DNA of 63,767 nucleotides, counting the filler, from Neolecta irregularis DAH-3 (lineage: Eukaryota): the NCBI GenBank assembly GCA_001929475.1. It is 14 parts of 14 records of this genome, joined end to end, with 100 filler letters (N's around TTAATTAATTAA, not from the genome) between each part and the next. Parts side by side here need not be neighbours in the genome. Positions count along the whole stretch, not along the records: positions 43,714 to 46,962 come from LXFE01003082.1; 13 more parts are not named here. One strand, written 5' to 3'. The notes beneath the pieces are model-generated. The model saw only the letters and a program-made list of their open reading frames with translations. It made no database searches and was not told the DNA's origin. The position numbers and the translations under genes were made by a program. Shown here piece by piece: positions 1 through 63,767 of the stretch. Numbering within the stretch: position 1 is the stretch's first letter; the number at the start of each line of letters is the position of its first letter.

Positions 1-324
1 GCGAGAAATGTCTAGATATCAGGGATCTTGTACGCCGATGACTGTAACTCTGGATGAAATGCAGACGCCTCGAAGAGATTTCGAAAAGGGTGGACTTGAA
101 AAGGATGGACTAGATGGACTGGAAAAGGGACTAGACGGACTGGAAAAGGGACTAGACGGACTGGAAAAGGGACTAGACGGACAATTCATCGAAACTTTAA
201 AAGGACACGAACCTTTACGAAAAGGACAATTCATCGACGAACCCTTACGAAAAGAACAATTCATCGAAACTTTAAAAGGACAATTCATTGATTCAACGCC
301 TGTTCGAAAACAAGATATACTACT
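1..324 (+). repeat. Near-identical second copy (alternate allele or duplicate) of the internal repeat region of the Ask1 gene at 10723-11024
   Basis: MSRYQGSCTPMTVTLDEMQTPRRDFEKGGLEK...STPVRKQDIL matches the Ask1 ORF, with one extra 21-bp repeat unit and a few substitutions; it ends at a 10-N gap. Confidence 0.9.
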
Positions 325-334
325 NNNNNNNNNN

Positions 335-612
335 AGCTGGTACACTGCTGTGCAGCCATTTGACCGCTCCCGGGGTTTCCACCTCTGTAATTTCCTGTTT
401 TCACGTTCTCTTATTTTGTCGCTCTGCTCTTTCCATTTGTTACCAGCCTGCTGCTGGCAGCTATAAATATGGACTGTCTTTCTTCTTTATAGTTTAGCCA
501 ATTGTATTAACTTATTTCTGTTTCTAAGTCTTGACGACTCAAGCGACTGAAAGCCAATACCACCGCGCTCACCTATCAACAATTAACAATCTATTATAAT
601 CCTATTAACGCC
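335..612 (+). mobile_element. 3' terminal region of a non-LTR (LINE, Tad-like) retrotransposon family
   Basis: Homologous to the reverse complement of about 26740-27000, which lies directly downstream of a LINE-type RNase H ORF; the 40-bp block TAGCCAATTGTATTAACTTATTTCTGTTTCTAAGTCTTGA is identical at 495-534 and 26807-26846. Confidence 0.65.
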
Positions 613-830
613 TGCAACATCTAGCTGCACCCTGCGTGCAACACCCTTGACGAGGGACTGCAAGTGGAAGCTCGGGTACAAATAAGAGCAGGTTGTATGC
701 AAGATAAGCGGACGTTGACTAGATAAGATGTTGAGTGTTGTAGGTGTAATCTAGAATCTACATATCAAGGTTGTCGTTGTTGGTGCAAGTTTGCGAACTC
801 GACCGTGCCATCTTGTCTCACTGGCGACAA
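613..830 (+). mobile_element. Possible LTR followed by a primer-binding-site-like motif
   Basis: Begins TGCAAC, ends GTCTCA at about 820 and is followed by TGGCGAC; its first 25 bp recur at 26714-26738 on the minus strand. Confidence 0.35.
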
Positions 831-1376
831 TTAAGAGCACGGGGCTAATATAACCGGGCAGGAGCAAGCGCACGTGCATAATATTAGGGGGAGGGAGGGA
901 AGGGCAACACGTGACTGTCTGGCCGGCGCATTACCGTCGCTCGTTTTCTGCTCTGGGTGCTCGTGGGCCAGGCGTGTCTCGCGCCCGCGCATAGCACCGC
1001 GCAGATTAGACCTGACGCAGCGATTAGACCTGACGCAGCCGTTTGGCGCTGCTGCTGCTGGTGCTGGCCCCTCCGCCTCTGGGACAGTCTCTCTGCCTCT
1101 GGTACCAATTCCACCTCCAGTACAAACTCCACCTCCAGCGGCACCACCGCCGCCCTGCACGCAATTGAATCTCAGAGTAATCAATCCTGATTGATAAGAG
1201 TGATCAACCATTTACAACAAGATTGAATTAATAACAAAGCATGAGTCGAATCTGATAACGAGTATGAGTTTGCGATTAACGAGCATCGAATGAACGAGTA
1301 AGTTCAGCGGCGATGAAACGGCCACCACCCTGAAAAACATAAATTTCAAAATACCAAATTTCTCCTACACCAGCCA

Positions 1377-1625
1377 ATGGAAATTAATGAGCAGATGGTA
1401 CAATTAGATATCACAGATTGAGAAAATAGAAGATTTAATTCCAAAAAAGCAGCCGCAGCTGCATATGGAATCCCATGTTCCACTTTTGTTGGTTGCATCC
1501 AAGGTATCACAAATCACCACACAAGCCATGAAAATAAACATAAATTAAGACCAACACAAGAACAATTCCTTGTTCCATAGATCCTTGAGCTAGATATGCA
1601 AGGACATCCTGCATCTCATGCTGTA
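1377..1625 (+). pseudogene. Fot1/pogo-type DNA transposase N-terminal fragment (psq and CENP-B-type HTH), decayed
   Basis: Translates as MEINEQMVQLDITD*ENRRFNSKKAAAAAYGIPCSTFVGCIQG...HENKHKLRPTQEQFLVP*ILELDMQGHPASHA, matching the S-x-RAAA-xx-YGVPRSTL...KL...QE..LV.WI..LD..G.PP pattern; two in-frame stops. Confidence 0.75.
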
Positions 1626-2135
1626 AACGGTTACACGAACGCGATCAGGTTACACAAGGCGCACTAGCGGATCTCGTGTCACATTCTATTATTTCGATAA
1701 CTGAAAACTCGCAAATGCTCCTCTAGTGATTGCAAGACTTTTCAAAATTTGTCAAAAGTAAAGGACGTGGTGTGGGAGGTGTTATCACACTCACTAGTCA
1801 TATTTTTAGTTATTTTGGAAATTTTGTAGATTAATAACAAGACATGATAACATAGGGGAGGGCTGCTAATCGGGTCGTAATTATTTTATTAATATAATCA
1901 AAAAACGGTATTTCGGGAAGGTTGAAGATTTGAGCTTTGACTACATGTGGAACAAAGTTTATTGTGGACGCTTCGGGGATCGGCAATCAGAGGAGGTTAC
2001 TGCCGTGGAGGTTGTTGATAAAGGGAAGAAATTTTTATCAGCGCGATCCCCTATTCGATCCTTTCCACGAGTTGCATCATTGATTCCCTAGAAGGCGAAA
2101 TATAAACCCGAACATTCCTGAATTATCACTCAGCC

Positions 2136-3181
2136 ATGGACTGTCCATTCTCTAAAATGGGAGAGCGACCAGAGAATGATCCACCGCTGACGCCACCGTT
2201 ATCAGAAGTTGATACCGGCATAAATAACATCGCAAACGAAGCAGTTTATGTGTTGCGACTCGAGTCACTAGCAATTGCTCATGTCGCTGACAATTTATCC
2301 TCGAATTCAGGCTCATTTGTACGGGCTGTACTTGCTATCTTTCAAGCGCATCGGGCCCGAGGGAAAGTTATTTTTACGGGTATGGGGAAAAGTGGAAAGA
2401 TTGCTCAGAAAATCGTTGCTACTTTCCTGAGCCTTGGAATTGAGACTACATTTTTGCATCCTACAGAAGCCCTCCACGGAGATCTTGGTACTGTGAGAGA
2501 GGTATACTGGGTATTTTAACTTTGATCTGATGACAGGGCGATATAGTCATTGCTTTGTCAAACAGCGGTTCAACTTCAGAGATTAACAATATAATACCGC
2601 TGATTTCCTCGAGGAATGTCCAAGTGATTTCAGTATGCTCTGAACCGTCTTCAACCCTCGTTCGAATTTCAAACATTGTGATAGACTCATCAATACCGCC
2701 TCCTCTCCAGGAGATAGCTGCATTTGGAGTCAATTCACCAACGACTTCAACAACAGTCCAATTAGCAATTGGAGATGCGCTCGCTCTAACATTGTCAGGC
2801 CTGATTCACTTGGACGTTTCAAAAACTTTCTCGGAAAATCATCCAGGAGGGCTCATCGGCAGGCGACTGATGGACGATATGATAAAATTTGCCGACCTAC
2901 CACGTATTAGTATCTTTGGAAGCTTGTTAGAGGCAATGGAGGCAAGCTTTATGCATTCTTCTAGGTGCGTGCTAGTACATGAGAATGATGTCATTCTGGG
3001 CATTGTATCGCCCGAAAGGATACGACAAAACTTTAGAAAAGAGGTAAAAGCAGGTGAGATTATGATAAGATTTGAGTGTCTTCCATGTCATGATGAAAGA
3101 TGTCTTGTCAGTGACTTTGACGGCCGTGGGATGGTCTTGTTGCATCGTTCTGGAGAGCGAGTCGGAATTTGGGGTAACTAA
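2136..3181 (+). CDS. KpsF/GutQ-like sugar-phosphate isomerase (SIS domain) with a degenerate CBS-like C-terminus; intron 2502-2536
   Basis: Motifs FTGMGKSGKIAQKIVATFLSLG, FLHPTEALHGDLG, LSNSGSTSE, PTTSTTVQLAIGDALA and F.ENHPGGLIG; a 35-nt GT-AG intron joins the two ORFs in frame. Confidence 0.88.
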
Positions 3182-4046
3182 CGGTGTTGTCTCAGGGGTT
3201 GGATTATAATGTTACATTATCTCTGCATATAGCAATGATTTCCCGAGAATTATGAGAATTACTTGGAGTGACTGCGAGAATAAGTACCGCGGAGTTCACG
3301 GTATAACTTTTGAACATTAGACTCTAGAATGAATAGCCTCGCACTAATGGCACCGGAGAAAGGCTCTAAAGGAGCTTTCGTAACTAATCAAGTCACAGGA
3401 ACAACCCCTTTTTTCTTTTGAAGTCTTAATCGTAAGGCAAGCAATTGATCAGAAAGCATCATATAAATTTACATATGCGCTGATAAATAGTTGACTCGGA
3501 AAGTTATAAGTGAGTTCTTTATCTACCTGAAGTAATTATAATGCTCGTTTATGTTTTAAGCTGCAGGGAAAGAGTCCCAGTATCATATGTCCAGGTTGCA
3601 ATCTTAATCTCAGGAACCAAGAGGATACGATTCCCCACTAAGGTACACTTCAATCTAGTCAAGCTGAGCAAGGGAGACAACATGCACAAAAGAGCTCCTC
3701 CAGTCTATCATGGGTTAATATATCCGGTTAGCATCGAAAAATCCGATTCCTGCCCTTGATAAGAAACCGCACGCTGAGTGCCTACCACTAATTCCCCTCC
3801 GAAGAGAAAGGCATGATCGTGCTCGTAGAGGCTAAAACCCTGTCAAAGCCCCTAAAGACCCTACGAATCTGTTTAACTTGAAGTTCATGGCAAATTTGAA
3901 AACAAAAGCTGAGCGTGGCACGGGCTTGGAGTTGCTTAGAAAGCCACTGGTCTCACTTTTGACCCCTTTCCCTCCACCAATTCACTCTTTGTCGCGTACT
4001 ACTACTCCCCATATTTTATTACCCATTATCCCTTCATTAAGCAAAT

Positions 4047-5158
4047 ATGCGAGCTAGTACGTTTGCACTCGCCTTATTTTCTTCACTCGGCTCTGCTAGC
4101 GCTGTAGGACTACTTGGATTTTGTCTCGGGGCCACCGTACACTCAGTTGATCTATTTGTTGTTAAATTCCTTTAGCATGCAGACGGCACATGCAAGTCCC
4201 AAAATGATTTCGAATTAGATTTTGCTGCTCTGAAGCCATATACCAATACAGTACGGATTTACAGTTTATCGGATTGTAATACCTTGCAAAACATATTGCC
4301 AGCTCTCAAGACTTCAGAATTCAAAATTCTTCTCGGAATCTGGCCTACTGATGATAGTCACTTTGCCGCTGAAATTGCTGCTATGAAAAAATACCTTCCG
4401 ATGTATGGTGTCAATAACATTATCGGTATTACCATCGGATCTGAAGTATTGTATCGCAAGGATCTGACTGTCGACGCACTTGCTGCCAGGATCAACACTG
4501 TCAAATCTAGTCTTGCTGCACTGGGATTTGGCGGCGTTAAAATTGGGACCGCTGATTCCTGGAATATCCTCATAACTGACGCTGTGCGACCAGTAATCGA
4601 GGTTTCTGATCTACTCTTGGTGAATGCTTTCTCTTATTGGCAGGGGTTCGACTCGATCTTTATGGGTGGTCTTACATTAGGGAAGCACCAGCCGATATGG
4701 CGCATTCTTTTGTAGATGTATCCGTAATATCTCTACTTCAGGAACTGAGCGATCTAGGACATTGCACAATCTAAAACATTCATCGAGAGTGTCAAAGGTA
4801 ACAGCACCGGCTTTGACTTTTACGTTGGGGAAACTGGATGGTATCTTACTTCATGTCCGATTCGTGTATTGAGGAATCAGGCCAAGCGAAGGGGCGGCAT
4901 TTCAAAGCGCAACATGCAATCTCTCCATCGCTGCCTCCTACTGGCAGACCGCTATTTGTGGAATCAGAAAATGGGGAATAAATGTTTTTGTCTTTGAGGG
5001 TATGAATAAGTTTATTGTAGATGATTGACTCGATAGCTTTCGATGAACCCGGAAAGCCATCCGCTACAAGTGATACAGGCGTCCAAGTTGAAGGAGTAGA
5101 AGGTCACTGGGGAGTTTTCACTGTAGACCGCAAAGCCAAATACAATCTCACTTGTTAA
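4047..5158 (+). CDS. BGL2: Secreted GH17 glucan 1,3-beta-glucosidase/glucanosyltransferase, about 5 introns
   Basis: Signal peptide MRASTFALALF...; LGFCLGA, CKSQNDFE.DF, VRIYSLSDCNTLQ, ITIGSEVLYRKD, GTADSWN, NAFSYWQG, VGETGW, FVFE/AFDEP, EGHWGVF. Confidence 0.88.
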
Positions 5159-5259
5159 GTAGTGACTTTCAGTTCTTGGGAGAATATAAACTGGAATTTA
5201 ATATATGTTATATCGCAAAAACATGTTGGAGCTGTTTTGCATTATCGAAATTGGATCTG

Positions 5260-5282
5260 ACGCGTGCAACTTGGCAACGCGT
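5260..5282. promoter_or_regulatory. Two ACGCGT (MCB/MluI-type) sites upstream of the next gene
   Basis: ACGCGT at 5260-5265 and 5277-5282; function unproven. Confidence 0.25.
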
Positions 5283-5650
5283 AATTGAACCAGCCCCTCT
5301 TAACCTCCTTTGTGAGCAGATGCTTTGGGAATGTCCAGTCCTGGCACAAACACAGTGGTTCGGTTCAATCAGTTCCTAGTATCTCATTTACTTTTCAACA
5401 GAGAACTATATTGTAGAGTTTACAAGTTTATCGACCATCAGGGGTGCGAGATCTTCCCAAGCGTCAGAATAGAACCCCGCCAGCGCTACCGTCCGTACTA
5501 ACCTGAAAATCCCTTCCCGCTTCCTTTAGATATCAAACAACATCTACCACATACCCTCATCTGCTGTTGTTGCCTTTTAATAATCAAATAGTTCTCTGAC
5601 TGTTAATGTCCGCATTGCTGATCTGTTCAGGAAGAGCACAACTCCTGGCG

Positions 5651-8600
5651 ATGACTGCAAAAGGTCCCCCACCCCTGAACGATCTTGTCATCAAATGGCG
5701 TGGTAAGATTTTGGTAGTGAATCTTCCTTTGGACGATCTTCGAGAACCGTTCTCATCAGAAATGCTCCAGGTTTGTCAAACTTTGATGCAAGAATGGGCG
5801 ACCTATGATGTAAGTCCAAAATCAAAAATCAGCACAGTTTCTGATCTTTGAATTCAACAGGCCCAAGAAAACCTGCTCGATTTTTCAAGTCGGGAGATAT
5901 ATCCTAGTGAGAATGAAGTCGTGGAGAAAATAACCGATGTGATCGTGTCAATTCCGAACGAATATGGTATGTCGACGTGTTCGTTCTATTATGTTTCGCT
6001 CATGCCATGTACTGACCTTTTTCTTTGCAGAGTGGCTCTTTTATCTATCACAATTACGAGATAAAAGACTCAAGGCGATGAACTACCCTCACCAGCAGTT
6101 CCAGAATATGAATGGAAACAATATGGTAAGAGCACCCGTCAAGCCTCACTGATTGAATAGTATCACGGGCAGCTTCCTCCGACCCCGGGTGGGCTTCCGC
6201 AGCCTTTTCGTAACCCATCGCTGCCATGGCCTCATTCTCAACAACGGGTAGGCTTCATGCCACAGATGCACACGCCTCCAAGTCCCTGGGGCAATATTCC
6301 TACCGCTTTCTCTCATCAAATGCAACCACAATATGGGCACCCCCAGTGGCAAAACCATGTCATGGCTTATCGTATGTCGCCTGAGCTGGGTGCATTACAG
6401 TGGGGCCAACAACATCCGACTCACTATCAAGTTCCGCATAATGCTGGCTTTGAGCCAAAAGAGCAAACTCTTGGTCTGAATCTCCGAATAGAAGATGAAC
6501 TCGTCACAAACCCTTCTGAGGTAGGATCGCGGCCAGTCACTGGAAAATCAGATATTGTGACCAACCCTTCTGAGGCTCCGGGAACGCCCAAGCATAGCCC
6601 TGCTCCAAGTTTTGGCTTTCAGTCCTCTTCTAATGCTCCGGGTGTACAACGTCGATTAAATGCCAACGCCCCTGAATTTAAATCTGGCGAGTTCAAATTT
6701 GCGGTGGCATCAAATACGGTTTCTCGATCAACTTCTTTCAACATTAATGCACCCGAGTTTAAGCCGTCGGAGGGATTCATCAAGCCTGTTTGTGAGAAAA
6801 AGATTATCCCAATTGTCTCACCTCCACCTGAGAAGCCTCAAATTGTTGTGCCGGGGCAAGAATGCTATGGGAGGCGTGGCGATGGAACACTTTCAAGAGC
6901 AATGTCGAACGATGAACGGTTCAGGACATTTACATTTCCCCCCTCGCCTGTGAAACAAACCGTCTGTGATACAGGCTCGTCGTCACCAGAGCGAGAGTAT
7001 TCACCTTTGAACCTTGCAATTCCTATATGTTCATCACAAAGTACAAATTCTTTTGTGAGCATACTGATCGTGAAGCGACCGATACTCTAGATTTGAGAAA
7101 AGCTATTTGCAAGGAAGATAGTGGTTATCTCAGCCCTTCGCACCAAGATCCGCATAGCGCTCCTCCTTCAACGTCATTCAAATCCTGGACTGTCCCCTCG
7201 ATTGTGTCGACAACCGAGATGGAGGATACCCAAATTCCTAACTGCACAACAGCTAATTCGACCAATATGCCTTTAAAAGCAATTAATCTAGCAGCATTGG
7301 AGAGATCGAGTGAAGATTATGACGACGAACTAACAGTTCGACCTCGGTCAAGACTCAAACCCCGAAAAAATCATTCAGAGATGATTGAGCGTATCGTGAG
7401 TGCACAAATTGACCCGATGGTCAAAGCTCTTGCGCAAATTCAACGCACTGTGGATGAATTTGGACATTCTCAACCCGAGAGAACTGGGGTTGCGCACAGC
7501 GACGCGGATGATGAAGATGACGAGTCGGACAAGCAAAAAGCCTCTAATGGTCTTCAACGACGACACGTTAATAACAATATGGACAAAGTCAAGAATGCGG
7601 TCCTCGAAGCCATGCGTAGCGAACAAATGAATTCCTGTCAAATTTCTGAAATGCAGACGATTGTTCAAGAACTCCAAGCCCAGCTAATGGCATCCGAATC
7701 AAACCTTGAAATTGAACAGAGTCTCCGTGAGAGTCTTGAGAAGCGGATTGCTCAATTACAAAAAGATTTTGATAATGTTCAACGTGCGTGCGAAGAAGCG
7801 AAAAGCTCTGCAGCGGAAGCCGAACGACAACTTCGTGGACTTGATCACGAACGAACGCAACGAGACCGAAGGCTCATGGAAGCTCAGAATCGAGTGGTGG
7901 TGATGGAAGGAAGTCATAATGCGTTACAAACTTCTGTTGGAGAACTTACCATGAAAACCGCTGTTCTCCAAAGTTCGCTTGAGGAAGCAAAGTCGAGTAA
8001 TGATAAAGTCAACAAGATGCTTGAGGAATTCCGATCTAATAATTTCCGGCTACAGACTGAACTTGAAGCGCTTCGTATTCAAAAGGAAGCTCTTGCTTCT
8101 AGTCATGAACAAATTGTTCGGAAATACACCAAATTGGAAGAAGATATGATGCGTTCTGCGGCCGAGATCGCTGATGAACAACGACGTTGGCGCACTCGGG
8201 TGGATGAGACTTGTGCAGAAAAGCTAGTGCTTGAAAGACGGATGGAAGAGGAGAGTCGACGAACCCGGCAACTTTCAGGGGAACTTCGGCATGCCCAGGC
8301 CGATCAGCGCGAAGTGGTTAAACTGCGCATCCAACTTGACGAAGTCAATGCCGTGAACCGGCGCTTGGAAGCTGCGATGGAAAATGTTCGAGTAGAGTTG
8401 GACCAAAAGGCTCAAGTAGACGCTGAACATGCGGTCCGAGCTGCTTTACAGGATATCCGTTTAGAAAAAGAGTCGCTTGAATCCCGTTTGGAGCTGTCGG
8501 CCCTTGCAAACGATAGTCTACGGAACGAAGTCTCTCATTTAGAAACCCAGCTTCGCGAGATCGCTAGTGTCACATCCGCAAGAGAAGATCTCTTTAGTAA

Positions 8601-9144
8601 CATTCAAAAAGATCTATCGTATCGTGCCACAGAATTAGATGCCGCTCGCGAGCAAATCAAATTATTCAATCGCAAAGCCCGAGAATCTGATCAACTTTGT
8701 CGCGAAACATATGAACTCAAAACTAAATTACTGGAAAAGGAACGCCGCGTGGGACAACTTGAATTACTTGTAGTCTCATCTGAAGCTCAATATTTAAAGA
8801 AAATCAAAAAGCAGGACGCGGAGATTTTTCGAACGAGGGAGCAAATTCGTAGGCAGTCGAATGAAATTGCAGATCTGATAGAGGGACAAACACCTAGTGG
8901 TCAATTTAATGATCGCCAGCTCTTACGTAAATACGAAATCGTGAAATCACGACTCAAGAATGAACGGCAAGAACGTCATATTCTGGAGAAAGAAATACGT
9001 CGATTGAGCGTGGTGTCTGCTCCGTCTAGTATTATCGCCCCATCGACGCCTGCTTCTGATATCTCAAAATCAAACACGACGTCTCCTGATCTACGGCGGT
9101 CTATATTTGATCATCACGGCCTCAACGGCACGAATGGTTACTAG
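5651..9144 (+). CDS. Multi-PAM2 coiled-coil protein (Upa2-like / so-called 'myosin class II heavy chain-like' fungal family); about 4 introns, alternative start at 5606
   Basis: Spliced exons give GKILVVNLP...IVSIPNEYEWLFYLSQLRDKRLKAM, a Q/P-rich region, two PAM2-like motifs (RRLNANAPEFKS, SFNINAPEFKPS), SDADDEDD and a long coiled coil; intron 7041-7090 joins ORFs 6257 and 7027. Confidence 0.65.
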
Positions 9145-9363
9145 TTTGGTCACCGTTTATATTTCATCATTTTTTGGGTGCGGAGGATACGTTCAATATG
9201 GTTGGAGACGCATTTACTTTTCGGATATAATTACATTTAGGATATTTTTTGGATCTTAATAGAGCTGTGCTATAATCTTATTTCGTGGAAGCGAGCAGAG
9301 TTGAAGTGATTATGTAAACTCCAGTTGATCTGCCCGTGATGTTTTGACGGACTGACGTTTCAT

Positions 9364-10062
9364 ATGACGTCCATGTTTTCAGGAACAGTTATGCGGCGAA
9401 TCGTCAAGGAGAAAGAATCTCTTCGCCGAGATCCTCCTCAAGATATCCGAATTGTAGAGCTGGGTGATAGCGATATTACAGACCTGCAGGCGCTAATCAT
9501 GGGCCCAGGTATTCACCTTTCCAAAAATGATAATCTATAGAAAAAACTCCGTTTGAAGGAGGTGCATTTAAATGTAAAGTAATCTACGGCAGCGATTATC
9601 CCTCTGGCCCACCAACATGTAACTCTATTTCGTTTACAGCTTATTCCCAGGTACTTTTATCACGAGGATATTTCATCCTAATATCTCCACGTCTGGCCAA
9701 GTATGTCTCAACACTCTTAAAAAGGACTGGAACTCTGAAATGACAATATCTCATGTCTTACTCGTACGATAAATCTCGAGCCCAAGTGATTGAAATAGAC
9801 TGTGAAATGTCTATTAATTAACCCGTTCCCTGAATCCGCTTTGAACGAAGATGCAGGGAAATTACTACTTGATGGGTTTTCCTTGTTTGCACGGCAAGCA
9901 AAACTGATGACGTCGATCCATGCAATCAAGAGTTTGCAAGTGGATGAGATTCTGGGGTACTCGATGAATCCCGGTAGTGCTGTAGAGGATGTACAGGTAC
10001 AGCAGACTGAATGTGTGAAAAAGAAAGATGATATACGGAGACGAGGGTTGAAGAGGTTGTAA
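9364..10062 (+). CDS. UBE2S: Ubiquitin-conjugating enzyme E2 S; introns 9509-9540, 9619-9650, 9764-9798
   Basis: [29 protein letters not shown] (catalytic Cys), [22 protein letters not shown] and a basic RRRGLKRL tail. Confidence 0.9.
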
Positions 10063-10292
10063 CAGAAATAGACAGGGTAACATTTGCTTTGTGGGTGTCA
10101 TCTGTGTACATCGTGACCAGCGCCGTGACACCCTCACTGCACTATCACGCAGCACTGAGTCAATGCACTCTGTCGATCGGTGATTCTTGTCTTGAACCAA
10201 TCACTGCACCGGTTTCACTCTGAGTGTCGATCGTCGGTTGTCGATCGGGCCCTTGTCGTTATCGCCTCAGACTCAATCGACAATCAACCATC

Positions 10293-11415
10293 ATGTCCTC
10301 TGAAATGAGCCAACTTACAACCGAATTAGAAACACTAGAACAAAGCATAACATTAACTCTACAAGAAATCGACCATAATTTTTCAAAATGTCATCAAATA
10401 ATAACAAGCTGTATCCTTCCACTCGTTGAGAAATACAGCGACTCGTCAAAGGAGATATGGTCGAGTTCAAAGGTATGTATTTTGGAGAATTATACTTATA
10501 CAGTTTTGGAAGCAATTTTTCGAGGAGAGTGCGCATGTTTCTTTTTCTAGTTATGAGGAGCCTGCGACTGCGACTACTGAAGGTAGTATTAAAATGGGTG
10601 AAGAACGCGACGAGGAGACGTTTCTTGGGTCGTCGGGTCTAGTAGATGAATCTACTCCTGGCAACGAGGGAAACAAGAAAACGCAATGGGCTGATATAGT
10701 TTCTCCATTTGAACAGTTACAGCGAGAAATGTCTAGATATCAGGGATCTTGTACGCCGATGACTGTAACTCTGGATGAAATGCAGACACCTCGAAGAGAT
10801 TTCGAAAAGGGTGGACTTGAAAAGGGTGGACTAGATGGACTGGAAAAGGGACTAGATGGACTGGAAAAGGGACTAGACGGACAATTCATCGAAACTTTAA
10901 AAGGACACGAACCTTTACGAAAAAGACAATTCATCGACGAACCCTTACGAAAAGAAGTATTCATCGAAACTTTAAAAGGACAATTCATTGATTCAACGCC
11001 TGTTCGAAAACAAGATATACTACTCCACCGGGTTTTGGATTCAAATTGGAGATTAAAAGCGACACCATTTGAACAAAGTATCTCGTCGACGTGTTCGTCG
11101 CCTATTGAACCTCGATTGAATTCCGTCGTATTCACGCCTAAACGAGTTGAAGAGAGTGATTCCGAGGACGAAGGAACGATGTCTCCTCCTGTTACCATGC
11201 AATTTTCGGTTGCTCAGAGTAGATTGCTGAGGACGCCTGCAAGGGACGTGGCGTGTCGGTTGGTTGATGATATTTTGAAGACGGCGGGCGGGTGTTCAAG
11301 TGGATTCGAGGAGACCGGGGAGAGTACCATGATGAATTTGAATTTGAATTCATTTTCGGATTCGGATTCGGTTCGGTTCTCGGTTGATGGGACGGGGAGT
11401 CCTATTCGAAAATAA
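10293..11415 (+). CDS. ASK1: DASH/Dam1 kinetochore complex subunit Ask1; intron 10473-10503
   Basis: LTTELETLEQSITLTLQEIDHNFSKCHQIIT.CILPLVEKY...SSKFWKQFFEESA; later LLHRVLDSNWR and MSPPVTMQF...LLRTPARD.A..LVDDIL. Confidence 0.9.
10805..10990 (+). repeat. Coding tandem repeats inside Ask1 (21-bp GLDGLEK units and GQFIETLK/EPLRK units)
   Basis: GGACTAGAYGGACTGGAAAAG repeated; ACAATTCATCGA and GAACCYTTACGAAAA repeated. Confidence 0.85.
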
Positions 11416-11489
11416 TAGTTGTGATTGATCTATAGAACGGGATGATATCGGATTCGATCACCGTCTGAAAATGGAATATTAATTCTTCT

Positions 11490-11720
11490 ATGATATTGGA
11501 TATGATATGGATAAGATGATATTCTTGGATAAGATGATATTCTACACTGATAATTCCATGATATGTCATATTCCATGATATTCCATGATATGTCATATTC
11601 CATGATATTCCATGATATTCCATGACAATTCATGCATGAATTCCATGAATTCCATGACTTCATGATATGCCATGAATGCCATGAATTCCATGACTTGATG
11701 ATATTCTGAATTCAAATATG
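11490..11720 (+). repeat. Intergenic minisatellite with (ATATTCCATG)n and (AATTCCATG)n units
   Basis: Many tandem 9-10-bp TTCCATGA-containing units between ASK1 and ARF1. Confidence 0.85.
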
Positions 11721-11857
11721 ATATCGGATTCGGAAAAGTGACATATCCTGATAAAGAGAATAACGAGAATAATAAATACACATAAATTAAGGGCAATTAT
11801 ATGAGGGAGGCAGGGGCCACGACACAACGTCTCCTCAGACTGCCTGCCACCGCCGAC

Positions 11858-12510
<653 letters not shown>

Positions 12511-12789
12511 ATAGCAGTAGCACGAAGTACGGGGGGGGCAGTCTATACGGCCGGCGCGCGGCCAGAGCGTAAGACAGACAGACGATCGCTGCTGCATTGT
12601 TGTGGTGCCGCCGCCCGCTGGTGCGCCGTGTCTCGCTTCTCCACCGGGGCGTGTCTCGGCGCCGCCCCGCCCGCAGGCAGGCGAGGTTTTTAACCGCGGC
12701 GCTGCTGCTGTGCGCTCAGCCAGAAGACCTTTGCCGCTGCCCGCTGCCCTTCGCCGCTGCCCGCTGCCCTTCGCCGCTGCCCGCTGCCC

Positions 12790-13006
12790 ATGTCTGCCGC
12801 CTTTGCGTACAACGTAGGCCTGGCCTCGCCGGCCGCGCCCGGTGCGTGTGTGTGTGTGCCGCCGCTGACTGCAGTGTATGCCTTCCACCAGCAGCAGCAC
12901 CGCGGCCCGCACGCCTACTCGCCCGCCCCGCTCGCCTTTGCCTTTGCCGCGCCGTTTCTGCTCGACCCTGCGTATCAGTCCCGGCAGCCTCAGGCGGCTC
13001 AGGCTC
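12790..13006 (+). CDS. Possible 5' fragment of an unknown protein, truncated by the contig end
   Basis: ATG-initiated P/A/Q-rich ORF running into the gap; no recognisable domain. Confidence 0.25.
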
Positions 13007-13106
13007 NNNNNNNNNNNNNNNNNNNNNNNNNNNNNNNNNNNNNNNNNNNNTTAATTAATTAANNNNNNNNNNNNNNNNNNNNNNNNNNNNNNNNNNNNNN
13101 NNNNNN
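13007..13106. other. Artificial contig linker N44-TTAATTAATTAA-N44 (also starting at 30626, 32688, 37057, 40859, 43614, 46963, 50687, 55864, 57789, 59473, 61432, 62590)
   Basis: Identical 100-bp spacer with stop codons in all six frames, 13 occurrences. Confidence 0.98.
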
Positions 13107-13716
13107 ATGATCGAAGGCCAGAGGACATAGTCTACAGAAGGCGCAAACCACAAATACGGGAAGAGAAAATAAGTTATCGGGAATCCAGCTAGAGCAAATT
13201 GAAAACACGACGCCGTGCCTAATTTTCTCTGTACTGTTCGAAATGCAAAGAATTGTAAAAGGATAGCGATGATTCCCGTGACTGATAATGTGATGCCAAC
13301 TTATTTCGAGGACAGGCCCAGACCGCCTTTAATATTGAAAGGGGAGAATTTTTGGTGATTGTAGTCTAGCGAGAAGGGTTTCGTCAAAGTACGTTGTATG
13401 GAAAGCGAGAAGGATATAGGCTAGCAATTGAGTTTTGTCTGGAGAGTAAAAGCAGTTGCCAACGAGGTGGATTGTTGTGATTTTTGAGAGATTGAAGCGA
13501 AGTGCCTTGGGAGGATGGTAGTAGTGATCGGCGTTGCAACAACGGTTGCTCTGCACCATCGTCAACATCTCCGCCTTCATCCAGGATCATTGGCTTTTAA
13601 CGATATTTTCGAGAGAAGCATGATTTTATCCAGTCTTTGAGTTGGGGGGTCGTGGCAATCGGCTCTGCCAGGCGACAGGCAGCGAGGATGAGCAACAGCC
13701 GCTGCGGGTAACCCAT
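13107..13716 (-). pseudogene. MFS transporter pseudogene (YCR023C/ZIFL-like), internally deleted
   Basis: MGYPQRLLLILAACRLAEPIATT (TM1) jumps directly to a central loop, then LLAFHTTYFDE, a frameshift, and GGLGLSSK*VGITLSVTGIIAILLQFFAF...LG...FPITYFLFPYL. Confidence 0.7.
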
Positions 13717-14266
13717 GAAATAGTATGTATATGTCTCTATAAGTGCTGTAGATGTACTCTGTGAGTACTCGTAATATTGGGTACTCTGTGTGAGCATGGG
13801 GTTATAGACGTCTAGCGTGATGTCTCACTGACTCGGTAAAACCTATTGATAATTACTCAGACCTATTCAGCCTTTGTCTCGGCACACGACCTGGGGTTGG
13901 GCGCTGATGTGGACTTAGATTGGATATGCCGGCGTAGATACTATGAGAAAAAGTAACTACGTATATTGAATATCGGGTGAAAGCCTAGCCAGCTAGTCCG
14001 GCTAGGCGCTACTTGTACAGATTCGGCAAATGTGCTGCTACCGTCATCTGCCTGCCTGTCTTTCTGATGTCTTGCAGGGTGGCGATGCTTGTGACCGGTC
14101 CGACTGGGATGAGCTGCGGCCCTTGCTGCTCTCTGTGTTCCTTCCGATGACGGGCGGTGGCGCTGGCAAGCTGGTGGGGGTTGCGACGCTGGGGTCTAAC
14201 CCCACACTTTGCATTGCGTCATCCCCTGACTCAGCCATAGCATTGCGTCATCCCGCGGTCCTCCAC

Positions 14267-15957
14267 ATGCCGCCGCAACTCTCCGCGAGCTCCCCAAAGC
14301 CCCCCGCTGCCGTCTTCTTTGCCCTTGTCTGCGCTGGATTCGCCCTTATCAGCGATGGCTACCAAAACAATGTCATGGTCTGCACTCTGCATCGCCTTTG
14401 CTGATCCCAGACAATGGCAAACGTCGTTCTGAAGGCAGAGTATCCCCACGATTACACTTCGGTCTTTTCCACCCGCGTGTCCAATGCCCTCCTGATCGGC
14501 GCAATCCTCGGTCAGTTAACAGTCGGCTACATATGCGATCGCCTTGGCAGAAAATGCACCTAATATTTCCAATGCCATGTTGATTCATAGTCGCTATCGT
14601 CGTCACTACAGCTTTGATTGTCCTCGGTTCGCTCCTGGCCACCGCCTCAAGCGGGTCTTCCCTCCAAGTAGTTTTGCATCATTAACCCCTGCCGATATAA
14701 TAGGCCATGTTTTGGATGATGGTTGTCGCCCGCGGCGTTACCGGTATAGTTTATAAAAATGATTTATAATGACCCCCAAGGTTTCGGTGTCGGGGGAGAA
14801 TATCCAGCGTCATCGACCTCGGCAAGTGAGGCTGCAAACGAACAGCTCCAGAAAAGCCGTGGTCCAATCTTCATCATGGTCACAAAGTCTGTTCCCTGCT
14901 CGACACTTCATTTATCATCTAGTCTCCCACTATCCTTTGGTGGACCAGTATCCATGTGTATATTCCTCATTGTCTACTCTGCGGCTGGTTCTTCTCATTT
15001 GACCACTGTATCCCAGTCTCACTAGTGTTCCACTGATCTCAGGTCTGGAGGGTATGTTTTGGGCTCGGGGCAGTATTGCCATTATCCGTCTTCTATTTTC
15101 GCCTAAGGCTCGTCACGAGCAAACTCTATAGAGAAGGTGCAATCAAAAGTATACTTGCCTCCCCCTCTCCACCCTAACACTAGAACGCGTCCCATACTGG
15201 CTGGTTCTAAAATACTATTGGCGTTCTCTAATCGGTACATGTCTAGCCTGGTTCATCTACGACTTGTACGCATTCTATGCCCCTGTAGTCTAACATCACA
15301 GCGTCACTTTTCCGAATGGCATCTTTAGCGGAGCCATCATCTCATCCTTAGTCAAAAACTCTTCAATCAAAAAAACGGCAGAGTATCAACTACTCTTAAA
15401 CACCCTCCAACTCCCAGGGATATTTATCGGTGCACTTTTATGTAATCCTCTCGGTCGGAAAAATACAATGATGCTTGGGTTTAGTGGATATTTGATTTTC
15501 GGGGTATTCCCTCGTTCTCTGAAAACCACGTTTCTGACTTCAAAAGTTGGTAATCGGCTTGTCCTATGACCGCATTACAAAGATGCTGCCTCTATTCGTC
15601 ATATTTTACGGGCTAATGCAATCTTCCGGAAATCTTGGTCCTGGAGACTTTCTTGGTCTCCTCTCATCTGAATCCTACGCAACTCCCATCCGTGGAACAT
15701 GTTATGGTCTTTCAGCAGCGGTAGGCAAAGCCGGAGCAGCTATCGGCACACAAGTATTCCAGCCTATACAAATCCACTGGGGTAAACGATGGACGTTCAT
15801 CGTTGCTGCTGTGTGTGGGATTGTGGGTATCTTGGTCACATGGATATTTGTGCCCGATCTGACGGGAGAGGATTTGGCGCTGGAAGATCGACGATTTGAA
15901 GAATTTCTTAGAAAAGAAGGATGGACCGGAGATATCGGGGATGATCAGCCGGAATAG
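14267..15957 (+). CDS. GIT1: MFS glycerophosphodiester/metabolite permease (Git1-like), many short introns
   Basis: GFALISDGYQNN, TRVSNALLIGAILGQ...DRLGRK, GVGGEYPASSTSASEAANE, GNLGPGD...SSESYATPIRGTCYGLSAAVGKAGAAIGTQVF. Confidence 0.85.
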
Positions 15958-16329
15958 CAACCACTGGGTAGACATCAGAGTGACCCTCAGATATTGATTG
16001 ATTCATACCGCTGAGTGGTAGGCGGGTAGATCAAATTGTGGCTCCCGCGAGTGCCGCATCGGAGATCCGGCGTAAGACATCTACAAATAGTATCCCCACC
16101 CCTCAGGAATCAACCAATGTGCAAAAAAGGATACAACATGCAAATCTTATAGTGAGAGAACTACACTAGCACAAATAGACTACACTGTCTACTGGGATGT
16201 GAATCTGCAGCTTGTAAATGCGATAAACACAGCATTCGTCCAGGGCAGCTGCAGCTACTCAACCTTATTATGCCGCAGGGGCCTCATTTCCGCGGAGATA
16301 TAATTACTGGCAATCGCCGATAATCCTTC

Positions 16330-18404
16330 ATGTCGTCAAGTAAAATACCTACGATATATGTCGAGTCCTCTATAGGCCAAGATGCTGTTGTGCTGGACGC
16401 ACTGGGTCATCCTAAAGTAAATCCCTTCCTCCTCAAAACATGTATTCAACGGATCAGGAACTAGAACAAAAGTTTTCAGCGCTAAGTATGCTGGGCTTTG
16501 CATTTGCTATTCTCAAGTATTTCTGCTTCGCCTGTTTCTTTCGTGCTGAACTGGTAAAGTACCTGGACGGCTCTCGCTGCCTCATTGGCCGTGGCCCTTC
16601 CTACTGGAGGTACACTGCGATTTCTTATCGTTCATGCAATTCATATTCCCCGCAGGTCCAGTGACCGCACTATGGGGTCTACTCATCGCTGGACTCTGCA
16701 GTCTAGCGATCTCTGCTTCACTCGCCGAAATGTGTTCGGTGTGGCCGATTGCTGCTGGTCAGTATTATTGGACCGCCGCGTTATCACCACCTAATTGGGC
16801 GCCCCTATTGAGTTTTGCGTGCGGCTGGATCAACGTTATGGGCTGGTCTGTATATTGTTCCCGCATCACATGCTGATGTCAGGTGGGCTTTAGTCGCTGC
16901 TGGTGCTTCCTTGGGCGGTAAATGAAAGCTCCCCTTCCCGCGCTGAAACATCTGCAGCTTCGTTAATCACTGGAATTTTTGCTTTGCTAAAGGAAGAGTA
17001 TATCGTAAAGACTTGGCATACCTACACACTTTATCTGGGGTTCTTGGTAATAGCCACTCTTGCGAATTCTCAGGGAATGAATTATTTACCTGCCATGAAC
17101 AAATTCGCATGCAAGTTCTCCAAATCATTGTCCCCTAAACTTTTGGCTTACCTCAGAAAAGTATATTGGTCTGTATTCGGCGCAGTCATAATCAGTATAA
17201 CCATTTTAATCACTTCGGCGCCGAATTATCAGTCACCACGGTAATTCTTTCACAAAAAGAATAGTTGCTCACAATTAGCTTTGTGTTTACTGAATTCTTC
17301 AATGATAATACAGGATGGCCTGATGGGATGGCGTTGCTATTAGGTCTCCTTCCAGGAACATTATCACTAACTGCCTTTGTTCTTTCCGTTCCCAGCTGTG
17401 AAACTAATATGGAAAAAGGATGCAGTCGCACATATGGTCGAAGAAGTCCCTCGCCCACATATAAATGCCCCAAGAGCAATGATTTACGCAATTCCAATAG
17501 GTGTCTGCACGTATCTCCCCTAATACATTATACAATTCCAACTGACTTATTCCCTAGAGGCCTCGTCTTTCAAACTTGTTTATTTTTTGTCATTAGTGAT
17601 TTCAAAAGAGTCATAGATTCACCGGCAGGGTCCCTAGCCCTTAGTTAACAGACTTGGTAAAGCTAATATGATTAGTCCGCTCCTTGAAATTCTGTATCAA
17701 GCGACACATTCGAAAATCCAGGCAGTCGTACTTGATATGTTTCCTATTGGGTGTCTGGTCTTTGGAACGATCAGTATTGCGACAACTTCTTCTCGCCTTA
17801 CGTTTGCTTTTGCTAGAGGTATATCCTAGGAAAAGATTCTTTACTAACCTAGACAACGGTCTACCGCTTTCACCACATCTAGCTAAAATATCAAATGGCG
17901 TGCCAAGAAATTCCTTGTTTTTGACGATTATCATCGATGTGTTCTTCGGTTTACTGTATTTTGTCTCGGATTCAGCTTTACATGCGATTTTATCGGCCTC
18001 GGTAGTGGCTCTTGGAATTTCATACGGTCTACCTATATTCACTCTTCTCCTCCGCGGCAGATCATTCCTTCCCAAGGCAGCTTTCTCACTAGGTCGATGG
18101 GGGCTTTTTGTCAATTATCTTGGGTTATCGTTTATCTTGTTGACGACTATATTATTTCTATTCCCGGCCCATCGGGTTGTCGACGCAAGTTCAATGAGTA
18201 TGGATTTCATACTACATCATTGAACGGAAGTGCTGATTGGATTTAGATTATACCATTGTTGCGTTTGCGGTTGTTTTTGGGGTTTCTGTGTTTCGATGGT
18301 ACTTTCACGGTCGACTACATTTTTCAGGACCATTCGTGATTTCAAATCTTGAAATCATAAATGGAATTGAAGGGGATTTTCGGATTGGGAAACAGGTCGT
18401 GTGA
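16330..18404 (+). CDS. APC-family amino acid/choline/GABA permease (Hnm1/Uga4-like), many short introns
   Basis: FSALSMLGFAFAILN, GGPVTALWG, SLAEMCSVWPIAAGQYYW, F.DNTGWPDG, DAVAHMVEEVP.P..NAPRAMI, SSRLTFAFARDNGLP. Confidence 0.85.
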
Positions 18405-18589
18405 TGCTTTTTGCATTTTTAGAAGCTGGAGTTTTGTAGATATTGCGCTTTATACCATGGATGGTTGATGTTTGGAAGACATGTGGAGTGAAGAGTGATG
18501 TCACATCCACAAAGGGAAGGTGGGCTGAAGCTATCGATAACCACCACACTCAGAAAGCCTGAGTGTTTTCCCTTTCCTTGCAGTTTGCC

Positions 18590-19461
18590 ATGCCTCTTTA
18601 TCCAGGCAAATATATCCTTTCTTCTGTGTATTCTCTGATGGCTGCAGCACTCATCGCTGCGACATTCGCTTTCGCCGCAGGAATATTGATATACAATGAA
18701 TGGGATGCGCTTTCCGAAGCTTGGCAGAAGAGAAAGAAACAGCGCGTTTCTTCTGTTAGATTTCCCTTTGCGGCGGAATATGGCTCATAAGCGTGTTTAG
18801 CAATTTGGACGAACTCCAGAGAGATCGTCTAGTCTAATTCGCCCAAGACGGGCCACTGGAGAAGCCGGTTTTGCAACAGGATATTATTCCCAAAGAGACA
18901 GTCGAAGACGAATGTCCTCTTCCGTATCTCCCCTTTCTTTCCCTCTGGAATGTACCTCATATCCTGAAGAACTCCCAAGAGTACAACCTCGACGAATATA
19001 CCTCTCGCCACAACGCAAAGAAAGCACGGTTGATAGTCAACGAATCCGCAGATAGAGATCATATCGCTGGGTTTACACTAAATAATCCTGTTACGGATCA
19101 AACCAGAGGGTTAAGCCAAGCAGAGATCTATGGCTTTCCTTCCAACACTGAAGATTTGTTCATCGATGACGAACTATTGGCTACACCTACTATTTTCGAA
19201 GACCAAAGTCGATTATCCACTCCTACTGCTCGCCCATCCCCGGCAGAAGAGAACCGAATAGATTCTCTCTCCCAAGATAGGGATAATGCAATTGCGTTCA
19301 GCGAAATTTACTCTGCAGGAAGCGTCGCACAGTCGCCTGGATCTGCACATTTGCAGTTCGTTTCCGCTCGTGGATCTGAAGACGGATGGACTAGCGGTGG
19401 AGTGTCTCCTACTGGCGAAGACTGGAGCTTGATAGACAGCGGGTCTGAAAAAAGCGACTGA
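18590..19461 (+). CDS. Hypothetical single-pass membrane protein
   Basis: Hydrophobic AAALIAATFAFAAGILIY segment followed by a basic patch and an acidic/Ser-rich 196-aa ORF; exon structure uncertain. Confidence 0.5.
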
Positions 19462-19688
19462 TTGATTGTGGCTGTATAAAGCATTACCTGCCACTCATTG
19501 ATTGAATTTTTATTGGAAATCTTTCCTTTTTTCTTCACAATTTTTGTTTTGGTATAGGAACGTTTTGTGCATTCCTTCGAATCAATTTGGAACATTACAC
19601 TCTTTTAAATTTTTACACGTGACGTAAGGCAGGGGTTATCATATTCATAGGCCGGTGTTTGAGATGACCACCACCTACTTTTAGTTCA

Positions 19689-21112
19689 ATGGACCAACAC
19701 GGCATTTCACGTCCTTTATTTGTTCGTCTCTGATATACAGATGAGGATCTACACTCGAGTGAATACAAATCAAATGAAATATACTACAATTATCTCAAGA
19801 AACATAAGGACAATCCCGCGATATTACTTGCCTCAGCAAAGCAAGTCTATAAGAAATTCGACAATCTCAGAGACAACTTTCAGAAATTGAAGAAGAAGTA
19901 TCAGAAGGATCGCGATCGGTGGGATGCATGGTACGCGAAAGCGGAGAAAAGAAAAACGGAAAAGCAAAAGTTGAAAGTGCCATTAAGCGAAGCTTCCAAT
20001 TCGGTTGTGAACTCACCAAAGAAGAAGGTCAAAAGAGCCATCCCAAAGGAAAGATCATCGGAGGACAAGGAGAATGAAATTGATTCTCGAGTAAAGACTG
20101 AGGAAACTGTTCTCGAAGAATATAAGCTTCCAAAGCCCACAACGCAGGTGCTCAACGAAGTAGATGTTTTCTTCATTCCTCCATCACCAGACCGTCATCT
20201 CTTACGAAGCAATCCACAAAAGAAATCTCCCACTTCACTGTCTAATCAATTTAATCCCTCACGACCTATCGCCGAGTCTAACAATACAGAAAACCGAGGG
20301 AAAGATAAAGTAACCGAATCAATCGAGTCTAAAAACATCAAAAAAGAAGAACAAGAAACAGAAACGCTCCGGCGATTATCCTCTAACAGCCGTAAAAGAC
20401 CACTGTCTTCTTTGACTCGAGATTTTTCCACTCCTGCTACATTCGAAAGAAAAGAACGTTTGAGCCAAAGTGTTCCTGCCAAATTCCCCATCTCTCCACG
20501 AAAAGGAAAGAGAAGTTTGCCCGAACCATCAAGTCCTGAAAGATTTCAAAAAAGACCGCCATTACATCTCAGCCCTAGTGTTGCCAAAGAAAATAAAGGG
20601 CGAGGACGATATGCTTCTATGATGAAGAAGTAGGGTTTCCCAGGAATGATAGATACTGATACTAGACCTGATGAATTAGATACAACAGATTTTATAGTGA
20701 ATCCGGCACGAAACAATGGCATTAATTACGCATACCATGAGGTTGTTCGTGGCAAAGAAGCCCGAAAAGCACTTCACGCACATGACTGTCCCTGCTGTAA
20801 AACTGTACATCGTTCATCCAAGATTTATCTAGCCTTTAGTTTTACGACATAGCTGGACCTCCTCCACCTTCCATGGCCCCTCGCTGGCGCTCTCACTCCC
20901 CAGAGTCGAACGATGTTATCCAGAAAGTCTCTCGACATCGCGTGAATTTCGAGAGGGCGCCCACTCCTCCTGGTTTTTGGAATAGTGAGTTTCCTGATAC
21001 ACAAGCCCGGGAAGAAGTTCGACAGCAGGCCGAAGAGATGAGGCGCCGACGAGCGTTGGAAAGGGAAGCGGAAAGTAAAAAATTCGGTGGAGGGCGGTAT
21101 ATCAAACGATAA
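19689..21112 (+). CDS. CTP1: DNA end-resection factor Ctp1/Sae2/CtIP
   Basis: N-terminal coiled coil; YAYHEVVRGKEARKALHAHDCPCCKT (CxxC), SRHR and PTPPGFWNSEFPDTQ signature motifs. Confidence 0.9.
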
Positions 21113-22037
21113 TGCGTTGGAACTGGTTCATGAAATTTTTAAAGTGTATATGCATTTGTCTGGTCTGTATCTTTATTGGGGGGGAGTATGAAACGATATT
21201 ACAACTTCATGTTGGAGCAATCTCGTGAGATTTAAGTCAGCTTGTGTCTTGATGATGCATCAATGTTAGGGGCTTGAGATACATTTGCAATACATACGAC
21301 AGAGTGGGATTCCTAAATCCCCATATAATGTGAGGTCAATGATCTGACCCTTTTGATTACTGAGCTCTGGCTTATAGTAGCCTTACTGATCCTTCCTTAA
21401 TAGGTTCAGCGTTAGTGGTCTCAAATCTGTTTCGATGTCAGGCAGTACGAACCGGGGTGAGAAGGTATTCATGAGCCAGAGAAACGGGCCATATATGCGA
21501 AGCAAGATTGAAACGTCCTGTCCAGCCTTTCCATCTCCCAGTTGTCAATGTTTTATAGACCGCTAGAATCCTCTGGTGTATCCGACTGCATGTTGGATGA
21601 ACCGGTATATTATGGTTTTCTACATAGTGATTGGACCAATCACAGCTGGCCGCCTCTCATATTTTAGACTCCTGGAACATGTCACACGTCAGTCACCGGG
21701 GGTTTTCCATCTAAAACATAGAATTCATGGCAGGTACAGTCCTACATTGAGTGCATTTGCCTCGACGATAAACTTCAGTTGTGTTATTAAAGAAGCTCGC
21801 TTGAAACTATTCCATCTGGTGACGTCAAGAGAGTAACGACTACACCACAGAAGCGGTATAGGTTCTTCAAACGACTTGGAGTGGTTAGAATATCTCCACG
21901 ATATCTTCTTGCTTGCGTTTCATTAGATCAGCGCGACCCTTTATAAACGCACCCTTGTGATCAATCTGACACGCAACCTAACAGGCTACGTATATAAATA
22001 CCGACCTCCGACCCGCCTATAACCCGAATCTGATTCT

Positions 22038-23178
22038 ATGCCGAGCGTCAAAAGGCGCGTTCGAAAGACCCGATTATGTCGGTTCTGGATGCATATGGAC
22101 AATTGTCGATATGGAGATCGTTGTAGATATGCCCATGGATTTCTACAACTGGAGAGTGTTCCCGTTCGTCTTGTTGGAAACGCAGATGCTATCAGTCAAT
22201 GGTATAACCAGAGATACCACGAAGGACCGGTTTCTTGGCAGATACAACAACCACAACGTGTCATCGCCGCTCCACCTGAAATCCATGCGGCACCACCTAC
22301 TCCTATTGCCTCACCGAGGCCTGGTTCGACCTCCTTGCCGAAATTATCGTCTCAACAGGAAGGGAAAATTGAATCAATTCCTGAGCTTCGGTGCAAAGAA
22401 ACTAAAAGTCAAGCGGTACAGACAGATCCAGAAAGTGTTTTCGTCAATGTGAACCCGCCGGAGAAACCAGCAAAGGAGGTTAGCCTCAACTTCAAATAAA
22501 TGAACTGATGATCAGCTCCGATATGAGGCAGAGATTGACCGACTTACTGCGAAATGCGATCAACTCCGAGAAGATAAAGCTCATGCTCTTGAGAAAAGGG
22601 GTGCAGAGTGGAATTCTAAATATGTGGAATTAAAAGAACAGAATGAATATCTCTCATATCAGCAGAATCGAGACCGTGAATATATAAACGTTCTAGAAGA
22701 TATTATAAAATCATCGAAAGCAACAATAGAAGACCTGCAAAGACGCATGAACTCTGTTCAAGCTCAGCTGGCCTCTACATTCACCTCGCGAGATGCTGAA
22801 ATGCAAGCTAAAATCCAGAAACTCGAAAGGGACCGGAGTGAACTTGTTGATACAATCTGGAAGTTAAAGAATGAGGTTGCCGAAGCCAACGAACGCATAA
22901 AGTCGAAAACTGGTGATATTCTTCTACTTCAACTGTCGAAATTGCGAAAAGCGTCCTCTTTAGAACCCTCAAAATTCTTAACATGGTTATACCAAGAATG
23001 CCCTCCACCTAATCCTGTTCCTTTATTGCCTGCAAAATGTGGCAAATCCGAATTTCGCGAAGCCATCAGAAAATATCACCCTGACAAAGCTGGAAAATTT
23101 GGCGATCATATTAAAATTCTCGTAGAAGAAGTTACTAAAGTCTTGAATCAAAAAGTACAGGAAATCGAGCCCGAGTAA
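22038..23178 (+). CDS. CCCH zinc-finger + coiled-coil + C-terminal J-domain-like protein; intron about 22479-22515
   Basis: KTRLCRFWMHMDNCRYGDRCRYAH (C-x8-C-x5-C-x3-H) and FREAIRKYHPDKAG...EEVTKVLN. Confidence 0.7.
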
Positions 23179-23554
23179 TTACTCAAGTGGATGGTATCGG
23201 TTGCAATTGTAAGAGTATGTACGGTTTACATCTCATTCATATCTTCGGAAAATCATTTGCGCTTTTTTTTGAAGGTTATTCGCTCGTTATGTATTTTCGT
23301 AATCTCTACATCAGGTTGAAAAACAACGACGAGCCATTCGTCTGGTTTATTCAACCTTGCCTTGAGATAAGGATTATCTTTACTCAAATCTTCATTCATT
23401 AGTCTCTGGCTGAAGAGTTACCAAGCCAAAGATTGCTACAAAAATAACTATGCATACCCTCAAAAATAGTGAATTTTGATCCCCATAATTTTGTAACACT
23501 CAAGTTCAAGTTATCAGTCAGCATTTTGTGATTTTAGCTTTCTGAAAATGAAGT

Positions 23555-23582
23555 TTAGGGTTAGGGTTAGGGTTAGGGTTAG
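23555..23582 (+). repeat. Interstitial telomeric repeat (TTAGGG)4TTAG
   Basis: Perfect TTAGGG array inside a contig. Confidence 0.85.
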
Positions 23583-23934
23583 ATAGATGATAGATAATTA
23601 TTCTGAATGAGGAAGGGGCAAAGAGTGTGGTTGGGTGGATGCATATGGCAAGCTATTTGATCAACTACGAGTCTGTCTTTACAGAGGACCTCTTAGAGAA
23701 ATTCCAATTGAACTTCTTTCTGGGTTCTGAGTCAACAGAGGATAAGAGATCTATAAATATTGCCTAATGAAGATATTCCAGGGTTTCGAGTTTCTTTTGT
23801 CTTGTTGTAGTCTATGATTGTTGGTGGAAATGACAGGGCAGCGAATAAAGGAATTGGCGATGTGAAGGAATGACGTTCCCCATCGCATCCTGTTTCAATA
23901 GAACCAAACTAATCCACCTACATCCCCTATTTCA

Positions 23935-24816
23935 ATGCCCGTCTGCAACGGCTACTCGTGCTCGATCTTCATCGAAGATAGTCCCCTACTTGAATCAGAT
24001 ACCACTCGGATAAATAGTGCCTCAGTCGGGACGTACATTCAATCTCGGGGTATGCAGGTCAATTGATTCATTCAGGGATTAAACTAGGGATCTAGACAAT
24101 GCCGAATTTAATATTCGGTTAGAAAAAGAATCTCGTTCGCAGGCTGTCGTCGTAAAAGTTTACCTTGATGGAATACCCAGTTATAGTCTCGTGATGCGAC
24201 CTGAGCGAACCGATGCTCGGATTAACGGACGAATGGTCTCGAATACCGAGTTTCGACCGCTAATGTTTACCCCACTGTTGCAATGTGGTATGCTCTCGCA
24301 CCGATATCTGATTGATTCCATGTTCAGGTGCAATGATGGCCAAGACTAGTGACCCATCGGTCGGAACAATACGAATTGAAGTCTTGCCTTGTCAGATAAC
24401 CAGTGACGAGACTCTATTGAATCATACAGACTATGAGGACAGTGGGATGATTGACCAAAAGGCGCAGGAAATTGGACTGACACACCGTTCCGGGTAATGC
24501 AATCCTTTCAGTCAGATCTTAATAGATAAGGTTTGGACCCCGCAGGACAGTGAAAGAAACGAAAAGAAGGACAGTGGATGTAGCATATGATTACGCTGTA
24601 CCCGGAGCCCAATTTATCTTCAATTATCGTCGGAAGGGTAGACAGTCCTTTGGTATTGCTTTATTGACAATAACAGGAGCTCTCGAACTATGCGAAATCT
24701 TCTCGCAATGTAAGCCTGTCCAACTCATCTCATATAACGATATAGTTGCATTACAACCTGGTATTGGAGATCTTCTTAGTGAAGGGTTCACCAGCCTAAA
24801 GCTCGAACAGTCATAG
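23935..24816 (+). CDS. Conserved fungal protein of unknown function (DUF7918-like), about 4 introns
   Basis: VKVYLDG, FRPLMF, VGTIRIEV, IDQKAQ...LTHR.GFG and AQFIFNYRRK.ALE pattern; GT-AG introns join the fragments. Confidence 0.55.
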
Positions 24817-25266
24817 CAGGTCTTGTTGAATAATCGGACGAAAAGCGGCGTTATGGTTTACTTAGCGGCTCTAGTTGGTCTTTTCTTTATGTCCTAATAT
24901 TGATTTTTGTATGCACTGTTATATTGTTGTATCGAAGACGATCATGGTATACTATCGAACATGTCAACGATATCAGACATGGACTTGACATCTAGGAATC
25001 AATCATTGAACTTACCTGACGATTTCAAGACCCGAGTGGGTAGTTTTCCATTTCTTTATCGGATGACGTCAATGGCAAAGATATGTGAAAGTTTTTATCC
25101 ATAGGCAAAAAGAGCTTGTAAAGCAACTACTGTCTACTGATGAAGATATCCTTCTATCGTAAGTATGGGTATGCAGATCATTTGCTGATAAATTATGAAA
25201 AACGAAATTCATCTCAGAAGTAGAAATTCAACATTAGCGCGTAAACTAGAGACCATCCCATCAGAA

Positions 25267-25953
25267 TTACAATATCGCAGCCACTGCAACGACTGCAATG
25301 ACAGCTCCAGACAAAAGACATGAATTAGCATCAGCAGCACTTTTAGACAATGGCCTGCTTGGAGCAGTATTGTTGCTCGAGGCGGAGTTGTTCACTGTAG
25401 GATTCAATGTACTACTCGCGGTTGGTGATTCCAAGATGGACGTGGGGTTGCCAGTGCTGGCTGTTGTTGAGCTTGATTCCTTATTGGCACCAGGGGTTGG
25501 GCTATGAGCTTTTACAGGAATTGTAGTAATAGTAGTTGACTCTTGAGATGCAGTTGGAGCTGTTCCAGCAGTAACAGTGAAGTGCTGGGATTCGGCATAA
25601 ATCTGCTCTGGCTTATTTGGTGCGGTGAAACGAATGTTAATAAAGGAGCTTTTGCGTAAGCATATACTCCTAAGAATAGATGGATACCCAGTAATAAGGT
25701 CTGTGCCTTTTGCAGAAAGCTTCCCTTTACTCAAATCAACGTTACTCGCAAGAATCTTCAGTTGCTGGAGACCACCAGAGTTGTATGCAAGGAAAAGGTC
25801 AGCAGTTGACGGGTCAGTATTGACGGTGGTCCATTTGACAGTGAAATCTCCACTGGTGGGTATAACAGCATTTTGTTCAGGTTCTGTGATGGTGACTGCA
25901 GAAACAGCAACAGTAAGAGCAAGAGAAACGAGCGCGGAGACGGTGAAGTGCAT
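25267..25953 (-). CDS. GPI-anchored Ser/Thr-rich cell-wall protein with a Kre9/Knh1-like N-terminal Ig domain; probable intron 25649-25687
   Basis: Signal peptide, VTITEP...FTVKWTTVNTDP...IYAESQHFTV, S/T-rich stalk, omega-like SAA and a hydrophobic C-terminus. Confidence 0.85.
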   Translation of the reverse strand: MHFTVSALVSLALTVAVSAVTITEPEQNAVIPTSGDFTVKWTTVNTDPSTADLFLAYNSGGLQQLKILASNVDLSKGKLSAKGTDLITGYPSILRSICLRKSSFINIRFTAPNKPEQIYAESQHFTVTAGTAPTASQESTTITTIPVKAHSPTPGANKESSSTTASTGNPTSILESPTASSTLNPTVNNSASSNNTAPSRPLSKSAADANSCLLSGAVIAVVAVAAIL

Positions 25954-26739
25954 TCTAGATGGAGGTGAGTAGGTGAATTGTCGGCGTCCAGTCAGCTTTT
26001 AAAGAGACTGGCACTGTGGGAAGCAGGGGCTCGGAGGAGCGTCGTGGCTGAGTGCTTGGGCCAGAATCAGTTTGTAGTCGCACAAAAGTGCGTGGCCTAG
26101 GTTTATCCGCTTCCACCAGCTCGTCCAACATTGAATCACATTGCTACCAACGGGCTTCAAGTCTACACATCTCCAGTATCCCGGTAACGGCATTCCATCA
26201 GCGAGACTGCAGCCATCGATGTTCTTGGTCACTTTCAACACCCAAGGCCGTAGCGTAACTGCAACAAGCCCCAGCGCGGAGTTCCGGAGTGTCAAGTTCG
26301 CCACGCACCTCGAGTAACCCAACGCTTTATTTGCATCGGACTCGCCAAGCTTCCATCTCATTTCAGGGCATCAGCAGTTGCTCTAACCAATCTGGGAGAA
26401 TCACAGACAGTCATCTGCTTTCTGGATCCTTTCTTGACACATTCACCAGAATAACCCTTAAAGTACAACTCCTGAAGGATTTGTAAGTAGAGGTTAAGCT
26501 ATTCCACCGGGCCTGGATTCTCGAACAGATTCATTGTCTAACTGGCCATATATTGCAACTGGAAACCTCGCACTGTTCGATGTGAAATTCACAGTTGCCA
26601 TCGTCGACGAGCGTGTGATATATCCACTTAAGGGTTCGCAACAGAGGAACAAAGTCATCAGTTCACCCCTTCGGACAACACAGAAAGGTAGGGACGGTGT
26701 AAACGTTTGTAATACGCAGGGTGTAGCTAGATGTTGCAA

Positions 26740-28140
26740 TCATTTATAGGATTATAGATCGTTGATTGGTGAGCGCGGTCGTATGAGCTTTCAACTTCTG
26801 GGGTACTCAAGACTTAGAAACAGAAATAAGTTAATACAATTGGCTAGCTAACAATACAGAAAACCAGTCCTTTTGAAAGCTGCCAGCAGTAGGCTGGTAT
26901 CAAACGGAAAGAGGACAAATAGGATGGAGATAACGGAAACGGAAAACAACAGATATAAACCCGGGAGCGGCAGAAGGCTGCACAGCAAAATGGGGAAGGC
27001 CAGTATCTTTCTAGGCCAGCCAGAATGGTGTAGGGTGACGAAGGGAGGGGGAGGAAGGTTGGGCAGTTTCTCGTAGGAAATACTAATATTGTGTTGATTT
27101 TGTTGACCTTGCCACCCGTTGAAGCTCGAGTTCGAATAAGACAGGTTTTATACATCAATCTTTGATGGGATATGACGACGCTTTCTTTGCAAGAGAATCA
27201 GCCATCTGGTTCCCAGTAATACTCGCATGGCCGGGGCACCAAGCTATACTAAGCGATGTCGAAGGATTCTTCTCAAAGAAGTCAGTGACTGCTTTTCGAG
27301 CTCGACTCATTAATCTCTCCTCGAAGTGCTTTGGTGGATCCTCGAATATCTGTATTGCTGATACATTGTCTGAAAATAAATATACGGCTGATATATTGGT
27401 CATGGTGTTTGCTATGTCACTGGCGAGATTTATCGCTCCGATGACCGCTTCAATTTCGAAGTTACTGGAGTTCATACACAAAGCCCATTCTCGACTATCT
27501 TCAAGTTGGCCATTTTCATATACTGTTACACCGCATCCGCCTTTACCGGAAGCAGTCAGAGAGCCATCGCTGTAGACAACGAGTGTGCCTCTAGTAGCAG
27601 AAAGATTCTCAACCAACCTTTTATGCTTTATGACTGCCAAAGAACGCTCATAATCTGGTTGACATGGAAACATTGAGGTCTCTACCCGTTTCTCAGGCCA
27701 TTTGAAACTTTGAGCTAAAGAAGCGAAATCTCGACATGGAACATTATCACCTTGCAAGAAACCTAGTTTCCTCGAGATATATGGCAAGATGAGGGATGAA
27801 GATTTCCTCTCCCTTTGAACATTTTGGAAGAGGGTCGGTCGAAACAGTCGGATCTATAGGTCAGGACAACTCCAACCATGGCTGATACTGAAAATTTATA
27901 TCCCACAATCATATCGAGTTAGGTGTAATTGCCTAGCCCTCTTCACAGAACATATATAGAACTCATTTGGATCATCTGATTGGAAGATTCCTTAAGTAGG
28001 AATACCGGCACAGATTTGAACCATATCTGCAAGAATTCTGGGCGATAACATAAGGTTTGACTAGAAAATGCTCCATCAGGTTGAGGATCCATTAGTCTGC
28101 TGATCAGTTCAATTGCACATGACTTCGACAATTGCTTACT
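26740..28140 (-). mobile_element. Decayed LINE (Tad-like) retrotransposon: RNase H ORF 27155-27787 plus 3' UTR
   Basis: VYSDGS, E.EAV..A, LFSDNVSAI and WCPGHASITGNQMADSLAK are non-LTR RNase H motifs; upstream sequence is interrupted by stops. Confidence 0.8.
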
Positions 28141-28190
28141 TGTGCTTCATGTGGCTGAGGATTCACTAGTCTGCTGACTAGCTCAATTGG

Positions 28191-28413
28191 AGTGTTGGCA
28201 ATGGGCCATGGGCTTAGCCCGGCCCATTAAAAGCCCGCGGTAAAACCCCATGGGCAGGGCCGGACCCTCAAATAGTCCAGTCCATGGGCCGGGCCAGATC
28301 CTCAGAAGATCCAATGGGCCAGTCCAATGGGCCAGTCCAATGGGCCAGTCCAATGGGCTGGGCCGGACCCTCGGAAAAGCCCATCGGCCGGGCTTTGGCC
28401 CATTGCCAACACT
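28191..28413. mobile_element. MITE / non-autonomous DNA transposon (hAT-like ends), 223 bp
   Basis: Perfect 17-bp TIR AGTGTTGGCAATGGGCC (28191-28207) / GGCCCATTGCCAACACT (28397-28413); internal CCAGTCCAATGGG repeats; no clean TSD. Confidence 0.8.
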
Positions 28414-30497
28414 ACGAGTCAATTGTGTTACTGTGTATGACTTCGACGATAGTGTGTCCAACCGTCCGCCCGCAGCCGACAACTGCCACCTTGGAACGGC
28501 AATTGGAACTTGTTAATTAAAGGATATGAGTGTGGGTCAGCAAAGATATCTCTTACTAGATCTGTCATAGAAAATGCCGAAAATCATTAACAAAGGGTAT
28601 TATGATTCTGGTAGCTACAGTGGTCATAGTATCTCAGCGGGCTGTCTGGTATCCAACCTCCAGAAGTCCTTCGTAGCTATGTCTTTTGTCCCAAAATCAT
28701 AATGATTCCAATCCCTCAATGAATTCAAATGCAAAAAGTGTTATGGTAGAGACAATGCCCACAGTTCTTTTATTAAGCAGGCATCAGATCCTCATTTACA
28801 AAAGCTATTTTACGAGACAATGGTTACGACTGTTAGCAAACAGAGGTCCATCTAAAACAAAAGATAATATTTCGCAGCATTAAAGGAACAAGATGACTTC
28901 CAAAAATATTCAAAATCCCTCGAACTAGGCAGATTTTGATTGTCTCCAAGATCAGAACACCGAAATCCACCGCATATGGGCTCCTAAAAAATGCTCAAGA
29001 CACTGTTGACTCCACTGCTACCACAGTTTCGGTAGTAATAAGAACATCTCCGAACTCGAGAAAGTCACTGTTCAAGTCAAACTTGCATAATCTAAATCCT
29101 AAACGCTTACTCTTCTGTGGACATGAATTTCGAATTCTGAATAACTTGCCGAAAGGTTGAGATTGGAATGCTATGTAAGGAGGATTATTAACCCGGTTGA
29201 GATTGCCAAGTTCAATTGATAATGCCAATGCCGTACAGGAAAGGACTATTCGCCTGTTTTTATTATTTCACTGAAATCTCCGATAGCGCGCAGTAAACGA
29301 TCGGCGCGCTTTGGCCAAGAGGATCAACGTAACAGTGCAGTTCTAAGATTGGCTACTGCCCCTCAAGAAGTGAACGGGCTGCGAGCAAGTGGGTGGTTAT
29401 TTGTAGTTCTATCATATGAGAACATTTGCATTCCTGATTAAGCAGAACCGAAGACTCTAAATCGCGATAGGTAATTGACCAAGGGTAGTAGCCTTCGTTG
29501 TGCTGTCAGTTTTAGTTCTTAGGATGTGAAGCAATATATTGGTTTCGGAGACTTGTAAGATAGTGACCGTGCCCAGACCAAGTTCTATTTCAAAGATTTG
29601 AACAAATACACAAACAGGACTGTACTAACCTAGAGTTTTTACGAGGTTTCCAGGTCACTAAGTATCTATTAACAGTTCAGTACAAAATATACGCTACACA
29701 AAAAGAGTGTAGTGCAGAGTTCAGTAGATGTACAGATTCTTAAAGAAACGTCATTATTTGCTACTCGATTTCAGTAGTTGACCTAGATGCATACTATCCA
29801 TACTTTTCAGTACTATTACTTGTAAACTAGATGAGCCCGATCATTACTACGATCTCTAGCCCCTTCTTAGTCTGCAAGTAGATTGCTGAGAAGGTTATGA
29901 CAATCGACAAATGAAGAATAAGTAATTTGTGCTTTCCACGTTGGGTAAACCAAAAAATAAAACATATGGATTCATTTTCTCATCAATAATAAACGTCTAA
30001 CACTTCATTGCCACTGGAATAACACTCGAACTAAAAGGTACAGTTGCCTATCTGTAACCATACACTCTTGCGTGCTTACTACGGTATTACACTATGCTAA
30101 GGTAAGCAAGGAAGGTAAGGAAGGAGGAAGAGGTCAGGCGAGGTGGAGGAGAAAAATGGTACAGAGTGACAGAGAATTAAGTCAATTGAACATCACTAAT
30201 GAAGTACAAATAGTTGAATTGCATAACACCTATGTTCATCTTAGTACACTGAACATAGGTGAGTATTATGTTGATCTTAGCACGCTGAACATAGCTTGGT
30301 TCAGTATTATCTTGTCTGCATAACTATTGTCCCATTACATATTTACGTTTGCATATCTTTATACAGGCATACATATATAGTGGGCTTACACTATCCTTGC
30401 AGATCGTATCGTCCTGATTGTATCACGTGATCCATGACAAATCTTGCGAGTATAACTTTGAGCAAATTGCAAATAAATTCACAGTTAAACAATTGCT

Positions 30498-30625
30498 AAC
30501 AAGTAAGTCGTTCAAGTCAGACTTGCTTGCTTACTTGTTTATAAGCAAGCAAGTCCGGAGGACAAAAATAAGCAAGTAAGCAAGTCCAAAATTTAGACTT
30601 GCTTGTTTGGACTTGAATAGACTTG
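30498..30625. repeat. Cluster of direct and inverted CAAGT/ACTTG motifs, probably a DNA-transposon end
   Basis: GACTTGCTTGCTTACTTG versus AAGCAAGCAAGTC/AAGCAAGTAAGCAAGTC; truncated by the contig end. Confidence 0.5.
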
Positions 30626-31005
30626 NNNNNNNNNNNNNNNNNNNNNNNNNNNNNNNNNNNNNNNNNNNNTTAATTAATTAANNNNNNNNNNNNNNNNNNN
30701 NNNNNNNNNNNNNNNNNNNNNNNNNGAAATGAGTGGACCTGTATTCACGCAAAGTGGAGTCCATTTGATTCTACGGTATTTTTGAGCGAGGCAGTTTCTG
30801 ACTATAGAACTGGTTGATGGATATGATAGTTTAAATAGGACATAACTTGGATGATTGGGATGTTTCCAGTGGATTATCATCAAATTGCCAAGGGTTCGTT
30901 TATTCATCAAATTTCCAATTATGTTATTCATCAAATTTCCATTATGTTATTCATCGAATTGCGGTCGTTATTCAAGGGATGTTTGGAATTCATGCCAAGG
31001 TTACG

Positions 31006-32320
31006 TTATATTGCCAAGGGTTTACGTTTATTCATCAACTGTTGCTTTCTCTTTCGTCTAAGGGCATCCTTCCTTTTTCTTTTCCAATCATCAGTCAACG
31101 CAGCTCTATTCTCCTCCCATTCCGCCAAAAGATCCTCTCTAATAATCAGCGATGAGGCATCGCCACATACCTTTTACGACGACAAAGAAACGGTGGTCTA
31201 TTGACTTTTGCAAATACGGAATGAATGTGAGTGTTTGGATTATCGAAATGGGGAAACATGAGGGGGAGAGCCAGTGGTTGTATATCTGGCTTTGTTGGTG
31301 ATTGAATGATTGTATCTGGTTCATCTGCTCCGAATAAATTGAATGATTCTGTGGGGGTAAACAATGATTTTAAACGGTCACTGTGAAGAGTAGCTTGGTT
31401 TGAATCGCTATTAGATTTAGATTGTAGATTTGAATCGTCAGGATTTATTTTTGAATCGTCAGGATTTCTTTTTGAATCGCCAGGATTTCTTTTTGAATGG
31501 TTAGGATTTCTTTTTGAATCGCCAGGATTTCTTTTTGAATGGTTAGGATTTCTTTTTGAATCGTCAGGATTTCTTTTTGAATCGTCATGATTTATTTTTG
31601 AATCGTCAGGATTTCTTTTTGAATCGTCATGATTTATTTTTGAATCGTCATGATTTATTTTTGAATCGTCATGATTTATTTTTGAATCGTCATGATTTCT
31701 TTTTTCATTTAAATTCTGGTCTGGACGCAGATGCAAATCGCTCGATTTCAATCTGACCAAATTATATTTAAACTCCGGGTTGTACTTTATTGAATGTAAA
31801 ATGGCGATGGCCCTTCCATAACGACCGCGTATCCAACCCTGGATATCAGCAGGATATGGGAGGGAAAACCTTTCTAATCGGATCTGCATCTCTGACGATA
31901 TTCATATCTGGGGCAAATTTGCCTAAAATATAGCCCTCTCGGAGTAATTTGCGATCGCGTCTGCGTTTGCAAGCATACAGCTGCTTTCTAGGCACCGTGT
32001 CGCAGGCTACGGACTTGGGGTGTAACCTCGGATTTGCGAGTTGTAACCTCAACAGCGAGCCTTTGTATTTTGAACCGTTTAGTAATTGGCGAATTTTAAG
32101 CCATGATTTATCTGTGATTTGTACTGCAAGGTAGCCAAATACTTGTATGGCGGCTGGGATCAAAAAGGAAGGAACAGGAGATACCGATATTTCTGACGAT
32201 AATTTCTGGCGGGGACTGGATGGATGCGAAAGCGGATATGCGGGAGACTATTTCGAGCAGATGGTCTTTTGAGGAGAGGCCGCCTATGTAGAGTCTTTGA
32301 GGGTGGGGGGTGTCTGTCAT
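31006..32320 (-). CDS. Nucleolar protein 8 (NOL8)-like protein with an N-terminal RRM; last intron 31139-31170
   Basis: QRLYIGGLS...LNGSKYKGSLLRLQLANP (RRM) and C-terminal WEENRAALTDDWKRKRKDALRR. Confidence 0.7.
31430..31700 (-). repeat. 21-bp coding tandem repeat (DDSKRNP / DDSKINH), about 12 copies
   Basis: TTTGAATCGTCAKGATTTMTT units on the plus strand. Confidence 0.9.
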
Positions 32321-32394
32321 GAAGGATCTATCGGTACCAATCCAGTAATCAGGCGTTATAAGTAGCGGAGTTATTTGAGAATCGACCCATCTAT

Positions 32395-32687
32395 TTATCT
32401 ATCTTTTGAACAAATTCTATTCAGGACCATTTCGTTTACAAACCACTCATGTATTCTAATATCGTCGGTCAATTCTGGATGAAAGCTCATTCCGAGGACG
32501 TTTGCCTGCCTGACGGCGATGATCTTGCGGCCGGGCAGGGTAGCGAGGACGGCGGCGTTGGGGTCGAGCACGGACTCGACGACGGGGGCGCGGATGAAGA
32601 TGCAGGGGAAGGGGGGGCTGTGCGGGGGGAGGAAGGGCAGGGGGAGCGGGAGGGAGAAGGAGGCCTGCTGGGAGCCAAAGTGGTTTC
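32395..32687 (-). CDS. PDX2: Pyridoxal 5'-phosphate synthase glutaminase subunit, 3' part (missed by the ORF track)
   Basis: Minus strand reads NHFGSQQASF...FPCIFIRAPVV...IIAVRQANVLGMSFHPELTDDIRIHEWF. Confidence 0.92.
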
Positions 32688-32792
32688 NNNNNNNNNNNNN
32701 NNNNNNNNNNNNNNNNNNNNNNNNNNNNNNNTTAATTAATTAANNNNNNNNNNNNNNNNNNNNNNNNNNNNNNNNNNNNNNNNNNNNCTGTC

Positions 32793-35489
32793 ATGTCCCC
32801 CTCCGCCCCAACGCCCTCCAGCGCCCTCACAAACAAACCCGCGTCTGCCTCTTCCTCCCTCTACCAGTCTTGTCTCCAGCTGCGTGATCGCCTCTACAGC
32901 GTCCCTGGCCTCGAGCCCTACCTGGACCACGCCGAATCCTCAGACTCGGCAAACCCCTCCCTTGTTTCCATGGGCTCCAACGGCGACCCCGTCTCCCAGC
33001 TCTGGAACTGCTTTCGTCTCGGCACAAGCCTCTGTGTCCTCTTCAATGCTCTCCGCCCCGAATCCCCCCTCAAAATAAACCCAGAGCCCGCTGCAGCCCC
33101 TAATACAAACGCGTGCAAAGCTAGCGTCTACCACTTCTTGATTGCTTGCAAAAAGGAGCTCGGCTGCAACGACGAAGATCTATTCACCATCACCCAGTTA
33201 TATCAGGACGACACAAACGGCTTTGTCAAAGTACCTCTTCATGCACTCCTATTTCTTACCCAAAGGTCACAAAAACCGTCGCTCTCGTCTTGGATATACT
33301 CCAGGAACGCGATTTGCTGGTCAAAACAGAGAGGTCAATGTCAATATCCACCCAAGAAGAAAAACCAAAAGATAATCGCGCAAAGGTTCTCACAGAGCTA
33401 CTCCAGACCGAACGAAAATACGTAGAGGATATGGAAATCTTGCAGGTTTTCCCCTCGACCCATCCAAAAATTGATCTGTTCAGAATTATATGTGTGAATT
33501 GTCTGCCGCCGAAGTCCTTCCTGCAGATACTATCCATTCCCTCTTCTCAAACTTGAACGTTTTGGTCGACTTTCAGCGGCGCTTTCTCATTGGCGTGGAG
33601 GGAACTTCCTCAATGCCGCCAGAGCAACAGCGAATCGGCCTTTTGTTCACTCAGATGGAAGAAGGATTCAGTGTTTACGAGCCCTTCTGCGCAAATTACG
33701 CGTATGCTGCAGACCTGGCACTTGAAGAAACCCCAAAATTAGCAAAATTGGCTCATCTCGTCGAACCTTCTTATGAGCTCCCATCCCTTCTCATCAAACC
33801 GATCCAGCGCATCTGCAAATATCCTCTGCTTTTGAAAGTAACAGTTGCTCAAAAATCACTGGTTAATGCTCAGGAACTTTTAAAGTACAGCGATGTCTCC
33901 CATCCGTATTATTCCGAACTTCAAACTGGTATGGAAAGCATAAAGCGCGTGGCAGATCGCGTCAACGAACGTCGTCGGAAACAAGAAAACGAGCAAGTTG
34001 TGATGGACTTGGAACGTCGTGTTGAAGATTGGAAAGGCCACTCGATCGCGGGTTTCGGCTCGCTTCTCCTCGAAGACTGCTTCAATGTCATCAAAGGCGA
34101 CGTTGAGCGGGAATACCATGTTTATCTATTCGAAAGGATACTTCTTTGTTGCAAGGAAGTCGGTTCCCAAAAGAAGACTCCCAAGAGCATGTCCAAGAAA
34201 CCAAAGAAGCGTCTAGGCCTGCAGTTAAAAGGGCGCATCTTTATCAACAATATCACAGAAATTGTACCCTCTTCCGGCAATGGTGTGGTCTACTTTGTAT
34301 TAGTACTCACACTGCAGGCGTTCATACTTTGCAGGTGTATTGGCGCGGAGATATGGAACAGGAATATTTCTGTCTCCGCTGCAAAAATGAGGAAAATCTC
34401 AATCAATGGCATTCCCTGCTATCTCGACTAATCGAAGAGGCCAGAAAGGTACGAAAAGGTCGTCCCAGCGATGCAGGTCTACCACACACTACACACCCGC
34501 GTCACCCTTCGAATGTACAACTAGCGTCCTTGCAAAACAATGTTCTCCATTACCGCAACAAATCGAGTGACGAGGGTTCATTCCCCAGCGATGTTGAAAG
34601 CGTCGAGGATGAAGGCGATACACTTATGAATCATTCAGTTCCATCGACTAGTTATAGATCTCGTTCGACAACTGCAGATGTCATGTTGTCTCATCGATCC
34701 CGCTTTCCCATCACACCAAATCCATCGTCCTTTCCCATGCGAGCCATAAATGGAACTGCCGATTATCAGAACTCTCACTTCTCTCCGATGGTTGATTCTC
34801 CTGCATTTTCTGTGGCGCGAGGAAATTCTTCGTTTGGTAGCAGTTATCCATTTCCTCGTCAAACTACACCTGTTCCGGGTCCCGAAGAGCCTCAGCGGTA
34901 CACCGCTCCACCAATGGGACGAACAGTGTCGAAAAACAGCAACAGCGGAACAATGGGCCCGCCATCTCGTCCTGGGAGTGCCCAAAATCGTTTACGCTCT
35001 GCAAGCAGTCCAAACATTCATCATGTGCCCCTTGGCAATCGACCCGCTGTTGCAATTCCTCCTGTACCTCCTACACCCGCTTCCTTTGGCCCATGCCGAA
35101 ATGATGCAAATTCTCCTGGATCAACCTATGCATCATCACCCAGACCTATGACTTCTGCATCAAGTTCAACAGCTGCTTCTAATCAACCGATTACTCCGAT
35201 CCATCCAAATGGACCCAGTCACCTCAAAGTTAAAGTCAATTATCTGGATGACAAATTTTGTATCGTTATAGCACCGGGAGTTGGCTACAATGAACTTCTC
35301 GGACGCGTCGAAAAGAAAATTCGGCTCTGCGGTGGCGATCGCATCGGTCATTTGCGAATGAAATATGTGGACGAAGACGGCGATTTCATCACCATCAACT
35401 CTGACGAAGACGTTCAAATGGCTATTGAATCCCGCGCCAATTGTCTTCCTGTCGACCATGCCTCCACAATCAACCTCTTCGTCAGTTAA
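32793..35489 (+). CDS. CDC24: Cdc42 guanine-nucleotide exchange factor (CH-DH-PH-PB1)
   Basis: DPVSQLWNCFRLG..LC.LFNAL, LY.DDTNGFVKV, ELLQTERKYVEDME, LIKPIQRICKYPLLL, YLFERILLCCKE, PB1 MKYVDEDGDFITINSDEDV; S. pombe ortholog scd1. Confidence 0.95.
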
Positions 35490-36051
35490 CCACCCACCTC
35501 TGCTCGACAAAAATCTACAAAGAAAGAAGAGTTATATATGTAGGCTTTAATCATTCGCAGCGTCTTTTCCAAGCATTTACGATCGGTCGCACTTGTCCCC
35601 ATCTTTTTCACCTTGACATGATTATTGCCTCTTTGTTAGATCACTTTTTTACTTGTTTTGGGAATGGATATGGTTAAAGGTGTCAGTCATTAGAGGTTTT
35701 TCGTTTCCGTTCTTTACATTTGAAACCTCTTCTCCGTTTTCTTTTCTTCGTTCTTTTCAAAGCTTTGAGGCTGCGTCTCGTTTTTTATGTATATACCGGA
35801 TCTAGAACAATTTCCATTTTTTGCTGTTTCAAATATGTATGCTTACCAGATAGTATTACGTAAACTTAAAAGATCGCCTCAGCTTTAAACCTCTTCCAAT
35901 TTCTTATTTTGATTCCATCGAAATTGAGGGGTTTCGTTTTGTTTGGGGTATTATGTTGTGTTGACAAAGTTGCCTAGCTCCTTTTGTTCAACTTTGAAAC
36001 GTATAATAAAACCCTTGATTTTCGGCTTGTCACTGTCCCACAAACTTGCTC

Positions 36052-37056
36052 ATGTCATTCTCGCTAAAATCTATTGGCAATACGCGTTTCGCATTTTTGG
36101 GCCGGGGAAGCCAGTTGGCTGAATTTTCTACAGTGGATGAAGGAACCTTTACTATTTCAAATCTTGTCATTTCATCTGACCAAAATCAAACTCAGAGTCT
36201 CTGGCTTTTGTTGAATCACCTTTTTCTCTACAAGATCGACTGCAAGGTCTCGACTGATGGGAAACCATCAAAGCCTCGAGAGATTATTATCGCTGTTGGA
36301 GATAGGGACAAGACTACTAATCCAGTCTTGTCACTGCTCGGAAATCTTGACATAGCTGAATCACGCGGGCAGTCTCCCTTGCTATTTGCTATAGGTTTTG
36401 CCGAGTTTTGGCAGTGGGATATCGGCGGCAAAGAAGGTTGGAGAAAGTCCTCTGCTTTACCAAATCCTCTTCGGAATATCTTTACAGGTCCTTTCAGACA
36501 TCCAAGAAGACCGACGGCACCTATGGGATTACTCTACCAAAGATTCATTCCATCTTTAAATGAGACATTCTCGCTTCAAGTAGCAAATCCAGCTGCCGAT
36601 ATCGAGAATTTCCACGAATGGATGAATAATCCACGCGTAGTTGAATTTTGGGGTGAAAAGGGATCAAAAGAGAGACATTTGGAATATTTGACCAAAGTTA
36701 CGGCAGATAGACATTGTATACCAACCTTTGGATATTTTAACGGGACGCCATTTGCATATTTCGAGATATATTGGGCTAAAGAAGACCATGTCAGTCCATA
36801 CGCCAATGCAAATGACTGGGATCGAGGATGGCATATTCTTGTTGGCAATGAAAAGTTTCGAGGATCACATCGAGTTGGGGTTTGGATTACCAGTATAACG
36901 CATTATTTGTTTTTAGATGACCCTCGAACGCAACGAGTGATGTTGGAACCACGAGCAGATAATCTCAAGATCCATCGGTATTTGCAACAATATGGCTATG
37001 CAAAGGAAAAGGAATTTGATTTTCCGCATAAAAGAGCTGCTTTAATGACTATTTCG
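36052..37056 (+). CDS. Siderophore-biosynthesis N5-hydroxyornithine acyltransferase (AlcB/Acetyltransf_8; SidF/SidL/Sib3-like), 3' end lost in the gap
   Basis: HEWMNNPRV..FWGE, PFAYFEIYWAKED, DRGWH.LVG, HYLFLDDPRTQRVMLEPRADN, EFDFPHKRAALM. Confidence 0.88.
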
Positions 37057-38035
37057 NNNNNNNNNNNNNNNNNNNNNNNNNNNNNNNNNNNNNNNNNNNN
37101 TTAATTAATTAANNNNNNNNNNNNNNNNNNNNNNNNNNNNNNNNNNNNNNNNNNNNAGACCGATCCAATGACCTAGTTCTTCAAAGTTAAAACGTAGAAT
37201 GCGTAGTTGCTTTTGGCTGACCACGTGCTGGAGATATAAGTTTGCAGAATTTTCACAGTTGCAACTTTATTTTGATTTGAAAAAAGCGAATGTGATTTTT
37301 CCATCTGTCTTTTATCCAACTTGCCCAACCATCCAACCACCAAACTGCCTACCAAAGCACTCTCTGGGCAGGCAGTTCATATCTCTTCGGCGGGTGTGAG
37401 GCTTAGTGATCTGCCGCCGGACAACTCTCCGCAGGCTTGCAAATCAATCAACCGGTTCAATATGTTGGTTGAATTGATTGACAAGTATCAATTCAATTCA
37501 AACAATCTGCAGTCTCCAGATTTGTCAATCAATTCAAGTAGTTACTTTCACTCGAAGTAGCTGCCACACTATCAATAAACCAACCTAAGTCCATGAGCGA
37601 CAAAAAGGAACACCTGAACGCTCACAAACAACACAGTATATTAATATAGCATAATAGTATCAGAATTACCTACCAGGAAAACCCTTTCATTCGCCGTTTC
37701 TAAAATTCGCATTACATCAAAACACCAACCATTCGAGTACGAGATAGAGTCTTGGGATTTGATGCCGGATTCTGTTTCCCTTAGCATAGTTCTTTCCTTT
37801 TCTTTTGATTAACTTTATGATGATATAAATGATCGTGGCATTCTGCGGGCAAGTATTTAGTTTACAGTTTTCTCTCCCTCTACATTAAGAAATAGAACGG
37901 CCGAGAATCTCAAAGAATACTCGCCAGTTGCGCCTTTTTTACGAAACTCAGAAACACAAACTCGAGGTACAGAACTTCCTATTCAACCCGTAGCATCCCC
38001 TGCGTGCATCTATACACCTTATCCCTCTGTTCCTT

Positions 38036-39881
38036 CTATTTGCGCAACGGGTGTTTCATTCGGTGGGCGGGCTTAGTAATCCCCCCCGGCCGGGCGCCGC
38101 GGTGGGGCACATGGGTAATCACCTCAATGAGAGAGTCTCCTACTGAAGTCCCCATAGTATTTCGCAACATTTTAGAGCCAAATGAAGTATCATGGAGATC
38201 GCTTTGACGAACCTTGTAAACCCATGATAATAAGAATGTCATCATCTCGTATATGGCCTTTGGTGGAAGTGGGTTATTAAATTCTATATTTCGGATCGTA
38301 CATTGCGCTCGTAATGTGCCCGACCAATGTTATTGCCAATTTTTGCTGAAGCTCGGGCTCAGGCTCAGGTTGAGGTGATTGCTCTGTCAAGATCACGTCA
38401 GAGTCTGGTGTAAACTTGATAATCTCGAATATCCTACCGCCCTCTGTACTGAACAAGTTATCGTCCTCTGGGTTGAGCATGTTATCGTCCTCTAGACTGA
38501 ACAAGTTATCGTCATCTGGACTAAACAAGTTATCGTCCTCTAGACTGAACAAGCTATCGTCAACTGGACTGAAGTTATAGCCCTCTAGACTGACCAAGTT
38601 ATCGTTCTCTGGATTGAACAACTTACCGCCGCGTGGCATCCGAAGCTGCGTTGCCCCTGCTTCAGGCCCAAGAAGCTTGTCTGTCTCTTGTAGGTATATA
38701 TTACAAGCCTTATCGACCCTCTTCTCCGCTTGGTCAGTATTACCATCTGTAGATATGTAGGTGATCTTATCATAGGATGGCCCAGCCGTTATTGTCACAT
38801 AGTGTCCTGAATCGAACGAAACGACCAATACACGAGGGCGGATATTATCCAAAAGTGGCGCCTCCCCGATGGAAAAGTAATACTCGTTGGAACGATACGC
38901 GTGTAAACTTGGTCCGTACAACTTGAGAAAAATTAATACAAGTCGATCAAAGTAAGTCGAAGATTTAGGATGTTCAACATTCCATGACCTGAGTGCAAAA
39001 ATGAGTGACTTTCGATCGAGATTATCCAATGGCAAAGCCGTCATAATACTCGAGGGTCTAGGGCCGACATCTATCTCACGTTTTACACCAACGTCCCAGC
39101 AATGGGAAATAAAATCGTAGAGATCCTTGTAGTCGACCGCTTCGTCGTCATCATCTTGGCTCTCATCTTGGTTGTCATCTAGGTTGTCATCTTCGTTGTC
39201 ATCTTCGTTGTCATTGAGCGAGGCAACATAGCGGTTACATGCCAGCGATATGAATTCATCTAGGGAATTTTTGGGATAAAGTTCAGAAAATAAGTACCCA
39301 GTGTCCACAAAATCGTATTTAGCGGCGAGACTAGAACATAAGACGACTTTTCAAATTTCAACTTCATACTCATATTGCGACCGCAACGCATGGTCTTCAA
39401 TAAGGGGATTACGACGTCGCTTTATCTCACTCTGGATAACTGATGCTCCTTGAGCAAAGTGGTAGCAGTTGAGTTGAGAGTCGACATTCGCCAAAAGGAA
39501 AGAGTGACAGAAAAAGGGGGCATTGAAGCAGTTTGCAGCACAAGTTTCTTCTGGAGCTAACGTTTCCAAACCCAACTCCTTGGAGAGAGTCGTAAATTGA
39601 GCGGCCGCTGCTAAGGTATCGGGATCTACGACCGTACCGCCATTAACCTGTTTGAAATCACCGAGGTACTGCTTTGCAACGGAAAGCTTTCCGTACAACG
39701 CGACGAAACCAAAATCGACAACATGCTTGTGAAAAGTGGAAAGATTCGGGGTGGGTGTCTCTTTTAAACAACTTTTCGACCGAGACATCACTACAGAAAG
39801 AGCAAATGGCTGAGACTTTCTCAACACGGATGCTTCCGCATGTGGAATGTGGTCGTCTCCGGCTAAATCCATCATAGCCAA
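38036..39881 (-). CDS. Lineage-specific multicopy family member, with an intron about 39332-39370 and a frameshift near 38290 (possible pseudogene)
   Basis: ORFs 39351-39881 and 38277-39308 join via a GTATGA...TAG intron; the downstream frame NIEFNNPLPPKAIYEMMTFLLSWVYKVRQSDL matches the 58888-59472 paralog only after an 8-nt indel. Confidence 0.6.
38445..38622 (-). repeat. 24-bp coding tandem repeat (EDDNLFSL/P), about 7 copies
   Basis: GTTATCGTCCTCTAGACTGAACAA-type units. Confidence 0.85.
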
Positions 39882-40741
39882 ATTTCTGAAAGCTCTGGTT
39901 CAATATCAGTCATTTGGAGATCAAACAGCGTCGGGGGCCATTATTTTCCATGCGTTTGCACAGACCTCTGAATCAGTTTGCGCTGATTCATGCTGCATGG
40001 CCTGTTCCAGACAGACTTCTCCCCTTTGTATTTTATCTTGTCTTTCTGCAAGATTGGCGGGGCAGGTCTGAGCTTCCCAGTTTCTCTTCCTTTCACTTCC
40101 GCTACTGTCCTCTTTTCTGTTTCTTCGCCGCCTTGCCTAGAATATTGCTCAGTTGGGGTGTCTGACAGGGTTTTCCGTTCAGATTACAAGATTCCAGGCA
40201 CACATTCACAGTGTAATCAAATCGCGTACTTGAGTTTATCCGGGCTGGAGTGGTGAGTGGGTGTGGAGGGCAGGCAGAATAGTCCACGTGGGGCTGCGGA
40301 GGGCATGGAACGCTCTGTAGGCAGATGGGCGGTTCCAAAGAAGACGAGGGCCAGGAGCAGGTACTCAGAATGGGATCAGAGCCGGCCTTAGAGGCGGAGG
40401 CTGCGGATATGGTGAGCGGGTTGAGGAAAGAGTGTTGAGAGATACCTCTCGGTCTCTGAGAGCCTCCCACCACCGTATAATACCCTTGGCTCTGACAAAG
40501 CTTCAAGCAGCCAAACATGCAAGAATCAAACTTCTGTGTTGAGCAATAGCCTGGATAGGAAGCTGCATTGTATGAATGAACTACATCGATCTATCATAAT
40601 AGAAAAATATCTCATACAAATTAATCTTGGAAGCCAGTCGGGTTGTAAGAGTCACAGTTCTTACAGTAGGAATCGTGATGGTATATCTCGCCATCTCACG
40701 TGGAGATGTGTTATCAGTTGTATATAAACCTNNNNNNNNNN

Positions 40742-40858
40742 CCTCTGGATTGAACAACTTACCGCCGCGTGGCATCCGAAGCTGCGTTGCCACTGCTTCA
40801 GGCCCAAGAAGCTTGTCTGTCTCTTGTAGGTATATATTACAAGCCTTATCGACCCTCT
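40742..40858 (-). repeat. Near-identical copy of about 38607-38722 (alternate allele or paralog fragment)
   Basis: ATQLRMPRGGKLFNPE segment with 1-2 substitutions, lying after a 10-N gap. Confidence 0.85.
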
Positions 40859-40958
40859 NNNNNNNNNNNNNNNNNNNNNNNNNNNNNNNNNNNNNNNNNN
40901 NNTTAATTAATTAANNNNNNNNNNNNNNNNNNNNNNNNNNNNNNNNNNNNNNNNNNNN

Positions 40959-43613
40959 TTGGATTGCACCAAAGTCTGCATAGTTCGATTAGAAGACCTA
41001 CCTGCTTACTGTGGAATCTGAACCTGTCAGAATAGAATTCTTGTTCAACTTTTGTCAGTTTTTCTTAGTTAAGAAAAGAAGGACCTAAATCTTACTTGTG
41101 GCATTAGTATCAGGAATTGACCATCATATCAAGTTTATCTGAAGTTATTGGGACCGTCCCTATTATACTGAGTTCAGTAAGTTTAGGTAACTTCACATAA
41201 CTCGGTTAGTCATTATATTGCATCTGAGTTATCTTGCCTACACTGCTATTTTAACTTTCTTTTTCAGGCGGCTAATGTGTACAACAGGGTGGATCTTGGA
41301 GGAAGGGGGTAATTCGAGTTTGTAGGAAATCACTGATAGTTTTTTAGTGATTTGAAATGGGCTGATATAGCATTGCTGTAATTTCAGCGAGAGCAACTCC
41401 TGCTTACCATCCGGGATTCACATAAGGTTTCCATCAACAGGAAAACTTTGTCTTTGACTTCAAATTCCTTGTGTCACCTATGCTTATCTGCTGATGCTTT
41501 CTGTGATAGTTGCACCTTTTTCAAGCTCCCTTGGGCCTTTTCGAAGATATCGTGGAAATGTTGAGAGAAGTTCTTCACCGATGGCTCCATATGCGAAAAT
41601 TCAAAATCCTTTGGTGCTCTTGGAATGTATCTGATATCCGCTTCAAAAGGTGCACAATTCATTGATGCAGACATTGATGAATTATAGGAGAACTCTGCTA
41701 TCCCAAGAAGCTTTACCCAATCCTGGTCATCTTTGATGAACAACCTTAGGTAATCTTCCACAACTCAATTCATCAGTTCTGAAAGTCTGTCGGTCTGAGG
41801 AGGCCAGTGATAAAATCCATGGTAATATCCATCCATTTCAAATTGGGTAAGTCTAATGGATTTAGGAGTCCTAACTTCCCACGAGTATCTGCCTTAACTA
41901 GTGTGCATTGCGAGCATGAGTTGCAGAAGCTGTAACTTGTACTGACATCTTCTTCTAATAAAATCGTTGTGGCATTTTGTCTTGGGGACTGGATGTCCAC
42001 TCGACAGATCGTCATGGTAAGCCTGGAGTAATACTAATCTGCATCCTTTGGGGACACAAATTCAATTGTTCCAGAGTAGCAACTCATCATCCAACTTGAA
42101 ATCCAGGATAATCCTTCAGTTTTGAAGTTCCATTAGAATTGAGAACCACTCACTATCTTTCAACTCCTGGTTAACTTGACTTAGCCACTTAGAGTCTTCC
42201 TGCAGTCTGACAGCTTGACATTCAAACCTCGGCTTACATGAAAATGTGTCAGATACCAGGTTTAGTGCCCCTGGTAAGTATTCCACCTCAAACTCCGGGA
42301 ACTCCGCCATAAACACTAGGATTCGGATTTGCTTTGGGTTTAACTTCTGCTGTTTCAGTATATACTGCAACTCTTGATGATCTGTTCAAATTTTAAATTT
42401 TGTCCCATGAAGGTATGGTCAAAATTTCTCAAGTGCCTTTTTAATCGCGAATTGCTCCTTATCATGGGTCGTCCAATTCCATTGATACTTTTTGAGTTTT
42501 TTTGACATAGACATCACCAGATGTTCTTGACGATCCTCCCCTAGCTGAGATAGTACAGTGCTAATTCCTATACCAGAAGCATCACAAGTGAGTATTGATG
42601 GTTTCTCATAGTCGTGTTGCACTAATACAGGGGTCCAGGTAATATTAACCTTTAGAGTTTCAAATGCCAGTTCTTGATCAACCCCCCATGTCCAGGGTTT
42701 ATCTTTCTGAGTAAGCTCTGATCAAGGTGCACCGATCATCACAAAGTCACTGACAAACCCTTGATAGTATCCAGCAAGGCCCAAGAACCCTTGGACCTCT
42801 TTGATGGTTTTCTGGGCTGGCCAGTCCTTAATTGCTGAAACCTTGGCTTCTTGTACCTCAACTCCTTGTGCTGATATTGTGAAACCGACCCATTCAATAG
42901 TCTGTTTCTCGAACTCACATTTCTTGAGTTTCACGAAAAGTTGCTGACTCCTTAATCTTTCCAGAACATTATTTAAATCTATGTTATGCTGCTCTTTACT
43001 TGGTGAAAAAACAGATATTGCAGCAGTAATCGAGTCCATTCAATGCGAGGTTCATCATTTGGATAAATGTCGCCGGAGCATTTCCAAGTCCAAATGGTAG
43101 TACTAACCATTCAAAATGACCAATAGGGGTCTTGAAGCCACTCAAAGATATAGAATTTGTCTCAATTCTTTGCTGATAATATCCAGATGCAAAGTCGAGT
43201 TTCAAAAACTATCATACATTGTCAATGCAATCAATCATCTCATCGATCCTTGGCATTGCTGTTGCATTCTTTTCAGTATTGCTGTTCAAATCGTGGTAAT
43301 CAACACACATCCATAAGTCACCAGATTTCTTCTTTGTAAACCTGCAGACTGCTCCATACTGTGACGAACTTGGTCTGATAAATATTCTCTCTACCAGATC
43401 TTTGATTTCTGTTCTTAACCATTTTTCTTCTAACACTGACAATCTAGGCATTGGGCGATTTATTGGTCATCTCACCAGGTTAATGAGGAGGATTTCATGG
43501 TCTTTATCAAGTTTCAGGGGAAATAGGAACTGTTCATTGTAGACGTTCTTATTCACATGCAGTACACTCTCCATTTCTGGTGAAATGGAAGCCTGCTGTT
43601 CACTGGTATTTAC
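40959..43613 (-). mobile_element. Decayed Ty3/gypsy LTR-retrotransposon pol (RT-RNase H-integrase)
   Basis: FIRPSSSQYGA, LWMCVDYHDLN, KLDFASGYYQ, FKTPIGHFEWLVLPFGLGNAPATF, LFVKLKKCEF, FLGLAGYY, TCDASGIGI, ITMDFITGL, AEFSYNSS, HPVVHISRLK; many stops and frameshifts. Confidence 0.93.
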
Positions 43614-43938
43614 NNNNNNNNNNNNNNNNNNNNNNNNNNNNNNNNNNNNNNNNNNNNTTAATTAATTAANNNNNNNNNNNNNNNNNNNNNNNNNNNNNNN
43701 NNNNNNNNNNNNNCGGGCCAGCGGGAAGAGTGAGGCCAGGCCAGACTTGGGGGGGTGGCGCCGGCGATAGAAGAACACGCGGGCGGCAGGCGGACCAGTA
43801 GCCAGCGGGGCGGCAAACAACCGCTAATTGGTTCTGAGGGAGGACCATCCACTCCACCAGGCTTGCTTTGCCATACTATACTGCACCCATCCTCGCGTCT
43901 CTGTAGTTGCTGCGGGGCGCCGAGCCGGACTACGCGCA

Positions 43939-45584
43939 ATGCAGCTCTCGACGCGGATCCTGGCCTTTGTGCTGTCGCCCTGGCTGATTATGCTGGCGAC
44001 GACGGCACTCTTTGGGGCGCTGTATCTGCAAGTGCTGGCTGCGTCTCGCTCCGAGCTGACCTGCGGCAGGGGCTACTTCCGCCCACGGCTGCATTTCCCG
44101 TACCCGTCGCATCCCGCGGAGCTGTTCTGGCGGCATCCGTGCCGCCGCCGCCGCCGCTTCAGAGCCGATCCGCTGGCAGAGCTGCGCCGCGCCCGCGCCT
44201 GTGTCGCGCACCCGGTGTTCTGGACAGACATGGCCGAGCCGTCGCCGCTGACGGTCTCGCTGGGCGACGACGTCTCGCTGCGCGCCTTCTTCTGCCACAG
44301 CCAGGACGCGCTCTCGTGGGACGCCGCGCTGCAGCACGTCTGGCCCGCCGTCTTTGCCGACTCGGGCTTCGGCAGGGCTGCGTTCTATGCCGCAAGCAGG
44401 CGGTGTCTGGCCGGCGCGTTCAGTCCGCCGCGCGTGCTGCTGTACCGCCGCGCAGTCGCCAGTCACATCGCAAGTGCGCTCGCCGCCCTCGAGGCCTGCG
44501 GGGATGTCGCGGCCTGGATAGACCGGCTGGTGCTGCGTATCCTCGTGTCGGTCGTCTTCGGCGACGGCGAACAGCGGCTGGCCGAGCTGACTCGTCTGAG
44601 CGGCGACATCGCGGCCAGCATCGCACGCAGCCGCAAGCTCAAGTCACTGGCCCGGGACAAGGCGCGCTTCGACAGCCTGGTGTCCAGCATCTTGAACGAG
44701 AGACTCGCAGATCTCGAGAAAGCTCCCCGAGACGATTCCTACGTCCAGTACCTTGTTGCATCATCGCAAAAACTTCCCGAACCGGCAACGGCACCGTCCG
44801 CTGTGCCGTCCCCAGCAGACATCAATGTCTCTCCCATCCTTTCAAAATCCTCTCCTGAAAACGACCAACGAACCCTCGTGGACAAAGACATACCCACGCA
44901 CCTTCTCGTTACAATTCTCCAGTCACGCCTATTGTTGGCAAATTTATCTACATGGCACTTGCTCAATCCAAGCACCCCGATCCCAACTCTCCAGCGCTCA
45001 AAGTCGCCGCTATTCCTGCTGAAGAAAGCAATGAGGCATACCCTTCTCTCGAAAACTCTCGTCCCAAAGGGCACCCTGTTGGCAGTAAGTCCAGCATACG
45101 AANNNNNNNNNNTCAGCGCTCAAAGTCGCCGCTATTCCTGCTGAAGAAAGCAATGAGACATACCCTTCTCTCGAAAACTCTCGTCCCAAAGGGCACCCTG
45201 TTGGCAGTAAGTCCAGCATACGAACATAGCGAGCGCACCAACATCTTTCTGCCTGCAAGCAGACATAAACGCACCAGCAGTGTTCCCTCTACCGCTAGTA
45301 TCGCATCCCCAAACTCGACACCTATGGGAAGTAGGGATCATTTACTGAACCCTAACAGCTCGAGACAAGTTGGAGATAACCCAGTAAATCAACTTGTCCT
45401 TCGACGATATCCCATGGAGTATCTTTTTTTGGAAATTGTTCAGATTCTCGGAGACACAGTCAATCGAAAATTCGATGTGGCTACCAATGGAGACGGAATC
45501 CGGTATGCTGATTCGAAAGGATTATTCCTTGCCTGGCCTGAAAACCAAGTATTTATTAAACAAAAAGCTGATGCTGAGGTTTAA
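43939..45584 (+). CDS. Highly divergent CYP51-like cytochrome P450-fold protein lacking the heme-Cys motif (about 507 aa once the duplicated 45114-45224 segment is merged)
   Basis: N-terminal TM; DPLAEL..., PVF, TVSLG, LSWDAA...PAVF, RDKARFDSLVSSILNER, DSYVQYL, DKDIPTHLLVTILQS...LSTWHLL and LVPKGTLLAVSP align by eye to CYP51; no FxxGxxxC. Confidence 0.6.
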
Positions 45585-45753
45585 CTTTTCTGGGGGGGTT
45601 CACGGTGGAGTTTAGCATTTCGTAACTTATTTCTCTTTTTTTTATTATTGATGGATATGTTCGTTAGGATTTTTAGGGTTGCATACATTATTCCTTTGTC
45701 CTTAGAACCGTTAAATACAGTGATTAAATCCCTTTATATATTATGGACGTTCT

Positions 45754-46962
45754 CTATACTTGGCTTTCTGTCTTGATTTCAGGCGTGTCTAATAGCGAGC
45801 TTTCAGCAGGTGGAATCGTAGATAAATTCTCAACACCAGAAACAAGCTCATCCATTCCCTTTGGTGTAGGCGAGCCGATTACATCAATTTGTCGAGGGAT
45901 ATCAGGTACAGGTGATCCTCTGGTCCTTCTTGGCCGATTAGCTGCAGGTGCTTTACGACGGTCTCGTAGTTGCATTCCTGGTGTTAGTAGTTGTGATTCG
46001 GAAGGAGAGGTGGAATCCCATAGTCCATCAAACGTTGATGATACGGCTGCTGTATATGCGTCCCGCTCTTTAAGTAAGAGCTTCTTGCAATGAAGAATCT
46101 TCTCCAAGATTCCTAGTCGTTGTGTTGTGCAATATTGTTCTATCGGAAGAAACTTTTCAGGCTGCGAAAGTCCTGACAGATGGCTCATTACTCCGCTTAT
46201 TATTGCACGGTCCGAATACCCTCCTTCCATAACACTAAGAATTTTCGAATTTGTCTTTTCGGCCAGAATGACCGAATCGCGAGTAAACCTGTCGTAGAAC
46301 AAAGTTGGGACATTGACCTTGTGTCGTTGCATTGCCGGTGTTTCATGTTCTGAAGCATCAAAACCTGCAGACAAGACTACCAAAGTCTTTCCCTTTGTGT
46401 GCTGACTAAGAAATTTAAACGCGTGGGTGAATAATACAGAATATTTGTCCTGATAAAGCTTATCGAATTCTTCTTGCAATTTGTACCCTTCGAGGTGAAC
46501 GTTCCAAATATATTGACCGTGTCCATCCAGACACAGACTCGCCCCAAATATTTTCTCCCGGTCGCCGTTTTCGCATGGGAAACTCTCGATATCGTGAAGA
46601 GAGAAATATCCATATTTAATATCCTTTTCAGATTCGTTTAATCGGTATACAATTTCTTGACTTCCGTCCCCGTGATGCAAATCGAAATCCAAAATCGCAA
46701 TCCTCGTAACGCCGTAATTTTCAACCGCATACGCCGAACCAATCATTATATTATTAATCAGACAAAATCCGCTGGGATAGTTTGAAGTGCAGTGGTGCCC
46801 TGGGGGTCGGATATTAACGTGTACTTTATCATATTTGGATTCGTTCGAGTAAAGCGCGTCGATTCCATCGTAGACTCCGCCCATACAGGCTTTCAAGGCT
46901 TCTTTGCTTTCTGCAGCAAGATAGAGATCGCCGGTATGATATTTCTCCGACGGTAATTCAAC
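45754..46962 (-). CDS. HOS3: Histone deacetylase Hos3, 5' end lost in the gap
   Basis: GDLYL, IRPPGHHC...PSGFCLINN, ILDFDLHHGDGSQEI, YFSLHDIESFPCENGD, HGQYIWNVHL, SAGFDASEHE..MQRHKVNVP, MEGGYSDRA. Confidence 0.92.
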   Translation of the reverse strand, partial: VELPSEKYHTGDLYLAAESKEALKACMGGVYDGIDALYSNESKYDKVHVNIRPPGHHCTSNYPSGFCLINNIMIGSAYAVENYGVTRIAILDFDLHHGDGSQEIVYRLNESEKDIKYGYFSLHDIESFPCENGDREKIFGASLCLDGHGQYIWNVHLEGYKLQEEFDKLYQDKYSVLFTHAFKFLSQHTKGKTLVVLSAGFDASEHETPAMQRHKVNVPTLFYDRFTRDSVILAEKTNSKILSVMEGGYSDRAIISGVMSHLSGLSQPEKFLPIEQYCTTQRLGILEKILHCKKLLLKERDAYTAAVSSTFDGLWDSTSPSESQLLTPGMQLRDRRKAPAANRPRRTRGSPVPDIPRQIDVIGSPTPKGMDELVSGVENLSTIPPAESSLLDTPEIKTESQV

Positions 46963-47062
46963 NNNNNNNNNNNNNNNNNNNNNNNNNNNNNNNNNNNNNN
47001 NNNNNNTTAATTAATTAANNNNNNNNNNNNNNNNNNNNNNNNNNNNNNNNNNNNNNNNNNNN

Positions 47063-49400
47063 CCGCCATCACCAGCGAGCCGGACGAGTATCTCAACGGC
47101 GGCTATACCCTCCGCCAGGGCATCCACGGCAGGGAAACGCAGCTCTTCGTCGCCATCACAATGTACAACGAAGACGAAATCCTCTTCACCCGCACAATGC
47201 ACGGCGTCATGCGAAACGTCGCCCACCTCTGCTCCCGTTCAAAAAGCCGCGTCTGGGGCAAACAGGGCTGGAAGAAAATAGTCGTTTGCATCGTTGCAGA
47301 CGGCCGCAGAAAGGTCCATCCAAGGGTCCTAGACGTCCTTGCTGCCATGGGCGTCTATCAAGACGGCATCGCCAAGAATCTCGTCAATGGCCGCGAAGTC
47401 AAGGCCCATTTGTATGAGGTACAACCGCTTTTCACACCTTTTTCTTACAATAGTACACAACCCAAGTCTCTCTTGACCCAGACTTGAAATTCAAGGGCGC
47501 GGAACGCGGAATCGTCCCTGTGCAAGTCATGTTTTGTCTCAAGGAGAAGAACGCAAAGAAACTAAACAGTCACAGATGGTTCTTTAAAGCTTTTGCTCCC
47601 GTATTGAAACCAAACGTTTGCGTTCTCCTCGACGTAGGAACACGTCCCGGAGAAAAATCAATTTATCATCTATGGAAAGCTTTTGATAACAATTCCAATG
47701 TTGCTGGTGCTTGTGGCGAAATCAAGGCTATGAAAGGAAAAGCTTGGGTCGGCTTGTTGAATCCCCTTGTTGCTTCTCAAAACTTTGAGTACAAGGTATT
47801 CCTACTCTTTCCTACATACATTGCTTATTCTCTAGATGTCAAACATCCTTGATAAGCCTTTTGAAAGCGTTTTTGGATATATCTCTGTACTGCCCGGTGC
47901 TTTCTCAGCATATCGCTATATCGCTCTACAGGATGATAGCACCGGTCGAGGTCCCCTCGATTCCTATTTCAAAGGGGAGACTCTCCATGGCTCAAGCGCA
48001 GATATTTTCACCTCAAACATGTATCTTGCTGAAGATCGTATTCTCTGTTGGGAGCTAGTTGCCAAACGAGGCGAAAAATGGGTACTAAAATACGTTCCTG
48101 CTGCCCATGGTGAAACGGATGTTCCAGGTACTCTTATATTCAAGCTTGTACTAATGAATTAGATGCAGTTGCAGAATTCATTAGTCAACGTCGTCGGTGG
48201 CTAAATGGAGCCTTCTTCGCCGCCGTCTACGCCTTGTCTCATTTCCAACAAATTTGGCACACAGACCATTCCTTTATGCGAAAAATCGCTTTGCACATTG
48301 AATTCTTTTATCAATTGTGGGGTTTAATGTTCACTTTTGTATCCTTGGCGAATTTCTACCTTGCTTTTTATTTCACTGGTGCTTCGATCGCTCGATTAGA
48401 TCCTTTTGGCCATGGATGGGGTTTACGAAGTTTTGTCTTTATGAAGTATATTTGTGTACTGTTGACTGCTGGTCAATTCATCTTATCTATGGGTAATCGA
48501 CCCCAAGGGTATTCTCTCCGTTCTCATTAGCTCACACTCACTTTTTTCTTTTTAGGACTCGTTCAATGTTTGTCACTAGCATGGTCGTCTACGGGTGTAT
48601 TATGCTTTACACCATATTCTGCGCATTTTACCTCATGATATATTCACTCCAACGCGCAATCGTTGACAATAATATCGGGTTTGGAAATAACCCCTTCACC
48701 GATATGGTATTTTCAGCAAGTGCAACATATGGCATATATTTTCTCATGTCGATTCTATACTTGGATCCATGGCACATGCTCTCCAGTTTTCCTCAATATA
48801 TAATTCTCCTTCCATCATACGTCTGCACACTACAAATCTACGCGTTTTGCAACACGTATATCGTCCCTTTTTTTCTGTAGTAATTTAATGTCTAGGCACG
48901 ATGTAAGTTGGGGCACAAAAGGCGATACAACAATTCATACGGATCTAGGAGCAGCCGTCGTAAAGGGAGATATCGTTGAAATTGAAATGCCATTCGAACA
49001 ACACGATATTGATACGACGTACAATGAAGCCCTTGCAAATCTCAGGGAACGTAAAAAATTGGACGATGTCCCACGAAACGAAGGTCAAATACAAGAAGAT
49101 TACTATCGAGAGATCAGAACCCGTCTTGTACTCATTTGGCTCATTGCAAATGGAACTCTAGCTATGGCTGTCTCTGAGCTTTTCGATCGTGGCTTTAATG
49201 GAGGTGTTATTTACCTCAAAATTACGATATGGATGGTCGTTGCCCTCGCTTTCTTTCGCGCTCTCGGAAGTTTATTCTTCTTGCTAATTAACCTTGTTCA
49301 AAGAATCGGACGATCGAAATATGTTCAGCCTAATCTTCCGCAATTTAAACGCCCAAAGTTTACTGAATTGAAGTTGGAAAAATTTACTGAGAAAGCTTAA
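47063..49400 (+). CDS. Chitin synthase, division 1 (probably class II), 5' end lost in the gap
   Basis: [77 protein letters not shown]. Confidence 0.95.
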
Positions 49401-50358
49401 TCTTTTTTTTGGAGGTCAGACTAGATGTCGTGGGGAGCGTATTAGTTTTGGGATAGTCAGGATTTGTATAATATTGGAACGATTAATAATGCATGGTTGA
49501 TTGCCCTCTTGATTCTGCGACAAATACATGTTTTCTTACGGCTTTCTTACGGCATCGACAAATTGAACTTTGGAGGGACAAAAAACTGGTCAGACAAGGG
49601 CTATGAGCTCAAAGTAGCGATAGGCGGTGGCTAATTCAGTTGCGCGAAAAAAAGATTTCATCATGTATTCAAAGCCGCTTTTAACCTAATTACAGATAAT
49701 TACAATAAAAGAACGAGTCAGAAAACGACGGCCACCCAGATTCCGAAGCTTCCGAAGAAACCATCGGAACCCAGAGTTCATCGAGCCCAAACTAGATTCC
49801 AAAGAACCACGGAGCGAAAACCTCACTCGACGGGCGACCGCGTTTTAACTCATCAACCTCGTTGGATTACTGTGACTAGATTGGAAATCTAGTGTTGGAC
49901 GTTTACTAAATAGATGATCCTATGAAGTAAAGTCGACGGAGAAAAAAGACGCAGGTGGATGCCTTTTATGTCTTCGCTCACGTGTTAATTTACGGTAATT
50001 CTTTGGAAAAAATAAAAAAATAAAATTAGCGGTGGTATAGAATCACTTTAGATAACCAGGGGCAAAGCAAGTTGGCACTCGACTATTCTGATTTCCGGCG
50101 ATGTGTTTTGCTTTGGAATTAATACTGTTTATGTGTATGGATGAGAATTCATAACATGCGAAAATTCTATCGGATTCGGTATTTGCAGGATGATTTGGTA
50201 TACGATGGTGGCTTTGAGAAGTAACCACGTATATTATGATGCGGTTAAAGCCTATTGACTAGTCAGACTAGGCCGCATTTATCTTTTAACAATCTTGCAT
50301 TCTCTCATTTTGTCCCTATTGGTTTCATCTTTGCTGGAATTGGCAGCGCTCTCAACCA

Positions 50359-50686
50359 ATGCCCTTATCTGGATATTCAAAGTTACTTGCCTCCCACATC
50401 CGGATATTGGTGGCTTCTTGCGGTCTTACTCAATGTAGCGGTAGCGTCACCATTCATGGCCATTCGTTGTTTGTCTCTCCCCCGACAAATAACGTTTACC
50501 TCGTCCCAGAAGGTGATGCATGTAAGGGTGAATTCTACTTCACGAGCAACAAGATTTTAATGGATGTATAATCAAATTCTGGACCATGTGTTCTAATTGT
50601 CCAGATTTATGGAGCCACCACCTATGTCGATGTCGACGGCAGTTTAAAATTCACAAACTCTTCAATCCCACAAGGAGGAAGAGCAT
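50359..50686 (+). CDS. Possible 5' part of a small secreted or cell-wall protein, truncated by the gap
   Basis: ORF joined by a GT-AG intron (about 50566-50604) to IYGATTYVDVDGSLKFTNSS. Confidence 0.3.
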
Positions 50687-51031
50687 NNNNNNNNNNNNNN
50701 NNNNNNNNNNNNNNNNNNNNNNNNNNNNNNTTAATTAATTAANNNNNNNNNNNNNNNNNNNNNNNNNNNNNNNNNNNNNNNNNNNNATATTCTGTTCTAT
50801 TATGCCAGGTATTTTACTATACCCCATCTACATTCCCTACAAAGGTCTACTATATAAGGCTCTTTTCTCTTTGGTTTGGAATGGATCTTTTTCTGGAGTA
50901 AATGTATTATACATTTCAATATTTTTGCTTCCGTAATCGTTTAGTCAGATGATAAACTAAGTACCACTTGACCATTAAAACGCATAAACAACAAATTGTC
51001 TGGCTCCTCGGCGACTATTTAACAACTACGA

Positions 51032-53379
51032 ATGTATCAGGAAGTCTTACAAGTGGGCGAGTGTGATATAATCACCCCTACAAACCAAATATATTTCTAT
51101 ACCGCACTTGTCCCGGGCCTAACCCATTATGGTCAAAAGAAACAAGCAAAGCTCCAGCTCATTTTTACTTCCTCCCTCGCCAATTGTTCAACAACCGGGC
51201 ATTGCAGGTATATTCGTTCCTTCCTTTGAATCCTTTCATCGAAATGCCGCTCAACACTTCCGAAATATCGATACCGCCCCTTTTGAATCTAATACGGAGC
51301 CATATTGGCAGTGCAGATAAATTTGGACAGGCAGCATTAAAAGCAGTGGATCCACTTCTTTCGAAAGCACATGAACTCAGCCTTCAACTTCCCCTCGATC
51401 ACCCCCTCCATCGTCAGGTTTCCCTTCACAAAGGATGGGTTCATGAAATCCAAGGGATCGGTACAGAATCTGCCTGGGCAAAGAAGAAAATCTACGAAAC
51501 TGTTGCTGAACTGAACTCCTGGAGCAACGACTGGAGCTATGAAAACCTAAATATCGGAAAAACCATACATCGCATCATTTCAATAAGAAAGGACCTTGAA
51601 ATGTTCAATATCAATGGGCTAAAGGGCTATGTCCGTGGTAGGTTATATTTCAACTCGGCTCTATACTTATTGATAGCTGCACAGGCCGAAAGCAATCTGA
51701 CACCCCCAGCTCTTCTAATGACGTCGTTGCTGTTGTATATCCTTCCACCGTTGGCTCAGCTTAACCGTCTTCTCATTCTGTGGACTTCCCGTTGTGAAGT
51801 TAGCAAATTATACCCCATTTTTATGGACAGGCTTCAGTTCTGCGAAAGTGCGCCGGACGACATAAACGCTTTTTTCAATGCCGCTAAAGCAGCTGGTTGT
51901 TATTTGGATGATATGTTAGATTTAACGATGGAGGAACTTCCCAGCGAATGGCTCGATCGAATGGACCTTGTTGATGAAAAAGTGGACGCCGCTTTGAAAA
52001 CAATCGAAAATGAAGAGATCAAAATTTCCTCATCTAGTCCGATGTTCGACCTGCCATTTGAGGGTGACTCAATAGAAGTCAAACAAGAACAGAGCAATGT
52101 TACCGAAAAGTACAACCATGGCTTCAATTTGGGCTCTCCGGTTTCTATACCTCAAACCCCTCTCCCTCAATTAGGGAACAGCAGTCCTTGTACTTCTCCG
52201 CCATTGTCCTCACCAACAGCAAATCGTCGCCGAAGGCTTTATACCCCTGAATACGAGGGCCTTTCTGAAGACGATATCGACATCGCTGCCTCCAGAGAAA
52301 ACAAGGAGCCCGCCATGAAATCGGAGGAACTCCACTCCGACCTGAGAAGCAACAACATTTTACCTAGTCGCAACTTGTCCAAACACTATATTGGGCTCGC
52401 TTCGTACTCTGATATCACTGGCTCTAAACGTAAGCCCCGAAGGGATGCCACTGCTTCAACCTTTCAAAGCAATGGGGCGGATTCCATTTTTGATGAGAGT
52501 CGATCGTCGGACTCAGCGTCAGAACCCGAGGTTGAAGCAACCAAAAAAGTCGCAACTCCTATTACTCAAACCATTCCTAACCAAATTGAGTCAACTTCAA
52601 ATGGAACGCGACCCCGAAGAGTGACGAATCCAATTGGTTCCGCCACCGCACAAAGAGCTGCCGTGAGACTTGCGAACAAGAAATCGTCGCCTGCAATGTT
52701 TATTCCATCTCTAACGAGGACTAGAACACCAATCCAGAAAAGCGCCGCCTTTAAAGCATTGCAAAAGACGTCTCTGGATCGTAAAATTAGCAAAATTGTC
52801 GAGGAATTACCAGTCGCTATGAAGCTCACTCGAGAAGATCAGTCTCCTCCTGGGGACTTAGAAGACGGTATCTATCAATTACATCATAAAATCTTGGGAC
52901 CAACTTCTCTTTACTGCCGAGTTCTCAGTGATCGAGTCATGGTTAGAGTTGGAGGAGGATGGTCAGACCTAGAGAGCTATCTCCTCGATTTCGCAACTCA
53001 CCATTCACGAGCGAACATTGAATTCAATCACTCTGGAGCCGAAGCCACCCAATCTACTTCTCGAAATCAGACAAGTCGTCCGGGGAGTCGATTGACGAGA
53101 CCCGAATCCCGGTTTAGCGTTCGTTGTGCAACACCAGACACTTTTGATGGCAGGCCTGATACGCCCGTTACGCCGCATGCGCCTCTAGGATTGGCTGGAC
53201 CTCAAAGTAAGCTTTTTGACCAAACTAGTCCGGAGAAACTTGCTTGGGTTGAAGATGTTGCGACTAAATTGAGACAGAATAAGAAACTGATACCCAGCGC
53301 TGGGCCAACAAGGGTATACGCTAAGCAGCAGCAATCCTTAGCCGGGACCGGAAGAAATACGCCCAGTAGATATGTTTAA
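51032..53379 (+). CDS. GAS2/GAR-domain (microtubule-binding) protein; start uncertain, probable intron 51638-51676
   Basis: LYCRVLSDRVMVRVGGGWSDLESYL is the GAS2 signature; flanked by S/P/R-rich disordered regions. Confidence 0.8.
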
Positions 53380-53572
53380 GGACTTCGTTTCCTATTGACA
53401 ACCTATACGCGCTTCAGCCTTGCTTTCGTCTTGGTTTTCTCACGATGAGTGTAGCCTTTGATATAGTTCTCTCATAATCCTAAAACGGGGTGCAGTGTTG
53501 TATTATGCTATTAAATAACCCACTTTCCTTTTGTACTATGTATTCACTCATTTGATTCGATATCTATGTAGA

Positions 53573-55654
53573 CTATATATCCAGTATCCCTCTTTTCTCA
53601 ATACTTTCTTGCGACCATGCTTTGCGAACTTCAGAAAATTGGTTGTAATTGCCCGATGTAGTATCGGCTACAGCTGGCACTGGATGACCTCTTTTCAGGA
53701 AGTTTTGGGACGGAAGATTTGCTTCCACAAAAATCGAAGCATTTTGGGCAACGATGTTCTGGAACTTTGGATTGAATAGAGTTTTCTGGGGTTGAACATT
53801 GTCAACTTTGGTCATATTAAAATATGGGCGAGCTCTAAAACTTGAAGAGGATCGATTCAAAAGCGGGCTTGAGAAGGTATATCTGTTGAGTGGTTGCGAT
53901 AGACCTAGAGGTCGAGATGCTACCACTTTGTTATCTTTTAAGGCATCAGAAGTCGCGGGAGGTGATGTTTCTATAAGAAGTCGTTCTTTCTTCAATGATT
54001 TTGGTAAGTTCGTCAAGAGATTGGTTACCTTTGACAAATTGTTCCAGTTGTCGCACTTCAACGGGGCTTCAATGATGTCTTGGGAAAGGTTTTTGGGAAG
54101 GAAGGGTGACATTAGGACTTGGGTATCTGCAACCATGCAATCATGATTCGCAGCCGTCGAAATGGTGAAGTCTTTCGATTCTTCTCGCATGTCATCTGCT
54201 ACGTTATCATGTGTGATTACTGATTCTATAGGAATAAAGGAGACATAATCTACACTCAGCAATAATTGGTTCAGGAGTGTACTTGAAATTTGAACATCCA
54301 CCTGGGAAGGAGTCTTCTTTTCATGCCCCGTATAGCGCGTCTGAACGAATACATTTGCCCTTAAATAAGTCGTAGATGTGTTAACTGGAGAAAGCCTGTG
54401 AGAATTACTTAGATTCATTGCGCTGCTGTTGGAGAAAATATCTTGATCTGAAATGGCTTTTACACGCCTTCGTATGTTAATAGCCCTCTCAGAACGGCAA
54501 GAAGTCCGTGGATGGTCATTTTTATCAAGCTGTCTGGTTCCCAAACGTTCTATACTGAATGTTTCTGAAAAGGACATATCTCCAAAGTTCTCTGGGTCAA
54601 GTTTCCGTACTTTTCGTGGGATGATAGCAAGTGTTGGAGTGCATGTTTGGGAAGATAGGTCCACAGGCTTTTGGGAAATTTTCTTTGGACACGATAGAGT
54701 AGCTTCTCCAGATACATGGAATAAATCATGTGGTGATTCAAGTGATGTTTGTGTTGATTCCTCCATTATGAATGGTAGTGAAATAAGTTTTTCTGGTAAT
54801 TCCAGTGTCTTGATTGGGAGCTTGTTATTCTTCACAGTTGTCGCAGGAAGTTCCCATTTCTTGTTGTCTTGTATATTAGATATCTCAGCCCTTGCTTGAT
54901 TGGTTGATTGAAGAGGTGATGTGGTTGTTGGTGAATGCATAGAGAAAGCCTTATTTCATCAGCCCAACAGGCCACAGATAGATTATCACTGTGATTTCAG
55001 CTTCGTTGCCATCTTGAAAGCTTTTTAGCTTAGCTGCCAAGTTTTTCGTCCTCAGTTTTCCCCTTTTTGATGTTATTGTAGATAAATCGAGGGGTATCCC
55101 CAAGGCTGACGCAACTTGTGTTATCGTCACAAAGGATTTCAAAGTTCTTTTGCTACAGGCAGGAATTTCCTGAAGCTGATCAGTGCTCGGATCAATAATG
55201 AGATCCTGTTTAACTCGAGCGGGAGGTCGTTTCGACTGAAATAAACTATTTGGAAGAGATTTATACTCACACTTTGTTTCATTTTAGGACTGCGAGTAGG
55301 CAGACTTTCACCGGAACTTCTGTTTAAACTCCACGACGACCCATGTGAACATGAAGAGGCATCAATTATCAGACCTGGAAACATCTTGGGAGGGGTACTA
55401 TATGATAATTTTGAACGAGTGACTCGACATCGGAGAATATTGAGCCCTTTTTTCTTTCGGCTGCAAGTTTTCCGAAAGACATTTTGAAGAAAATCTTGAA
55501 CTGTGAAGGGAATAAAATGTCTTTCTGGTACAGAGTTCTTGTTTCCACATGATGTTTTGTCGTTTGTCATCTTTGAATTACTACTGGTCAAGACTGGAGC
55601 TTTGTCCTCGTCATGGAAGCCAAGATTGAGACCCAAATCGGCATCAGTGAGCAT
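53573..55654 (-). CDS. Hypothetical low-complexity protein (one spliced gene or several ORFs)
   Basis: 455-aa ORF 53573-54940 plus upstream same-strand ORFs; no recognisable domain. Confidence 0.45.
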
Positions 55655-55963
55655 TTCAGAATGTTTAGAGTAGGTGAATTGATATCGAAACTGCGCAAAT
55701 GCTCAAGATTATATATCTTGTGAAGCAAAGTGATCGACACCTCAGACATTTGAGAGATGATACTAAATTGAGACCATGCTTTCCGAGAGATACATCACTC
55801 TAATTACTGTGGAACTTTTGTATTATCTTCAGCTTTCTTGTTTATTTCGATGTTGTGGTATTANNNNNNNNNNNNNNNNNNNNNNNNNNNNNNNNNNNNN
55901 NNNNNNNTTAATTAATTAANNNNNNNNNNNNNNNNNNNNNNNNNNNNNNNNNNNNNNNNNNNN

Positions 55964-56072
55964 ACTCTGTCTACCTCGTCGCAAACATCGCACTGTATCC
56001 TTTGACCGTGCCTGCTGCACTCTGTCTACTTCGTCGCAAACATCGCACTCGTATCCTTTGACCGTGCCTCGC
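55964..56072 (+). repeat. About 55-bp tandem duplication
   Basis: ACTCTGTCTACYTCGTCGCAAACATCGCACT(C)GTATCCTTTGACCGTGCCT occurs twice. Confidence 0.8.
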
Positions 56073-57888
56073 CCAGCCTCCCCGGCCTCGCCCTGTGCAT
56101 CCTCGACCGCCTTGCTGAACTTCACCCCTGCAGCATCCTGCTCTTTGGCATCCCCCTAAATTACCCGCACAGGGTAAAGACTCAATCTTGCATGACGGCT
56201 AACCAGTAGGCATGTAGTTTTCCATAGATGCGGGATGAGGCGAGAGCGTGATGTTTGTGCAGAGGGCTCTAAGCCTCTACCTCTCTCCCTCCCTCTACAA
56301 CTCCATTCCACTCTGCTCACTCTGACCACTCCCACTGCAAAAGCACCTCGAGAATCTCATTCAGCATACCCAATTTGCATGGTGGACTGGCTACCTCGTG
56401 ATGTTTCTCGCTACTCCGTCACGACTCGCGGCCTGGGCATATTCTGGTTGCTGCCACAAACCCACAGGCTCCCAACTCGCCGTTCTCACCGCAATCACCC
56501 CCCTCTCCCCCCTCCCCTGCCACTTAAAGCATGTTCTCGCCACCACCCGCCCGCAGGAGAAGTCTGAACCGCCCACCGACGGGTCGGCGGATGGGTTTTT
56601 ATATCGCCCCAGCCCCTTCACCAAGAGATCCAAACCACCCACCTGGAGAGTGCTCTGGCAGGCTGTTAGGTTGTATGGCAGTTTGGCAGGTTTGATAAAA
56701 GGAAGATAGTGATAAAATGTAGAGTATGGAATCTTTCAAATTGTTTCACATCAAAGAAAAATTGCAATAGTCTGCAGAATGTGAAAATTCTACCAACCTA
56801 GCTCTCAATGGAACACTTCTCGCTCCAGTAGAGCAGCAGCCTTCATTTTCACCAACACCATCTTCATTGGCAATCTCATAATATTTTCCAGCTTCAATCA
56901 ACTCACTCGTAATCGTTTTGCTACACCTGGCCCCGAATACGAAGCATAAGAATTGGATAAACAGACGAGGCTTCTCACACCAGATATCGGGGACCTGGAA
57001 CACCAAGAGCGCGATGATACTTCTGAGCAAGAAGAATACACAAACCTCAACCATAGGATGACTTTAATGCGATAGCAGGAGACCTCCGTGTCATGTTCAC
57101 CTCGAATACCGATTCGACCTTCACTTCTCGGAGCACTTGCAGTAAAATTGACAATGTATCATGCAGTAAATGTTTTTAGTTTCGGTCCATTGTAAGCCGA
57201 CTGGCTCAAGAAAGTAGTGTGATGTTTTGCGACTGAAAAAGTCATGTTTTGATGATCTCTCTTCCTTTGAAGATCATCCAGCATCACTGAAGATCGACGA
57301 TGGCCCATATGTGGGGTTGGGACTGCGGTTAGGCTGATCTCGAGAAGGTTTTCAACCTCGTCAAAGAATTCTATCACCTACAAGATCATTTCAAGAAATA
57401 CTAGTGTTGACCGGGTTCCATCGAGACGGCCATCTTCAATCGCCTGTTTGTCACGATGGAAGAAATGCTTTACGAAAAGATTCTACTAAAGTTACACTTT
57501 GTCACTCCTCGGAATCACAAAGGTTTGAACGCCTTGCATCATGGGATTCAATGCCAAATATCACCGTTTCTCCAGCTTTGCCAGATACTATCACTGCCGT
57601 TCCGCCAACTAGACTCGAGCAAGTCATCTTTTCAAATGCTTATTTCTATTATCGCTGTGCGGGCGGTCCTCCTTCTAGTGGTCAGTTTCCTTGAGCTAGG
57701 CCTGCAGAATAGGGGGTTGTCAGTGTATTATTTTCGAATATCAACGTCATTAAAACAGTATAATTATTTCTCATCTTTGGTTAAAGATNNNNNNNNNNNN
57801 NNNNNNNNNNNNNNNNNNNNNNNNNNNNNNNNTTAATTAATTAANNNNNNNNNNNNNNNNNNNNNNNNNNNNNNNNNNNNNNNNNNNN

Positions 57889-57982
57889 GTTATAACCCGA
57901 TTTGTGTTTCACATCCGTTAACAGTTATAACCCGATTTGTGTTTCACATCCGTTGAACAGCTTAACCCGATTTGTGTTTCAA
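57889..57982 (+). repeat. About 36-bp tandem repeat, 2.5-3 copies
   Basis: TAACCCGATTTGTGTTTCA repeated three times upstream of YIP3. Confidence 0.85.
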
Positions 57983-58022
57983 CATTACGCGTCAATCCTC
58001 CACCATGGCTATTCAAGAGTAT

Positions 58023-58716
58023 ATGGCACTGGTAACTTCCAGACTCCCCGGGACCGCATCCCTTTCAAATTTCAAGGTATACCCTTCCCATCCCCTGCTG
58101 AAACAATAGACAGACAGGCTGAGGAGTCTTGGCGGTATCATCATCACCATCAAACCCTGACCATCAGAATTCTTCGACGTGAGAAGAGTTTCGAAACCAG
58201 CGAGTTTCAGCGACGCTCAAACGGTAGTCTTGTCTTGACAAGCGTTTACATCCAGAGAGTCGCTTATAATTTATCCCGATATAGCGCAAACTATGCAGTT
58301 CTTTTCTGTATGCTGTGCATTTACAGTTTATTAACCAATTGGCTATTACTCTTTGTCATTGTACGTCCTTGTGCTTAACGCGGCTTATTTAATCAGTTGT
58401 TCATTGGGGTAGGAATGTTCGTCATCAACCGTCTCAACGGAGAAAATTTACAACTGGGTCCAATTAGCATCACTGTACACCCCCCATCCTGTGCCATTTA
58501 ACCAGGAATAGTCTAGTCAGTTGTATACTGGATTGATCTGTGTGTCCGTCCCATTGGGTTTTCTAGGTACCTATTTTGTGAATTGCACTCAAGGTAGCTT
58601 CGCCGATTAGTACTGTTCTTTGGTTAATTGGAGCTTCTGGAGTTGTGATCCTGGGACATGCGTCGCTTCTGGAGCCTCCCGTTGAAAGTGCATTTGAAGG
58701 AGAGCAATCTGTCTAG
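58023..58716 (+). CDS. YIP3: Prenylated Rab acceptor PRA1/Yip3, six short introns
   Basis: Spliced: RLRSLGEFFDVRRVSKPASFSDAQTRVAYNLSRYSANYA...SLLTNWLLLF...SSQLYTGL..VSVPLGFLASPISTVLWLIGASGVVILGHASLLEPPVESAF. Confidence 0.92.
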
Positions 58717-58887
58717 CACATACTATATAGAAATTGAACTTGCTTACGTTCCTCCATTCAATGCAATATCTTACCGATATCATTCCAGATCAACAGACCC
58801 ACATCAAAGCATTCAAACACCAAGTTTAATTGAATATAGCAAGTAAGAGAAAGAAAACATTAAACATTTCACTGCTCTGCACCAAGT

Positions 58888-59472
58888 TCACTCAGGTTTA
58901 TGTCTTTTTGCTTCCGGATCTGTTTCCGACGCAATCTTTCTCTTTCGTCCGGTTACTTCTGAAGTCGCCACTTTTAGATCTCTGGGAACTGTTATAATAC
59001 TGACATCTGCAATCCTTCTGGTTAAGCCATTTTGAGAGCCTGTTTCTGAAGTCCCCAGAATACTTTTCATATTTTGAGAGTCAAAGAAAATTGGTTCGAG
59101 ATCTGCTTGACGAACTTTGTAAATCCATGAAAATACAAATGTCATCATCTCCTCTACGGCCTTTGGTAGAAGTGGGTTATTGAACCGTATATTCTCACCG
59201 TGCTGTTGGTCAATTGCAGTCGTAATGTGCCCGACCACTGCTGTTGCCAATTCTCGGCGAACCTGAGGCGGAGATAATTGATCGGAGGGGAAATTGATAA
59301 TCGAAATCCTCCTCTTCCTAACGCCATCTAGCAGCCGACGCTTCGTTGTCCCTGGGTCAAGCTCAAGTGTCTCATCTGACAGCTTTTGGTATATTTCCCA
59401 AGCCTCATCTACCCTCTTTTCTGCTTGGGTAGCATCACCATCAGTTATGTATGTGATCTCATCATGGGATGG
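58888..59472 (-). CDS. 3' part of a paralog of the 38036-39881 family, intact frame and no 24-bp repeat
   Basis: ITYITDGDATQAEKRVDEAW...VGHITTAID...FNNPLLPKAVEEMMTFVFSWIYKVRQADL. Confidence 0.7.
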   Translation of the reverse strand, partial: PSHDEITYITDGDATQAEKRVDEAWEIYQKLSDETLELDPGTTKRRLLDGVRKRRISIINFPSDQLSPPQVRRELATAVVGHITTAIDQQHGENIRFNNPLLPKAVEEMMTFVFSWIYKVRQADLEPIFFDSQNMKSILGTSETGSQNGLTRRIADVSIITVPRDLKVATSEVTGRKRKIASETDPEAKRHKPE

Positions 59473-59572
59473 NNNNNNNNNNNNNNNNNNNNNNNNNNNN
59501 NNNNNNNNNNNNNNNNTTAATTAATTAANNNNNNNNNNNNNNNNNNNNNNNNNNNNNNNNNNNNNNNNNNNN

Positions 59573-59812
59573 CCTAGCCAAGTCGCCAATACTTAGGCTA
59601 GGTATGTCCTGCGGAAGTCGCCAATACTTAGGCTAGAACAATATAACCTAGTCTTATTTGTATCTGGGCTTCAATACTTACAGATATGGACTATCTAGCT
59701 AAGATTCTCGTATCTTAAGCTAGGTATGACCGTATGTCTCCGTTGAAGGTTCTCGTATCTTAAGCTAGAAATATATCCTAGTCTTATTCGTACTGAGGTC
59801 TCACTCTTACAG
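59573..59812 (+). repeat. Higher-order diverged tandem repeat
   Basis: AGTCGCCAATACTTAGGCTAG x2 followed by CCTAGTCTTATT...CTTACAG, then TTCTCGTATCTTAAGCTAG x2 followed by the same tail. Confidence 0.65.
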
Positions 59813-60257
59813 TTTTAATTGAAACACTTTACCGCGACGACGAGGATTTTTGACCTGCCCGGGTTATGCAGCAATTAATTTTAATGGGAGCCCATTTTGC
59901 GATGGGAGTTTTTATACTAGGATGAGCATGAATATTGTTAGGATCGTGTGTTGGTAGTTTGCTTCACTGCTCAGCCATGGGTTTTAGGTTGCTTCAGAAT
60001 GGGTACTCGAGTACGAGTAACTACGATTAATTAATAAAGGTACAGCCTGCCCTTGTGGGCCTCGGCCGCCTGGATCCGTCGTACCGGACTCGTCTAACCG
60101 ACTATCGATGAGCGAGGTCTCATTCTCCGGGGTGGTGCTGAACTCGTATCGGGTGCGCTCTCTCAAAGTTAATATTTCTAAATACTAACTTTCAACATAT
60201 TAAAAATCCGTTACAGAAACACTGGAACATCTGATCTTCATAAAATACATCAAAGAA

Positions 60258-61431
60258 TTATTTCTGGTATGACACTGAGGTATCTGCAAACTTATTCGAT
60301 TGCAATCTCGTATTCAATGCTGAGAAGATTTCAGTTCTCTCATACTTTTTTCCATAAATGTGGGAGAGCACAGCTGTTACAAGGTCTCGACAGAATGTCA
60401 ACCCAGATGGGCTAGGAGATTCATAGCTTAGGAACCCCAATTCAGGTTCAATAATTAACAGGAGAACGTTGAACAACACCTGTATGGCTTGCGATTGCTC
60501 GTTGAGGCCAGTATTGTAGAGGCCGGTACAGTGTCTAAGGGACTTGGCATACTGGGTGGTCGTCTTCAGGTTCATTGCTTGTTGAAAGAGGTCCACAGCT
60601 GTTTTTTCGTTCATGTTATTATCATCGGTTCCGTCTTCCATCAAATATACCAAATATCTTGAATCTTCTTCGGACTTTGGCTGGTCTCTTACTGTCGCAT
60701 AAAGACGAGGCCCGAACGAAGCGACAAGTATGTGTATATCCTCGTTATCAATAAAAAGTACCTTTTTGATTGGATCGTAAATAGTTGTTGTGCCTTGTTG
60801 CATATGCGGACAAAAGATATCGAGAAAAGTCAACAAAATGGTGGCAAACGATTCTGAATGTTGAATTTCCGCTTTTTCTGAATATTCTTCCCAAGATTTG
60901 ACACCCTCCAATACTTTCTTGTCGGAAAATGCCTCAAGTTCAGTAATTGGTCTTCGAGACTTGGAAATATCCCCCACAGAACTCCATTGCTTGAAATCGA
61001 TTGCGATTGCTGGTTCACTATACATGGCGGTTTTGCAAGCTCTTATGATATGCAGGACAAATTCATGTATAGGGTCCCTTGCTAGGCAATACCCATTAAT
61101 AAGTCTGTTGGACCAATAGTTTTCTGGCATTTTATAATCATAAAAGAATCTCTCAATAATAGGTTCAACTGGCGCTGGTTCAAAAATCCTAGTGTATAAG
61201 AAATATTAGCGTTGGTCGCAAGCACTTACTCGAATATTACCGACGATCCAACAGTGTCGTCAAATTCAGGGATTAACTGTGATGCCGGAATCTCAAACAT
61301 CATGCACACCTGGTGATTTGGAGTCAACGTGGTTACTATGAACACTTTGCACAAATATTTGGCGTCAAGGCATGCTTTAGCACACTTGTTTATTCCTTCG
61401 AACTCCTGCATGTTTTTCGGAAGGTCAAAGT
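60258..61431 (-). CDS. Hypothetical protein, possibly a distant member of the 38036-39881 family; intron about 61189-61229, 5' end lost in the gap
   Basis: 290-aa ORF extended upstream via a GTAAGT...CTAAT...TAG intron; ILLTFLDIFCP...ILVASFGPRLYATV resembles LVLIFLKLYGP...VLVVSFDSGHYVTI. Confidence 0.5.
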
Positions 61432-61649
61432 NNNNNNNNNNNNNNNNNNNNNNNNNNNNNNNNNNNNNNNNNNNNTTAATTAATTAANNNNNNNNNNNNN
61501 NNNNNNNNNNNNNNNNNNNNNNNNNNNNNNNAATAAAGATAATACATTATATATTTCATAACATATTTTATTATATATTTCATAATATAATATAGGAAAT
61601 CAATTATATAGTATTAACATAGGATATCAATAGTATTATTATAGAATTT

Positions 61650-62522
61650 AACTCCTGCCTAGCCTGTCTCTCCTACCTTGCGATCCTTCTCCCCCACCTC
61701 TCCTGCCTGCTTTGCCCCCATCGCCTGCCTTGCCGCCTCGCCCCCTTTGCCCGCCTTGCCCGTCCGTCTCGCCTCGCTCTCCAAACAACCTCTCCCACCC
61801 ATCCTGCCCGCCTCGCCCGCCAACCTCTCCCGCCTTGCCTGCCTCTCCTGCCTTGCCCGCCTTTGCCCGTCCGTCTCGCCTGCCTCTCCCTCCTTTCTCT
61901 CCTTCCTCTCCTGCCTTTCTCTCCTGCCTCGCTCTCCCGCTAGTTCCACCTACCTCGCTCTCCCGCACATTCCACCCTCTTCACTCTCACACTCATTCCA
62001 CACATCCCGCTGCCAGCCTCGCCTGGCAACCTCTATCATCTCTCCCGCCTTGCCCACCTATTTCGCGCCAGGTGTATGTCTCTCCCACCTTGCACTCCTT
62101 CTCCCCTACCTTACCCACCTTGCCGCCTTGCCGCCTTGCCGCCTCGCCCACCTCACCTGCCTTGCCGCCTTGCCGTCTCACCTGCCTCTCCCACCCATCT
62201 CACCTGCGTCTCCTGCCTTTCTCTCCTACCTTTCTCTTCAGCCCGTTACACCCACCTCGCCCGCCTTGCCCACCAACCTCTCCCATCTCGCCCGCCTTGC
62301 CCACCCGTCTCGCACTCCTGGCGCGTCTCTACCACCTTGCACTCCTTCTCCCCTCGCCCACCTTGCCCGCCTTGCCCGCCTCTCCCACGAGTCTCGCCCG
62401 CCTCTCCCGCCTTGCGCTCCTTCTCCCCTTGCCCGCCTTGCTAGCCTCTCCCACCCATCTTGCCCGCCTTGTCAGCCTCTCCCGCCCCTCTCGCCCGCCT
62501 CTCCTGCCTTTCTCTACCGCCC
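61650..62522 (+). repeat. Pyrimidine-rich diverged satellite (CTTGCCCGC / CTCGCCCGC / CTCTCC units)
   Basis: About 870 bp almost devoid of A and GG on the plus strand, next to a very AT-rich block at 61532-61650. Confidence 0.85.
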
Positions 62523-62689
62523 ATTATGAGGTGGAAAACCTAAGTGATACTAAGATTAAAGGAATAAATGCTAGCTATGAAGAGAAAGCNNNNNNNNNNN
62601 NNNNNNNNNNNNNNNNNNNNNNNNNNNNNNNNNTTAATTAATTAANNNNNNNNNNNNNNNNNNNNNNNNNNNNNNNNNNNNNNNNNNNN

Positions 62690-63717
62690 AACTTGCAAAC
62701 ATACTTACCCCTAGCTGTACTAACAGAACTATTGGTCTACAACAACGGGCTAGCCATAAAGCCCCTTGATGAGGACAACTCTGCAAGTATATCTCGCCAA
62801 CTCTGCCCTTCTAACTTTAGATTGCGGGCTCAAAGAATGCCTCAATCTCATTCACAACGAAGACGATTTCCGGGATTTCGTTCTTGGCTTCGCCGCAAAA
62901 ATGCCAAAGGAAAAGCCTCGCGAGGAAATCGCATATGAAGCCAATGCTGCAAGTGTTCATTTTTTCTCCATCTAATTTAAGGCATTTCAACGCTCAGTCA
63001 ACCCATATTTCGGTGTCTCCCTTGATGTTGTGATTGCCCGCGATGGCGCCCCTATCCCCTCCATTCTCACAAAATGCGCCAATACTGTTGAACAGTACGG
63101 CATGAACATTGAAGGGATTTATCGCTTATCTAGATCCGCATCTAGCATGAACAAACTGAAGCAGGCTTTCGACTTGGGTATTTACCTAGATAACACAAAA
63201 TAACAACTATACAGATCCGCGCAATGTGATTCTTTCTTCTTACACTAGTGTTGAAGACGTCAACTGCGTAGCATCTCTCTTGAAACAGTTCTTCAGAGAA
63301 CTACCTGATCCTCTGTTAACAAAGACTTTGTATCGCGATTTCATCGACGCAGCCAGTACATCCCATCTCACCAATGACATCATCTAACAAATCTAGAACT
63401 GTCTGACGATATCCGAAGACGTGACTCAATCCATGTAAATCATCCCTTCCTTTCAGAACGCTACTAATTGCCAGAGTTTAATAAACCGATTGGACGATAA
63501 CAACTATACCACACTACGCGCTCTAGTCTTTCATTTAGACCGTATAGCGAAACACGAACAAACGAATCGTATGCCGATATCAAATCTGGCTATCGTGTGG
63601 GCGCCAAATTTGATGAATTCAGAGGACTTTTCAGCCGCGGTAGGTGATTCGGCATGGCAGAATAGAGTTATCGAAACTATTATTGTGAATTGTCGCGGTA
63701 TCTTTGACGAAGAGTAA
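62690..63717 (+). CDS. RGD1: RhoGAP of the Rgd1/Rga7 type (end of F-BAR region plus RhoGAP domain), 5' end lost in the gap
   Basis: PIFGVSLD...IPSILTKC...IEGIYRLS (Arg finger), DVNCVASLLKQFFRELPDPL, NYTTLRALVFHL, NRMPISNLAIVWAPNL. Confidence 0.8.
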
Positions 63718-63767
63718 GATTGGATGTAAGGTTCTGCGGGGCGTTTTATTACAAGTTGATTTAAAAA

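Follow-up and report, generated by a model that had tools for sequence, protein, structure and literature searches.

The gene under study lies on the plus strand of a contig of Neolecta irregularis DAH-3 (LXFE01003082.1, positions 43714-46962 of the window, the 63,767-nucleotide stretch of joined genome records that was analysed); its ATG is at 43939 and its stop codon ends at 45584. It is convergent with a histone deacetylase gene on the minus strand (45754-46884; Pfam Hist_deacetyl, E 5e-43), and a single contig from sequencing run X2 covers the 3′ ends of both. Since the first 66 bases of the genomic contig (43714-43779) are identical to the ends of two others (C4427 and C3864), the true upstream neighbour is uncertain. 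Elsewhere in the window are genes for a SIS-domain protein (2106-3181), a GH17 glucanase (4176-4715), a RhoGEF-PH-PB1 protein (32736-35489), which we take to be Cdc24/Scd1-like, a GNAT acetyltransferase (36019-37104), a chitin synthase (47161-49400) and a GAS2-domain protein (51244-53379). Retroelement remnants, comprising a reverse transcriptase fragment (E 8.5e-6, below the cut-off) and RNase H, lie on the minus strand at 42722-43039 and 27155-27853. In codons 1-240 of the studied gene GC3 is 0.84-0.90, and in codons 241-480 it drops to 0.38-0.56; a second GC-rich island of the window is found at 12001-13000.

The locus had been described, from the DNA alone, as an uninterrupted open reading frame of about 507 amino acids. 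The start, the stop and the number of codons stand, but only after correction of the assembly, and the product is shorter. As assembled, the frame ends after 401 codons. A run of 10 N at 45103-45112 lies inside the gene and is flanked by a duplicated overlap of 112 bp with 2 mismatches; no other of the 29 N runs in the window is so flanked. A contig of public run X1, possibly the source sample and informative here for the join itself, reads across the gap and skips 122 bases. The gap, the overlap and the join together identify an assembly artefact; collapsing the overlap gives 1524 bases, or 507 unspliced codons. The public model NEOLI_005037 (P0001, a hypothetical protein of 440 residues) begins at an internal Met and carries a 29-residue duplication from the artefact.

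The run X2 contig also skips 44028-44069, an in-frame, phase 2 interval of 42 nt with GC..AG ends. Among 828 windows of 42 nt in the 5′ part of the gene, this is the one window where donor, branch and acceptor signals occur together, and its removal shortens the distance between the SPW and PRL motifs from 35 residues to 21, as in all 8 homologues bearing both motifs. These three observations show that a GC-AG intron is removed and that the product has 493 residues, not 507. Positions 44809-45236 are outside X2 coverage; homologues align there with no further intron. Run X2 is labelled ‘DNA?’ and the run listing names no RNA run for the gene; from the clean intron skip we infer that X2 is RNA, which would mean that the gene is expressed. 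Alternatively, it is possible that the skip reflects genomic loss of the intron in another isolate. Of five variants listed for the coding region, 3 change the amino acid and 2 do not; none introduces a stop or shifts the frame. The proposed N-terminal membrane anchor is borne out by a hydrophobic segment starting at residue 7 (best 19-residue Kyte-Doolittle mean 2.13). The parts of the gene are collected in Table 1.

Table 1. Parts of the studied gene, in window coordinates
Feature	Position	Strand	Basis and remarks
Exon 1	43939..44027	+	start codon; membrane anchor, residues ~7-25 (43957-44013); homologues share the SPW-containing hydrophobic segment
GC-AG intron	44028..44069	+	42 nt, phase 2, canonical branch point; X2 skip and homologue spacing
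Exon 2	44070..45584	+	P450-fold body to stop; includes the assembly artefact
B′/SRS1 region and C helix	44314..44421	+	S-W-D...W...F-G, 6 invariant columns; Y-x-x-x-R as WxxxR equivalent
Low-complexity H-I insertion	44746..44895	+	spacing against CYP51s; pLDDT under 50
I helix	44899..44955	+	invariant His to invariant Trp; long helix 209-245 in model
Short link replacing J/J′/K, beta1-4, beta2/beta1-3	44956..45102	+	stretch best matched by HMM to CYP51
Assembly artefact	45103..45224	.	10 N, then the 112 bp before them repeated
Ser/Thr-rich segment in place of K′-meander	45225..45390	+	no PER motif; one basophilic R-x-x-S site
Cys-pocket equivalent and L helix	45393..45470	+	invariant Arg 45402-45404; putative axial Tyr 45408-45410; Tyr at +4

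A search for orthologues had been proposed as a check on the gene, and relatives were found. With the Neolecta protein as query, phmmer against 1.84 billion representatives returned 8 relatives (E 5e-23 to 1.5e-14, identity 24-35%), and a profile search added 3 further clusters, making 12 at 90% identity with the query included. The named members, from Neolecta, Pneumocystis murina, P. carinii, P. wakefieldiae, P. canis and Savitreella phatthalungensis, cover three classes of the Taphrinomycotina. The other 8 of the 12 clusters are without an organism name; in an 11-row tree they group with Savitreella, apart from Neolecta and Pneumocystis, on a branch that is open and carries a long-branch warning. 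The comparison of features below uses 11 members, one per cluster; it excludes the P. canis protein (P0005), whose model includes a MUS81-like winged-helix domain, probably through gene-model fusion with the neighbouring gene. Another Pneumocystis-type member, P0013, is full-length (584 residues) on a contig of 2119 bases, a size that would fit a transcript.

The gene belongs to a conserved family of fungal P450-fold proteins that lack both the Cys and the K helix. Between P. murina and P. carinii, the one species pair compared, the family protein is 93.3% identical (545/584) and Erg11 93.0% (477/513); identity on a par with Erg11 argues for strong constraint and, with the spread over three classes, upholds the earlier suggestion of selection for the protein. 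The Neolecta protein has the longest branch (2.61) and is the most divergent member; of the 45 columns in which exactly 10 of the 11 members agree, it is the exception in 16.

The family has largely escaped annotation. Pfam p450 matches none of 9 family proteins and neither half of the Neolecta gene; the UniRef name of the P. murina protein, ‘Cytochrome P450’, indicates that the fold was picked up once by automatic annotation. No paralogue was found in the Neolecta genome. A word-indexed search with the single sequence matched NEOLI_005037 itself and nothing else, and with the family profile it returned 7 proteins and missed known members, which makes its sensitivity too low for absence to be concluded from it. 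No named member from Schizosaccharomyces or Saitoella surfaced, in searches where the exhaustive one used the divergent Neolecta query and 8 of the 12 resulting clusters are nameless; a characterised S. pombe orthologue, so far undetected, is possible and would reduce the novelty. No description of the family was found in a literature search confined largely to freely available papers without their supplements, and a search for four family accession tags gave no paper. A metagenome scan for gene neighbourhoods yielded 119 pattern matches, of which none was confirmed.

The fold was predicted with AF2 from a 20-row family alignment, on the 440-residue public model rather than the 493-residue product. 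The model has a pTM of 0.62 and a mean pLDDT of 57; helices D to I, the L helix and the C-terminus are confident, and residues 262-381 fall under 50. Prediction from the single sequence gave no usable fold (pLDDT 36.8). In a structural search of 48161 representative chains, 95 had a Z of at least 8 and none a Z of 5-8. The best match was Acanthamoeba CYP51 (Z 20.2, rmsd 3.8, 282 aligned residues), and CYP51s make up 4 of the best 8. All 50 structural rows listed are P450s, if OxyA, FrazP2 and CalO2 are, as we assume, P450s too. By Foldseek alone the best E was 1.3e-3, so that no match reached 1e-3; among its top 1000 chains, CYP51s took 8 of the best 9 places and 41 of the 50 listed entries, many of them redundant yeast structures. 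ESM features assigned p450 in 30 of 30 matches for two family members. On the evidence of the predicted model, the P450 fold of the family can be regarded as established, as the sequence-only reading had expected.

The same reading had called the protein CYP51-like, and here the result is divided. When the family profile was compared with PDB sequences, the best 17 of 28 matches were sterol 14-demethylases (E 1.4e-7 to 2.4e-4), the best other named P450 having an E of 0.72; a second such search was similar. As noted above, CYP51s also have the top Z scores. However, the gap from the top score to CYP120A1, CYP725A4, CYP90B1 and CYP204A3 is about 1 Z or less, identity in the structural alignments to CYP51 is 10-16%, and comparisons with fungal CYP51 are not significant. 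The family HMM reached at most 8.0 bits against fungal CYP51s (108 of 117 scored), the score against the genome's own Erg11 was -7 bits, and neither the profile comparison with the Erg11 exons of that genome nor that with alignments of fungal CYP51 reached significance. With the two insertions trimmed, the profile-profile comparison with fungal CYP51 gave an E of 0.014 and a probability of 3% over 300 collinear columns; in global mode there was no match. In phmmer, the N-terminal piece had a best E of 0.96 against PDB sequences, and 30 P450 loci of the Neolecta genome, cut into six-frame pieces, scored at most 7.5 bits (E 0.075) with the family HMM. Descent from CYP51 is likely, and the weakness of the signal against fungal CYP51 means that the sterol part of the reading below can be held with moderate confidence.

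A separate canonical ERG11, proposed as a further check, is present in the genome on contig C3817; it encodes 513 residues after removal of three introns of 37-39 nt and retains AGQHTS, ExxR and FGAGRHRC. Across the whole genome, Pfam p450 matches 47 times at the level of exons rather than genes, spread over about 30 contigs; this greatly exceeds the 2-3 CYPs that the accessible part of PMC3505482 gives for Taphrinomycotina. There are three loci of the ERG4/ERG24 family (C3254, C2858 and C1382; L037-L044), the third of which could be a sterol delta-7 reductase, with a bearing on Neolecta's sterol type.

The Cys thiolate is essential for P450 monooxygenase chemistry. At the putative axial position of the family, Tyr is found in 10 of 11 members and His in one, and no member has a Cys within 15 residues on either side; this agrees with the earlier proposal that the heme Cys is replaced, apparently by Tyr, in a peptide that does begin at 45393. 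The register of Tyr against Cys was set from a Gly at -6 (10/11, not Neolecta), an Arg at -2 and a helix starting 3 residues after the Tyr in the model, and the profile-profile alignment with CYP51 places a gap at this site. No FxxGxxxCxG-like motif occurs in the six frames of 43714-46962, leaving no room there for a hidden FxxGxxxC exon; the one string of GxRxCxG type, in another plus-strand frame, is missing the aromatic residue.

Elsewhere, too, the catalytic apparatus is gone. The AGQHT of the I helix is replaced in 11/11 by Q/S-[T/S]-x-[L/I/M]-[L/I], with loss of the acid-alcohol pair; the replacement had been noted, and the residues first named for it (LQSRL) are in a register that is uncertain by one or two residues. 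In fungal CYP51s the ExxR motif keeps its E and R without exception (118/118), and this motif had been thought to be substituted in the Neolecta protein. That claim fails: from the Trp at the end of the I helix to the Arg/Lys of beta1-4 there are 21-24 residues in 11/11 members and 58-68 in 115 of the 118 CYP51s (those with both motifs matched), and a distance shorter by about 40 residues indicates that the J, J′ and K helices, and ExxR with them, were deleted rather than mutated. The K′-meander stretch has become Ser/Thr-rich (60 residues in Neolecta, 82-145 in homologues; S+T 0.22-0.33), and PER has gone. At least one R-x-x-S/T occurs in this segment in 11/11 members; such sites would be expected by chance in Ser/Thr-rich segments. 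The H-I loop has 52-75 residues in the 11 members against 23-24 in the 96 CYP51s matched, and CYP51 has an F-G loop longer by about 12-15 residues. Thus Cys, AGxxT, ExxR and PER are all missing; erasure of catalytic motifs had been stated earlier for the single gene. With the thiolate and the proton-relay residues both lost, P450 chemistry rules out O2 activation of the monooxygenase kind, and the family protein, to judge from its residues, cannot be a monooxygenase. By the definitions in the accessible text of PMC9635630, the family has none of the four Cyp51 motifs (0/4).

The heme site itself has changed in other respects. The Gly at -4 is Trp in 9/11 and Lys or Val in the others, the Gly at -6 is missing in Neolecta, and small I-helix residues over the heme have given way to larger ones. 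Two B′-region tyrosines of CYP51 (118/118 and 117/118), which we take to be heme-propionate contacts, are L/V/T and F in the family.

What remains lies mainly around the cavity. In the cavity-lining segments, 37/151 columns are conserved in 10 or more of the 11 members, as against 15/187 in the remaining core columns (Fisher p 3e-5), where the segments (B′, C, I, the beta1-4 region, the Cys loop and L) have hand-drawn borders and are also structural core. The B′/SRS1 segment is collinear with SRS1 of CYP51 in the profile-profile alignment; clustering of invariants in SRS1 alone is not significant, being reached by 1228 of 5000 shuffles. Invariant His, Asp, Ser and Arg lie inside the cavity-lining segments; fungal CYP51s have a His near the invariant I-helix one in 65/118. 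Ten columns at or above 10/11 belong to the N-terminal YY.PRL...P motifs. Three basic positions, presumably the heme-propionate contacts of P450s and invariant at the equivalent sites in 118 fungal CYP51s, also persist: the Arg at -2 in 11/11, the beta1-4 Arg in 10/11 (Lys in Neolecta, 45022-45024) and the C-helix position as Arg in 7 and Lys in 2 of 11. At +4 from the axial site is His in 10/11 and Tyr in Neolecta. Conservation of 3 of 4 heme-site positions in at least 10/11 has a chance of 0.013 at the core base rate of 52/338, a rough test because the sites were picked from general P450 anatomy and the sequences are related.

The reading that best accommodates these results, to which we give an even chance, is that the family protein is a regulator anchored in the ER, derived from CYP51, free of heme and able to bind sterol. 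An old paralogue, probably of CYP51/ERG11, would have been kept in Taphrinomycotina as a non-catalytic P450-fold protein, placed in the ER as Erg11 is. The absence of the K-helix/meander clamp would leave no heme held, and the retained cavity (B′/SRS1, C, I, beta1-4, L) may bind a sterol or similar lipid. The two Ser/Thr-rich loops, with their basophilic kinase-type sites, could then relay the state of the ligand to partner proteins; the overall role would be that of a sterol sensor or regulatory scaffold. With CYP51/Erg11 the family shares the membrane anchor, the proline-rich segment and, in collinear order, the A-I, beta1-4, L and C-terminal elements; it differs from them in the lost Cys, AGxxT, ExxR, PER and J/K helices, the shorter F-G loop and the two low-complexity segments. 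One fungal CYP51 paralogue, Fusarium CYP51C, is likewise reported to be without demethylase function (cited in the accessible text of PMC7157627); unlike the present proteins, it is grouped in the part of PMC9635630 consulted with CYP51s having all four motifs, and the family lies far below the 30% identity filter given there.

The chief alternative is that the protein does hold heme, through the Tyr (or His), as a heme sensor, buffer or peroxide-handling centre and not as a monooxygenase; we regard this as a tentative possibility. A single transition, TGY to TAY, would exchange thiolate for phenolate. That the axial site is solely Tyr or His and that the three basic contacts are kept favours this alternative over a heme-free protein, and the His (in one member Tyr) at +4 and the conservation figure given above, rough as it is, point the same way. 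There are also precedents elsewhere. Bacterial non-Cys CYPs can bind heme via Ser (accessible text of PMC11703216), and these ncCYP A-T proteins are, like the present family, P450 homologues whose axial residue is not Cys; they are, however, 880 bacterial proteins found by BLAST, in 20 families, and the main text of that paper has tyrosine once (in connection with catalase) and ‘fung’ never, a minor Tyr subfamily being possible in its figure or supplement. Yeast Sfh5, as described in the part of PMC7462610 available, shows a fungal fold put to a new use, heme binding through Tyr/His, in a paralogue that has lost its family's activity; its fold is that of Sec14, so that it is a functional analogy that bears on heme binding alone. 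Against heme stand the bulky residues at the heme site, including the Trp that mostly occupies -4, the loss of both B′ tyrosines, the absent Gly at -6 in Neolecta with a register set indirectly, and the deletion or replacement of the clamps of the Cys pocket (K helix, PER). This loss is larger than that in EryCII, which is heme-less and yet keeps I, J, K, K′ and L in the published description as far as it was accessible. If heme is held, the proteins may be CYP51-derived, tyrosinate-ligated P450-fold hemoproteins lacking J/K and the ERR triad, perhaps serving as an ER heme/sterol sensor kept in the reduced genomes of Pneumocystis; this fuller version is equally tentative.

It is unlikely, though conceivable, that the protein has no ligand of its own and is the dedicated activator or chaperone subunit of one enzyme, whether Erg11, another sterol enzyme or a glycosyltransferase. 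This is the known role of the Cys-less P450 folds EryCII, AknT and DesVIII (PDGAF), which are, like the family protein, not active P450s (accessible parts of PMC3391682 and PMC10054333); EryCII, Cys-less and heme-less, acts as a scaffold (PMC3391682, same part), and the conserved surface motifs YY.PRL...P at the N-terminus could serve as a binding face. Yet the EryCII-type proteins are, in those accounts, bacterial, work with a glycosyltransferase, keep J/K/K′/L and lose C/C′, whereas the present family is eukaryotic and membrane-anchored, keeps C, has lost J/K and has no known partner. The interaction helix added in EryCII has no evident counterpart, no partner gene is adjacent (the contig's other gene is the convergent histone deacetylase), and conservation is centred on the cavity.

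Less probable still is a cofactor-free enzyme of isomerase, cyclase or hydrolase type in the old P450 cavity, using the I-helix His and the SRS1 Ser/Asp: the invariant polar residues would suit it, but the His may be an inheritance from CYP51, and the model shows no readable catalytic arrangement. Finally, decay to a pseudogene, or an artefact produced by the assembly or by overlooking an exon that carries the Cys, might be suspected from the gap inside the gene, the divergence of the Neolecta copy and the 3 non-synonymous changes among 5 variants, but this is scarcely credible and is largely refuted by the existence of the family, since the frame is open once the artefact is removed, the intron signals are intact, the variants hold no stop or frameshift, the six frames have no Cys motif and identical losses are found in 11/11 members from three classes. 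The core of the sequence-only reading thus holds, more strongly than it was put, although it overlooked the intron, the artefact, the helix deletion and the family.

The sterol-binding regulator that we prefer would belong to a part of fungal biology that is already unusual. In the accessible text of PMC2878339 and PMC3648899, the main sterol is cholesterol in Pneumocystis and brassicasterol in Taphrinales, not ergosterol (Neolecta is not covered in that of PMC2878339). Since its named carriers belong to lineages reported to use cholesterol or brassicasterol, the family is a testable candidate for a part in this sterol biology. In Pneumocystis it is as conserved as Erg11 even though CYP61 is reported lost from P. 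carinii in the part of PMC3505482 seen. The Cys-less P450-fold proteins of the literature compared here are bacterial, and this is a fungal family; it is invisible to P450 censuses based on motifs or Pfam, and the K helix, normally held to be indispensable, is deleted in it. What is at stake is whether it represents a eukaryotic P450 pseudoenzyme or a natural Tyr-ligated P450 fold; in either case the family points to an unstudied job, non-enzymatic or heme-binding.
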